64,000 nt of DNA from Octopus vulgaris (lineage: Eukaryota): positions 31,930,001-31,994,000 of the forward strand of contig OX597839.1 in assembly GCA_951406725.2 (NCBI GenBank), written 5' to 3'. Every line of letters starts with the position of its first letter. Positions within the stretch are counted from its first letter, which is position 1. Shown here in pieces: positions 1-64,000 of the stretch. The notes beneath the pieces were generated by a model that did no database searches, was not told where the DNA came from, and saw nothing but the letters and a program-made list of their open reading frames with translations. The translations under genes and the position numbers were made by a program.

Positions 1-54
1 TGTGGAAAAAAAATTATCATTATATTACAAAGTCAATTATGACTTTTTATGTTA

Positions 55-195
55 TATGTTCAAAATCTGCCAAGGCTAACTTTACTTTTCATCCCTCTGG
101 GATCAATAAAATAAAGTACCGGTCAAACATTGGGGTCAATATAACTGACTGTCCCCTCCCCCAAACTTTCAGACCTTATGCCTCTGTAAAACACC
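55..195 (+). mobile_element. SINE family B, partial
   Basis: ttcaaaatctgccaaggctaactttacttttcatcc...aagtacc...ggggtcaatataactgact matches the family B body (compare 63629-63862). Confidence 0.7.
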
Positions 196-244
196 AATAA
201 ATTACTAAATGGTAATTTGCTACAATGACCCAAAAGAAAGGGAG

Positions 245-325
245 GCACAGGCATGGCTGTGTGGTTAAGAAGCTTGCTTAGCAACCACGTGATTTCAGGT
301 TCAGTTTCAGTACACAGCACTTTGA
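245..325 (+). mobile_element. SINE family A, tRNA-like head only
   Basis: gcatggctgtgtggttaagaagcttg...caggttcagtttc: A-box and B-box like head shared with about 20 copies in the window. Confidence 0.7.
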
Positions 326-494
326 GAAGGGTAACCAGTGAATTAAGTGTGTACTGTACTTTTTATGTCAGTCTACAGAGTTCTTTAGAATGGCAAGAAT
401 ACCAGAGTTTTCTATACAGTTCCACCTTTCACAGCAATTTCTATACAAACAAAATAAAATCAATAAGAATCTATTAGATCTAACTCCATATTTG

Positions 495-702
495 TTACTG
501 CTGTTTAACCCCATTTCAATCCTCACTGAGCAGAGATAAGATCAAAGGTGTTACAGCTGTAAATATCTTTTAAGGAAGTTGAGTGGGGCAGGACTACATC
601 ATCTAATGTGTCATTGTCTTATTTAAAAGAGTACAGTGTGATGGGAGGGAAATCTGGCTGCTGTTCTCAACAGGTTCAGTATTCAGGTTGAGGCTTCCTT
701 GC
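495..702 (-). mobile_element. Short interspersed repeat family F ((AAC)n-tailed)
   Basis: Similar to 11120-11325, 18960-19160, 50942-51170 and 53757-53965 (gagcagacctatgatcaaagg...gatttggctgctatttctagcagg); orientation inferred from the AAC tail. Confidence 0.6.
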
Positions 703-859
703 CAGTAGCATAGCTAGAGTGTGTGCTGCCTGGAGCAGCCCTTGTATTTGCACTCCCTACACAGGCTTATACAGCAGACTCAAGGGCTACTCCAATGAAA
801 GTATCCCCCAAGTGGACTGCCTCTAAGCCCCTGCTCCCTAGCTATATTACTGGGCCTTG

Positions 860-1055
860 ATCATCATCATCATCATCATAGTTTAACGTCTGCTTTCCAT
901 GCTGGCATGGGTTGGGTGGTTTGACTGTGGACTGGCAAGCCAAGAGGCTGCACCAGTCTCCAATCTGATCTTGCAGTGTTTCTACAGCTGGATGCCCTTC
1001 CTAATGCCAACCACTCTGAGAGTGTAGCAGGTGCTTTTTACATGCCACCAGCACA
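860..1055 (-). mobile_element. Family C = 3' UTR/tail of an RTE LINE ((GAT)n tail)
   Basis: catcatcat...aacgtctgctttccatgctggcatgggttgg...ggatgcccttcctaatgccaaccac; the same sequence forms the 3' end of the RTE at 29054-30260. Confidence 0.8.
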
Positions 1056-1074
1056 TGTGTATGTATATTTATAC

Positions 1075-1392
1075 AGGAACTCTGTTGGTTACAGTGAGGG
1101 TTCCAGCTGATCTGATAAACAGAACAGCCTGCTCATGAAATTAACATGCAAGAGGCTGAGCACCCCATAGACACGTGTACTCTTAATGTAGTTCTTGGGG
1201 AGATGCAGCATGATACAGAATATGACAAGGTTGACCCTTTAAAATACAGGTACAATTCATTTTTGCCAACTGGACGGACTGGAGCAATATGAAACAAAGT
1301 GTCTTGCTCAAGGACACAATGCACTGCTGAGTATCAAACTCACAACCTTATTGATCATGAGCCAAATGCCCAAACCACCAAGCCACATGCTT
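1075..1392 (-). mobile_element. tRNA-derived SINE family D
   Basis: Minus strand: tgtggcttggtggttt...gagtttgatactc head, ttgtgtccttgagcaagacac core; 3' part shared with 45676-46284 and 38988-39285. Confidence 0.75.
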
Positions 1393-2633
1393 TCACTGTA
1401 TATTTATAAGAAGCAAATATATAAATGGTCATTTGAAAGTTGTTCAGTTCAGAAAAAGTATCAGTGCCTGGTTTTACTTTAGTCAACTTTAAAATAATTA
1501 AAGCTCTCACACAAGAGGAGGCTGTCATGAATAAATCCATCCAGTAGTCAGTCAAACTAATAATTCATACAAATGTCTGAATTTGCAGACCTATCAAACT
1601 TAGAGCAGCATGCAAGAATGAACATAAATAATGAATGAGTAGATAAAAATATGTTTTCTTTAGTTAAAACAAAACTTAACCAGTAACAGAGAAAACCATG
1701 AATAATTAATGCAGTCTTATAAAAGCAGCTTCTGAAGTTAATTGAATATATTTACATCTGTCTTTCGATGTTGGCAAGGGCTCAACTGTATGCTAATTCA
1801 AAACATTTCTATCAATTTTTAAAATAAGTGATTTTTTTTTCTTTCTATTTTTTTTCATTTCCTCATGCCTATATAGGGAGCTGGTTACTTTTAAAATGAC
1901 TAACAAAAAAAAAAAATCAACATCATTTTAACTTTCTCTTTGCCATGCTACACGAGTCAGGCAAAATTTGTCAAAGCAGACTTTCTATAGTCACATGCCC
2001 TTCCTGTTGTCTCTCTCTCTCACACACACACATACATACACATGGGTGGGCATGGGTGGGTTAGAATTTCCATCAGTGTCAACTGTTTGTAATCTTCCAA
2101 GAAAATATATACATATATAAATATATTATGTCAGACTGTTTGTACTAGTAGCATGTAACCCAGTATTATTTGTTGCATGGTTGGGTCATCAGTGACTAAA
2201 CTGATAACTATTACCAAGCTTGTTTGATGAAGAGGGTGACCGTGGATACCCAGCAGGATGAGAAACAAGAGGAAGGTAAATTCAGGTAAGCCAACAGCCA
2301 TTCAATAATGTGTGCACATACACATTAAATATGTGTGTCTATGTATATTTCATGGCATGCTTTTATTTATTCAAAGGAAACATGGAAGAAATAAATAACC
2401 TTCAACTCCACAACCTCAAAGTTGGGGACAGGAAACCAATGAGGACAACTGGCGGAGGTGTCAACATTGTGTCATGATGCAGTGCAAGCATCTGGAATGA
2501 TGTTTTATGGTCAGGAGACACACGGAGTTACATGGTACTGTGAGGCCTGGAGATCCTTCCAGACACTTTGGCAATTTCTGGCATTTTCATACAAGCTCAA
2601 TAGTTTTGACTGTAACTTGCCAGTAGGTATATT

Positions 2634-2857
2634 TATTTCTTTACTACCCACAAGGGGCTAAACACAGAGGAGACAGACAAACGGATTAAGTCGATTACAT
2701 CGACCCCAGTGCGCAACTGGTACTTAATTTATCGACCCCGGAAGGATGAAAGGCAAAGTCGACCTCGGCGGAATTTGAACTCGGAACGTAACGGCAGACG
2801 AAATACGGCAACGCATTTCGCCCGGCGTGCTTAATGTTTCTGCCAGCTCGCCGCCTT
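2634..2857 (-). mobile_element. SINE family B, full length, young, 14-bp TSD
   Basis: CpG-rich; near-identical to 63629-63862; TSD ccagtaggtatatt at 2620-2633 and 2866-2879. Confidence 0.9.
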
Positions 2858-4061
2858 TCAATATACCAGTAGGTATATTGTGTAAGAACAAGGGAACTAA
2901 ACTTTTCAATCAGAGTCATGCCTACACCTTGCAAAATAACAAATATCTCAAAGGGTTGCCTCTATGTTAGTGATTCATAATCTAGGGTCTGAGAACCCTT
3001 GGGGAACAACAAAAGAACTACTGACGGTTTGTGAGGAATAGGTAGAACTCTCAAAAGCCTCGGGACCATGGAAAAATTCATTTAAATAAAAGGGATCTTT
3101 GGAGGGGAAAAGATTGGGACCCCCTCTATAAACAGTCACTCAACCTCCTAGAAATAACAGCTAAATCTTCAATGAATCACACCCTGCCACCTTAAAATGG
3201 AAAGAGCACATTGAAGAATATGGTCCTAGTTGCACTGCTTGGAGTGGTAAGGAATAAGGGTCGATCTGAGGCTCAAGAACTACATCAAAACTTATCCTTT
3301 CCACAATAGTACAGCTTCCCTATAGACCCCCTTCCCTTTCCTATGGGGTACTCTGATTTGAACTTATCGGTAACCAGACAAACCTTGTACAACTCTGCAA
3401 CTCTGTTAAGTGTTGGAGAGGTTTTCAAGGATGAATTACTTTGTCAGAATAATATGTTTTAACAAAGTATTTGAATTTGAAGAACTAAAAAAAAATTGGT
3501 AATCTAAAAAAATGAAGCAACAAATTGCTTCATTTTTCTTTTTAGAGAAAACCTAAAATCAAATGTTTCTATTTTTAAATTTTCAGCCTACTGAACAAAA
3601 ATTCAAACTTTTGCAAACATATAACTTGAAAGAATTACTTTATTTATTATTAATTTTTTAAAATTGTAATCTCCATGCTAGAATGATAGGGATAGTTCTG
3701 CAAATTTAAAAAAAAAAATCACAAAGCCTTTGTTGTAACACAATCATTCAACTGCAAAGTAAATTTAAGTTCAAATAAAGTTACTTTTTTTCTTCTGCAG
3801 CCTTATGAATTTCACTTTTATCAATATTTAAAGGAAAAAAAAAAAAAGGTGGGTAAGGAAAAATATTGTAATATGCCAAAGAATTTGAAATGTCTTAGTA
3901 GAGCTTGGCAAAATGTTTAGTGTGAAACGTGGGGTGGTTGGGTGGGGTGGGCGTGAATAGTGCAATTGATAAAAAGATTGCTTAAAAAATCATCAAGGAG
4001 AGCTGGTCAGTGACTGAGAATAAACAGGTGGACTAAGACAACAAGAGTCAGGCACCTTGAC

Positions 4062-4508
4062 TGTGGCTGTGTGGTAAGAAGCTTACTTCCCAATCACATG
4101 ACTCTGGGTTCAGTCCCACTGCATGGCACTTGGGGCAAATGCCTTCTACTATAGCCCTGGGTTGAGCAAAACCTTGTGAGTGGATCTGTTAGGCAGAAAA
4201 TGGAAGAAGCCCATCATGTGTGTGTGTGTGTCTTTGTATCAGTGTCTGTCTCCCACCACTGTTTGACAACCAGTGTTGGTGTGTGTGTCTTTGTATCAGT
4301 GTCTGTCTCCCACCACTGTTTGACAACCAGTGTTGGTGTGTTTATGTCCCCATAACTTAGTGGTTTGGCAAAAAAGACTGATAGAATAAGTACCTAGCTT
4401 AAAAAAGAAAATAAGTACCGGGATTGATTTATTTGACTAAAACTTCTTGAAGGCAGTGCCCCAGCATGGCCACATTCTAATGACTGAAACAAGAGAGAGA
4501 TAAAAGAT
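4062..4508 (+). mobile_element. SINE family A, full length, with internal 57-bp tandem duplication
   Basis: Head, internal (TG)n and tail ...cagcatggccacattctaatgactgaaacaag; duplicated unit at 4222-4341. Confidence 0.85.
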
Positions 4509-5574
4509 AATCATTTAATCATAATGATATCAAGTAAAGTAAGTGAGGTCTGTGCACATGTGTGTGATGCACTGTTTCTGGAATATTGCTAATATCTTAA
4601 CCAAGAGGATATCTGTGTTTTGTAGAAAAGAAAGGAAAGAAAGAAGAACGTGTTAGCATTTTCTGGCTTTGAAGAAGAAAACAAACCTTTGTTAGTTTGG
4701 TTGTGTAAAGAATATTGAATGTTTGTGAGTTGCCATTGCTTGTTATGACTGTGAGCTGAATGGCTTACAAGACCAGAAGTGATGGAGTGTTGTTTCTTTG
4801 CAGCACGTCATGTATGTGCGATCAGGTTATTTTGATTGGCAGCATTTAAGGAGAACTTCCAAGTCTTGATAAAAGATATTGCAGATGTAAGTGGATGAAT
4901 TAGAAAGAGAGAGAGAGAAAGAGAGAGAAAGAGAGAAATTTGTGTAAGGTGCTACTGTCATAGGAACATGAATGTGGCCAAATATTACAGTGAGTTGACT
5001 ATCAATGTATAAAAAAAAAGGAAATATACAGGAAATATAACCGGACCCTGAGGCACTCAAAGTTGATAGAATAATGATCATGGAAAGAGAAAGAGCTCCA
5101 TCAACAGATGTTATATTGAAACATTTTGTCAGAATACATCTAATTCAGTTGTTTAAGTGGCATGTTTGGCCCACAAGTAGGGAGATTAACCTAAACATTT
5201 TCTCATTTGTTTTTAGCAAAATGGTTTACATTAGTTATTGAAACAATACTTTACTGAGCTGCAAATTAAAAGTAGAACAGGAAATTCTTCCTGGACTCTA
5301 GATATCTGTCCAATAATTTAACCAGCTAAAATATGTGAACCTCTCTGAGGGGCCACTAACTGTAGTAAAATTTATATTAACCATATTACTGTAGAAATCA
5401 GATACATCCACTCCAAATTTCATTACACTTAACTGCAGAAAGCAGTTTTGTGTAAACCACTCGATCTTTTATTGTGGAATGTCATTTTTGGAACTAGTCT
5501 TTGTTAAGATGTATCAAGTTTATTGAGGCATCAGGACTCACAGAAAATGCCAATTCTATTTTTGGTAGATATTT

Positions 5575-5873
5575 AACGTAAAAAGCACCATCCGATCGTG
5601 GCCGTTGCCAGCCTCGCCTGGCCTCCGTGCTGGTGGCACGTAAAAAGCACCATTCGACCATGGCCGTTTGCCAGACTTGTCTGGCACCTGTGCAGATGGC
5701 ATGTAAAAAGCACCCACTACACTCATGGAGTGGTTGGCGTTAGGAAGGGCATCCAGCTGTAGAAACATTGCCAGATCAGACTGGGCCTGGTGCAGCCTTC
5801 TGGCTTCCCAGACCCCAGTTGCACCGTCCAACCCATGCTAGTATGGAAAGCGGACACTAAACGATGATGATGA
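5575..5873 (+). mobile_element. Family C (RTE 3' UTR) with ~60-bp tandem subrepeats
   Basis: Repeated ggcacgtaaaaagcaccatccgatcgtggccgttgccag units, then ...ggaaagcggacactaaacgatgatgatgat. Confidence 0.85.
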
Positions 5874-6599
5874 TTTAACATCATCACTGGAATAACCATG
5901 AAATTTAATTTTGTAATTAAAGGGCTAATGACTAGATTGCCAAGTCACAATCATACTAGCCACCCAAAGAACCAGATCACCTAAAAAACTAAGAAACACC
6001 AATTCCTTTCAAGCCTCTACTTGGACATCCATATCAATCTACTAGAATTAATAGACAAATCGTCCTACAATCACACCCTGGCATCTTTAAAAAAATTGGA
6101 GGACACATTAGTGCAGTCTCAGATACTCTTAAATGTAAACCTATGATCAACATAAAAAGCATTCCAGACCTTTCCAAGAACTAATTACTGGTATTAGAAT
6201 ACCTCTATTCTCTATATGTTTACATCAATTGCAAGAAGTGTTTTCTCAGTTTTATGACAGCAAGAAATTAAACATCTACAAAATACATCAAGCTTGTTCC
6301 AGTTAGTGTTGGCTCATTTTCCTTCTAAAGTTCTTCAATAATCTCATTTAGTATTCACAAAAAAAAAAGAGAGACCTATAGAATATGAATGATTTATCAG
6401 TAAAGTGTGATACCAGTGGGGGATGGTTGGGTGGGGTGCAAGTAGCTGTAATGTATGATCTACATTTTACAATTAGCTGTTATAAAAATATCAATAACAA
6501 ATGTGGATAAGATCAAAGCTACAACAGATAAATGATCTGCTCACACGAGAAAATTAGAAAAAAGAAATAAAACTATGCACTTTTTAGAAGGAACTGCAA

Positions 6600-6737
6600 T
6601 ATGCATACATACATATATATGTATATACATAAATATATATCCATATAAGCATGTATGAATGTGCATACATATACAATGTATGTGTATGTATATGTATGTA
6701 TGTATATATATATATATTGCATTTACCTCTATTTTAC

Positions 6738-6784
<47 letters not shown>
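6600..6784. repeat. (TA)n/(TATG)n low-complexity tract
   Basis: Direct reading. Confidence 0.9.
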
Positions 6785-6787
<3 letters not shown>

Positions 6788-7152
6788 ATTATAAATATGA
6801 TTTCTGTATAATAGAGGCATATGTAATATATAAATACATACACACTCGTGTGCACACATGCATGCATGCATATATATGTTGCCAAGCCTGAGTTACGTAT
6901 ATCTGTGTAACCAGGAAATGAACTCACACTATACTGCCTACCCTTCCTCCCACTACCTCTCCTCACACCATCTCTCATTTTTAGCTGTAAATTTGCTCTT
7001 TTCTAAAATTCGAGGGATAATTTTCCTGTATCATGTATTTATTTTTTCCATATTTCTACAACATCCTCCTTTTTGTTTCTAATTATGTAAAATTATATAA
7101 ACATAGCTTTAGTAACAGCCATTTTGAATTTGAATGATTTTCAAAAGAACCA

Positions 7153-7512
7153 AATAATAATAATAATAACAATAATGATTTCTTTTATTTGCCAAATGGG
7201 GGCACAGACGAGGAAATCATCAGAAGGACAGTCGACAATGTGTGTGGTGGGTTCACATAAAAGATGAGGGGAAAGGAAAAGATAGTGGAATGGGATAAAA
7301 GTAGGAGAACACTGAATGATGAAGTTCTTCTGATACAGCAAAACATTCATCAGTGACCAACCAAAGAACCCCACAGATCTAGGATTGCCCTGACCATCAA
7401 TGGCACAAGCCCCTCACCAATTGGTGTTCTCCGATTTACAGTTGTAAGCTTAGAGTAGGGCCACTCATCCTAACCATTTTTGCCACAGTCATCCACCTTT
7501 TTACAAATTCCT
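7153..7512 (-). mobile_element. 5'-truncated LINE 3' end (Tx1/L1-like C-terminus plus 3' UTR)
   Basis: Minus strand encodes KEFVKRWMTVAKMVRMSGPTLSLQL-stop, then a UTR ending gtgccccatttggcaaataaaagaaatc and (ATT)n; clade assignment is inference. Confidence 0.5.
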
Positions 7513-8085
7513 TAAGATTATAAATATAATTTCTGTAAAATAGAGGTATATGTAATATATAAATACATACACACTCTTGTGCACACATGCATGCATATAT
7601 ATGAGGGACATTGGAATAGAGGTTTCAATTCCTGAGAGCGTAAACCACTGGAACAATGGTGGTGAAAGTGATCTATTTAAAACATTTTTCTTCTAAAATT
7701 TCTAAAAGATACTGGACCCACTCAATCACTCTCATGACCCCAAATCCCTTGACTGCTTACTTTGGTTTATTCAAATTCAGGGATTCAGGCTGAATGGAGT
7801 GAAAGGGGCATTGAGGGAGCAAGGAATAAAGTTATCCAGGCAGAGTTTCTTTTGGTGGTAGTATCTTGCTACAAACAACAACAATAATATATTTAATAAT
7901 TATTTCTAATTTAGGCACAAGACCAGAAATCTTGAGTGGTCAGCTAATTGGATCAAATCCTCCAGTATTAGAATGGTATTTTATTTTATCAACCCTGGAG
8001 AGATGAATGGTAAAGCTTAAAGAGTCAGGACAAATACTGCAAGGCATTTTTTGTTTCAACTTTATCAATTCTGTTACTCCACCAC

Positions 8086-8138
<53 letters not shown>

Positions 8139-8139
8139 T

Positions 8140-8353
8140 AATCCTTTCCACTGGAGGCACAAGGCCTCAGATTTGTTGGGAGGAGACTAGTTGATTACAT
8201 CCACTCCAGTGTTTCACTGGTTCTTAATTTATCGAATCTGAAGGGATGAAAGCCAAAGTCGACCTCGACAGAATTTGAACTCAGAACATAAGGATAGAGA
8301 AAATGCCACAAAGTATTTGCCTGGCATGCTAATGATTCTGGTAGCTCACCACC

Positions 8354-8355
<2 letters not shown>
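8140..8355 (-). mobile_element. SINE family B inserted in an (AAT)n microsatellite
   Basis: Family B body; (AAT)n on both sides (8087-8141, 8355-8421); a second, older B copy lies at about 7900-8085. Confidence 0.85.
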
Positions 8356-8421
<66 letters not shown>

Positions 8422-9496
8422 TTTGCCTATTTATTTTTAATAATAATATTGGTTGGCAATAGCAAAGAACAGAAAGTAGTTCACTCAAGATCAACAGACA
8501 GTAACTAAATATATGTAATTTTAAATAACTGTCATTTAAGAATAGCATTTCTTATCAATTTTCTTTTTGATGCTAATTATAAAATTGATTAAAAATGAAT
8601 GGAAAAATAAACCAAATTCTCTCTCTCTCTTTCTCTCTCTCTCAGAAAATTTCTTTTTTTTTTTCCAATATTTTCTTTGACTTGAATAATTCTAGATTAT
8701 ATTTTAGAGTTACTTTCACTTTTATTTTCGAGTTTCTTTAAATAGGTCAAATTAATATCGTACTAAAGGCATTTAAGAAACTGAAAAGAAACAAGGAAAG
8801 GCAGGTACCATTAAAGGAGAAATTAAGTATTCTTTTAAGCTCAAGAGATTCTTTCAGCAACCAAATTTTTAATAACTATTAATCTATTATAATTTCCTCT
8901 CAACATTTTATTAATAATAATAATAACAATAATAATGCCTACATCTATAAAACAATACTAGAAATATAAATTTTTTTGCCAAGCTCCTCAATAATACTGT
9001 AATATTTGAAAATGGAATAATAAAATTTATCATAAAATTACTTGTAGCATTTAGTGCAAATTGATTTATCTGTCTAAACAATGTATTAATTTATTTCTAC
9101 AAGACACAAACGAATATAATTAAATAAATGATCAATGAAGAATAGTAATGCAATTTTTAGAAATATGACTAGCAGTGGAAATGTCATCAAGTTAAATTAA
9201 CCTGAGATTAAATGATTGATTATAATACAATGGTACAACAGAGAGGAAGAAAGTTGTTTCCAGTTTAAAATAAGAAAAATTGGAAGAATGCATTAAAATA
9301 TTAAATCTGGAAAAAAGAAACCAGTCGGTGGAGCACATATCTCATGCGTGGATGCTCTTCTGGTTTTACTCACTCAACTGCAGCTGGGAAGTATGTTCTA
9401 ACTTTAGACAAGTCAGAACAAATGGAATAAAGTGGCCTTGTCTTGAGATATAATTCAAAGCCAGTATCAAGAGAGTTTCCACCACATGGTCATCCA

Positions 9497-9890
9497 GTCC
9501 TTGCAGTGCCATGGTGGCTAGTGTGCCTCAATGACCCTGAAAGCTATGTTGGCATAGTGCAGGCTCTTGGCAGGGCTTCCCATTTTGGATAGGACAAAGG
9601 ATAAAGGCCAGACTAATATGGACCACCTTTTCCAAGGGGTAAGGACAGGTTTGCATAGGGGTCAATAACCCTAACTAGCAAAAAGCAAAGTTACAAAAGC
9701 ATTGATGACAATTCAAAACCAACAAGAACTGGAAGAGGAAAGCTTTCACCTCAGGGAAACATGTTGTGATGTAACAAAATCTGAAAGGGAGATGCAAAGG
9801 GAAAGCAAGGGGCTAACTGGGAAGAAACAGACAAGTCAGTGGAGAAAAGTTGCCAATGGCCTCTTCTCCACGGGGAGTGAAGGACTTAAG
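9497..9890 (+). mobile_element. Bipartite non-autonomous RTE derivative (RTE-like 5' UTR fused to RTE 3' end)
   Basis: 5' gtggctagtgtgcctcaatgaccctgaaagctatg...ggccagactaa...aataaccctaac resembles RTE 5' UTRs; 3' part translates SQWRKVANGLFS, like the RTE C-terminal WRxxVxGLCS motif. Confidence 0.55.
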
Positions 9891-10049
9891 AAGATCAAGA
9901 GAGTTTGGAATTTACAATATTTTTCACTGCTACTCCTCTTTTATCAAAATTTCTTTGACATGAGGATAAAACAAACATACAAAAAAAAAAAAGAAAAAGT
10001 TAAGAGAAATTTGGCTTTAGTATGTCTACAGGCACAGGTACTATTGAGT

Positions 10050-10435
10050 AGATAAGAAGTTCACTTTGTAATCATGTGGTTTGGGGTTCAGTCCCACTAC
10101 ACAACATTTTAGCCCCAGGTTGGCCAATGTTTGTGAATTTGGTGGACAGGAACTGCATGAAAGCCCATGTGTGTGTGTGAGAGAGAGAGAGAGAGAAGAG
10201 TGTGTAAGTGTATGTGTGTGAGAGAGAGAGAAGAGACAGAGAGAGTGTGTGAATGGACATCTTTGTGTTGTGTTGTTTCACTACTTGACAATTGGTGTTG
10301 TTTTGTATAAGTTCCTGCAACCTAGTGGTTTGGCAATAGGGAACCAATAGAATAAGTACCAAACTAAACACTATTGGAGTCGATCTCATTGACTGAACCC
10401 TCCAAGGTCCAGTGATTGAAACAAGTGAAAGAATA
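10050..10435 (+). mobile_element. SINE family A
   Basis: ggggttcagtcccact head, (TG/AG)n middle, aatagaataagtacc...tgaaacaagt tail. Confidence 0.8.
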
Positions 10436-10679
10436 AATGAATAAGGTTAGTGTAGTTCATGTACTGGTATGTCAGTAATTATTCTCAAAATTTTTTCAAT
10501 GTCCTCTATTACCATTGTGAAAACCTACTCTAAAATAGGTAAGTAAGTTTTACTTCTAAGCATTTATATGTTGGTCTTTCGAACTCAAAGGAATTTGGTT
10601 CAGTAGAATATTTTCTTTCCATATGAATTAATTGGTTAGCAAATAGAAAATATATTTTCAACTCCATGCATTTTGTTTC

Positions 10680-10912
10680 AATTCATTTGATACCAAAATG
10701 GCATGTGACCTGCCTCTTGTTGCTATGATACAACTTTGCAGATTTAAAGTGAAGTAAATTAAACCCTTCCCTCAAAATTGCTAATTTTATGTTCCAAACA
10801 CCAACTGAATAATGACAAAATTATTTCACTAAATTCTTTATTAATTTAAGAACTAATTGAAGCAAAGGCAATGTATTTCAACAGAAATATGGTAACAAAA
10901 AAATGGGGTTAA
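10680..10912. mobile_element. piggyBac-type MITE (TTAA family), degenerate
   Basis: Body shared with 23665-23888, 31703-31900, 37895-38078 and 59060-59205; ends ggggttaa. Confidence 0.55.
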
Positions 10913-11119
10913 AATCATTCTGATTTTGCTCAAAAGTTAATTTCCCTTTGTGAACAGAGAAATTTTATATTTCACTGTCTTTCAACAATCAAAAAAACAT
11001 TAATTTAATGAAAGAGTTAGCTTACATGGTGACTTCTGATTGTCTTTTAATGAAATACAAGTCAAATATACATTCCTGCATCTCTCACTTTTCTATTTTA
11101 CCAAAGATAAATTGTACAC

Positions 11120-11325
11120 CTTGTTGTTACTTCACCCTAGTCTGACCATATTTGAGCAGCCATTCCACTTATAGCCAACCCATCTCTAAGGGTCTATATA
11201 AGATTATATTATCTAGTATGTCCTTCTGCTTAAAATACCACATCCTTTGAGTAAGATTTGGCTGCTATTTCTAACAGATTGACTTATTTCCTCCACTGCC
11301 ACCCACCAAAAGGCTCCTTCATTGA
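11120..11325 (-). mobile_element. Family F repeat
   Basis: ttgttgttac...tgagtaagatttggctgctatttctaacag. Confidence 0.55.
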
Positions 11326-12605
11326 CTTGTCAAAGTATCATTCACAGGTATGATTTGAACTTAGTCTTTCATTATCAGACAGGTACTTTAACTATTCAGC
11401 AATGTTCTCTGTTTTATATCTGAAACACTATCTTGGTTTCCTTTTTGATGTAGAGCTACAAATGCAGCTCACAAAATAAGGCACCGCATATTATTGGGTG
11501 AAAGTGTAAAAAATACAGATGGCATGTTTATTGATGTCACTTGATAAGGAAGATTGAGTGAAAAGTGCTAAGTTGTTTGTTTGTTTTTTTAACGGAGAGA
11601 TAACAATACAAATACTGATATTTGATAAGCTTTCAGAATAGTGTGAAATGAAATTTTATCAAATATTTAACTTCAATGAGTTTTTAAATAAGCAGAAACA
11701 TTTTTTTAAATGCTTATACATGTTTAAATGTTTTCTTTTCTTTTTGAGTTTTTTATACAAAACAGGAACCATGTAGTGATCCAAATTTTAAGTTAACACA
11801 GACATCATCAATTGAAGTACATTTCAGAAACTTGATACGAGAGAATTTTGGTTCCATGGTTCTTCAAATTAAAACTCAACATTTGTAAATAACATTAGTT
11901 TCTTTCCTTACTTCAAAGCTAATCTCACTCAATTAGTCATACCTTCAGCAGTTTTAAGAGGTAGCTTGGATTATTGATTCTTTATTACCTACTTACAATT
12001 ATGGAAAATGAATAAATCAGTTTTTGCTTTCATAAAAAATATATATATTTCTTTTATCAGTAATGATAAAAGCTGAACTTATGTTCAAAGTAGTTGTCTT
12101 ATTTATTGCTAAAAAGCAAAAAAACAAAAAAAATCCTAGTACACAACTAGCAACTGTCTCGCATTAATGCAATAGTATTTGGTATTCTAGTGGAATTGTA
12201 GGAAAATCTAATCTAAAGCAATGCTACGGTTCAAAATATTTAGACTAGTTATACAGTAACTGGCTTTTTGGCAAAAACAACTGGAGTTGCAATGCAAAGA
12301 CTCTAGAGCAGAAATAAAAACAATATCTATTGTGTGCATGTACACACACATGCATGGTTTGAAAATTAGATTAAAACTGAAATTATAAAATAATGTTTTT
12401 AAAATTTGGTCCTATTTGTAGCTGTTAATAAGATTAAATAAACCAAGAGCTTAGTGAAGAAATTTCACAAATTTTCTTAATTGTTTTTGATAATTATTAA
12501 TATCTGCTTCACTAATAATAATAATAATAATATTTAAGTAGCACAATTACTGTTGATATTCAATCTCAAATAATAATAATAATTTTTTCCACAATTATCA
12601 TATAT

Positions 12606-12860
12606 AATAATAATAATAATAAAACATTGTGTACAGTGCTCAGGTGCACTACAACTCATCTAAAGTGTATGTATAATTAGGTGTAGTTTTGGCGGATTTC
12701 GGAAAGCATGAGGGCCTTAAAGGATGCAGTGTCATGGCAGTCAACAACTGACGCAGGCAGTTTGTTCCATGCTTCAGCAACTCTGAGCGTGAAAAAAGTC
12801 ATGGGAGCTGTGCTGTTTTCTAACTTTGTAGTCATGTCCACGTGTGTTAGACACATGGAG
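12606..12860 (-). mobile_element. CR1-clade LINE 3' end
   Basis: FFTLRVAEAWNKLPASVVDCHDTASFK matches the CR1 C-terminal FFSxRVVxxWNxLPxxVV motif; short UTR and (ATT)n tail. Confidence 0.8.
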
Positions 12861-13233
12861 ATCAATATTGTTAAAATATTTGAATGAGGATTATGGCAGT
12901 CTACTTCTAGAATATTTAAACATGAAGTGAAATTTCTATATATGTAATTTTAATATTTATTAAAATGATTGCAGACACACAACAGAAGGATACAAGTTAG
13001 ATACACAAGTTTAATTGCTTTAAAATAATATCAATGGGAGGTAACTCCTAAAAGCATCATTATTATTTGGGTCAACTAAAGTGAAAGCGGGGAATCTTTT
13101 TTCAAGTTGAGAGCCAAACTGAAGTTAACTGCCATTTGACAAGGCCACATTTCAAAATAAAGAAAAATAGAAATTATTTCGCTAAACTTTGTAATATACA
13201 GTTATTCACAAAAACAGTATTAGTGGAAAGAGG

Positions 13234-13453
13234 ATGGCAGCAAGATAACAGAATCATTAGCATGCCAGGTGAAATGCTAAGCAAAATTTCCTCTGTCTTT
13301 ACGTTCTAAGTTCAAATTCTGCCATGGTTGACTTTGCCTTTCATTTTTTTGTGGGTTGATAATTAAGTACCAGTTGATTACTGAGTTGGTGGGGAGGAGT
13401 TGATGTAATCAGCTTTCCAAAATTACTGGCCCTGTTCCAAAATTTGAAACCAA
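13234..13453 (+). mobile_element. SINE family B with 16-bp TSD
   Basis: TSD tattagtggaaagagg at 13218-13233 and 13454-13469. Confidence 0.85.
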
Positions 13454-16426
13454 TATTAGTGGAAAGAGGGACAGGGTTATCAATGTTCAGTTGAGTGAGA
13501 TCCCTTACTATTTATGTTGGTGGGGAAGGTAGGTGTTCCTAGGTGGTGGTCAGTTTTGTTGGGGGGAAAGAAAGAAACGATTTTTAGGTTGATTTTGGTG
13601 GAAGGATATGGAAGGTAGGCAAACAAACTACAAAATCAATAATGCAGTTTGCCTACCATTCTAATTTCCTACAAATTTTATAGACTTAATAATGAAAGAT
13701 TCTAAATATATATTATAAAATTAAAAACATATATATAACACAATTGATGGTTTGATTTTCATTCTGCAAAAATTCCATATATGGAAGGGAGTAAGAAACC
13801 CTCAAAAAACATGGCAAAGGTGGAAGCATAAAGAAATTGTTTGCTTGTTTTCCTCTCCTCCTCTTATATTATGAAATAAAGCTCAAAGTGAAAATTAATG
13901 TGTTAATAAAGCTGAACAAATAGATAATGTCATAAATGAAGTTAATAAAATTTGGTGAAGAACAGGAAAACCATGTTGCAGCATTTTGGATTTCTGTCTT
14001 TTTTTTTTTTGGTTTTAAAACATTTTAAATATAGTAGAAAGACCGGAATATTAGCATTTACATTGATATGGGAAATGCTACATAAAACAGTGAATTATAA
14101 GCATGCTACTTTATAATAGCTGATGACTCCCATTTTAAAGTGTAAAACTGTCATTTGTTTCCCCCCCCACCCTCTCTCACTTCATGACTTCTTTAGCTTA
14201 AATTCCAATATTTAATATTAAAATTCTAAATATTCATAAATGTAATTTGCAGTTAGGTTTCTGCACTTTATTTTATTTACAGCCAATCCTTTTAAGTCAA
14301 TCTTCACTATCACATAACAGATTGTTTTCCCTTACCGTATCTCAGTTTTAGCTAAAATCCTATGAAAATTTCCATTTCATTTCGTAGCTCTATGCTATGG
14401 ATTTTGAAATAATAATTCAAAAGGCACTGAGTAACAGCAGCTGGGTTCTTAAATATGTTCTAGAGGGATTAAAATATTACGTCCAAACCCCAAAACAAAT
14501 CATACATCATTCCACTGCCATGGTCGGTAGCCAGGCAGTTGGATTTGCAAAAAGTAAAAATACCCACACAGTTTGTGCGAGGAGATGTTGTGGAATCGTA
14601 TTATTCACACTAATATTGAGGTGGGAAGGATATTTTTAATCTGTCCAACACAGTTTATGATGTTTTGTTCAATAAACAATCCTGGATCAGCTTTAAAGCT
14701 GATTGGCAAACATGCAAATCATGGCAGACTTAATTATCCTTTAAGCTTACAACACTTGTATATTGGAATCTTTCCTGATTTTTGGCAGGAAGTATACGAA
14801 AAATACTAACAATAAAAACCCTGGAAGCTTTAGAGATGATAAATACATTTGTGATTTGCATATATTCACTAGACTAAGTTTAAGTTTGAATTTGCTCATC
14901 CTTTTTTCTATTTTTTTAATTCTGTTTTTGATATTTTGCTGAAGCATTTTTCTCTTTTCCTTTGTATGGATTTTACAAACGATTCCTATAGTGATTCATG
15001 CAAAGATATTGAATTTGAAAGCCTTTCAAGTTGGTAGTATTGTTGGCTATATAAACATTGATCCAAACTTTTGAATTAATTATATAACGTTGATGTTGGT
15101 TTTCATGAGCAAACTGATTCTAGACGCAATGGTTCAAACAAAAGTTTCGATTTTAAGCCTTAGACATCCAATCTATTCTCTGATGTTATGAGCCTATTCA
15201 CTAAAATCATAGTGCGATGTTACAAAACTACCATAACTAAAACACACAACAAATGATTCTAAACTAGACTCATCCATCTCATCAGTTTTAATGACAACCA
15301 TGTTTACTCATGCCATAAAAAAATACACTTTAATGTTGAATAAGGGAAATTTTTTGGTATTATTTTTCCAGTTGGTTTTCATTGTTATTTCTGGATCTCG
15401 TTTTTCTTGCTGTTTTTTTTCAAAATATAACTTATAAAACCACTTTTTACATCCAATATTTTTATAGTGAATAAATTTTCTTAAAACCATATCTTAAAAT
15501 GGATTTCTATTGTTCAGCCTGATATCTTTTTTTCAGCATATGTTGTCTTCCATGGAATATACAGTTTACATGGTAATTCTTCCAAAATCATTTTCCATTT
15601 ATTTCTATATCCAGACTATTATATATTTGTTGATTTATTATATCAATGGGAAGGTGCAGCTCGTCATGCACAGCTTTTGAAAGATATAAACATGTATAAA
15701 ATGAACATTAAGCTTTCACTGGGGACCAACCTTCCTTCGACCTTCTGCAGCATATTTATATCTTAAGTTTTCTGTGTCAGCAAAATTCTAAGGCCTATCA
15801 AATATATTTGTATTTAGTATTGATTCACTGAATCATGCTTGAGTAGGAAACCATATGCTAATATCTACTTACACACTCCATCACTTCATCTATTATCTAA
15901 CTCTTTTCCTAATCTGTTATGCTGCCAGGAAGGTAACACAGTAAACGTTCAGTGCCTTCTCAACAGTAAAGCCGATACTTTAGATGAGAATCAGAGTCAT
16001 CTAAGCATTCGGCCACATGAATTCGGTGGGAATTTCTTTTTTCTTTTTGAGGAAGAGGGGAGTCTATAAAGTTCTATAATTTTTCACTCCCTTAAATGAA
16101 AAAAAAAAAATAGCAAAATGGAACAGTGCCCAGTCAAAACATTGCTCCCAAAAGAGAAAAAGAAGTTAAGGGGAAATTCAAATGGATCATGATCATGGGA
16201 TGTAGGATAAAAGGACAAATTGTTGTCATAAATCTACCTTAGAGTACAATATATGAGAGTATCTAACTTTGCAAAAGCATGCGCAAATACTTGAAAAAGT
16301 GAGTGATATCCCACCCAAAAATAGGTGGACACAAAATATTTCCGATGCCACCTGAATTTAAACTTAAATTTAGATTTTCTTGACCTTGACAGATGAAGAA
16401 ACATGAATTCTAATATTATTTTTATT

Positions 16427-16843
16427 TCTTACTCTTACTCTTTTACTTGTTTTAGTCATTTGACTGCGGCCATGCTGGAGCACCGCCTTTAATCGAGCAA
16501 CTTGACCCCGGGACTTATTCTTTTGTAAGCCCAGTACTTATTCTATCGGTCTCTTTTTGCCGAACCGCTAAGTGATGGAGACATAAACACACCAGCATCG
16601 GTTGTCAAGTGATTTGGGGGGGGGGGCAAACACAGACACACAAACACACACACATACATATACATATATATACATATATACGACAGGCTTCTTTCAGTTT
16701 CCGTCTACCAAATCCACTCACAAGGCATTGGTCGGCCCAGGGCTATAGCAGAAGACACTTGCCCAAGATGTCGCGCAGTGGGACTGAACCCGGAACCATG
16801 TGGTTGGTTAGCAAGCTACTTACCACACAGCCACTCCTGCACC
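16427..16843 (-). mobile_element. SINE family A, full length, young
   Basis: CpG-rich; near-identical to 39290-39681 and 61206-61615; (TAAGAG)-like tail. Confidence 0.9.
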
Positions 16844-17044
16844 TTCTTGTTAGCTTTTCCCTTTCTTCCTTACTTTCTCTTTCTTTGCCTAACTTAAAAT
16901 GAAGACAATAACATAAATATACGATGATATAATGAATTGTCTCTCTCTTGGTGTTTTGTTTTTTTTTTAATCCCAAAAGAATGAAAGGCAAAGTTGACTT
17001 CAGTGGGATTTGAACTCAGAGTAAAGAGAGTTGAAACAAATATT

Positions 17045-17250
17045 CTTTTCTACTCTAGAAATTTTGAGGGGAGGAGTGCCAGTCGATTAGATTGACCCCA
17101 GTATGCAACTGGTACTTAATTTATTGACCCCCCAAACGGATGAAAGGCAAAGTCAACCTCGGCGGAATTTGAACTCAGAACATAAAGACAGATAAAATAT
17201 CACTAAGCATTTCGCCCAGCATGCTAACAACTCTGCCAGCTCGCCGCCTC
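17045..17250 (-). mobile_element. SINE family B nested in an older family B copy
   Basis: TSD gagttg(a/g)aacaaatatt at 17028-17044 and 17251-17267; outer copy visible from about 16968. Confidence 0.8.
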
Positions 17251-18090
17251 GAGTTGGAACAAATATTGCATCCCTTTAATGACTCTTTGAATTCACCATC
17301 TCTTTCTTTCACCTTATAAATAACTTAACACATTCACAGCCACATGTAGCACCATTGGTTCATTGCAAACCCCACACAAACCCCACATGAACAACCAGTG
17401 CTACATTATCATAATTTGAGAAAAATATTTTATTCTATATCTTTGACATGGTTTCAAGGAGTGCTAAATATTAAAGTTTAATTATGAAATATTGTGAAAA
17501 TGCAAAACAAATCACATTTCCTTGTACACAGTGTGACTGTAAATACGTGGTGTCACACAGAAGTTGCTGTACCAGGCCGTGGCAGTTAGCATGTTAAATA
17601 GATTTCAAATGGTGAAGGTTTTCAATAATAAATGCTACTGTCTCTTCTAATTCTAAAACAAACAAGAAAATTGAACTACATTCTCAATGTTTACCTTCTT
17701 CAAGATTTTTCCATTTTTCTTCTTGTTTTGTAAATTTACAGAAAATTTCTCTTTTGTCTGTTCTAAATTGAAATGTTACATTAACGAGTTACCTTTTAAA
17801 TTTCTCATATTGATTATTTAATTCTGTCATATTTTGACTGCGAATAACTTATCTTTGATCTTTAACATCTCACCACCATTCTAACTTTTGAAAACAAAAC
17901 AAGACAAAAATATATTCAAAATATTCCAAAAATAATTACAGACAAATCATGATATCAAATAATCTTGCTGGAGCAAATTAATATCCTATATACAGACAGG
18001 ACCTAACAGGTGTTTTCTCTTCAAAACATGCCATGATTTTCACAGGTGGAAATAACAACCAACAAAACAAACCAATTAAATAGTAACAAC

Positions 18091-18153
<63 letters not shown>

Positions 18154-18180
18154 TAATAATAATAATAATAATAATAATGA
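18091..18180. repeat. (AGT)n then (AAT)n microsatellite
   Basis: Direct reading. Confidence 0.95.
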
Positions 18181-18959
18181 TAGAGAATTCCTATGGCTTC
18201 GTTATAGCTTTATTAATATCAATCTGGACAGGGTGATACGACTAAATATCAGAAAATTAAATGCTTTCAGGAAAAATTGATACAGTCAATAATTATTGGT
18301 AGTAGCTTTGTTTGTAAAATTTTAATATTCATTGATTGGTGGGGGGGAGTGGGGTGGGGCGGGGGTGGGGGGAAAAGACAGAAATAAAGCCGTGATCAAT
18401 TAACACCACATGACTTTTTTCCTAAAGTAGTACATTAAATGTTGATTACTTTATACTCAAATACAGAGACGACTTCTCTATTCTCTGGTTGGTTTCTAAA
18501 GCAAGACAGATTACATAAACGACTATTCTATTGGTGAACACCAGGAAGCATTCTTGTACATTTAACAAATGCTTTTAGATTTGTTTATTGTATGTGCACC
18601 AAGGCACATGGTTGATTAAGTACAATTATTTCCTAAACGTTAAAAAAAAATTTTTTTCTGTGGTTTTATTTTGTTTCTGGTTTTTTTTAAAATTCATTGT
18701 TTGTCTCTTCAGTAACAATAAGAAGAGCTGCACGATGATAACAGTAGCCTACTACCATGTCCCGGCAAACAGAACAATCAATAATATCAAATAGATATAA
18801 AAAGAAAATCAATGCCAAGATTGAGAAATATGAAAGAAGAGTTTCCAATTATATTTCAATATATTGGTGACAACTTTAACAAATCTTTGAGGGGAAATGG
18901 AAAGAAATATATTAAATATTTTAAACAATAAATTATTGAAATTCTGGTCTATGAGCCAA

Positions 18960-19160
18960 CAAGGAGAGGCCGTTATGTGGTTGCTTGACTTGCTAGAAAC
19001 AGCAGCCATATATCCTTCAAGTCACACTGTCTAAAACAAGGAAGGATACATACTAAAAAATGTAATATTAGATGTATAAAAAATTAGGATTATCATAACT
19101 GGAATACTTTTGGTAAAAGGTTTATTTGATTATAATTTAGTTAGGGCTAAATAACAACAA
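18960..19160 (+). mobile_element. Family F repeat, followed by a family A head (19165-19283)
   Basis: gacttgctagaaacagcagcc...agggctaaataacaacaa. Confidence 0.55.
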
Positions 19161-19659
19161 TAATTTGCTCTCCAACCACATGGTTCCCAGTTGAGGTCCA
19201 CAGCATGGTACCTTGAGCATTACAACCTCAGACTGATCAATGCCTTGTGAATAGATTTGGTAGATGGAAACTGAAAGAAGCCCACTCTATATCACTCTCA
19301 ACACCCTCTCATATCTACCATCACATCTCACTTACCATAGCTCCCTGAGCCACTCCTATATCTCTCATCACTCACCACATGCACCTCTACCCCCACCTTT
19401 CCCCTCCATCCACCTCATCTCCTGTGATCCAGCATCCCACCACCACTTCTCTCTTCTTTCCAGCTTTCTCAACTACTCAGCTTCATAGCAAGTCCCTTCT
19501 TCTTCCATTATACTCATGCCTCTCAACATCTGGCTAAGACCCATCACCTCTCTGCCTCTCAAATACTAATGCCCTCCCTTAGAGGTAAAAAGGCTTTTTC
19601 TTCCTTTTCCTTCCCCACTTTTTTTTCCTCCTTCTTCCTGTTTCTTACTCTGCAAGTTA

Positions 19660-19850
19660 TTTGGCAAACTTGCTGGTGCCAGTGGCACAAAATAAAGCAC
19701 CCAGTACACTGTAAACTAGTTGACATTAGGAATGGTATCCAGCCATTGAAGCAGACACTGGGGCTTGGCATGACCTTACAGCTCATCAGATTCTGTCAAA
19801 CTGACCAGTCCATTGCCAGCATTGAAAAAAGACATTAAATGTGATGATGT
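19660..19850 (+). mobile_element. Family C, older copy
   Basis: gtggcacaaaataaagcaccc...aggaatggtatccagcc...gacattaaatgtgatgatg. Confidence 0.6.
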
Positions 19851-20019
19851 ACGTTAAGTTAAGCTAAGTTAGTTAAGTTAATTTTTTGGCTCAAAAAGCA
19901 AAAAGCAAGGCCATGTAGGGGGACATGGAGTTATGTACAGGGAGGGTGTTCCTGCAAAGAATTCAGGCCATTTCTGGTGCATGTATGTATATATGTGTGT
20001 GTGCGTGCGTGTGTGTGTT

Positions 20020-20255
20020 ACTGTCTCCTTGCCTACATGTGATAGTTGTAAGCGAGTGTCACTGTCATACAAACAGTGTCCTTTGTTCTCAATCTTCCAT
20101 GAAAATAAGTCTGTTCGTGGGAAAATATTAATTTAGTTGGAAAAAGGTGAGGGTTGGTGACAGGAAGAGCATCCAGCCAAAGAAAATCTGCCTCAACAAA
20201 TTCCATCCAGCAAATGCAAGCACAGAAAAGTGAACATTAAAATGATGATGATGAA
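20020..20255 (+). mobile_element. Family E (alternative RTE-type (GAT)n tail module)
   Basis: ggtgagggttggtgacaggaagagcatccagcc...aacattaaaatgatgatgatg; also at 25585-25812 (-), 36005-36155 (+) and 50035-50285 (-). Confidence 0.7.
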
Positions 20256-22926
20256 GAAGAGAAGTGTTGTGCGTGAAGCCTCAACTCAAATACGTGACTA
20301 GAAACTTGGGTCTAAAATAACTGAAATGACAGGGGTTGAACTCTGAACACTCAGGTAACACACAGCACACTGTAATGACAAACACATAACACTGCCAAGG
20401 TTACTTTTTAGTTCTTTTACTTGTATCAGTCATTAGATTGTAGCCTTAACCACTTCAGCCCATGTCTTCATGGGTGCCCCTCTTATACAAGTTTCCGCCA
20501 CATTTAGCAATTGGCACTTCTTTATACAAGCACTTTCAGAACTCAGTTTTGCTGATGAGGTGTGTGTGTGGTGTGTGTGATTCATTTGTTCAAACCAATG
20601 CTGCTCAGTTTCTGCTTACCGATTTCACTGACAAGGGGTTAGCAAGCTCAAGGTTATGTTGTTAGAAAACAGCTTCTCAAGATGCCATGCAGAGGGATTG
20701 AAACCAAGACAATGTGGTTGTGAAGTAAACTTCTTGACCACACAGCTATGCCTTTCACTATCAGAATAAAGAAATTAAAATGGGTGAAATTCAGGCCATT
20801 TTTTTTTCGATAGTGTTACCTACATAATAATAATGCAGTGATATTGTTCTAAACTCGTTAAAAACATTTTTTTTTAAAAATAAAATAAAATAAAAAATAA
20901 TAACAATAATAATAATGATAACAGTAATAATAAATAAAAAAAAGATCAATTCTAAAACCTGAGAGTGATTTCCATAAACTACAATAGAAGATAAATAACA
21001 GAATTTCTTTTTTTGTGCAGATGGAAATAGATTTCTTTCTTTTCCAGTTCAAAATCTACCTGGGATAATCAAATATTGGCTTCGATTGATTATAATTATT
21101 AACTCATTTCGACTTTCCTCGAAATCATCATCATCATCATCATTCTCATCATCAATTCATAGTCACTAAATTATCATCATTAATTCAATGTACTAATTAC
21201 TAATTCATTATTATTAAGTTATCAAAGTCATTATGATTAATTCATCCCTATCAACAAATAACCAGAATATAAAAGCTCATACAATCGGACATAACATTCC
21301 ATCAAAACTAGAATTGTATGAATTCTGCATAATTTTCCCCAGTGCATAAAAGTGAACTTTGACAACTGCACACATTTCTGTTGTATTTGTAATACTGTGG
21401 CCAGACATGTTTACTATCATCTCATCTATACTCATGATTTATTGATGCTCTAACCTCCTCTCCATTGATTCCTTTCACTGGCTTGCATTTTACAAATTGC
21501 ACTTGAAGTATAGCCGAAGCACTGTTGTTATAAAAGAATGTCGAGGCAATGTGGACATTTAGTGGAAATAGCTGAGAGGAATTAAGCAAACAAATAACAA
21601 TATTCAGTGAATATTTTAATAACTGGAACAAGGACTGGTCGAAGGATTCCGAAAAGTCATCAAGTATTCAGTGAAGAAAACAAAGAAACTGTATAAAAAA
21701 CCCTGAAATTAGAATATGAGGGAAATACCAGAAGATTGGCATAGTAGGCAAAAACTAAATGACACAGTAAATTCCAGGGTAATTATGGTAAACCCAGAAA
21801 GGCTAATTAAAGTGAAACCCTTAGAAGGAGAAAGAATTGTTAGCATAATCATCAATTTTGATGAAGACAGGGGTGTCTTTTGATGAAGACAATCTCTGAG
21901 TGATTGTTTTTTTTTTTTTTTGTTATATTATTTCAAGTTATATAAGCATGCTTACACAGCTATGCCCCCACCTGACTTTGTTTCTTCATGACTTTCAGAA
22001 AAACAGATGTTTTTTACTGAAATTTTCTACAAAAACTTTTCAGACAGAGATTATGATTATAATGGAACTTGTGGTGAAATTGTTTTGGTGGTGGGGTGAA
22101 GAGTTTTATTTCCACATAACTTTCAGGAAATTGGGTATTTTTCTTTAGTGAAATTTCCTACAAATACCTTTCAAATGGTGTAGATCACAAATATAACAGA
22201 ATTTAATATTGAAAAAAAAAAAAAAAAATGGTGGACACACACCCACATACATACTGATATATGCACCACATCATTTAATGTTGATCATCATCAATTTACA
22301 TTCACTTTCGATGCTGGCATGGGTTGGATAGGTTATTATAGGTCTAAGTCATTTCTTATTAACAGCTACTGCTCCTCAACACTGGTACTCCTAAATGTCA
22401 TGTGACTTGTCAAGTACATTCTGGAGTGTACTGAGTGGTATTTTCCGCTGGCACCAACATTAGGAGATTCAAACATAAAGCATGTAAATCAAGAAGTGGG
22501 GAGGGGGAGAATAGGAGTGGAGACAGCAAAAGCAGAAAGACCAGAAATTGGTAGGTGAGATGGGGAGGCTGTCTGGCTCCACCCAGAAAGACTAAACATT
22601 GGAGAGATGGTGAATTAAGCTGAAACACATTTGAAGGAAGTTACATCCAGCTTTACTAAACAGAAAACCAGGCCAAATTGATCTTTGTCAGAGAACTGCC
22701 AAAAGAAAAAAAAAAAGTGAAATACACATGAAATCATTTCTGCAGCTGTTGTTTATCCTTGACTAAACAGAATTATGATAAACAAAGCATCCAGCCATGA
22801 CCATTCCATTTTTTGTTTTGTTTTATTTTTCTGTTTGTTTTTTTTTTTGGAGGTACAGTTTATAAATTCCTCATTATTGAATGGGTATTTCTTTTAATAA
22901 GATGGTTGTGTGTGATTTCAGGAAAA

Positions 22927-23115
22927 TCATCATCATCATCATCACTTAACGTCTGCTTTCCATGCTGGCATGGGTAGGATGATTTGACAGAGAACCAGCT
23001 TCAATGTCATCCTTGGCAAGGTTTCTACAGCCAGATGCCCTTCCCAACACCGACCCCTACTAGGTGCTTTTTCCATGCCACCAACTCTAGTGTGGTTGCC
23101 ATGTAACTTGCAAGA
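22927..23115 (-). mobile_element. Family C, older copy
   Basis: catcatcat...aacgtctgctttccatgctggcatggg...cagatgcccttcc. Confidence 0.7.
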
Positions 23116-23664
23116 CAGAAAAGTACAGAGAAGAAGGAAAAGGGAAAATCTCTGATTACTAAGAGAAAGTATTTGGGAGGGAAGTTGGAGTTGGGTGGGT
23201 GGCTGTATGCAAGGTATTGAAAGACTGAAGTATGACAGAGGGACAAACACAGGTGTCTTGCTTTGGAGGAGAAACATGGCTGAAGGAGATAAGAGGAAGG
23301 TAGTGATGGGGTGCTAGAGCAAACTCTCAAGAAACAAGAACATGAGCACAAATGTGACCACTACTTATGAATTGAGCAATGACATTACCTCAGTAAATAA
23401 TATTTTGCTGTGAATGTGAGTTGTGATTCAAGTTAAGACAATGGTCTCAGGAAATCTGCAGCAAAGTAATTTAGTGATGCCATTTAAGTATTATATTTTT
23501 AATTACTACTAAAATGAATTTAATGATATCAAGTTCATTTCCTTTATATTTATAAATTATCTTTTACAAATACCATTTGAGGTGTGGGTGGGGAGTCAGG
23601 TTAATTTCCATCCCTTTTACATACATGCTCTATAAACATCTCCATACTCTTCCATATTTTGCTT

Positions 23665-23888
23665 TAATTCTTTTGTCACCATATTTCTGCTGAAATACAC
23701 ATCCTTTATTTCAATTAATTTTGAAAATAAAGAATTTAGAAATATAACTTTGTCATTAATTAAATTGGTGTTTGAAGCATAAATTAACATGAAATTTTGA
23801 TGGAAGATTTTAATTAAGATCACTTTAAAAACAGGAAGTTTGTATCATAGACCCAGAGATGATCTCAAATGGGTTCAACATGAATTTA
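23665..23888. mobile_element. piggyBac-type MITE, degenerate
   Basis: Reverse-oriented homologue of 10680-10912. Confidence 0.55.
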
Positions 23889-24269
23889 ATGAAATCTCAG
23901 AAAGTATTTACAACTAAATGGATGCCAAAGCAATAATGGAAAGCAAGTCTGCCTTAATACAAGAGTTCCAAACCACTGTGTCGCAGCACACAGATGAGCA
24001 GCAAGAAATCCAAAGTGTACCACAATATCTTGGACATTTCAGGCCTTATCTTGGACATTTAGAAAACTAATAGTTATTATTAGTGAGTTAACTATATACA
24101 ATTTATCATTTCAAGCTTGCAGACTATTAATGCAGAGAAAAGATCTAGCAACTTACAATGCAATTTCAATGTACAAACATATACATTATCATCATCATCA
24201 TCATGTTATATCTGCTTTCCATACTGGTATGGGTTGGATATGGAAATTATTTCAGTTCTCTACAAATGC

Positions 24270-24625
24270 AGGTGCAGGTATGGCTTAATGCTTAAGAAAC
24301 CCACTTTGCAATGACATGGTTTCAGGTTCAGTCCCACAGCATGGCATCTTGGGCAAGTGTTTTCTACTTTAGTCTAGAGCCAACCAACATTTTGCAAGCA
24401 AATTTAGTAGATGGAGACTCTGTGGAAAGCTGTCATGTGGGTGGGTCTTTGTTTCTGCTCACTATTTGACACCCAATGCTGGTTTGTTTATGCCCCTGTA
24501 ACTTAGCAGCAAGGCAAAAGGGATTTTAAAAATAAGTACTGGGGTTAATTTGTTCAACTAAAACCCTTTAAGGCAGTGCCCCAGCATGGCCACAGTCCAA
24601 TGACTGAAACAAGTAAAAGATAGAA
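24270..24625 (+). mobile_element. SINE family A
   Basis: Head through ...cagcatggccacagtccaatgactgaaacaagtaaaaga. Confidence 0.85.
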
Positions 24626-24908
24626 ACATAAGCAAGATACATGCACAGCTAGCAGATATTATGACAGTCTGTCAAAGTAATACATAATTGACTTGGACAA
24701 CTATCTACTTCCCTCTCTTCCTGGTATCAATATTAATAATAATAAATTTATATACACACATACAAGCACTCATTCACATCCAGATAATAATGATTGCAAC
24801 CATAGTTCTTGTTTACAAACATGAGTAACGCTTCAATGTGCATATTGAACACAGTCATATGCATATATCAACATAGTTTGAATATCATGATAGAATAATA
24901 ATAATAAC

Positions 24909-24952
<44 letters not shown>

Positions 24953-24959
24953 GTAATAA

Positions 24960-25174
24960 TCCATTCTACGATAGGTACAAGGCCTGAAATTTTGGGTAGG
25001 AGAGAGCAAGCAGATTTCACTGATCCCAATACAAGCTTTTATTTATTTTATCAATCTCAACAGGATGAAAGGCACAGTCAGTGTCGGCAGAATTTCAACT
25101 CGGAGTTCAGAATGTAAAGACAGGCAAAAATGCCAGAAAGCATTTTGTTCAGATGCTAATGATTCTGCCAGCTG
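24960..25174 (-). mobile_element. SINE family B adjoining (AAT)n at 24894-24960
   Basis: Family B body, ...gatgctaatgattctgccagct. Confidence 0.75.
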
Positions 25175-26329
25175 AGGGTATTATCATAATATTGAAAGTC
25201 AGTTGATATATGCATGTGACCATGTTCAATATATACATCTTAGTGTTACAACAACTACAACAACAACAACAGACAGTGGATGTCCTACATTATGGTTTTG
25301 ATTTTCAGATTAGATTTGTATAAACTGAGTTGTTCTAATTAGGTGTATTGGGTTTTTATTCTCCTAAATTAATCTATTTTTTAATTACAAACAAAACCAC
25401 CCATGAAATTATATTTTCTCTATTACCAAAATGACAATTGCTTTTCCGAACACTAAAATTATTCTAAATCAATTTTTAGATAATTATAGACAAGTTTGTC
25501 ATCATAATACATAAAACTAAAACTGAAGACCATAACACCACCAATGAACATACACTGATTCCACCATAAATACCATCTCTTCCTCATCATCATCATTTAA
25601 TGTCTATTTTTCCTAGCTTGCAAGGGTCACATAAAATTTAAGGCAATTTTCTACAGCTGGATGCCCTTCCTGTCATCAATCCTTATGTTTTTCCAAGGAA
25701 GGCAATATTTCCCCACAGCCAGGGATGTTTTATCATGGAAGACCGGAAACAGACAACATCACTTGTATGACACTGATTCTTGTTTATAGCAGACATGATA
25801 TCAAGACAAGGGTATATACTTATTTATACATGTGTACACTTATATATGTGTATGTGTGCAGATGGAAATTGAAAGAAGCCCTTGTAAATATATGCACATA
25901 TACATATATATGTGTGTATGTATTTTTGCGTCTGTGTTTGTTTCTCACCATTGCTTGACAACCTGTGTTGGTGTGTTTATGTCCATGTAACTTAGTGATT
26001 CAGCAAGAGAGATCAATACAATAAGTACTAGGCTTTAAAAAAAATAAGTACTGGGGTTGATTTGTTCAACTAAGATTCTCGAAGACAGTGCCTCAGCATG
26101 GCCACAGTCTAATGACTGGAACAAATACAAAGAAAAAACAGAAAAACGACATTTGATAGGCTTCTTTCAGTTTCCATCTTACAAAATCATTGACAATTGT
26201 TTGGTTGGCTCAGGGCTATAGTAGAAGACACTTACCCAAGGTGTTGTGTAGTGGGACTGAACCCAAGACCACATGGTTAGGAGACAAGCTTCTTAACCAC
26301 ACAACCACCTCTGCACCTCGTCTAAAACA

Positions 26330-27615
26330 AAATTTACCGATTCCTCAATAGAAATCTTGTTACTTGCAGTTTGGCTTCACTTTTGAAGGTGACAATCCAC
26401 CTCTTTCTAAATGCATCATTTGTGAACAGTTTCTCCCCAAGCGAATGGAAATTACATTTGGAGAAGCACCAGAGCCATTAGCAGAGTAAAAGAAAAATGT
26501 GAATACTTTGGTCAATTGCTAAAAAATAACGAATGCACAGGTAAAGGAATGATTAACAAAGAAACTGTTTCCACTAGGACACTTCTAGTATCACACAGTG
26601 TCACTAATAATTGTCAAGTCTATGATAGCTCACACAGTTGGTGAAACATTAATTCTTCCAGCTTATAAGGAAATTCTATCAATGATACAAAGCCAAGAAG
26701 CTGTGAACGGATAATAAAAGATCCATTGTTAAAATAAGCAATAAATCCATATTTCCAGCATCTCATACAATATTGTGTTGCATAAAACATTTAGTTGTGT
26801 GAGGCTTTCACTTTGTAGTGAGATGAGGGTAAGCAGAGAGGCACAACCAAACAAGAGAATCCAGTTTGTGGATGCAGGCAGAATTATTTTGTCATTCTTT
26901 TGTTGCTGCCAACTGGAATCTACAATTAAGGGTTTGGGTAGCTTCAACTGCACCAATGGTTTAAGGAGCAAGAACATCAGTGGCTGCTTTGTGTTGCAAT
27001 GTTCACAAACAACCATAAAGGTGATGACAACCTCTGCTAAAGGTTTTGTTGTGCTTACAAAACAGATGAACACTGCTAACTTTTTTAAACTCAATGTTTG
27101 TGTATTGTGATGCATGAATGTCATGAAACTGCCATGAAGACCTACACACTGCTTACACTGTGGACATGGTTAATTTTAGCAAATGTAGTCTTCTACAATC
27201 TCATCTCAACACACAGCTTTACAATGTTTCATATAGAAATTGTTAGTTATCCCATGGTAAAGTATTGTAACATGTTCAACTGAATAATGGAGTGGCACTA
27301 TTTTCCAGGGGGTTAAACCATGCATTCATTCAACAGTTTTCACTGACAATAATTGGCATGCCTATTAACAACGAAGATATCAACTCACAGAAGAAATGGG
27401 TTGCAAGGCTCTTAAAGCCTTTCCTGCAATTTCTGAAACTGGAACCTTTGTCATCGTAACTGACAGGGTACCACTATGGCTTATTAATAGTAGATAATTC
27501 AATGAATATTTCTCTATTAAAATGAATCCTCGGTATTAGTTATCAGTGGGCGTGCTGTAAAATCATTTTATATTTTATGGGTGTGTTGTGTTCTGGGAAA
27601 GACTGAGAACTGCTT
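26330..27615 (+). pseudogene. Degenerate hAT-Charlie/Buster-like transposase (ZBED5/ZBED8/SCAND3-type)
   Basis: Frameshifted motifs YLQFGF...KCIICE (BED finger), AHTVGETLILPAYKEI (compare KPHTIGExLILPA), FFCCCQL...KG and KGFVVLTK...CIVMHE (compare HCxIHRE); Charlie-like 3' terminus aagactgagaac at about 27600-27615; a Charlie-like 5' terminus lies at about 23960-24030. Confidence 0.75.
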
Positions 27616-28327
27616 TAGTAAATTTGCCCAGGTAAACTATGTAAACAGGATCGTTAAATCAATGATTTTAGAATAACTTAAGATAAATTAGATAAATATT
27701 AAGTATTTAATGGTAGATGTGACAAATTCCTTTCATGTGATAAATGTAATGGATAATTGATTTTCAAATTCCATAAAAATCAAAAAGTTTGATACGACTG
27801 GATTCTTTTTTGATTTTTATGATTCAATTAGCTTTGTAAGTGCAAACTAACCTCAGGAATTTATTTTATTGATTTTTATGTGGAAACTTTATATCTCCTA
27901 CACAGGCAGTGACCATCAAATATGAAATCCAACTCCAAAATAGAAACTGATGACATCCAAGAAGTAAGATGGTATGACAGAAAATGTTTCAATGTTGACG
28001 TTTAAAAGACAATAAATGTAGTATTTTTTGTGTCATTCACAACATTTTCCATCTGCAACCATCTTTGTTTAGTAGAATAATTTACTTACATTTTGCATTT
28101 TTGAGATAGAAATTATTTCTTGTTCAATGTGAATCTTGTGATGAAAGTTCAAATCCATTTCAAATTAGTTACTTTGTATTGTATTTATGAAAAAGGCTTC
28201 TTAATCTCCAATACAATAATCTTCAATGCAAAATACAGAGTGACCCCTGCCCACAATATTAGACTTTTTCACTCTTCATGCCCATGAAATTTATTCAACA
28301 AACACTTCATTTTTATTACCATTGTTT

Positions 28328-28470
28328 GACGTTAGGAAGGGCATCCAGCTGTAGAAAGCCATGGCAAATCAGACTGGAGTCTGGTGCAGCCTTCCACTGT
28401 GCCAGCCTGGTGAAACTGTCCAACCTATGCCAGCATGGTCAATGGACGTTGAATGAGGATGATGATGATG
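28328..28470 (+). mobile_element. Family C fragment
   Basis: gacgttaggaagggcatccagctgtag...ggacgttgaatgaggatgatgatg. Confidence 0.8.
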
Positions 28471-28577
28471 TTGCAGTTGTAGGCCCTCCTTAATTGTCCC
28501 AGATTCCAGATTTTATCCAAACTGAAACATAGTTTCATTGGGTTTCAGTTTGAAAATCTGAAAATGCTATTGAATAT

Positions 28578-28700
28578 GACAGACAGCTGAAGAAGGTTGG
28601 AGGATACACAGGCTGAACTGTTGTGACCTTAACAACCAAAGATAAAGACATTAGTCCAGATGCATTCAGTGTAATAAAGGGAAGTCTTCATTTATGAATG
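28578..28700 (+). mobile_element. Possible Penelope-like terminal repeat remnant with decayed hammerhead motif
   Basis: CTGAAGA-aggttggaggatacacaggct-GAAC-tgttg, then aacaaccaaagataaagacattagtcc; the GAAA core is mutated. Confidence 0.35.
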
Positions 28701-28829
28701 TTGTTATTGTTGTTGCTATTATTTGTTTAGCCCTAGGTCAGTCATAACTGTCCAATCTGCTTAAAAATCATTACTTTTAGGTTTGAAACATGTGACCATC
28801 CAGTCTGCTTATATATTAGGAACTACATT

Positions 28830-29031
28830 AAGGTGGTTAACTGACGGAATCATTAGCATGCTGAACAAAATAGTTCATGGCATTTCTTCTGAGTTCAAAT
28901 CCCACCAAGATTTCACATTCCATCTTTTCAGGGTAGATGAAAACAAGTACCAGTTAAGTACTGGGGTTGATATAACCAACTAGTCCCCTCCCCAAAATTT
29001 CAGGCACTGTGCTTATAGTGAAAAAAATAAA
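28830..29031 (+). mobile_element. SINE family B with 17-bp TSD, nested in family F
   Basis: TSD atattaggaactacatt at 28813-28829 and 29032-29048. Confidence 0.85.
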
Positions 29032-29053
29032 ATATTAGGAACTACATTGTCTA

Positions 29054-30260
29054 TCATCATCATCATCATCATCATTTAATGTCTACTTTCCATGCTGGCA
29101 GGGGTTAGTCAGTTTGACTGGAACTGGTAAACCAGAGAGCTACACCTGGTTCCAGTCTGATTTTGGCTTGGTTCCTATGGCTGGATGCCCTTCTTAACAC
29201 CAACCACTGTGGGAGGGTAGTAGGTACCGTTTTCTTGTCACTGGCATGGGTGCTTTCACATGTCACCAGCATGAGTGCTTTTACAGGTCACTGGCACAGA
29301 TGCTGTTATGTCACTGGTGCCAGCTACAACTACGATTCCACTCAGCTTGACGAGTCTTCTCAAGCACAACAAATTGCCAAAGGTCACAGTCATTTGTCAT
29401 TATCTCCATGAGACCCAACATTCAAGGATCATGCTTCATCACCTCATCCCATGTCTTCCTGGGCCTACTCCTTCCACTGGTTACCACAGTACTTCTTTAC
29501 ACAACTTTCCTTATCCATATGCATCACATGACCACAACAGTGCAGTTACCTCTCTTGCACATCACATATGATGTCTCTTCTGCCCAATTTTTCTCTCAAC
29601 ATGCTTACACTTTGTTGTACATGCACACTGACATTTTCACATCAAGTGGAACATGCTAGATTCATTTCTTTCAAGCCTTCACATGTCCTCCCCAGTCACA
29701 GCCTATATTTCACTACCATGTAACATGGCTGTTTACACACAGGCATCATACAATCTGCCTTTTGCTCTGAGGGAGAGGCCCTTTGTTGCCAACAAAGGCA
29801 GAAGCTCTCTTAACTTTGCCCAATCTATTCTTATTCTAGCAGCTATGCTCTCAGAGCATCCACCTCCACTGTTGACCTGGTCACCTCGATAACAAAACCT
29901 ATCAACTACTTCTAGGTATCTCCTCTGGCATTCGATGGAGCCTATTTTCTGTACATTCCTAGTATTTATCATACCTGTGCATCTATCACACACAAAGACT
30001 ATTTTCCCTGTTAACCTTCCTCTGATATTGCTGCACTTCTTATGTGTCCACAGCTTGCACCAGGCACACCTTATGGAGTTTTTACCTATGTCTTTTCTAC
30101 AAATCAAGCAGGATCATCCACCTGAATGGATTTGTGATTTGTCTGCTTTCCTACTTACTGAGACTTCGATTTTTTTCTAAATCAATTCTTATACCCTTTG
30201 ACTTCAGATCTTGCTTCGACACCTGAAATTTTTTCTACAGTTCTGGTAGTGATTCAGCTA
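29054..30260 (-). mobile_element. 5'-truncated RTE-clade LINE (RT C-terminus, PHD finger, thumb, 3' UTR, (GAT)n tail)
   Basis: Minus strand IAESLPEL...CLIC...CAWCKLWTHKKC...CDRC...LEVVDRFCYRGD...RIRIDWAKLRELLPLL...KGRLYDACV; stops and frameshifts present. Confidence 0.9.
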
Positions 30261-31702
30261 TGTGTTATTTAAAACAGTAAGATGTGACTTTGAGGGAAAT
30301 TTGGTTGATATTTCTAGTAGCCATGTAGAGGTTCCCTTGGTGGCTCAATGTCACATGAAGTGATGGTGCAGGCATTTGCAAAAGGGGTCAGCCTCAAGCT
30401 CACAAAAGACTAGTGAGGAGACACTAGTGACACAAATATTACCAAAAGCATATCAGAAATCAATTATCATCATCAAGTTGATTATTGCCGAACTAATGAA
30501 ATAATTGATAAAAAAAAAAAAACTCACAACCAATCCTCAATGAAATAGTAGCAGTAGTGTCACCTAATTTTAATTAAGCAGTGGACTGAAACAAGTACAC
30601 TAATTGATGTTCTTCAAAGACTATGCAGTGGCCTTTTACTCAATGTTTTGTAAGTGCTTTGCACTGAGTTGTTGAAATATTTTTTTCCCCTGTATTACAA
30701 AATTTAAACAAATTATTAAAGCCAAACTATATCAACTGTTTTTGCTCTTGCATCTATATTTAGAAGAAAAAATATTTTCAATCACCTTTTCTTCTTCTTT
30801 TTCTTTTCTTTTTTTTTGATATCATTGAAAATAAACATTGTAAATTCTAATTAATATTTAATCATTTCTATCAGATCAAAGTTATAGAAGCGAAAGTATA
30901 TAGCAAATAAAATAAGTAAATAAATAAATAAATAAAATTAAAATTACTAAATGAAGAAAATAATGTTATTCAGTAAACAAATTGTGTTTGAAAGAAATTA
31001 TTTACTTTTTAACTTCCTAAAATTAAATAATTTAAAATTCTCTTTGAAAATCCAGTTCAAAATTTCTATATCCCTCTTTTCACCACTATTCATAAATTTC
31101 AAAAGCAACAGGATCCCGATTCTTAAAGCAATCACAATCTATCCACCACAACGAACAACAACAATTATTATTATTATTATTACTATTATTATTAATTATC
31201 ATTATTATTATCCGAAGAATGAACTCATTCTCTTCATCATCATTGCTGTGATGATTATGAGAATGAATTCATAATTTAAATAAAAATAAAATATTACCAA
31301 GATAATTTTATAAAATTCCATTGTATTTTTTTCTCTTTTATTCCGAATAATTTCTCTGTTTATTTCCTGAACTAAATATCCATTCTATGAACTAGATTTT
31401 CATCATATGAACTAAATGACACGACTGTTTCTGATAAATCAGAATAGAAATAAACCATTTTTTCAAAACAAAACATGCTAAATACATAAATAAATAAAAA
31501 ATATTTCTTATATTTTGCTATTTTTAAAACAGAATAACTCAGTTTCAGTCACCGGGCCTCTGTGAATTAAATGAGTTTAATATGACATCAGAATCCAGAA
31601 AAGATGAAAAAATTCTAAATAGGAAAATGTAGTTAAATAAATTGATGTCTATTTGAAAATATTGGAGACAGATTCATATTTGTCGATATGTTTAGAACCA
31701 TT

Positions 31703-31900
31703 TTAATGCTTTTATTACCATAGCTCTCCTGAATTACACTACCTTTCTTTCAATTAATTTTGAAAATAATGGAAAATTTAGTGAAATAACTTTGTCCTTA
31801 TTGAACTGGTGTTTGAACAAATGAAATTTTGATGGAAGGTAGAAATTCAAATCACTTTAGAACAAGAAGCTTGTATCATAAAACTAGAGGCAAGCTTGAT
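31703..31900. mobile_element. piggyBac-type MITE, degenerate
   Basis: caattaattttgaaaataatg...aataactttgtc...ggtgtttgaac shared with 23665-23888. Confidence 0.5.
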
Positions 31901-31974
31901 ATCAGAAGATTTAGATTATTCAGTTTAAGCAAATTAACTAAACTCTGTTTTCTCTTCTTTTTACTTGGTGTGTT

Positions 31975-32600
31975 TTGAAGGAAGAAGCAGTGCCCACTGA
32001 CCATCTAAAAGTCTTCTGAGATTGGTGAGCTTGATTGCATGAATGCTCCTGTTAAACTGGTATGTATCAGCACCAGCAGGGAATACAAGAAGAGGAACAA
32101 GATTCCAAAGGGATAACATTCAGGGGAGGAAAGAATGAACATAATGGTTAGTGCAAGCCAAGGGTGGGTGGGGGATTAAATACAACAAAATTAATGAGAG
32201 GTAGTTATATGAGCAGGGTTGGGGTGTGAGACGAAACAGCTCTGAGGAACAGAGGCCGTTTATAGCAGTGATAGAGAAGATAGAGAGAAAAGACAACATG
32301 CTCATGGGCCCAAAGGCTGGAGCATGTCTGTTGGTGATTTAATGCCAGTTAGCAAATCCAAAGTGGTCCTTTTCTAAATAAAGTCCAAGATGTCTGTGTG
32401 CATAGAAGCAGCACCATACCAGATGTGATAACAGTAGTCCATTGTGGGTCTCACTAAAGGATAGTAGCATGGCAGCATGTCAGTAAATGTTGAGGGCAGA
32501 AATACTTTTGGCCATGAAGAGAAGGTTCAGTTTTTGGAAAATGGTCTTAGCTAGGTTAAGGGTGTGCTTCCTCCTGCAGAAATTAATAGTGTTAGGATAG
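31975..32600 (-). mobile_element. Degenerate CR1/L2-group LINE, C-terminal region
   Basis: Minus strand YPLVRPTMDYCYHIWYGA (compare VRPxxEYCSxxW) and NGLCSSEL...HYVHSFLP. Confidence 0.7.
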
Positions 32601-33619
32601 AGGTTTCAACCAGAGTGGCCCCAGCAAAATTCTTGGAGTATTAAAAGCATTCCCACGAACATCTAAAATATTCATATTTTGAAAGGAGATCAGAGCCACC
32701 ATAATTATAATGCTATGCAGATTAAAGTAAATGAATGAGGGTGCCTGGGTTGAAAATCCCTAATCTAGACTTAACAAGAGACACCAGAGGATAGAAATGA
32801 AATAAAAAATGGTCAAAATGGAATCACTAAAATTGAGATGGATTAATTGCTTATTGATACTAGAATCATTGACTAAATAAAAAAAATATCATGGCACAAT
32901 TAAACAAGAGGGTAAAATATTAAACACATAAAAAAATTTATAAACAAACCCCAAAGCAACAATTATTTTAGTGAATGGCTTCTATAACCTATTTTTCATG
33001 GTGAGTGAATAAATAGTTGGCTATTAATTGTCTTGATAAGATAATGACAGGTTGGAAACATCTCGACAAACAGAAACAGTGAAATAAATGATGATCTTTG
33101 GATATGGAACAGTAGATATGTCTGTGCTAGGCACAGAATTAATTGAGTGAAACAATTTGCACTATGAAATCCATTAGTCAAATATAGTTGTCTATATGGG
33201 CTTATTCTTGTCAAAGCATTGATAATGTGTAGACTAAAGTCTTAGATATTATTTAGAAAGAAGATAGCTTAAGGGACTGCATTACCAAATCTTTGATTTA
33301 AACCTTAGTTCTACAAAAGTATTTCAGAGTGACTTCAGCTGAATCACATAATTCAAGTTGTCTCAGCCAGTCTGGCTGAAAACAGATAACACAAATACTC
33401 ATCCGAATGGTAAATATTTAATATTTAGGATGACAGCATCTGGTTGTAAGTGACATGATTTAACGATTTGTAAAACTTCTGAATAAATGTGATGATCAGA
33501 CTGAAGCTAATTTAGAAATATACAGGCTTTAAAAAATATAAGTTCTGGTGTTGATAAATATGACTAAAAATTGTTCCATCTGGTGTCATAGCATGGCCAT
33601 AGTGATGAAACAAACGAAA

Positions 33620-33623
<4 letters not shown>

Positions 33624-33673
<50 letters not shown>
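33624..33673. repeat. (TA)n microsatellite
   Basis: Direct reading. Confidence 0.95.
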
Positions 33674-33676
<3 letters not shown>

Positions 33677-33938
33677 TCATCATCATCATCATCATTTAGC
33701 GTCCGCTTTCCATGCTAGCATGGGTTGGACGGTTCAACTGGGGTCTGTGAAGCCAGAAGGCTGCAACAGGCCCAGTCAGATCTGGCAGTGTTTCTACGGC
33801 TGGATGCCCTTCCTAACACCAACCACTCCGTGAGTGTAGTGGGTGCTTTTTATGTGCCACCGCACAGGTGCCAGACGGAGCTGGCAAACGGCCACGAACG
33901 GATGGTGCTTTTTACATGCCACCGGCACGGGAGCCAAG
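33674..33938 (-). mobile_element. Family C, young copy
   Basis: Near-identical to 5575-5873 and 54673-55019. Confidence 0.85.
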
Positions 33939-34130
33939 GCATGGTTATAGATGCAGGTGTGGCTGTATAGTAAAACATTTGCTTCCCAACCACATGGTTC
34001 TAGTTTCAATCCCACTGTGCAGCACCCTGGACAAGGGTCTTCTGTTACAGACACTGGCCAATCAAAGCTTTGTGAGTGGATCTGATAAGCAGAAACTGAA
34101 GGAAGCTCATTATATATATAAGTGTGTATA

Positions 34131-34178
<48 letters not shown>

Positions 34179-34270
34179 CCTGAATAAATGTAATGATAAA
34201 ACTGAAGCTAATTTAGAAATTTACACCTGTCAAAATGCAAAACAACACAAAAATGTAAAATAATAACAAT

Positions 34271-34477
34271 AATCCTTTCTACACATGGTCCGGAGTTTGG
34301 GGGAAGGGTTTAGTTGATCACATTGACCTGGGTGCTTGACTGGTAATTATTTTATTGACACCAAAAGGATGAAAAGCAAAGTCGACCTCGGCAGAATTTG
34401 AGCTCAGAACACAAAGACAGATGAAATGCCGCTTAGCATGTTGTCCATTGTGCTAACAATTCTGTCAGCTAACTGCC

Positions 34478-34479
<2 letters not shown>
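34271..34479 (-). mobile_element. SINE family B flanked by (AAT)n
   Basis: Family B body; (AAT)n at about 34260-34272 and 34478-34570. Confidence 0.8.
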
Positions 34480-34513
<34 letters not shown>

Positions 34514-34534
34514 TTAATAATGATAATAATAATG

Positions 34535-34572
<38 letters not shown>

Positions 34573-35356
34573 GAGGAGGAGGAGGAGGAGGAGGAGAAAT
34601 AAATAAATGAATAAATAAAATAAACAATATGAAAAAATATACAACTTATCTCTATTACTGAGCGAACTTTCAGCAAATAGAATTACCACAGAAAATTGTT
34701 AAATTAGTTGTCAAACAATAATATAAATAGATTGATAATGGAACATACCGTATTGTGACTGACACCTCATATTACAACTAATTACAAGTAAATATTAAGA
34801 AATAATAAATTAGATTGGCCAATGAAACCAACGTTTGACAATAAATGCATTTACTCTACCTTATCTTCTTGCAGTGCAATGAACTAGCACTATTCTGAAA
34901 GATACTAAAGAATTCACTCAATCGTAAAATAATTTACTTATTTGTAGAGGAGGAGGATGATGATGATGATGATGATGATGATGGCCATTATTATTAGTGT
35001 TGGTGTGTCAATGGTTCATTACCAGTTTATCTGGCTACCACCATTATGACAAGACAAAAAAAAGCAAAGAAATTACCACCATCACCATCATCATCATAAC
35101 TTGAGTATAATTATCGTGTGAAGCCTTTTGCACTTCAATAAATAAATAAATAAATAAATAAGTGAACTCTTGGGAAAAGGCATGAATGTCAAAACTTCCT
35201 TATCAGTTATCTTTAAAATGTTCACCCTTCATATAATGTGTCACTGAAAGCCCAGTGAAATTCATTTCCAGACTGGTTTCATTTCTCAGTTCAAATCCTT
35301 GTTTTCCTCATTAACCCTCTCAGAGTTTCTCTCCTTTAAATACATCTTATATCAGA

Positions 35357-35745
35357 CTAGCAGTATCGCCCGGCGTTGCTCGGGTTTGTAAGGGAAATAA
35401 CTATGTAAGCATTTTTAGAGAGTTATAGCAAAAAAATGCATTAAAAATGGAAAAAAAATTATGGTAAATTTTTTAAATCGTTGACTCATCGTAGACATTT
35501 TTAGAGAGTTACTTCCCTTCTATAATAGCGAAAAAAATACATTAAAATGGAAAAAAACGATGGTAAATTTTTTTTTAAATCGTAGACTCATTGTAGACGT
35601 GCGCTAATACCCAGAAGGGCTCGATATGAATCACGACTATAAGATACCCGCTTTTGGTTAAACTGCACCGCAAAATGTGGGAGTAGTTAGGAATCTAAAT
35701 CGTAGGAGACAGACACTCACACAACTTCACTTTTATATATAAAGA
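35357..35745 (-). mobile_element. Non-autonomous Helitron
   Basis: Minus strand starts TC(TTTATATATAAAAG) at 35745 and ends with a GC-rich hairpin (cccgagcaacgccggg) a few nt before the terminal CTAG at 35357-35360; inserted between A and T; internal ~90-100 bp tandem duplication at 35410-35598. Confidence 0.85.
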
Positions 35746-36169
35746 TATCAGATATTATTGATACCACAGTAGATGGAATAAATGACCCAGTTTCACTTTT
35801 AGGGTGAAATCACTTTGATGCTTCAAATCTCTTGCAAAAGGCATGACTACTCCATTACTCAGCATCTTGACTTATTTCTTTCTCTTTCCATTAAATACAA
35901 CTGGTTTTTAAGAGGAATTTTTTTCTTCCTTTACAGACATCTTCTGCTTCCACTCCAAATAAAAGTACAGTAAAGGGTTGGTTTTTGTTTAAGTAATTTA
36001 TCTTTCATGAAAACATTTCTGGTTATGAGGAAATATTATCTTGCTTGAAAATAGCCGAGGGCTGGCATCAGGAAGGGCATCTGGCCATTGAAAATCTGCC
36101 TCAACAAAATTCTATCTGACTTGTGCACGCATTGTAAAGTGGATGTAAAGATGATTACACATGTATATA

Positions 36170-36200
<31 letters not shown>

Positions 36201-36227
36201 CACACACACGTGCACACACACACACGT

Positions 36228-36283
<56 letters not shown>
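36170..36283. repeat. (CA)n microsatellite
   Basis: Direct reading. Confidence 0.95.
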
Positions 36284-36286
<3 letters not shown>

Positions 36287-36817
36287 TAGCAGGTGAGTAT
36301 TTACATCTGTGCTTGCCTGAAAATGGCTTCACTAAAAATCATATCATTGCTGTCATTTCCCTAGCCAACAAGTAAGCCACTGGGTTTGCACTTTCAAAGA
36401 TCCCTTACTTGAAAAACAGGTAAGGGTTAGCAGCAAGAAGGGCATTTAGATGTAAAACAAGGCCATGCTAACATTGAAAAAAAGCAAATATAAAATGAAA
36501 CAAAGTGAATTAGAAGAGAAGGCAGAGGAGTTCTTTCCATGACTTTTTCAAGTTCTCTCTCAAACTGGTGACAGCACTCTGGTTTATATTTTGTTGTTAA
36601 AAGTTAACTTTTGCCTGTAGGATAATGGATTTGGCCCAAGTGATTAGTGTGGAATTTAGGCAGCACTAGTGATGAGAAGAAGAATACAGGCTTCAGCAAT
36701 AATTTCAGAGAGGACAAACACACTGGAGCAGAAACAGAGAGAAATAACATTGCATCTATGGGCAACTAGTTGTAGCATGGTTTTGAAACTTTACTATCTG
36801 CTGGATGACATTTTTAT

Positions 36818-36863
<46 letters not shown>

Positions 36864-36918
36864 CAGCAGCAGCAGCAGCAGTAGTAGCAGCAGCAGTAGT
36901 TGCAACAGCAGCAGCAGC
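36818..36918. repeat. Compound (AGT)n(AGC)n microsatellite
   Basis: Direct reading. Confidence 0.95.
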
Positions 36919-37304
36919 AAAAGTGTCCACAGTATATGACTACAGCTGTAACGTAGATCACACTTGAGCTTTGTAAAGCTGGAGTATTTTTCTGGCCCTA
37001 AGCCTCGTCTTTAGAAGATGAAGTTTTGACAGTGAGTTTGCTGTGTGGGATCAACAGGGTTTATAAGGCATTTAGAAATGACTTTGAAGATTTTCGTTTT
37101 GTACTTATTAGTTCGTTCTTTTAGACATTGGACTGTAGCCATGTGGAAATACTGCCTTCATGTAGTCTTCATACATGTGCATTTTGCATGTTGTTTAAGG
37201 CCAGCTGCAAGACAGATTCTTTGAAATATATGCAAGTTTATCTCTGTTCACAGAAGTAGTTTTATAAAATGGAGCATGGTTTTTTTTTTTTCATCTTCTA
37301 GTTA

Positions 37305-37580
37305 GGAGATGTATAGCTTAGGGTTTAGGGAGTTGCACTTACTGTTGTAGGGTTTTGGCTTCAATTCTGGGACCAGGTGGTGCATTGTGTTCTTGAGCAA
37401 ATCTTTCCTTTCATGTGGCTCCAGTTCCATTCAGCTGCAAACTGGTTCCAACAACAACAGGGAAGTGGACCCTGCAATGGTCTGGTGTCCTATTTAGAAG
37501 GGAGTGTTGTCACCTCAGTCACTCAAAAGCCATGGAAACCAGATTTAACTCCAGCCTGATGAATTCTGGGGCTTATGACA
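37305..37580 (+). mobile_element. Family D-type SINE, old; same tail as 51521-51775
   Basis: gcattgtgttcttgagcaaa core, then cctgcaatggtctggtgtcc...ggaaaccag. Confidence 0.6.
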
Positions 37581-37894
37581 GACCAGACCTAAGAAAATCA
37601 GAAGGGAAGGTAGTGCCCATGACCCTTTACAGAGCCTTTGAGACTTGTGGGAGGGAGGGAGGGAAGTCTTCTCAAACTGGAGAATAACCTGAATACTTGT
37701 AATAGAATGGATATCACTAAAGGAACCCAAGGTACCAGGGTGATGGATTAAGTTTACTGCCCATAAGGCTTTGGTTGGAATAAGGCTATAGTAGAAGACA
37801 CCTGCCCAAAGTGCTATGCAGTGGGACTGAACCTGGAACCATGATTTGGTTGGGAAACAAACTTCTTCCCACACAGCCACACCTGTACCTATGT

Positions 37895-38078
37895 TTTAAT
37901 TAATTTTGAAAACATTAATGAATTTAGTTAAATAACTTTATCAGTATTAATCTGGTTTTTGGAACTTAAATTACGATGAAATTTTCATGCAAAGTTTTTA
38001 ACTTGGATTGCTTTATAACAGAAAGTTTATATATAGAACCATGAGTGGTATCAGGCAGGGTAGCATTAAAAGGGTTAA
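37895..38078. mobile_element. piggyBac-type MITE, degenerate
   Basis: Ends aaaagggTTAA; body shared with 23665-23888. Confidence 0.6.
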
Positions 38079-38987
38079 GGAACGATACATTGTTTAGGCA
38101 GTAGTTTTCTACTGATAACATTTATTTAAACCATATGCACATCATAAGATAGTCAAGGTGTTTAGAATCTATCAAAATGTAAAATAATTCAGCTGAAAAG
38201 TTTTAAGCTAAATATCTATTTCATGATGAAATTCTAGATATGGATTACAAAACTATTCAAAAAAGGCAGCAAATTATAGTTTGAATTTGAAATCTTGACT
38301 AAACTTTCTTTCACTAGATATGTGCATATTTTTTTTTTCAAGCCTTCAGATATTATGGTTGCCACATGTAAAGCATTTGTGATGAGGTTATAATTTGTAC
38401 TCTACTAATACAGCAGAGAAATACTAAACACATTTACTGGGAGGAAAATATCAGAAATTATAGAAGTTCATTAAAAAAATCATGAATACTTCATACACTG
38501 TGTGTATGTGTGTGTGTATGTGCGTGTGTATATGTGTGTGTGTGTGCGTGCATGTGATTAAGAAGTTCATTTTTCAACCATGTGATTTCAGGTTCAGTCC
38601 CACTGAGTCACACCTTGGGCAAGTACCTTCTACTATGGCCATGGGCCAATCAATATCATGTGATTGAATTTTGTAGACAGAAACTGTGTGGAAGCCTACA
38701 GTCTACATTGAGTAGGCTATAAAGATTGTTGTCTGGTGCTAATACTGCTTCTGTCATAAATATAGTAGGTGCAATATGGCTGAATGGTTAAGAAGTTTGC
38801 TTTGCAACCACGAGATCGCAGGTTCATTCCCACTGCTGGCATCTTGGGCAAATGTCATTTTATATGGTTTCAGGTCAACCCATAAACTGCGAATGAAGTA
38901 AACAAAACAATACAGAAGCCTTTTGCATGAATTGTACCTGTAATTCATTAAGAGTACATGTGTCTGTGGAATATTCAGCCACTTGAT

Positions 38988-39285
38988 TGGCACTCTGTTG
39001 GTTATGACAATGAGGGTTTCAGCTGATTCAGTCAATAGAACAGCCTGCTTGTGAAATTTAGGTGCAAGTGGCTGAGTACTCCGCAGACATGCATACCCTT
39101 AACATAGTTCTCTCAGGAAGATTCAGTGTGACACAGAATAAGACAAGGCTGACCCCCTTTGAATTACTGGTACAACTCATTTTTGCCAGCTGAGTGGACT
39201 GGAACAATGGGGAATAAAGTTCAAGGACACAAGTCAAACTCATGACCTTACAATCACAAACCAAACATCTTAACCACTTAGCTAC
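38988..39285 (-). mobile_element. tRNA-derived SINE family D
   Basis: Homologous to 1075-1392. Confidence 0.75.
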
Positions 39286-39289
39286 ACAA

Positions 39290-39681
39290 GCGCAGGAGTG
39301 GCTGTGTGGTAAGTAGCTTGCTTACGAACCACATGGTTCTGGGTTCAGTCCCACTGTGTGGCACCTTGGGCAAATGTCTTCTACTATAGCCTCAGGTCGA
39401 CCAAAGCTTTGTGAGTGGATTTGGTAGATGGAAATTGAAAGAAGCCTGTCGTATATATGTGTGTGTGTGTATGAGTGTGTATATGTTTGTGCGTCTGTGT
39501 TTGTCTCCCCAACATCACTTGACAACCAATGCTGGTGTGTTTACGTCCCCGTAACTTAGAGACCGATAGAATAAGTTCTAGGCTTACAAATAATAAGTTC
39601 TGGGGGTCGATTTGCTCAACTAAAGGCAGTGCTCCAGCATGGCCACAGTCAAATGACTGAAACAAGTAAAAAAGTAAAGAG
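39290..39681 (+). mobile_element. SINE family A, full length
   Basis: gcgcaggagtggctgtgtggtaagtagcttgc...gactgaaacaagtaaaaaagtaaagag. Confidence 0.9.
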
Positions 39682-40513
39682 TACACCTCCCCATTCAGCC
39701 ACTTACATATCAATTCAAAGGAGAAGGAATTTCGGTTCATTGAACACCTGAATCCTTATCATCTAATGACAAAAATCCACCACCATATATATTTAAAATT
39801 CTTCAGCAGAAAATTCAATGCATCATATGAAATTAATAAACTGTACTCAAAGTTTGGTTTATGCTACAAATTTTACATACAGACATGTTAGGTGTGAAAC
39901 TAGTATTAGACTGCACTTTTTCAAATTGATTTATTTTTCTGTCTGCTTTTTCGGTAATAACGTCTACATCAAGATAGAGCCTCTTTGACTGAAATAGCGA
40001 ACATTTTCAGTGAACTAATTTGATTGGATACAGTCTGCCAGAGAAGAATACAATTTTGTAAATTTTCCACTTTTTAGGAAAGAGTGAAATTAAATCTGAT
40101 GTGTCGCCGTACAATATTTTAAACTTATTGAAATATAGATGTTGAAGCTTGAATATAGGTTGGGCTCTAGAAACAAATTATGAAAGTTATGAAATTATTT
40201 TTTAAACATTTTTATAGGTATTTCAATCCCTCTCTCTCTTTCGGAGAGACACTGAGCAGCTATACGCACATATACACACACGGCAGTAACTTCCACCTAC
40301 CGAATTCAATCACAAAGCTCCGGTCGGCTCGGGGCTATAGTGGAAGACACCTACACAAAGTGCCACGCAGTGGGACTGAACCCGAAACCATGTAGCTAGG
40401 AAGCAAGCTCCCTAACCACACAGCCAATAGTGGAAATGTTTAAAATTCAAATGTGTATGCTATGGTGGAAGGTTAGCTTTCAGACAGAATTTATAATAAA
40501 CTTATAAGCAACA

Positions 40514-40569
<56 letters not shown>

Positions 40570-40939
40570 TGTGTGTGTGTGGCTGGTAATCAGGCTTCTA
40601 AATCCATACCTATAGGTTTTGTACAACTAGTTTCGTCAATAAGTTGGAAGCAAAAACGGATGAAATGAGTTATTGCTGTTGCAGGTAAACTGTTTAATGG
40701 ATATTTAATGAGTCCAGTAAGAAACTTAAATTAAGTAGTTACTAGTAACAACTAATGACTAACCTAAAAATATCAGGAAGAGTAATATTGAAAAGGTTGA
40801 TATGTGCAAAATAGTCCAAACAGTTGGTTTTTCATTACGAAAAAAGAAAAAACCTGTGAAAGGACATGTGGATATGTGTGTGCATGATAGATGTGTGTGT
40901 GTGTGTGTATAAAAGCATAGTTGTGTTTATTTAAATAAA

Positions 40940-41155
40940 CTTTTGAATGATGTCACACCACTGGCTCGGTAGGCAGACCAACATTCCCTTTCAATGAGAC
41001 ACAGTGTGTCATGGGGTTACCTATTTACAGCTGAGCAGACTGGACCAGCATGAAATGAAGTGTTTTGCTCAAGAACACAATGCATCGCCCAGTCTGGAAA
41101 CTGAAACCACAATTTTGCAATCACAAGTGCAACACCTTAACCACTAGGCCACATG
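40940..41155 (-). mobile_element. Family D head and core with a different 3' tail
   Basis: Minus strand tgtggcctagtggttaaggtgttgcac...gcattgtgttcttgagcaaaacacttcatttc...cagctgtaaataggtaac. Confidence 0.7.
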
Positions 41156-41383
41156 CATGTTTGTGTGTGTGTAATGTTTGTAATGAACAATAACTGTTAT
41201 CAACTTTTCTTTGTATCCATTATATAATGATAAGTGAACAGAGGAGCTTGTATAAATGGAGCCAGTGTTTATTTTGTGGCTGGGTGCATGATAACCAGAC
41301 ATCCACAATTTGGAGGAGAAAACAAACAATAGAAGGCTACTTATTTGTTTGTTTATATATTTATTTGTTGTATGTGTGTATGT

Positions 41384-41414
<31 letters not shown>

Positions 41415-42164
41415 AAACTTCATACAAAATGAAAACAATTATTTATGTAATATCTGTTTAATCTATACTAGAAATTTGTTCAATAGATACAGGCTGCAAT
41501 AGAACAGTGGGGAGGAACTCTGTTATAGCATTTCTAGCATTTCTATGCTAAACAAATAATTTTACACATTGAGAAATTGTATACTTTTTTGATTTTTGAA
41601 ATTTTTTTTTTTTTTTCCAGTTTGATTTACTGGAATTCCTGAAAAATGTAAAATCCTAGCAAAAACTTAAATCAAATATTTGCAGGAATCAGGATTATGT
41701 TAGCATTTATTTCATGTCCATTATTCCATGTCTGTATAGATTGGATAGATCTGTAGTATGGTATATCACTATTCCTCTGTCCTGCATCATCAAGTCTGTA
41801 CCCAACATCCAGAAATGTAACCTCACAATTTCTTCTCATTTTTTTTTTCCATGATTTTCTACCACTAACATGTAGCATTGGCAGCATGTGCATCTGCCAC
41901 ATATTCTATCTTACATACAATGACACCCTTTTTATATCCTGGTGTTGGATACACAATATAACAAAGCAAGGGGAAAGAAAGTATTTACATGATGCAATAC
42001 GATTACTATTGCACAAGACTCAATGCTCTCAATCAACGGCTCACAGCGAACTGCTTACCAATCCAAACTGCCAATTGCTCACAGTTCTTTATTTTACAGC
42101 AATGTGTCAGTCCAATTTTAGTCAAAAGGGTGAGGTCAGAATCCTTCCACAACGCACCTATAAA

Positions 42165-42589
42165 TTCGATTTCAAATTTTGGCACAAGGCAGACAACTTG
42201 AGGGCAGGGGATAAGTTTATTACACTGACCCCAGTATTCAGTTGGTACTCATTTTATCGACCTTGAAAGGACGAAAGGCAAGGTTGACCTCAGTAGAATT
42301 TGAGCTCAGAACATGGGGACAAATGCAATACTGTTAAGCATTTTGTCCAGCATGCTAATGGTTCAGTCATTTTGCTGCCCTTATTGAGGCCTATAATATT
42401 GATTTCAAATTTTGACACAAGACCAGCAATTTTAGGGGAGGGAATAAGTATATTACACTGACCCGAGTTTTTGAAATGACAAAATGCAAAGCTGACCGTG
42501 GCAGAATTTGAGCTCAAAATGTGAGGATGAACAAAATGCTGTTAAGCATTTTTCCCAGTGTGCTAACAATTCTGCCAGCTCACCACCTT
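42165..42589 (-). mobile_element. Two adjacent family B SINEs
   Basis: Two B bodies (42165-42381, 42395-42589), each with the gatttcaaatttt(g)gcacaag tail variant. Confidence 0.75.
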
Positions 42590-42639
42590 AATTTAAGTTT
42601 ATAATATTTTCAACTCATTTATGCTAAATCTCATGGCAG

Positions 42640-42830
42640 CTGACACAATATATTCAATAGTTCACACTCAAAATATTACTTCCTAGTCTCAGGGCCCAAG
42701 TCTCACTCCTCCCATACAGCATCAAAAACCTTACACACACACATTCTGTACACTGTGCTTCTTTTATGAGGAAAAGAATTCTTTGTTGTGAACAGATTAA
42801 CAGTTCTTTGAACATTTGATGTTACATATA
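42640..42830 (-). mobile_element. Degenerate RTE fragment
   Basis: Minus strand YRMCV...MLYG.SETWAL (RTE LYGSETW motif), frameshifted. Confidence 0.5.
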
Positions 42831-44319
42831 CTAAGGGATAGCTTGAAAAACAAAAGAACCTTTACAGTGGAGATTAAAGGATATTGCATTCACACTAGGA
42901 GTTTCTCGATCAACAATTTGCAATGAATTGTGGGAACACAAAGTAAATGTTTTGCTAGAATTCTTTAACTGGATCCATGCTACAGTATCAACCAAATAGT
43001 CACAACAGAAATAACAAAATATATAAGCCAGCAGTATTGTCACTTAGATTGTTAGAAATATAATTACAGATTAATTTTTTTATATATTAATTATTTAGAT
43101 AATGACTGTACACTGAATTACATTATGTATTCTTTTTTTAAGTTTAAGAAGAAATTTCAATTTTAATTACATTTTACAAGACTTCAAACTTAATAAAAGA
43201 AAATAATTCAGTAATTAAATATTGATTCAAAGTCTAAAAATCTGTCAGTTCCATTAAGGCTTAAATTCTGAAACAAAACTATAACTGTTGACAAATACAA
43301 AATACAAAACAAAAGGTAAAAAAGAAGAAAAAACATGCACTTTTTTTTTTCTGAGTAAAACTAATTTGGCAAAGTAATTTAGAAAATTTTCTCTTTGACT
43401 ATCCTTATTTGACACTTAGACTTGGACTAATAACAATAAATTATTTAAAAGGAATTACACAAATATAAGTAAACACAGAAGCACACACATACGCATATAT
43501 GTATTGATATTTTCCATTTTCCTCAAATATTTAGCTTTCTATCCAGAGTGCTTTTCTGAAGTGATTCATATTCTGGAGGTGAGAGAAAAAAATATATAAA
43601 TATATATAAAAAGTTCAACTTTTAACTCCAGAATCAAAGGTTTTCTTTCATTTATTTAGCAAATCAAATTAAAATTTGTCTAAGAAATTTTCAAAAAATA
43701 AATTTAATATTCACTGCAGACTCCTTTGATAAAGAAACAAATTTCCAAAATATATATACATATTCTTTTTTTTTTTTTGGAATAAAGAAAGAGAAATCTT
43801 AGAAATGGTAAGAATGACATTTGTATTTTTATGTTGTTATGGTGGTGATGATATCATTTTCCATCTAATTTGTGACATTCAATTAGCAAGTCTTGTTTTT
43901 ACTTAATTCCTCAGACAATCTTAATTCCTTACATTAACTCTTGTTTTTTGTTGGGTTTTTTTTGTCATTTTCTTTTGGTGCCATTCTGCAATTCATTCTG
44001 CTTTATGCACTTCTCAGGTTAGCAACAATTAATAACTTTTGCACAGTCATTAGCAAACTAAATTAACCACATGATGGTACCTTGGTATTTGCATTTACAT
44101 AATCATCAAAATATCTCGATAGACAAACAGTGCCTTTCTTTTTCTGTATTTGCAGACTCACAGAAACTTTCTCCAATATCCAAGAAGTGAATTATTGAAA
44201 TGAAAATGTACCCCAGCACCCACCCACCCCAACACATACCCTCAAATAAATGAAACAACTTTCAAACATCATGTCAGCCTCAAAAATTAAAATTAACTTT
44301 TATTTCTTTACTACAAAAT

Positions 44320-44450
<131 letters not shown>

Positions 44451-45119
44451 TACCCGTAACATATTGAATGTATTTTGGTGAATAATTATAAGTAGGAATG
44501 AAATAAAATAATTTTCTAACAGTAAAATTGCATGTATGGAATAAAAAAAAAAGAAAGAAGAGAGATATTGAATATATTGAAATTTAATATTAATTCATTT
44601 CAGCATTAAAAGCTATTTTTAACTTCACATTTTCCTCCACAAAATTGAAAGTCATCCAATGGTATAACATATTTCAATAAAATAGTGTAAATGAAACTTA
44701 GGTGAAAACATTCTAAAAATTATTTTATGAAAGTTCTGAAATGGTGGGATCCAACAAGTAAACTTTACAAAATTGACAATTGTCAATGTGTTTCCCAGTT
44801 TCTTTAAAAAGAAAGAAAAAAAACAAAAATTGAAGAGAAAGAAAGTAAAAGAAATCCTTCACTTCAGATATGACGATATTAAATTGCCAACAATAAATAA
44901 CTTGTTATCTTTTGAAGAAGTCTCTCTGCCATATAAATAATTTATTATTCTTATCAATTTTTTCCCTTCGAAACCTGAGATTAAGGAAGGCGAATTTCCT
45001 TTTTTACAAGTTTCTTCTAATAATTCATTTTGGTTGATTTATATAAGACAAAAGCATTGCAGTCTTTTGGCATTGCAACAAATTTCATGTTCCAAGTTAA
45101 AATAATACCTCTGTCAACT

Positions 45120-45159
45120 AAACACACATACACATATACATAGATACATATATGTAGAC

Positions 45160-45210
<51 letters not shown>

Positions 45211-45232
45211 TATATTCACATACATATATGTA

Positions 45233-45270
<38 letters not shown>

Positions 45271-45290
45271 CACACATATATGTATACATC

Positions 45291-45321
<31 letters not shown>

Positions 45322-45345
45322 ATGTATGCATCTAAATACATATAT
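45120..45345. repeat. (TA)n/(CA)n low-complexity tract
   Basis: Direct reading. Confidence 0.9.
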
Positions 45346-45675
45346 GTTCTTTTTCTTCTGGTGTTCAGCAAACATACAGTCTAAGGTATAATGTTTTTTT
45401 CCTTTCTTTCTATGAAAACAGTCAATTGATCAGTAAAAGGTTTTGTAGAAGAATTTTGTTTAGAATTAATGAAAATTAATAAAACTTTCAGTGATCAAAT
45501 TAATAGTTAATTCTGATAATTATCATTATAAGAGAGCAAGAACAGATGTTTTAAAATTAAATATAATTTAATAGATTAATTTAGTGTGAAACATTTATGC
45601 TCTAATTTGGTGATGCTGTCCAAAAACAGATGGAATCTTCTGAGCCATTGTAATATATATGTGTGTGTGTGTCGT

Positions 45676-46284
45676 GGAGGTGCAATGGCCCAGTGGTTAG
45701 GGCAGCGGACTCGCGGTCATAGGATCGCGGTTTCGATTCCCAGACCGGGTGTTGTGAGTGTTTATTGAGCGAAAACACCTAAAAGCTCCACGAGGCTCCG
45801 GCAGGGGATGGTGGTGAACCCTGCTGTACTCTTTCACCACAACTTTCTCTCACTCTTACTTCCTGTTTCTGTTGTACCTGTATTTCAAAGGGCCGGCCTT
45901 GTCACTCTCTGTGTCACGCTGAATATCCCCGAGAACTACGTTAACCCTTTAGAGTTCAGATTAATTTGTCAAAAGTAATCCTTATTTATTCACATTTAAA
46001 AAAAATTTATCTGATATTATTTTGTACCTTCAAGATAGGAAAGATGTAATTGCTTATATTTAGAATGACATTGCAGGGTAGGTGTGAGATGCATGTTCTG
46101 GCCAGTTTGAGCATAAAATGTGTAGAATATTTGGGCCGGATACAGCTGGTTTAAACACTAAAGGGTTAAGGGTACACGTGTCTGTGGAGTGCTCAGCCAC
46201 TTACACGTTAATTTCATGAGCAGGCTGTTCTGTTGATTCGGATCAACCGGAACCCTCGTCGTCGTAACCGACGGAGTGCTTCCA
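45676..46284 (+). mobile_element. Young tRNA-derived SINE (family D tail) interrupted by a MITE
   Basis: A box tggcccagtgg, B box ggtttcgattccc; 3' part ...gaactacgttaa|gggtacacgtgtctgtggagtgctcagcc...accgacggagtgc. Confidence 0.85.
45945..46165. mobile_element. piggyBac-type MITE with TTAA TSD
   Basis: TTAA (45941-45944), CCCTTTAG...CTAAAGGG, TTAA (46166-46169); the host SINE is continuous once it is removed. Confidence 0.9.
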
Positions 46285-46815
46285 TATATGTGTGTATGTT
46301 TGAGAGTCAGTCAGGAACTGATGTGGAAGAAACTCATGTTGCCAATTGAAAAATAACTAAATTAGAAGTTGGAACAAGATTTTCGTCTTCCTCAAAGGTG
46401 TTGTAGATGATGTGTTTTTTCTTTTAACTTGATACTGGGTATTTATAATAATTTGTTTTCACGTGGAAGGATTAAGAATATAATTTTCCTAGTTACAAAA
46501 ATAATACTGGAATTCATTATAATGTAAAATTGTTGAAAGAATTTTACGAATACTTTTGCAACTGGATGTGTGTGTGTCGGGGGGTGTAGGAGGTGAGAGT
46601 ATGTGCAAAATGAAGAGAGAAAGAAAAACAGAATTCGATGCAAACAGAGACAGAGAGAAAAGGGAAAGTATCTAATTTCCACTTATGTTTTGCTCCAGAT
46701 AAATATACAAGCTAATCGATCAAAAGAAGAAAAAAGCCATTTGCAATAAGGACAGGAATTTCAGAGACAAATTACAAATGTTAGGGAAGCTTTAAACAAG
46801 TTTACATCACCACAA

Positions 46816-46816
<1 letters not shown>

Positions 46817-46876
<60 letters not shown>
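46817..46876. repeat. (GT)n microsatellite
   Basis: Direct reading. Confidence 0.95.
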
Positions 46877-46878
<2 letters not shown>

Positions 46879-47347
46879 TGAGTGTATGCACACGCGTGCA
46901 CACATATTATGGAAAGATTCTAAAAAGATTATATCTATCTCAGACACAGGTGTGGATATGAGGTAAGAAGTTTGCTTCCCAACCACATGGTTCCAGGTTC
47001 TGTTTCACTGTGTGGCACCTTGGCCAAGTATCCTCTACTATAATCCCAGGCCAACCAAAGCATTATGGATGGATTTGGTAGACGGAAATTGTAAGGAGAG
47101 AGAGAGAGAGAGAGTGTGTGTGTGTGTGTATGTGTGTGTGTGTTTTTATTATTCTTCAACAAGAATATTATTGACGGTGATTTCAAAGTTCTGGCCAGTT
47201 AAACCATCAATCGATGATAGCTTAACTGGACATAACTTCAGAGTCAACGTCAATAATCTTGTTTAAGAATAATGGATTTGTATTCAACAAAAGTATAGGG
47301 AAACCCATCAGATTAAAGTAAAATTGTTTTTATTATGACTGAACATA

Positions 47348-47512
47348 GGATGGCGAGCTGGCAGAATCATTAGCACACCAGGTGAAATGCTTAGCGGTAT
47401 TCTGTCTGTCGTTACGTTCTGAGTTCGAATTCTGCCAAGGTTGACTTTGCCTTTCATCCTTTTAGGGTCGATCAAATGAGTACCAGTTACGCACTGGGGT
47501 TGATGTAATCGC
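47348..47512 (+). mobile_element. SINE family B, 3'-truncated
   Basis: ggatggcgagctggcagaatc...gcactggggttgatgtaatcg; tail absent. Confidence 0.85.
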
Positions 47513-48414
47513 CTTTATTAAATTTCTTGATTAGTCATGAACAGACATGACAAAACTATATATATATATATATATATGCATACACACACACTCACTAACA
47601 ATGAGCTTTATTCAGTTTCTGTCTACCAAATCCTTTCACAAGGCTTTACTCAACCTAGGGCTAGTGTAGAAGTTATTTGCCCAAAGTGCCACACCGGGAA
47701 CTGAACCCAAAACCATTTGGTCTGGGAAGAGGGAAGCAACCTTCTTAATCACAGCACCTGTGCATATATAAATATATATTACAGCCATTCAATTTCATAA
47801 CAAGAGTCAGATAGACAGACATTTCACTGAAAATTCATTTTCCCATTAATTAGATAAAATACAGCATATTACTTTTTCTTAATGTTTAATTTAATTCCAT
47901 TTCAATGAAAATATTTACTCCCCTAATATTCCTAGACAGACAGTTTCAATATGGTTGTGTCTCATAGGTATAAACTAATTAGTAGTAATAAAAATTAAAA
48001 AGAAAAAAGTGAAAATTGATAAAGACAGGTAGAAATATTTGATACAAATATTTAGTAAATATCAATATAACTCAGTTCATTTTTAGTTCAAATACAAAGG
48101 AAGGTAAATTAAAATTGATATAAAGATTTTAAAATTTTGTAAAATACACACACACACACACACACACAGAAGCTAATCGAGCAGCCTGTTTCTCAGGAAT
48201 TTCCCCAACACATTGTTGGTGCCTCATTCAGAGAACCTCCAAAATAATAGTTTACTGGATCAACTTAAAAATTGTATTGCATGTGATTGATGTTGCCTAT
48301 GCATTAAGGACACTATGAAGCAATATCTGGCATTAAAGACCCATCAAAGGGATACCTGGAAAAGGGCAGTTAAATAACTATGAAAGTATTCCCATTCACT
48401 ATCAATCAACAGCA

Positions 48415-48645
48415 ACAGATTTTATATATTATACTTTTACAAAAAGAGGGGTGATAGTGACTTCGAAGTTTCAGCCTAATAGCCTTCATCAGACTGTACA
48501 ACAGTTGGGTTCCTTTTGGCTTTATATAGACTATATAAAGTCAAAAAGAACCCTAGTGTAGTATGGTCCAATGAAGGCTAGCTGATCAAAACTTCAAAGT
48601 TACTGTCACCCCTTTTCTTGTAAGAGTATAATATATAATATCTGT
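48415..48645. repeat. 231-bp palindrome (inverted Penelope-like pLTR pair)
   Basis: Arms 48415-48529 and 48531-48645 align without gaps, 92/115 identical by manual count; 1-nt spacer. Confidence 0.9.
48454..48497 (-). ncRNA. Type I hammerhead ribozyme (minimal, Penelope-like)
   Basis: Minus strand ACAGU CUGAUGA A GGCUAUUAGGCU GAAA CUUCGAAG UC ACUAU: intact core, palindromic stem III, GUC cleavage triplet, 4 of 5 stem I pairs. Confidence 0.75.
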
Positions 48646-48711
48646 ATGGACTCAACAAATTCTTCAGTTTCACGATAAATTGTTATAACTCAACAAAAAA
48701 AAAACCATATA

Positions 48712-48941
48712 TGAGGGGTGCTGAAAAGTTCCTGGCTTTGGGTAAAAGAAAATACAGGAGGGTCAGTTAAATATGGTTTTACTCAACATGTTCCTCTCTC
48801 AGGTTCACACACTTATCACAGCGGTCCTTCAGTTTTTCTAATCCTTGTAAAAGAACCTGGAAGGTTGGACCTCCAATTAGGCCTTTCATGATACCCTCCA
48901 GTTGAGCCTTCCACGATCAGACACTTTTCAGCGTCCCCTCA
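48712..48941. mobile_element. Tc1/mariner-type MITE
   Basis: TIRs tgagggg-tgctgaaaagt and acttttcagcgtcccctca; left flank TA, right flank TG (decayed). Confidence 0.7.
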
Positions 48942-50034
48942 TGTGTGCGTGTGTGTGTGTATGTGTGTGAGAGAGAGAGAGAGAGAGATGGAAATGAATA
49001 ATGAAACAAGTAAACACTATCACACTAATAATGAGTTTATTTGAGTTGAAGGAGTTATATGGAAAACAAAAAACAGAATTAAAAAAGAATGTTGAAATAA
49101 AATGTGGAATTTATTAAATTAAAATCAAACTGATTTGATATCTCATGAAATTATAATGTCACAACACTAAGATGAACAAAAAAAATAGTATGCATGTGTG
49201 TGGGGGTGTTTATAGATGGGTAAGGTGTGGTGGGTGTGTATGCATATGCACTACAGTGCATGTGTGTGTGGATGTATGTGGGTGAGAATAGGTGTGGGTA
49301 TTCACTTGTATATTTATAGGTGACAGTGTGGAGTGGAGCATGTGGATATGCGTGAGTGAATGCAATGTGTAATGTTGTATATGTGAGTAGATAGACATGT
49401 GTGAAGGTGCCTGACAACATAAGCTCAGCAACATTTTGTAAAAACAAAATCTGAAACTTTATATGAGACATGTTTAAAAACGCAACAGAAAGAGCAATGA
49501 CCGCAAAGGCCAGGCTGCTGCAACAAATAAACAAAAGCAGTGCTGAGGGGATTTACTGAGGAAAACAATTAATAAAAGGATTAAAGTATCTCTTGTATCT
49601 ATCACAGTCAACATAGTTTTATGATTATTTCTGTGTGGCCCCATCAACAGCCATGTCTGTTCAAGTGTAATCAATAACTTTAATAGTCTTAAAACTATTA
49701 AATTTATTGATTAGTCATGAACAGACATGACAAAACTAAATAAATCTAAGATTCCATTATGTTTTCCTAAAAATATATGAGATTCTGACACAAACTGTTT
49801 AATCCACTTTACCTGCTGTTCATAGGGAAATGACTTAGGATAGTTGAGCTGTGGTCACTCAACCCACTAGATATAGCAGCCAGATTTCTCTAAATTACAC
49901 CCCGCTGTTTTGAATAAAGAAGTGACATAATTAATGCGACACCTAAGAGAAAGCTGGGATGGTCATGGATGGAACTTCTTTGAGCCCACTGACATAAAAA
50001 CACAGCAGTAGGAGGTCACTGAGGACATTCAACA

Positions 50035-50284
50035 TTATCATCATCATTATCATTTTACCATCTACTTTTTCATGCTTGTATGGGTCAGACAGAATATGTT
50101 CAAGCAGGTTTTTCTATAACCAGATGGCCTTCCTGCTACCAATTCTCGTCTGTTTCCAAAAACTTAATGTTTCCCTATGGCCAGACATGTTTTCCCGTCA
50201 GAACCCTGGAAATGAAAGACAATGCTTGTACAATGTGAGAAGATATATTTACAACAAACCTGCAATATCAAGAGAAAGAGACAA

Positions 50285-50318
<34 letters not shown>

Positions 50319-50460
50319 TAGATTTACACAATGGGCTTCTAGTTTCTGTCTACCAAATCCACTCCTAAGGCTTTAGTCAGCCTAGGGTTATAGAAGAAGA
50401 CACTTGCCGAAGCTGCCTCACAGTGGAACTGAACTTAGATCCCAGTGGTTGGGAAGCAAG
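50035..50460 (-). mobile_element. Chimeric SINE: family A head, microsatellite, family E tail
   Basis: A head at 50330-50460, (CT/CA)n, then E module ending (GAT)n at about 50035. Confidence 0.7.
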
Positions 50461-50941
50461 CACCTATCATTCATGACAATAGCAGGAAAACACTAAATTG
50501 AACTTAAAGAGGGAAAAAAACAGAATTGAAGAAAACTCTTCATGGTTTACCTCAGAACTAATTCCTATTGACTTGAAAGTTATGACAGCAAAGTTATGTT
50601 TAGTCAACAGCATTGTTCATTGTCAGCAGGATTGCCAACAACCTCTTTGTATTCACAGGAGGAGGCAACATTGTCAGCATTGTTTCATTGTTATGTGAAA
50701 GTGTTTTAGTGAATGATATTGAAATTGCCATTCTTTAGCACTGCTGCACTTCAGTTTTGCATTACATGTTTCTATATCTGTCATATCAGAAGGGATTAAG
50801 GCGGTTCGAAGGAAATGAAATTGACACAGAATAGCAGAAAGTAAATAGCATAGAATTTTAAAATATAATACAAATATTTGATCATACCAGATAGGAGAAA
50901 GGATGGAAGTCTAGCCTGATCATTTAGTTTGGAAAAGAATG

Positions 50942-51170
50942 GGTGTTATTTAGCCCTAGGTCAACCTGAAGCAAGTAGACCAATTGTCAAAAGTGTTTTG
51001 CCTGTGATTACCCATAGTTTTATGTTTTGTTTTCTTTTTTTGTTGTTTTCAAGTATAGTGCATCAAGAATTACATTACCCAGTGTGTCCTTCTCTTAAGA
51101 CAGTATATTGAGATCTGAAGATGGTTTAGCTGCTACCTCTAGCAGGTTAAGTGATCATTCGAAGGTTCCT
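50942..51170 (-). mobile_element. Family F repeat
   Basis: tgttatttagccctaggtcaacc...tgctacctctagcaggttaagtgatc. Confidence 0.55.
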
Positions 51171-51191
51171 TTGCAGAGTTATCCATACAGG

Positions 51192-51815
51192 AGGAGGTGT
51201 GGCAGTGGGGTAAAGAGCTTCCTTCCCAACCATACAGTTCCAGGTTCAGTCCCACTATGTGGCATCTTGGTCAAGTGTCTTCTACTATAGCCTTGGGTCA
51301 ACCAAGTCCATGTGAGTGGATTTGATAGATGGAAACTGAAAGAAGCCGATTGTGTGTGTGTGTTCCACCACTTTGCAATCAGTATTGCTGTATGTATGTT
51401 TTCAAAACTTACTGGTTTGGCAAAAGAGACCAATAGGATATGTCTCAGGCTTTTAAAATAATAATAAGCACTGGGGTTGGGCCATCCAACTAAAAGTTCT
51501 TCAATGCAGTGCCCCAATATGGTGCGTGGCTTAGTGGTTAGAGTGTCAGCATCATGATCGTAAGATTGTGGTTTCAATTCCTGAACCGGGTGACGTGTTA
51601 TGTTCTTGAGCAAAACACTTCATTTCATGTTGCTCCAGTCCACTCAGCTGGCAAAAATGAGTAACGCTACGATGGACTGACGTCCCGTCCAGCTGAGGAA
51701 CACATACGCCATAGAAACCGGGAAACCAGGCCCATGAGCCTGACTAGGCTTTAAAAGGGCACATTTATTATTTTCATATGGCTGCAGTCTAATGACTGAA
51801 ATAACTAAAAGGTAA
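51192..51815 (+). mobile_element. SINE family A interrupted by a family D-type SINE (51521-51775)
   Basis: The A tail gtgcccca...atggctgcagtctaatgactgaaa is split by the insert; atatgg is repeated at 51517-51522 and 51776-51781. Confidence 0.8.
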
Positions 51816-54207
51816 ATGACAGACCAGTTTATACAGAATAAAAGTAACTACAAATTTACCCTTCCGTTCCAATTCCATTCACTAAATTTATAAATCAATA
51901 TTCATGTTTTTCTTTTACTTTTAATTCCCAGCCATAGATCTAAAATATTATTTTTTCTTATTTTCTGTAAATTATGAATTATTTTAATGTACATTTTTAC
52001 ACTAGCTTTCCTTACAAAGGGAGAGAATAATGGTTAGTTTGTTTTATTTTATCTCTTCTTTTTAAGATTGAATAACTGAAGTTCAATATATGCAGAATAT
52101 TATTAGGAAATAAAATTGTTTTTAATATAAATGTGAATAACTACACATTTTAACATCTGTAAATAATTGATTATTTTTAAAGTTTAGAAATGTTTCTGAT
52201 TTTTGTAAAAAAAAAAATCTATACAACATGATTCATCTCTATTAGCATTTAATGTGTTTTCAATATTTTCTTTTTTGCTTTTCATTCTGTTTCCCCTATT
52301 TCTCAATCCCCTTAGCTACTCCCTTCTTTCAAACTCACCTATCTTCCCCCATAAGTTGTAAAAAAAAATATCTCTTCTGATTTCTGTTGCATTTAAAATC
52401 TTTAGAAATATTATTTCAAAAACTGGCCACCAGCAGTTGACTGCTTGTAAAAAGAGCTCAAAGTGACTCATTGAGAAACAGTTGAGAGATTGATTCATAA
52501 GAAGAGGGGGAAACCAGTTGATAGAGGAAGTTCACATTTGAGCTTCAGCTAAATGATAGAGTTACATTTAGGTTTCCCCTTGGTTAACACCTTGGGGGAG
52601 GTCTAATATTTTTCATTAAAAAAATATAAAGTATTTGACAAATTCTATATAAAGGCAAAAAATAAAATAATAAATAAATACAAAATTGATGGAAAAAAAA
52701 TAATTTTTTTCGACTGAACTGCATTTAGTTTTATGCAGTCTTTAAAAAAAAAAGTTTCTTAGATATGCGAGAATTTAACAAATTATTCTTTATTTTGATC
52801 AAACTGAAAAACTGTTAAAAATTAAAAATCATCAAAAAGACATAAATAAAAATCAATATTTCAAATCCTTTCTCATCATCTATAGTGCATATTTGAACAG
52901 AAATAAATAAACAATAATAGCACAAGAATCAATATTCAGTATACTTATAAAATATTTCTATATAAATAACACTTATATATCTTCAACAATAAACTTATCT
53001 TACATTCTATATTACAAGATCTTTATTTTTTTCTTTTTCTAAATTTTGTAGAAAACTACTTTTTCCAACATCACTAATGTTTATCTTTAATTTTTTACAC
53101 TCCTTCTATCCTCCTCTCGTTTTAAAGACCAAACAGAGAACAGCAACTGAAAACATTTTCTTAAACAATTAAAAAAAAAGAATAAGACATATTAATGTTC
53201 TTCGTTTCTTCTTTAAAGTATTCTTAATTTCATTATTTTAAATAAATTCACAGCCAAAATGGAACGTGAATCAGAAAAGAGAGAAACCCTGCTTTTAAAG
53301 GTTACATACTCACACACACACTCTCTCTCTCTCTCTCTCTCTTTTACCTTCTTTCATTTCAGAAAACAACTTTGTTTTCCTATTTTAGTCCTTGTTAACA
53401 ACATGTGGCTCTTGTTAGCCTGAGACCATATTGAAGCTTTTACTGATGGCATTATAATGGTGTGGGAGTTTAACATAGCAGAAAATCAAGCCCTAATTTT
53501 CTATGGTAACTAGTTATGCATTAAAAGGCATCACACACACACACACACACATATACACACATACACACACATATACACAAAGTATCATTTTCATTGCTTT
53601 TAAATTCACTTTTCCATGCAGGCAGGGGTTGAACAACTTCATTGAGGCAGACTTTATTCAATTTCTGTCAAACTCTATTTTAATACATATATTATCCTAA
53701 AGAATATATAAAGAACAGCAAATGATGGAAGTATAAAGGCTGAAGATTCAGATGATGTTGCTTGTTGTGATTCAGCTGTAGACCAGCCCTGGTTGAGCAG
53801 ATCTATAAACCAAGACATTCCAGTTGTGACCATTCTGTCATTTGGAAAATCAAAATGTTGCCGAAAGTGTACTTCTTTTTATGATGCTAGGGTGAAGTTA
53901 GAAAGAAACTTGGCTGCTGTTTTTGGCCAATCAAACAGCTACATAGAAGCTACCTCTTGTCGGCTCACTAAGGATCTGGTTCTTATGGTTTCATCCAAGG
54001 TCTAACCTGATTGAGCAGACTAATGATCAAAGACTTTTGTTAATATTTTAAATAGAGCAGGCAACCATGTAGAACTTTCTCTTGAATGTATTAACCTGTC
54101 AAGAGCTTCACATGAAAATTCCTTTATTGACAAAAAATAGGATGAAGGTGTATTAACAGGATCTGTCACTTTATCTTAATAGATTAGCCATCTCTAAAAG
54201 AGATAAT

Positions 54208-54600
54208 TTCTTCTATCTTTCACTTGTTTTAGTCATTAGACTGCAGCCATGCTGGGACACAGCCTTGAAGAATGTTTAGTCAAATGAATTGACCCTAGTA
54301 CTTATTATTATTTTTTTTCTTTGCTGTTGTTCTGAGCCTGTTACTTATTCTATCAGCCTCTTTTGCCAAACCGCTAAGTTACAAGGATGTAAACACACCA
54401 ACACCAGTTGTCAAATAGTGGTGGGGGACAAACACACACACACACATGATAGACTTCTTTCAGTTTTCACCAATCCACTCACAAGGCTTTGATCAGTCCA
54501 AGGCTACAGTAGAAACACTTGTCTAAGGTGGGACTAAAACTGTAGGACTAAACCCAGAACCATGGGATTGGGAAGCAAGCTTCTTACCACACAGCCATGC
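54208..54600 (-). mobile_element. SINE family A
   Basis: Full A layout on the minus strand. Confidence 0.8.
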
Positions 54601-54672
54601 TATCAAAACTGTTTATATATATGTATATATATATATATATATATTCAGTATACTTAACAAACATGTAACAAT

Positions 54673-55019
54673 CACCATCCGATCGTGGCTGTGCCAGCCT
54701 TGCCTGGCCTCCGTGCCGGTGGCACGTAAAAAACACCATCCGAGTGTGGCCGTTCGCCAGCCTCGTCTGGCACCTGCGTCAGTGGCACATAAAAAACACC
54801 ATCTGAGCGTGGCTGTTTGCCAGCCTCGTCTGGCACCTGTGTCGGTGGCACATAAAAAGCACCCACTACACTCACGGAGTGGTTGGCGTTAGGAAGGGCA
54901 TCCAGCTGTAGAAACACTGCCAGATCTGACTGGCCTGGTGCAGCCTTCGGGCTTCCCAGACCCCAGTTGAACCGTCCAACCCATGCTAGCATGGAAAGCG
55001 GACGTTAAACGATGATGAT
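54673..55019 (+). mobile_element. Family C with three ~61-63 bp tandem units
   Basis: caccatc(c/t)ga units start at about 54673, 54734 and 54797; (GAT)n tail. Confidence 0.85.
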
Positions 55020-56543
55020 ATATGGATGGATGGATAGATACAAAACAGAACCTATATATTATTTTCCTAAAGGTTTGTTAATCTTATAACAAAACAGTAA
55101 AATATTCTATGTGGTGTATTGTACAGTTTGATGAAAAATGCTGCATCAAAATTGAAATGTCATAAACAATAAATTTAATTTAAATTCTTACTTCTCCCAG
55201 TGATATTGAAAAACGTAACTGATATAATAACATTTCCCCCTTAACTGTAGTTCAATCAATTTAATTTTCTGAATGCTATGAAATTAAATCGATAACTGCA
55301 ACAGTTTTCAGTCTTATCATTACTATCATTTACCAATTGGTGATTGAGATGGTGAACGGTGGTTGCAGAAATTCAAATTAACAACAGGTCAAACAACACA
55401 GAAACTAAAATAAAACATTATTTCAATTTGAAACATTAAAAAAAAAAAAAAGCAATCCCCAATTTTCTTAATATTCTAAGAGAAAACACTAAAACAGATA
55501 TAAATTTAAATATGAAACAGCCATATTGTACTGCTATAAATTATATAAGGCATAAATATATATGAAATTAGTTGATATTGAAATGATCTGTGTCCTTCTA
55601 GCAAATTGCCCATTGTGTTTCAGTGACTCTAATAAATCCTTTCTGTCTGTTTTGGGAGAAGTCTATTAGTAATAAAATAAATGTAGTGTACAGTAAGCAT
55701 CAAAATTCTACTTTTGGAGACTTAATTGGTGATGTGAAAGTAATGAGACCAGAAATTACAGAGGTGGCACCTGAAATGACAAAAGAATCTCTGCTCTCGC
55801 CTTGTCTAGCTATAATTATGGATGTTTAAATGTTTCATTATTATTTTATGAATATTGTATAATCAAGAAATAAACTTCGCTGTTTTATTGCTCATATCAA
55901 TAGTACATTTCTTACAATGTGACAAAAGCTCTTTACACAGCAGAAAAATATATATTTATTCAAACAAACATTTCCCTCTTTAATTATCTATTAGTAACTT
56001 TATATACATATAATAGCAACTTGCTGAGCAACGTGTAACATAGAGTAGAAAATTATACCCAGCTTCTTCTCATAAAAGCAAATAGATTAAAATGAAATGA
56101 ACATAAGAATACTTTAAACTTCCCAAGTCTAGAGCTGCTAACCAAAACAAAACAGTATAAAGCTCTTTTCTATTATTATTATATACCTTGTATTCCCATT
56201 TGCTAATCATTTGATAACAGGGTTTGCGTTACAATAATTTGTAGTTGGCCGATGTCCAGAAAGTAATAAAGTTGGTGCTTAGAAATTTTAATTAATTAAA
56301 ATTACATTTATGTCAGGGAAAAGAATCCTTGGCTTAATGACTGGTTTTGATCAAAATAGGAAGGCAGGACAATACCCGGTTTTTAATTAATTAAAACTAA
56401 TTGAAAATAAAATGTAGGCAATGCAGTAGGGAGCTGATTTTGGCAGTATGATGACAACACGGGGTATGTTTCAGTTTTATTAGACTTCCTCAGTTAAATA
56501 TAGACTTCCCTATTCCAACCTGGTAATACTGACTTGACATACA

Positions 56544-56578
<35 letters not shown>

Positions 56579-57879
56579 ATGCGTGCTTGCATGCGTGTGT
56601 GTGTGTGAAATTACAACTGAAAAGACTATCAACCACTCTATACATGTTTCAGTCCTATCAAACCTCCTCTAAATATAATCGTTCCCAATCCCACCAGATA
56701 ACACCACTTGACAAACATATACGTAACTACAGCTGATTATACGATTGCTGCTATTGTTTGCATGTTTAAGTCATTGAAGCAAAAATGTCACAACCTCCCC
56801 CAATCTCCTTTCCTTGAAAGTCTCAAACTTCTTGAAGCTTTAATAACAAACTTTTTCTATCGTTTCTTTTACTTTTCTTTTTCATTCATATTGTTTCTAA
56901 TCTATATATTTCAAGCTTAACCCGCTGTAGCTAAGTCAAGTAAATAACTGCACTCAATAAAGCTGGTTGGTTAAAATGTCTTATGGCCAATATTAACTGC
57001 AATAGTAGGTTTGAAAGAATTAAAACACAATTTAGGGTTTACTTTACCATAACATACTAAACATTGTTATAGATGGTGTTTTGTTGTATCCTTTATTTGT
57101 ACTTATGAATTCCAATCTGGAGATGATTAGTTCTGCTGGCGCAAAAGAAAAGCATCTAATACTCCCTGAAAGGTTGTTGGCATTAGGTAAGGCATCTAAC
57201 CATAGAAAACACACCAAAGGTGACACTGGATCTTGGGACAGTCCTGCAGCTTGTTGGCGCCTGTCAAGCCTGCCAACCTATGCCAGCATGGAAAACAGAC
57301 AAATGAGGATGAATTCCAATCAACTTCTTTGAGTTGTGAACCCATTTAAAAAAATCTGGCAGATATTGATACTTTAGTAAAACCTTGTTAATCAAGAACC
57401 AGAGATTGCTTTGTTGTATTTCTTGTCATGTTCAGCCAAGCTTGCCTTTTTTTGATGTTAACATGAGTTTGTAAAAAGAAAATGGGGGTTTTTTTGTTTT
57501 GTTTTTTTCTTTTTCGAGTTTTGCACCTGTTCAAATTGTTTTGCTTATAAACATTTTTGCAAGACTCTTTTTGCCATTTCTTCAACATATTATTAACTAT
57601 TACATAGATTTTTTTTTATCTATTTCCATCAACCCTGAAGAAAACCCTTAAAACCAAAAAGTGATTCCATGTGATCACAAGTTGCTAGAAACAACAACTA
57701 AATCAGTTTAAGCTATACCTTACTGTCTTAAAACAAAGAACCTGTTGAATAGTCAAACATACACTATAGCTGGGAGAAAAGACAAGATGGTCAAGGATGG
57801 TATGCCTTTACACAGACATCATTGCAAACAGAATTTACTCATAACTGTATTTTTTATGAAGTATGCTGCCGCTTGGACA

Positions 57880-59045
57880 ATTAATTTTTAAAATACTGAT
57901 GCAGCAGAGCCAACCAAATATTCCCACTGCAGCAGGTTCTTGAGAAAGCATGAGACTATGGTCAAGAAGTGTATGCTTACTTTGTAGATTTCAAAAAGCA
58001 CACAACTGTGTTCCACAGGACTTGTGGAAGGTTCTGCAAGAGTATGAAATCAATGGAGAGCATTTTGATGTCTTGAAATCCTTATATGGATGCCCTAGTA
58101 TTTGTGATTGGATAAATGGTGCTAAATCAAAAGCATTCAATGTGGGTGTCAAACTTCACCAAGGGTGTGTACTGCCACTTGCCTGGATCATAGTATTTAT
58201 GGACAGGATTGACATGTGCAGCCAGGCTGGAGGTGGTATTGAAACCAGTGAGTGTAGGTTCAGTCAGCTAGAATTTGCAGATGACATGGCACTACTCAAC
58301 TTGTTGGAAGGTGATCCCTAACATGCATGTGACGGGTTTGCTACTGAGTGCTGTTTGATAGGAATGAATATCAGTGCTGCAAAGACTGTGGCACTTGTCC
58401 TCTGAAGGAAGCCTGCTCAATCCACTCTACATGTGAGTGGAGTTCCACTGAAGCAGGATGAGAAGTTCAAGTATCTCAGGGCCATTTTCATGAATGATGG
58501 AAGGCAGGAGGCTGAGTTAAGCACAAGAATTGCTGTAGCTGGTGCAGCAATGCATCAGAAGAAGGAAGGTCGGTGTAAAAGCCAGACTTGCTTTCTTCAG
58601 TTCAGTGTTCATGCTGACCCTTACATATGAGCAGGAATCTTGAGTAATAACCAAAAGAATACAGTCGTGAATACAAGCAGCTAAGGTGGGGCTCATCTGA
58701 AGGGTGTTTGGAGTAATGTTACTTGATAGAGTGTGTAGTATGGAAATCCGAGAGGCACTCCAGGTAGAACCACTACTTCTTTGAATTGAGAGAGCACAGC
58801 TCCAATATTATGGACATGTAGTTAGAATGTCTTGGGAAAGAATCACATGACAGATTTACATGCAAAGCCAACTGGCAGGAGACCCAGAGGGAGACAACAA
58901 GATGGTTGGATAACATCCATGAGCTTGCATGGTCTCACTTGGGGATCAAGCTGGATCAATAAAAGATGACAGCTTTTGACTGGAAAATATACATGAGGAC
59001 TAATCCCTATGATCCTCTCAGGAAGAAGTGGGTGAAGATGAGATG
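57880..59045 (+). mobile_element. Degenerate RTE-clade LINE (RT to 3' end), Expander/Rex3-like
   Basis: FVDFQKAHNCVP...LWKVLQEY...LHQGCVL...FMDRI...LEFADDMAL...GMNISAAKT...KFKYL; C-terminal PTGRRPRGR; stops and frameshifts present. Confidence 0.9.
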
Positions 59046-59419
59046 CAAAATGAAGGATTTGGTAAATGTTTTCAATATTCAACTGGAGTGTAAAAACATG
59101 AATTAGCATGAAATTTAATGGAAAGTTTAAGTTTAGATTAATTTGAAATGTGGTCATTGTATCCGAGGCCCATGGGCAGTCGGTGATGGATTGGTATCAA
59201 AAGAATTAACAGAAATGACCCCTTCAGAAATGTCATTTAATGCTTCGAATTCTAAGCCAGATTTTTTTGGTACAACAGGTAAACCTACTTAACAGGCTGA
59301 ACATACTTCCCTCTTGCCTCTATAACCAGAATGGCACAATCACACAGCAGCACAATTCTCACACATACGTCAGACAATCAGACAATCTGCTATTGTTTCT
59401 GTTGATTAAAAATAATATC

Positions 59420-59450
<31 letters not shown>

Positions 59451-60149
59451 TACATTCTAGTTCCGTGATTGCTTTGCTTTGATTAAAAATTACAAAATAT
59501 TTTTATTTTATTATTTAAATTGATAAAATGAAATTAGCATTAAGAAATAATAATAATAAAAAAAATAACTGTCAAAACAAAAAAAAAATAAACAAATATA
59601 AAAAGCAGTGGGAAGGTCTTATCTAAATATGATATTTAGAATTTTATAGAATAATTTCATAGAGAAAAATCAATAGCAACAATAGAAAAGTTGGCAAAGA
59701 ATATTGAAGAAAAACATTGAAGACAATAAGCTAAAGTAAACAGAGCAAAACAAATGTCTAAAATAATTGATGGAAGAATGATGAAAACTGGAAAATGATC
59801 AATAGTGCAAACAAGGAAGTTCTCAAAACAGCCTCCATGGATATAATCAAGAGATATTTTCTCAAGAAATAGTAGTAAATTTCAGGCTGGTAAGAGGATG
59901 TCGGCCAAATAATGAAAAGGAACAAGGGAAGAGACAAACAAAACATGGCATTGTATGTTGGGAAAGAAAATCTGTAAATACTTAGACAAGTGTTTCTTAT
60001 TTCCTTCCTTCGTTTTTTTTGTATTTCTTCCCCATTAACAGTTCATTATCCCAATTTGCAGCCACATATGGATAAAAAACAAGTGCTCTTGTATACAATC
60101 CAATTTATTATATAACATTAACAGCATTATATTAATTTAATGCTAACAT

Positions 60150-60832
60150 GGATGCAGGCATGGCTGTGTGGTAAGAAGTTTGCTTCCCAACCACTTGGTT
60201 CCGGGTTCAGTCTCACTGCATGGTACCTTGAACAAATTTATCCTACTACAGCCTCAGGCCAACCACAGCTTTGGTAGAGAGAAACTGAAAGAAGTGTGTG
60301 TGTGTGTATCTATGCATGTGTGTTTTTGTATCTGTGTTTGTCCCCTACCACCACTTGACACTGGTGTTGCTTTGTTTACATCTCTGTAGCTGAGCAGTTC
60401 AGCAAAACAGACCAACAGAATAATTCACAGTCTTAAAAAAAAATTAGAGGGGTTGATTTGTTTGACTAAAACCCTCAAGGAGGTGCCACACTCCAATAAC
60501 TGAAACAAATAAAAGACAGGCACAGGCATGGCTGTATGGTGCAAGTATAAGTGCAAGTATGACTATGAGGCTAAGGAGGTTGCTCTGTGACTGCATGAGT
60601 TCTGGGTTCAGTCCCACTGTGTGGCACCTTGGGTAAGTGTCTTCTACTACAGCCCTGAGCAAACCAAGGCCTTGTGAGTGGATTTGGTAGACAGAGTCTG
60701 TATGGGAAACCACTAAACCTTTGCAATTCTGCAAAAGAGAAATGACAGAGTAAGCATCAGACTTTTAAAATAATGTACTCCAAAGCAGTGCCCCAGCATG
60801 GCTGCAGCCCAATGACTAAAAGTAAAGGTCAA
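60150..60832 (+). mobile_element. Head-to-tail tandem pair of family A SINEs
   Basis: First copy ends gaaacaaataaaagac at about 60516; second begins ggcacaggcatggctgt immediately after. Confidence 0.75.
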
Positions 60833-60834
60833 AA

Positions 60835-61168
60835 GTGTAAAGATCCCCTTCAGCCATGCATGACCATGGGGTTGCACCTAGAAAGTTCCCCTCTGAGGCA
60901 CAAGTCTGAGCAAGGTTGTTTATGGAAGACCAGCAGTTGCCCATGCATACTAGCCTCTCTTCTCCGCACCACCGATATTGTCAAAGGGAACGATAAAGGT
61001 CAATATGGTTTGGCACCAGTGACATCATAACTCATTTCTACAGCTGGGTGATCTGGAGGAACATGAAATAAAGTATCTTGCTCAAGAACAAAAAGTCCGG
61101 ATTGGGAATTGAACTCACAACCCCATGACTGTAAGCCAATGCTCTAACCACTGGACTAAGCACCTTCG
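60835..61168 (-). mobile_element. Family D head and core with a fourth 3' tail
   Basis: Minus strand tagtccagtggttagagc...gagttcaattccc...ttcttgagcaagatactttatttc...cagctgtagaaatgag, then a distinct tail. Confidence 0.7.
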
Positions 61169-61205
61169 TATGACTGAAAGAACAGATAAAAAAAAAAAGA
61201 TCAAC

Positions 61206-61356
61206 GGCTGTGTGGTAAGTAGCTTGCTAACCAACCATATGGTTGCGGGTTCAGTCCCACTGCGTGGCATCTTGCGCAAGTGTCTTCTGCTATAGCCCCG
61301 GGCCAACCAATGCCTTGTGAGTGGATTTGGTAGACGGAAACTGAAAGAAGCCTGTC

Positions 61357-61403
<47 letters not shown>

Positions 61404-61615
61404 TGTGTGTGTGTTTATGTGTCTGTGTTTGTCCCCTTAGCATTGCTTGACAACCGATGCTAGTGTGTTTACGTCCCTGTCACTTAGTGGTTCGGCAAAA
61501 GAGACCGATAGAATAAGTACTGGGCTTACAAAGAATAAGTCCCGGGGTCGATTTGCTCGACTAAAGGCGGTGCTCCAGCATGGCCGCAGTCAAATGACTG
61601 AAACAAGTAAAAGAG
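61206..61615 (+). mobile_element. SINE family A, young
   Basis: Near-identical to 16427-16843; internal (TA)n at 61357-61400. Confidence 0.9.
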
Positions 61616-61999
61616 TATTAAAGAAAATAAATCCTACTATACACAATCAAGAAATGATTTCCTCACTGGAATCCCCAAATTTCCTTCTGGAATCCTGAAA
61701 TTCCAGCCTACCAATAATTATGGGGGGGAAATTTCAGCTAGGTTAAGAACTATGGACTTGGACAGTTCCTTCAGTTATAGATTTTCTTTTCTATTTGTTT
61801 CTATTTTGTAGCTGTTGTTGTATTTGTTGTTGCTTGAATCTGAGACAATTCTGTTCGGCTGATAACCAGCAAATGCTAGATTGTTTCTGATGAATGGAAT
61901 ATCAAGAATTAAACAAAACTGTTCTGAGATGCAATTTGAATACTGATTTCTTTCTGATGCATAAAAATCATGTTATTACTATTATCTTTTCTGCCAGCC

Positions 62000-62020
62000 T
62001 ACTACTACTACTACTACTAC

Positions 62021-62073
<53 letters not shown>

Positions 62074-62150
62074 GTCCTTTCTACTATAGGCACAAGGCCT
62101 GGAATTTGTGGGGAGGGGGATAGTCAATCACATCAACCCCAGTACTTGAG
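62000..62150. repeat. (ACT)n(AAT)n microsatellite with a family B tail fragment
   Basis: Direct reading; cctttctactataggcacaaggcctggaatttg follows. Confidence 0.8.
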
Positions 62151-62939
62151 TGTAGTACTATAAACAAGTGTCTTCTGCTTGTGAGTGGAACTGGTTGAGG
62201 GAAACTGTAAGGAAGCTGTGTGTGCGCACGTGTGCAGGACAAAACATTTATTTTTAATGGGTTACATATTTCTTAGGACTGGCTGACAAATGAAAATAAG
62301 ACCAGGCTCAGTAATGTTTAACTGCCTTCAGATACAATTCATAAAGACAAGAAGGTTCATTGTTTCACTTGTTAGTGGAGCTGAGATACAAAATGTATTC
62401 TTTCTTCCCCATTAGATTGTTAAGATCTTTTTTAATTTAATCAAATTACTGCTGAATTTATTTAATATTCTAATCTCACTATTTTCATCACCCGTGTTCC
62501 CGCTGTGCTGTTTATCTCCTAACTCAACAAGCAGATTTAGTAATTTTACTAACAAAATTTCCATAATTCAATTCCTTGTCAATCCGTATCGGTTTTAATG
62601 ACTTATGCCCCAAGCAGATAGTGCTATATAAACTTAATAAAAGCTAATATTTTTATCACAGTAATATATTCAATTTTTTTAAAAATTGAATAAATAAATC
62701 AAACACACCAATGTTTTACATAGACTTTTACACACAAAAAAAAATACTTATCCATATAAACATGCTTAACACCTTCATAAACAGTCTCTCTAACAAATTT
62801 GATGATAGGAACTTTAGTTTCCAAAAACCACATCAGTGATTTTTTCAAGATTTCATCTTTGGTTAATTGAATAACAAACTTATGTTCATATTTTTCTTTT
62901 ATCTAGTCAAAGACACATTCTCTTTCATTATTTTAGAGA

Positions 62940-63362
62940 GGGTTGTGTGGTAAGAGGTTTGCTTCCTAATCATATGGTTCTGGGTTCAGTCTCACAGTAT
63001 GGCACCTTGGCCAAATGCCTTCTATATCTTTGCGCTGACCAAAGCCTTGAGTGGACTTGGTAGATGGAACCTGAAAGAAGCCCCTCATATATATGTGTGT
63101 GTGTGTGTGTGTATGTGTGTGTGTGTGTGTGTGTGAGTGAGTGTGTCTATGAGTCTGTGTTCCTCCCTCACCATTGCCTGACAACCAGTGTTGGTTTGTT
63201 TACATCCCATTAACTTAACGGTTCCACAAAAGAAACCAACAGAATAAGTACCATGCTTTGAAAAAAAACAAGCACTGGGATCGATTCATTCGACTAAAAA
63301 TTCTTCAAGACGGTGCCTCAGCATGGTTGCAGTCTAAAGAATGAAACAGGTAAAAGATAAAA
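62940..63362 (+). mobile_element. SINE family A
   Basis: Full A layout. Confidence 0.85.
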
Positions 63363-63628
63363 TGATGACCTTCAACAGAAACTCCAAGAATGGGTTGGGG
63401 AAGGAAATCTATGATTCATGAGTTATTGTAAGACAAAGCAACACATCAGGATAAACTCAGACTGGAGGGCCAAGTGGTAAAATCAAACTGGATAATCCAA
63501 ATAATGGGTTAAGTCAGCCACCAGTCCTAAAAAAGTTACAATCCCTTTAATGGGCTTCACACAGTTTCCAACTTAGCAATTTCATGCACAATACTTTGGT
63601 TTGGCCAGAGGCTATGTTAGAAGATATT

Positions 63629-63862
63629 TAAGGCGGTGAGCTGGCAGAAATGTTAGCACGCCGGGCAAAATGCGTAGCCGTATTTCATCTGTCGTTACGT
63701 TCCGAGTTCAAATTCCGCCGAGGTCGACTTTGCCCTTCATCCTTTCGGGGTCAATAAATTAAGTACCAGTTACGCACTGGGGTCGATGTAATCGACTCAA
63801 TCCCTTTGTCTGTCCTTGTTTGTCCCCTCTATGTTTAGCCCCTTGTGGGTAGTAAAGAAATA
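63629..63862 (+). mobile_element. SINE family B, young, 16-bp TSD, nested in a family A head
   Basis: TSD tatgttagaagatatt at 63613-63628 and 63863-63878. Confidence 0.9.
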
Positions 63863-64000
63863 TATGTTAGAAGATATTCGCCTAAAATACTGTCCACTGG
63901 AATTGAACTTCGGATCCTACACTCGTATACCACTTCTTTCATCTGTTTCAGTTTGTGTTTTGTGCCCCCACAACTTTAAACAGAGAGACACTGGAAATTT

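Follow-up and report, generated by a model that had tools for sequence, protein, structure and literature searches.

A palindrome in the Octopus vulgaris genome is probably an old fold-back insertion of Penelope-like element ends with a decaying minimal hammerhead motif

In a 64-kb stretch of Octopus vulgaris DNA (the window), two inverted arms meet head to head at positions 48415 to 48645, and each reads outward into a hammerhead-like motif. Is this palindrome a cassette, with a fixed centre, a two-way TATA, and twin ribozymes giving divergent self-cleaving RNAs, as the first-pass annotation proposed, or is it the debris of a retroelement, which the same annotation also considered? We regard it as very probable that the locus is an old fold-back insertion of Penelope-like element (PLE) ends, with a minimal hammerhead that is decaying and likely functionless now. 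The features are as follows, with family columns counted from the first base of an arm.

48415..48529, minus strand: left arm, which repeats the pLTR-like end of the family in inverted orientation and with a short end (model columns 1 to about 109-115)
48454..48497, minus strand: minimal type I hammerhead motif that retains its core letters and has weakened stems I and II, with a predicted misfold and a predicted cut at 48459/48458
48520..48528, minus strand: TATATAAAG, the TATA-like box of the family
48528..48532, no strand: fold-back junction AG-A-CT, an interrupted micro-palindrome already found in single family copies
48531..48645, plus strand: right arm, a direct copy, the portion that pairs with the left arm
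48532..48540, plus strand: TATATAAAG
48563..48606, plus strand: decayed hammerhead copy
48632..48713, plus strand: tail extension that the left arm lacks, covering family columns of about 102-198, with an approximate right end
47145..47347, no strand: second, more decayed head-to-head pair of the same family, with its junction near columns 43/40 and a tail confined to the plus arm

The arms have the geometry first described for them: 115 nt each, ungapped, separated by a 1-nt spacer, and 80% complementary with 23 mismatches. The TATA can indeed be read both ways, since TATATAAAG points outward on the plus and the minus strand. An RNA reading through the palindrome is predicted to form a 115-bp hairpin of −120 to −132 kcal/mol. 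The locus is nevertheless asymmetric. The plus arm continues as family sequence to about 48695-48715 (profile matches run to about 48693 in one case and to 48715 in another), and the left arm ends near 48415-48422. Single family copies read AG-A-CT into the TATA. From 48528 on, the plus strand does the same, and the minus-strand sequence is AG-T-CT; the overlap of the arms is thus an interrupted palindrome of 5 nt. The centre that had been called perfect is a fold-back site native to the family.

Two details tie the arms to each other. The middle base of the junction follows the tailed arm when the window sequence is set against the family majority. Beyond column 101, both arms carry a common 14-nt stretch, 13 of 14 positions identical, that departs from the majority, as expected if one template gave rise to both. 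The left arm differs from the majority at 8 of 101 columns and the right arm at 16, relative to a majority biased toward this locus because the first search used it. The second pair lies 1.1 kb away, inside the window. Other repeats are found nearby. A very high-copy short element with terminal inverted repeats (48715-48942) is inserted directly after the tail. Another short head-to-head palindrome (49652-49729; 39-nt arms, 87%) is unmatched by the hammerhead family's model, and a partial single-arm copy of it lies 2.2 kb off at 47516-47568.

We then asked how well the hammerhead motifs are preserved. The minus copy (48497-48454) has the core CUGAUGA, one extra A, a stem II of 3 to 4 bp, GAAA, a GUC triplet, and, as stem III, the 10-nt palindrome ACUUCGAAGU. 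A minimal-hammerhead descriptor demanding the core, 3-bp stems I and II, and a palindromic stem III matched this copy and nothing else in the 64-kb window. Its chance rate was 0.02 per 64 kb, and a palindrome of at least 8 nt appeared in 0 of 100 Markov resamples. Judged by a CUGANGA core, GAAA, an NUH triplet, stems I and II, and a palindromic stem III, the minus copy qualifies as a minimal hammerhead motif, as does the family majority, and the plus copy does not; the latter is decayed, as had been noted, with CCAAUGA, AAAA, and a broken stem III palindrome. The Rfam models, also suggested as a check, gave no hammerhead match at an E value of ≤10 at the locus, nor did they match the family copy at any of six others. 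A separate Rfam Hammerhead_1 match (29.1 bits, E value of 0.0013, below the gathering score) lies at L145:2179-2242 on the minus strand, about 600 bp from a family copy.

The description of the minus hammerhead as intact holds for the core letters, the palindromic stem III, and the GUC, but not for the fold. Stem I contains a C.A mismatch (ACAGU/ACUAU), a G.U replaces the conserved G10.1-C11.1 pair, and in the predicted structure the CUGAUG core is hidden within a hairpin of 10 bp (−10.6 kcal/mol). For the homodimer of the extant copy, a misfold of −35.1 kcal/mol is predicted, versus −12.3 kcal/mol for the hammerhead fold. Ribozymes on opposite strands are unable to dimerize within one transcript.

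The copy number that the annotation had wanted counted proved to be high. In the searched genome (2.8 Gb, 227 contigs), the arm is a member of a dispersed repeat family, with at least 65 matches among the best 40 of 505 candidates scored, and candidate copies number at least in the hundreds. Further searches with locus references brought the total to about 150 loci, duplicates included. In family columns, the TATA occupies 2-10, stem I 33-37, the core 38-44, the extra A 45, stem II 46-57, GAAA 58-61, the palindrome 61-70, and stem I′ 72-76, with the cut after 71. The exact 9-mer TATATAAAG was present in 13 of 47 long copies. The 3′ ends of family hits are bimodal, at columns 90-119 in 51 of 138 and at 200 or beyond in 64 of 138, and the tailed, long-ended copies mostly give way to TA/CA microsatellite. 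Microsatellite flanks are observed around family copies, and insertions sit in AT-rich or microsatellite DNA, the flanks having been read by eye. Median identity to the majority is 80% (54 copies). This divergence is close to the Jukes-Cantor distance of 0.2 to which the available part of one study dates a PLE expansion in Octopus vulgaris (PMC13282606).

The family majority has a ribozyme that is predicted to work as a pair. With stem I ACAGU/ACUGU and stem II GGC/GCC, its lowest-energy structure in two-strand folding was the dimeric hammerhead, at −27.3 kcal/mol, in which stem I has 5 bp, stem II 4 bp, and the intermolecular stem III 10 bp. The annotation had derived an ancestral stem I of ACGGU/ACCGU from CpG decay. 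Such decay is symmetric at columns 57-58 and 65-66 and asymmetric at 34-35, where 102 copies read CA 71 times, CG 3 times, and TG once, so ACGGU is ruled out as the family ancestor. A CG ancestor at this locus alone is possible, given that organism D, which shares the locus, carries CA at 48564-48565. The U4C core (CCGAUGA) that had been suggested turned out to be a real minority state: columns 39-40 read TG in 66, CG in 21, and CA in 13 of 117 copies, a sample enriched by one U4C query, and the CG and CA counts point to a U4C subfamily. According to the accessible part of PMC3088659, U4C reduces activity in vitro. The family is also present in the more distant organism E (run X14, 48472), where a weak majority (0.54 agreement, 14 contigs) reads a U4C core. 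A further short hammerhead-bearing repeat, at about 5010-5053 of L122 on the minus strand, has a CCGACGA (U4C) core, and L130 contains a similar motif.

Covariation within the family stayed at shuffle level (the score was reached by 183 of 500 shuffles; 82% of cells were paired). The hammerhead fold consequently rests on the motif match rather than on compensatory change, and such a result is as expected for neutral decay from few parents. Core columns are slightly better kept across copies (A, 0.92 versus 0.88), for which search bias could be the cause.

To see whether the palindrome recurs with fixed ends, a check proposed at the outset, we looked at the inverted pairs of the family. Automatic mapping gave 20 after duplicates were dropped, a count that leaves out the main locus, L003, and L147, which the automatic rule missed. 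Junctions differ from pair to pair, from column −1 to column 83. Sixteen of the 20 are asymmetric, with one short and one tailed arm, the tail of about 100 nt being on one arm alone. The main locus, tailed on its right arm only, obeys the same rule. The TATA region is kept on both arms in just 2 of 22 other mapped pairs, L003 and L147. A clear inverted partner (score of at least 57, against a shuffled maximum of no more than 46) was found at 9 of 26 tail-selected, nonduplicate loci, and several more were seen by eye. No target-site duplication was seen. The head-to-head palindrome is a common insertion form of this family and not a fixed cassette.

A long inverted repeat in AT-rich DNA might also be a miniature inverted-repeat element (MITE) or a fold-back DNA transposon with long terminal inverted repeats, its resemblance to a ribozyme being incidental. 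The adjoining MITE at 48715-48942, which we take to be Mariner-like from its end motif, would favor such an origin. Many family copies, however, are single and 5′ truncated, and this, together with the variable junctions, largely refutes a transposon of either kind; the ends are asymmetric as well, and the descriptor match exceeds chance. We consider such an origin so improbable as to be nearly negligible.

What was found instead is the published signature of PLE insertions. The parts of Arkhipova et al. 2013 (PMC3846280) available to us describe head-to-head inverted pLTRs with a tail on one, junction palindromes, solo pLTRs, and a two-way TATA, and those of Craig et al. 2021 (PMC8557442) present the inverted pLTR structure as general for PLEs. 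Our 16 one-tailed pairs of 20, with their variable junctions, carry this signature, palindromic junctions and two-way TATA included. As in the EN+ PLE units of these two sources, the family has a head-to-head, inverted, 5′-truncated copy with a tail on one arm, a junction palindrome (attributed there to self-priming), solo pLTRs, and a preference for (TA)n, besides the pLTR hammerhead; the TATA readable both ways was proposed there as a bidirectional promoter. In contrast to the units as described there, the family has no open reading frame (ORF) between or beside its arms, its tail measures about 100 nt rather than 30 to 40, no target-site duplication is apparent, and many copies begin exactly at the ribozyme. 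Short family motifs were not found in the accessible part of the PMC8557442 supplement. The first option of the annotation, a relic of a PLE whose pLTRs are inverted and whose minimal hammerhead is of the dimer type, is supported.

The ribozyme itself fits the same group. Like the metazoan PLE hammerheads of Cervera and de la Pena 2014, as far as the available part of that work shows them (PMC4209133), it has a short helix I, an unpaired base between 9 and 10.1, G10.1-C11.1 (in the family), and a palindromic helix III for dimers, and it occurs mostly as single dispersed motifs. The same source reports "dual" hammerhead motifs on opposite strands, 100 to 700 bp apart. The family's motif differs in a helix II of 3 to 4 bp, a 10-nt palindrome, and a U4C subfamily. 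Non-LTR retrozymes, judging from the part of the preprint available (bioRxiv 10.64898/2026.07.22.740005), are likewise protein-free, carry type I hammerheads, and derive from PLE pLTRs, but they are defined by head-to-tail tandem units, whereas copies here are single or head to head. Because no head-to-tail tandem array was seen in the window or the profiled loci, the family is not a retrozyme. Nor is a TATA universal among PLEs, since the Drosophila Penelope promoter is TATA-less in the portion of PMC2377424 consulted.

A sequence of events can be proposed for the locus. Reverse transcriptase would have started at the end of the tail (right arm, about 48700), run through the ribozyme, and halted just past the TATA. 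The new cDNA end may then have folded back on the AG-T-CT micro-palindrome and been copied on itself, yielding the shorter left arm, and the fold-back unit would then have become linked to target DNA rich in AT. The parent's ribozyme was presumably active as a dimer held together by its palindromic stem III of 10 nt, and transcription from the TATA likely began at stem I. The two TATA boxes of the locus would be an accident of where copying stopped.

Could the locus still function? It is common to organisms A, C, and D, and contigs of organism D, from two runs, cover the whole repeat (48184-48686), with 27 substitutions in 503 bp and 5 gap bases. At least 14 changes fall in the 231-bp repeat versus 9 to 13 in the 272-bp flank; 23 of the 27 were listed (14 in the repeat, 9 in the flank) and 4 were unlisted, and the Fisher p value is 0.20, or 0.56 if all four unlisted changes are assigned to the flank. 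One change, at 48464, breaks the stem III palindrome, and a 1-nt insertion at 48482 falls in stem II. None of the listed changes affects the core letters of the minus copy; about one at most is expected in 14 positions, so at 5% divergence their retention is unremarkable. Divergence in the repeat is no slower than in its flanks, and the orthologue shows no extra constraint. The arms differ from each other about four times as much as the host differs from organism D, and the insertion is therefore much older than the split of these two species.

These data bear on a working bidirectional promoter from which RNAs would run in both directions, with self-cleavage of the minus-strand product. In its favor, TATATAAAG and the inferred start region survive on each arm, the minus copy retains its core letters, and three organisms share the locus. 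Yet the repeat is no better conserved than its flanks and has lost its stem III palindrome in D, the minus copy is predicted to be misfolded, the plus copy lacks core bases, opposite-strand copies are unable to dimerize in cis, and two-arm TATAs are rare among the other pairs. We judge such a promoter very unlikely. With variable junctions, a TATA pair in 2 of 22, and an unconstrained orthologue, the cassette proposed at the outset is not supported, and an old fold-back insertion of PLE ends is the reading we keep.

If the family is a PLE, where is its ORF? GIY-YIG matches in the genome were many (best 150 of 6,136 candidates scored), among them a 781-amino-acid frame with reverse transcriptase (RT) and GIY-YIG at L115. 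This frame belongs to a young Neptune-like PLE (L115:406-5172, L116, L119) with a 359-amino-acid upstream frame lacking a Pfam match; the 781-amino-acid frame has many copies, and the element's hammerhead-like motif has a UUGAUAA (U3-A8) core. The name Neptune-like, for L115, L116, L117, L118, and L120, is our assumption, based on a cysteine linker motif and not on a phylogeny. Like the family, the genome's ORF-bearing PLEs have tails, TA flanks, and hammerhead variants of their own near the 3′ end, and terminal copies in inverted orientation occur in L117 and L118. These PLEs differ from the family in carrying RT and GIY-YIG, and none of their ends matches the family profile.

The annotation had seen no RT or GIY-YIG ORF beside the palindrome, and tblastn with the genome's PLE proteins over the window likewise returned nothing. 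Elsewhere, tblastn found PLE pieces in 2 of 20 upstream 7-kb stretches and at 1 of 80 further loci. Those beside L130, L136, and L206 each close in their own ribozyme-like motif and tail before the family sequence, and a family-linked RT or GIY-YIG ORF was found in none of the 20 stretches, a small sample for an old family of which about 150 loci were covered. None of 72 tailed copies continued into family-specific shared sequence, and translation of the long copies revealed no clear frame. PLE membership therefore rests on structure and not on RT. L120, L136, and L206 represent another PLE family, whose own hammerhead has a palindromic AGUACU stem III. Two copies of the L120 type (L136 and L206), 99.8% identical over 1,260 bp, lie upstream of long family copies in the same orientation, perhaps through shared TA targeting. 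A link between the family and this young PLE was rejected because the latter ends in its own ribozyme and tail.

Long copies and 5′ ends bear on the nature of the parent. Upstream of column 1, the longest single copies extend for roughly 850 bp, and they grade into TA/CA microsatellite-like DNA at similar points. Fifteen of 29 tail-selected copies start at columns 28-41 (p of about 1e-5 versus a uniform distribution over columns 1-87), and many inverted pairs are likewise joined near those columns. Agreement with the majority among 13 solo copies stays at background through column 32, steps up over columns 33-36, and is high from 35-36 on; chosen for starting there, these copies fix the position and not the frequency. 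Column 35 lies within an initiator-like CAGT, 31 nt past TATAAAG. The position of these ends, at the first bases of the ribozyme and about 31 nt past the TATA, suggests a real start site in the parent element. Its RNA likely began at stem I, and short copies were likely primed on the 5′ end of that RNA, which agrees with an anole PLE for which priming was shown to occur internally, close to the 5′ end (PMC11167929). We found no description of a 5′-end pile-up after a TATA in the literature searched.

The same observations, together with the missing ORF link, favor a parent that was a nonautonomous, ORF-less PLE derivative (about 1.05 kb, plus ribozyme-first minis of about 70 to 170 nt) copied in trans by Neptune-like PLEs. 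This agrees with the best explanation on the locus, one fold-back insertion, and differs on the parent. Several points weigh against it. In ORF-bearing PLEs (L117, L122), microsatellites follow the stop codon and the 3′ untranslated regions are about as long, which means that a truncation hot spot could mimic the picture. Given the age of the family, copies with an ORF may be rare or no longer recognizable among the loci covered, and tandem arrays, which mark retrozymes, were not seen. We hold a nonautonomous parent to be possible but rather doubtful. The ORF-less mini-element of the annotation accordingly finds support at the level of the family only, in the ORF-linked copy that was not found and in the many short ribozyme-first units.

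The locus itself is an ordinary retroelement scar and not worth pursuing as a cassette; fold-back insertions of PLE ends are of a known kind. The family has modest value for understanding how PLEs make inverted copies and solo pLTRs. Junctions on micro-palindromes, a junction base that here comes from the tailed arm, and the pile-up of 5′ ends fit fold-back of first-strand cDNA made from sense RNA, in contrast to the self-priming on an antisense template favored in the available part of PMC3846280. What is new here is that the 5′ ends of copies pile up at the start of the ribozyme. Our most speculative proposal, and an unlikely one as it stands, is that the family is an ORF-less PLE satellite whose TATA starts the RNA at the first bases of the hammerhead, initiator and stem I overlapping. 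If so, the capped RNA would have 3 bp of stem I versus 5 bp in a read-through RNA, a built-in cleavage switch; priming on that 5′ end would explain the many ribozyme-first copies of 70 to 170 nt; and the positions of the insertions would reveal where transcription of an extinct element began.
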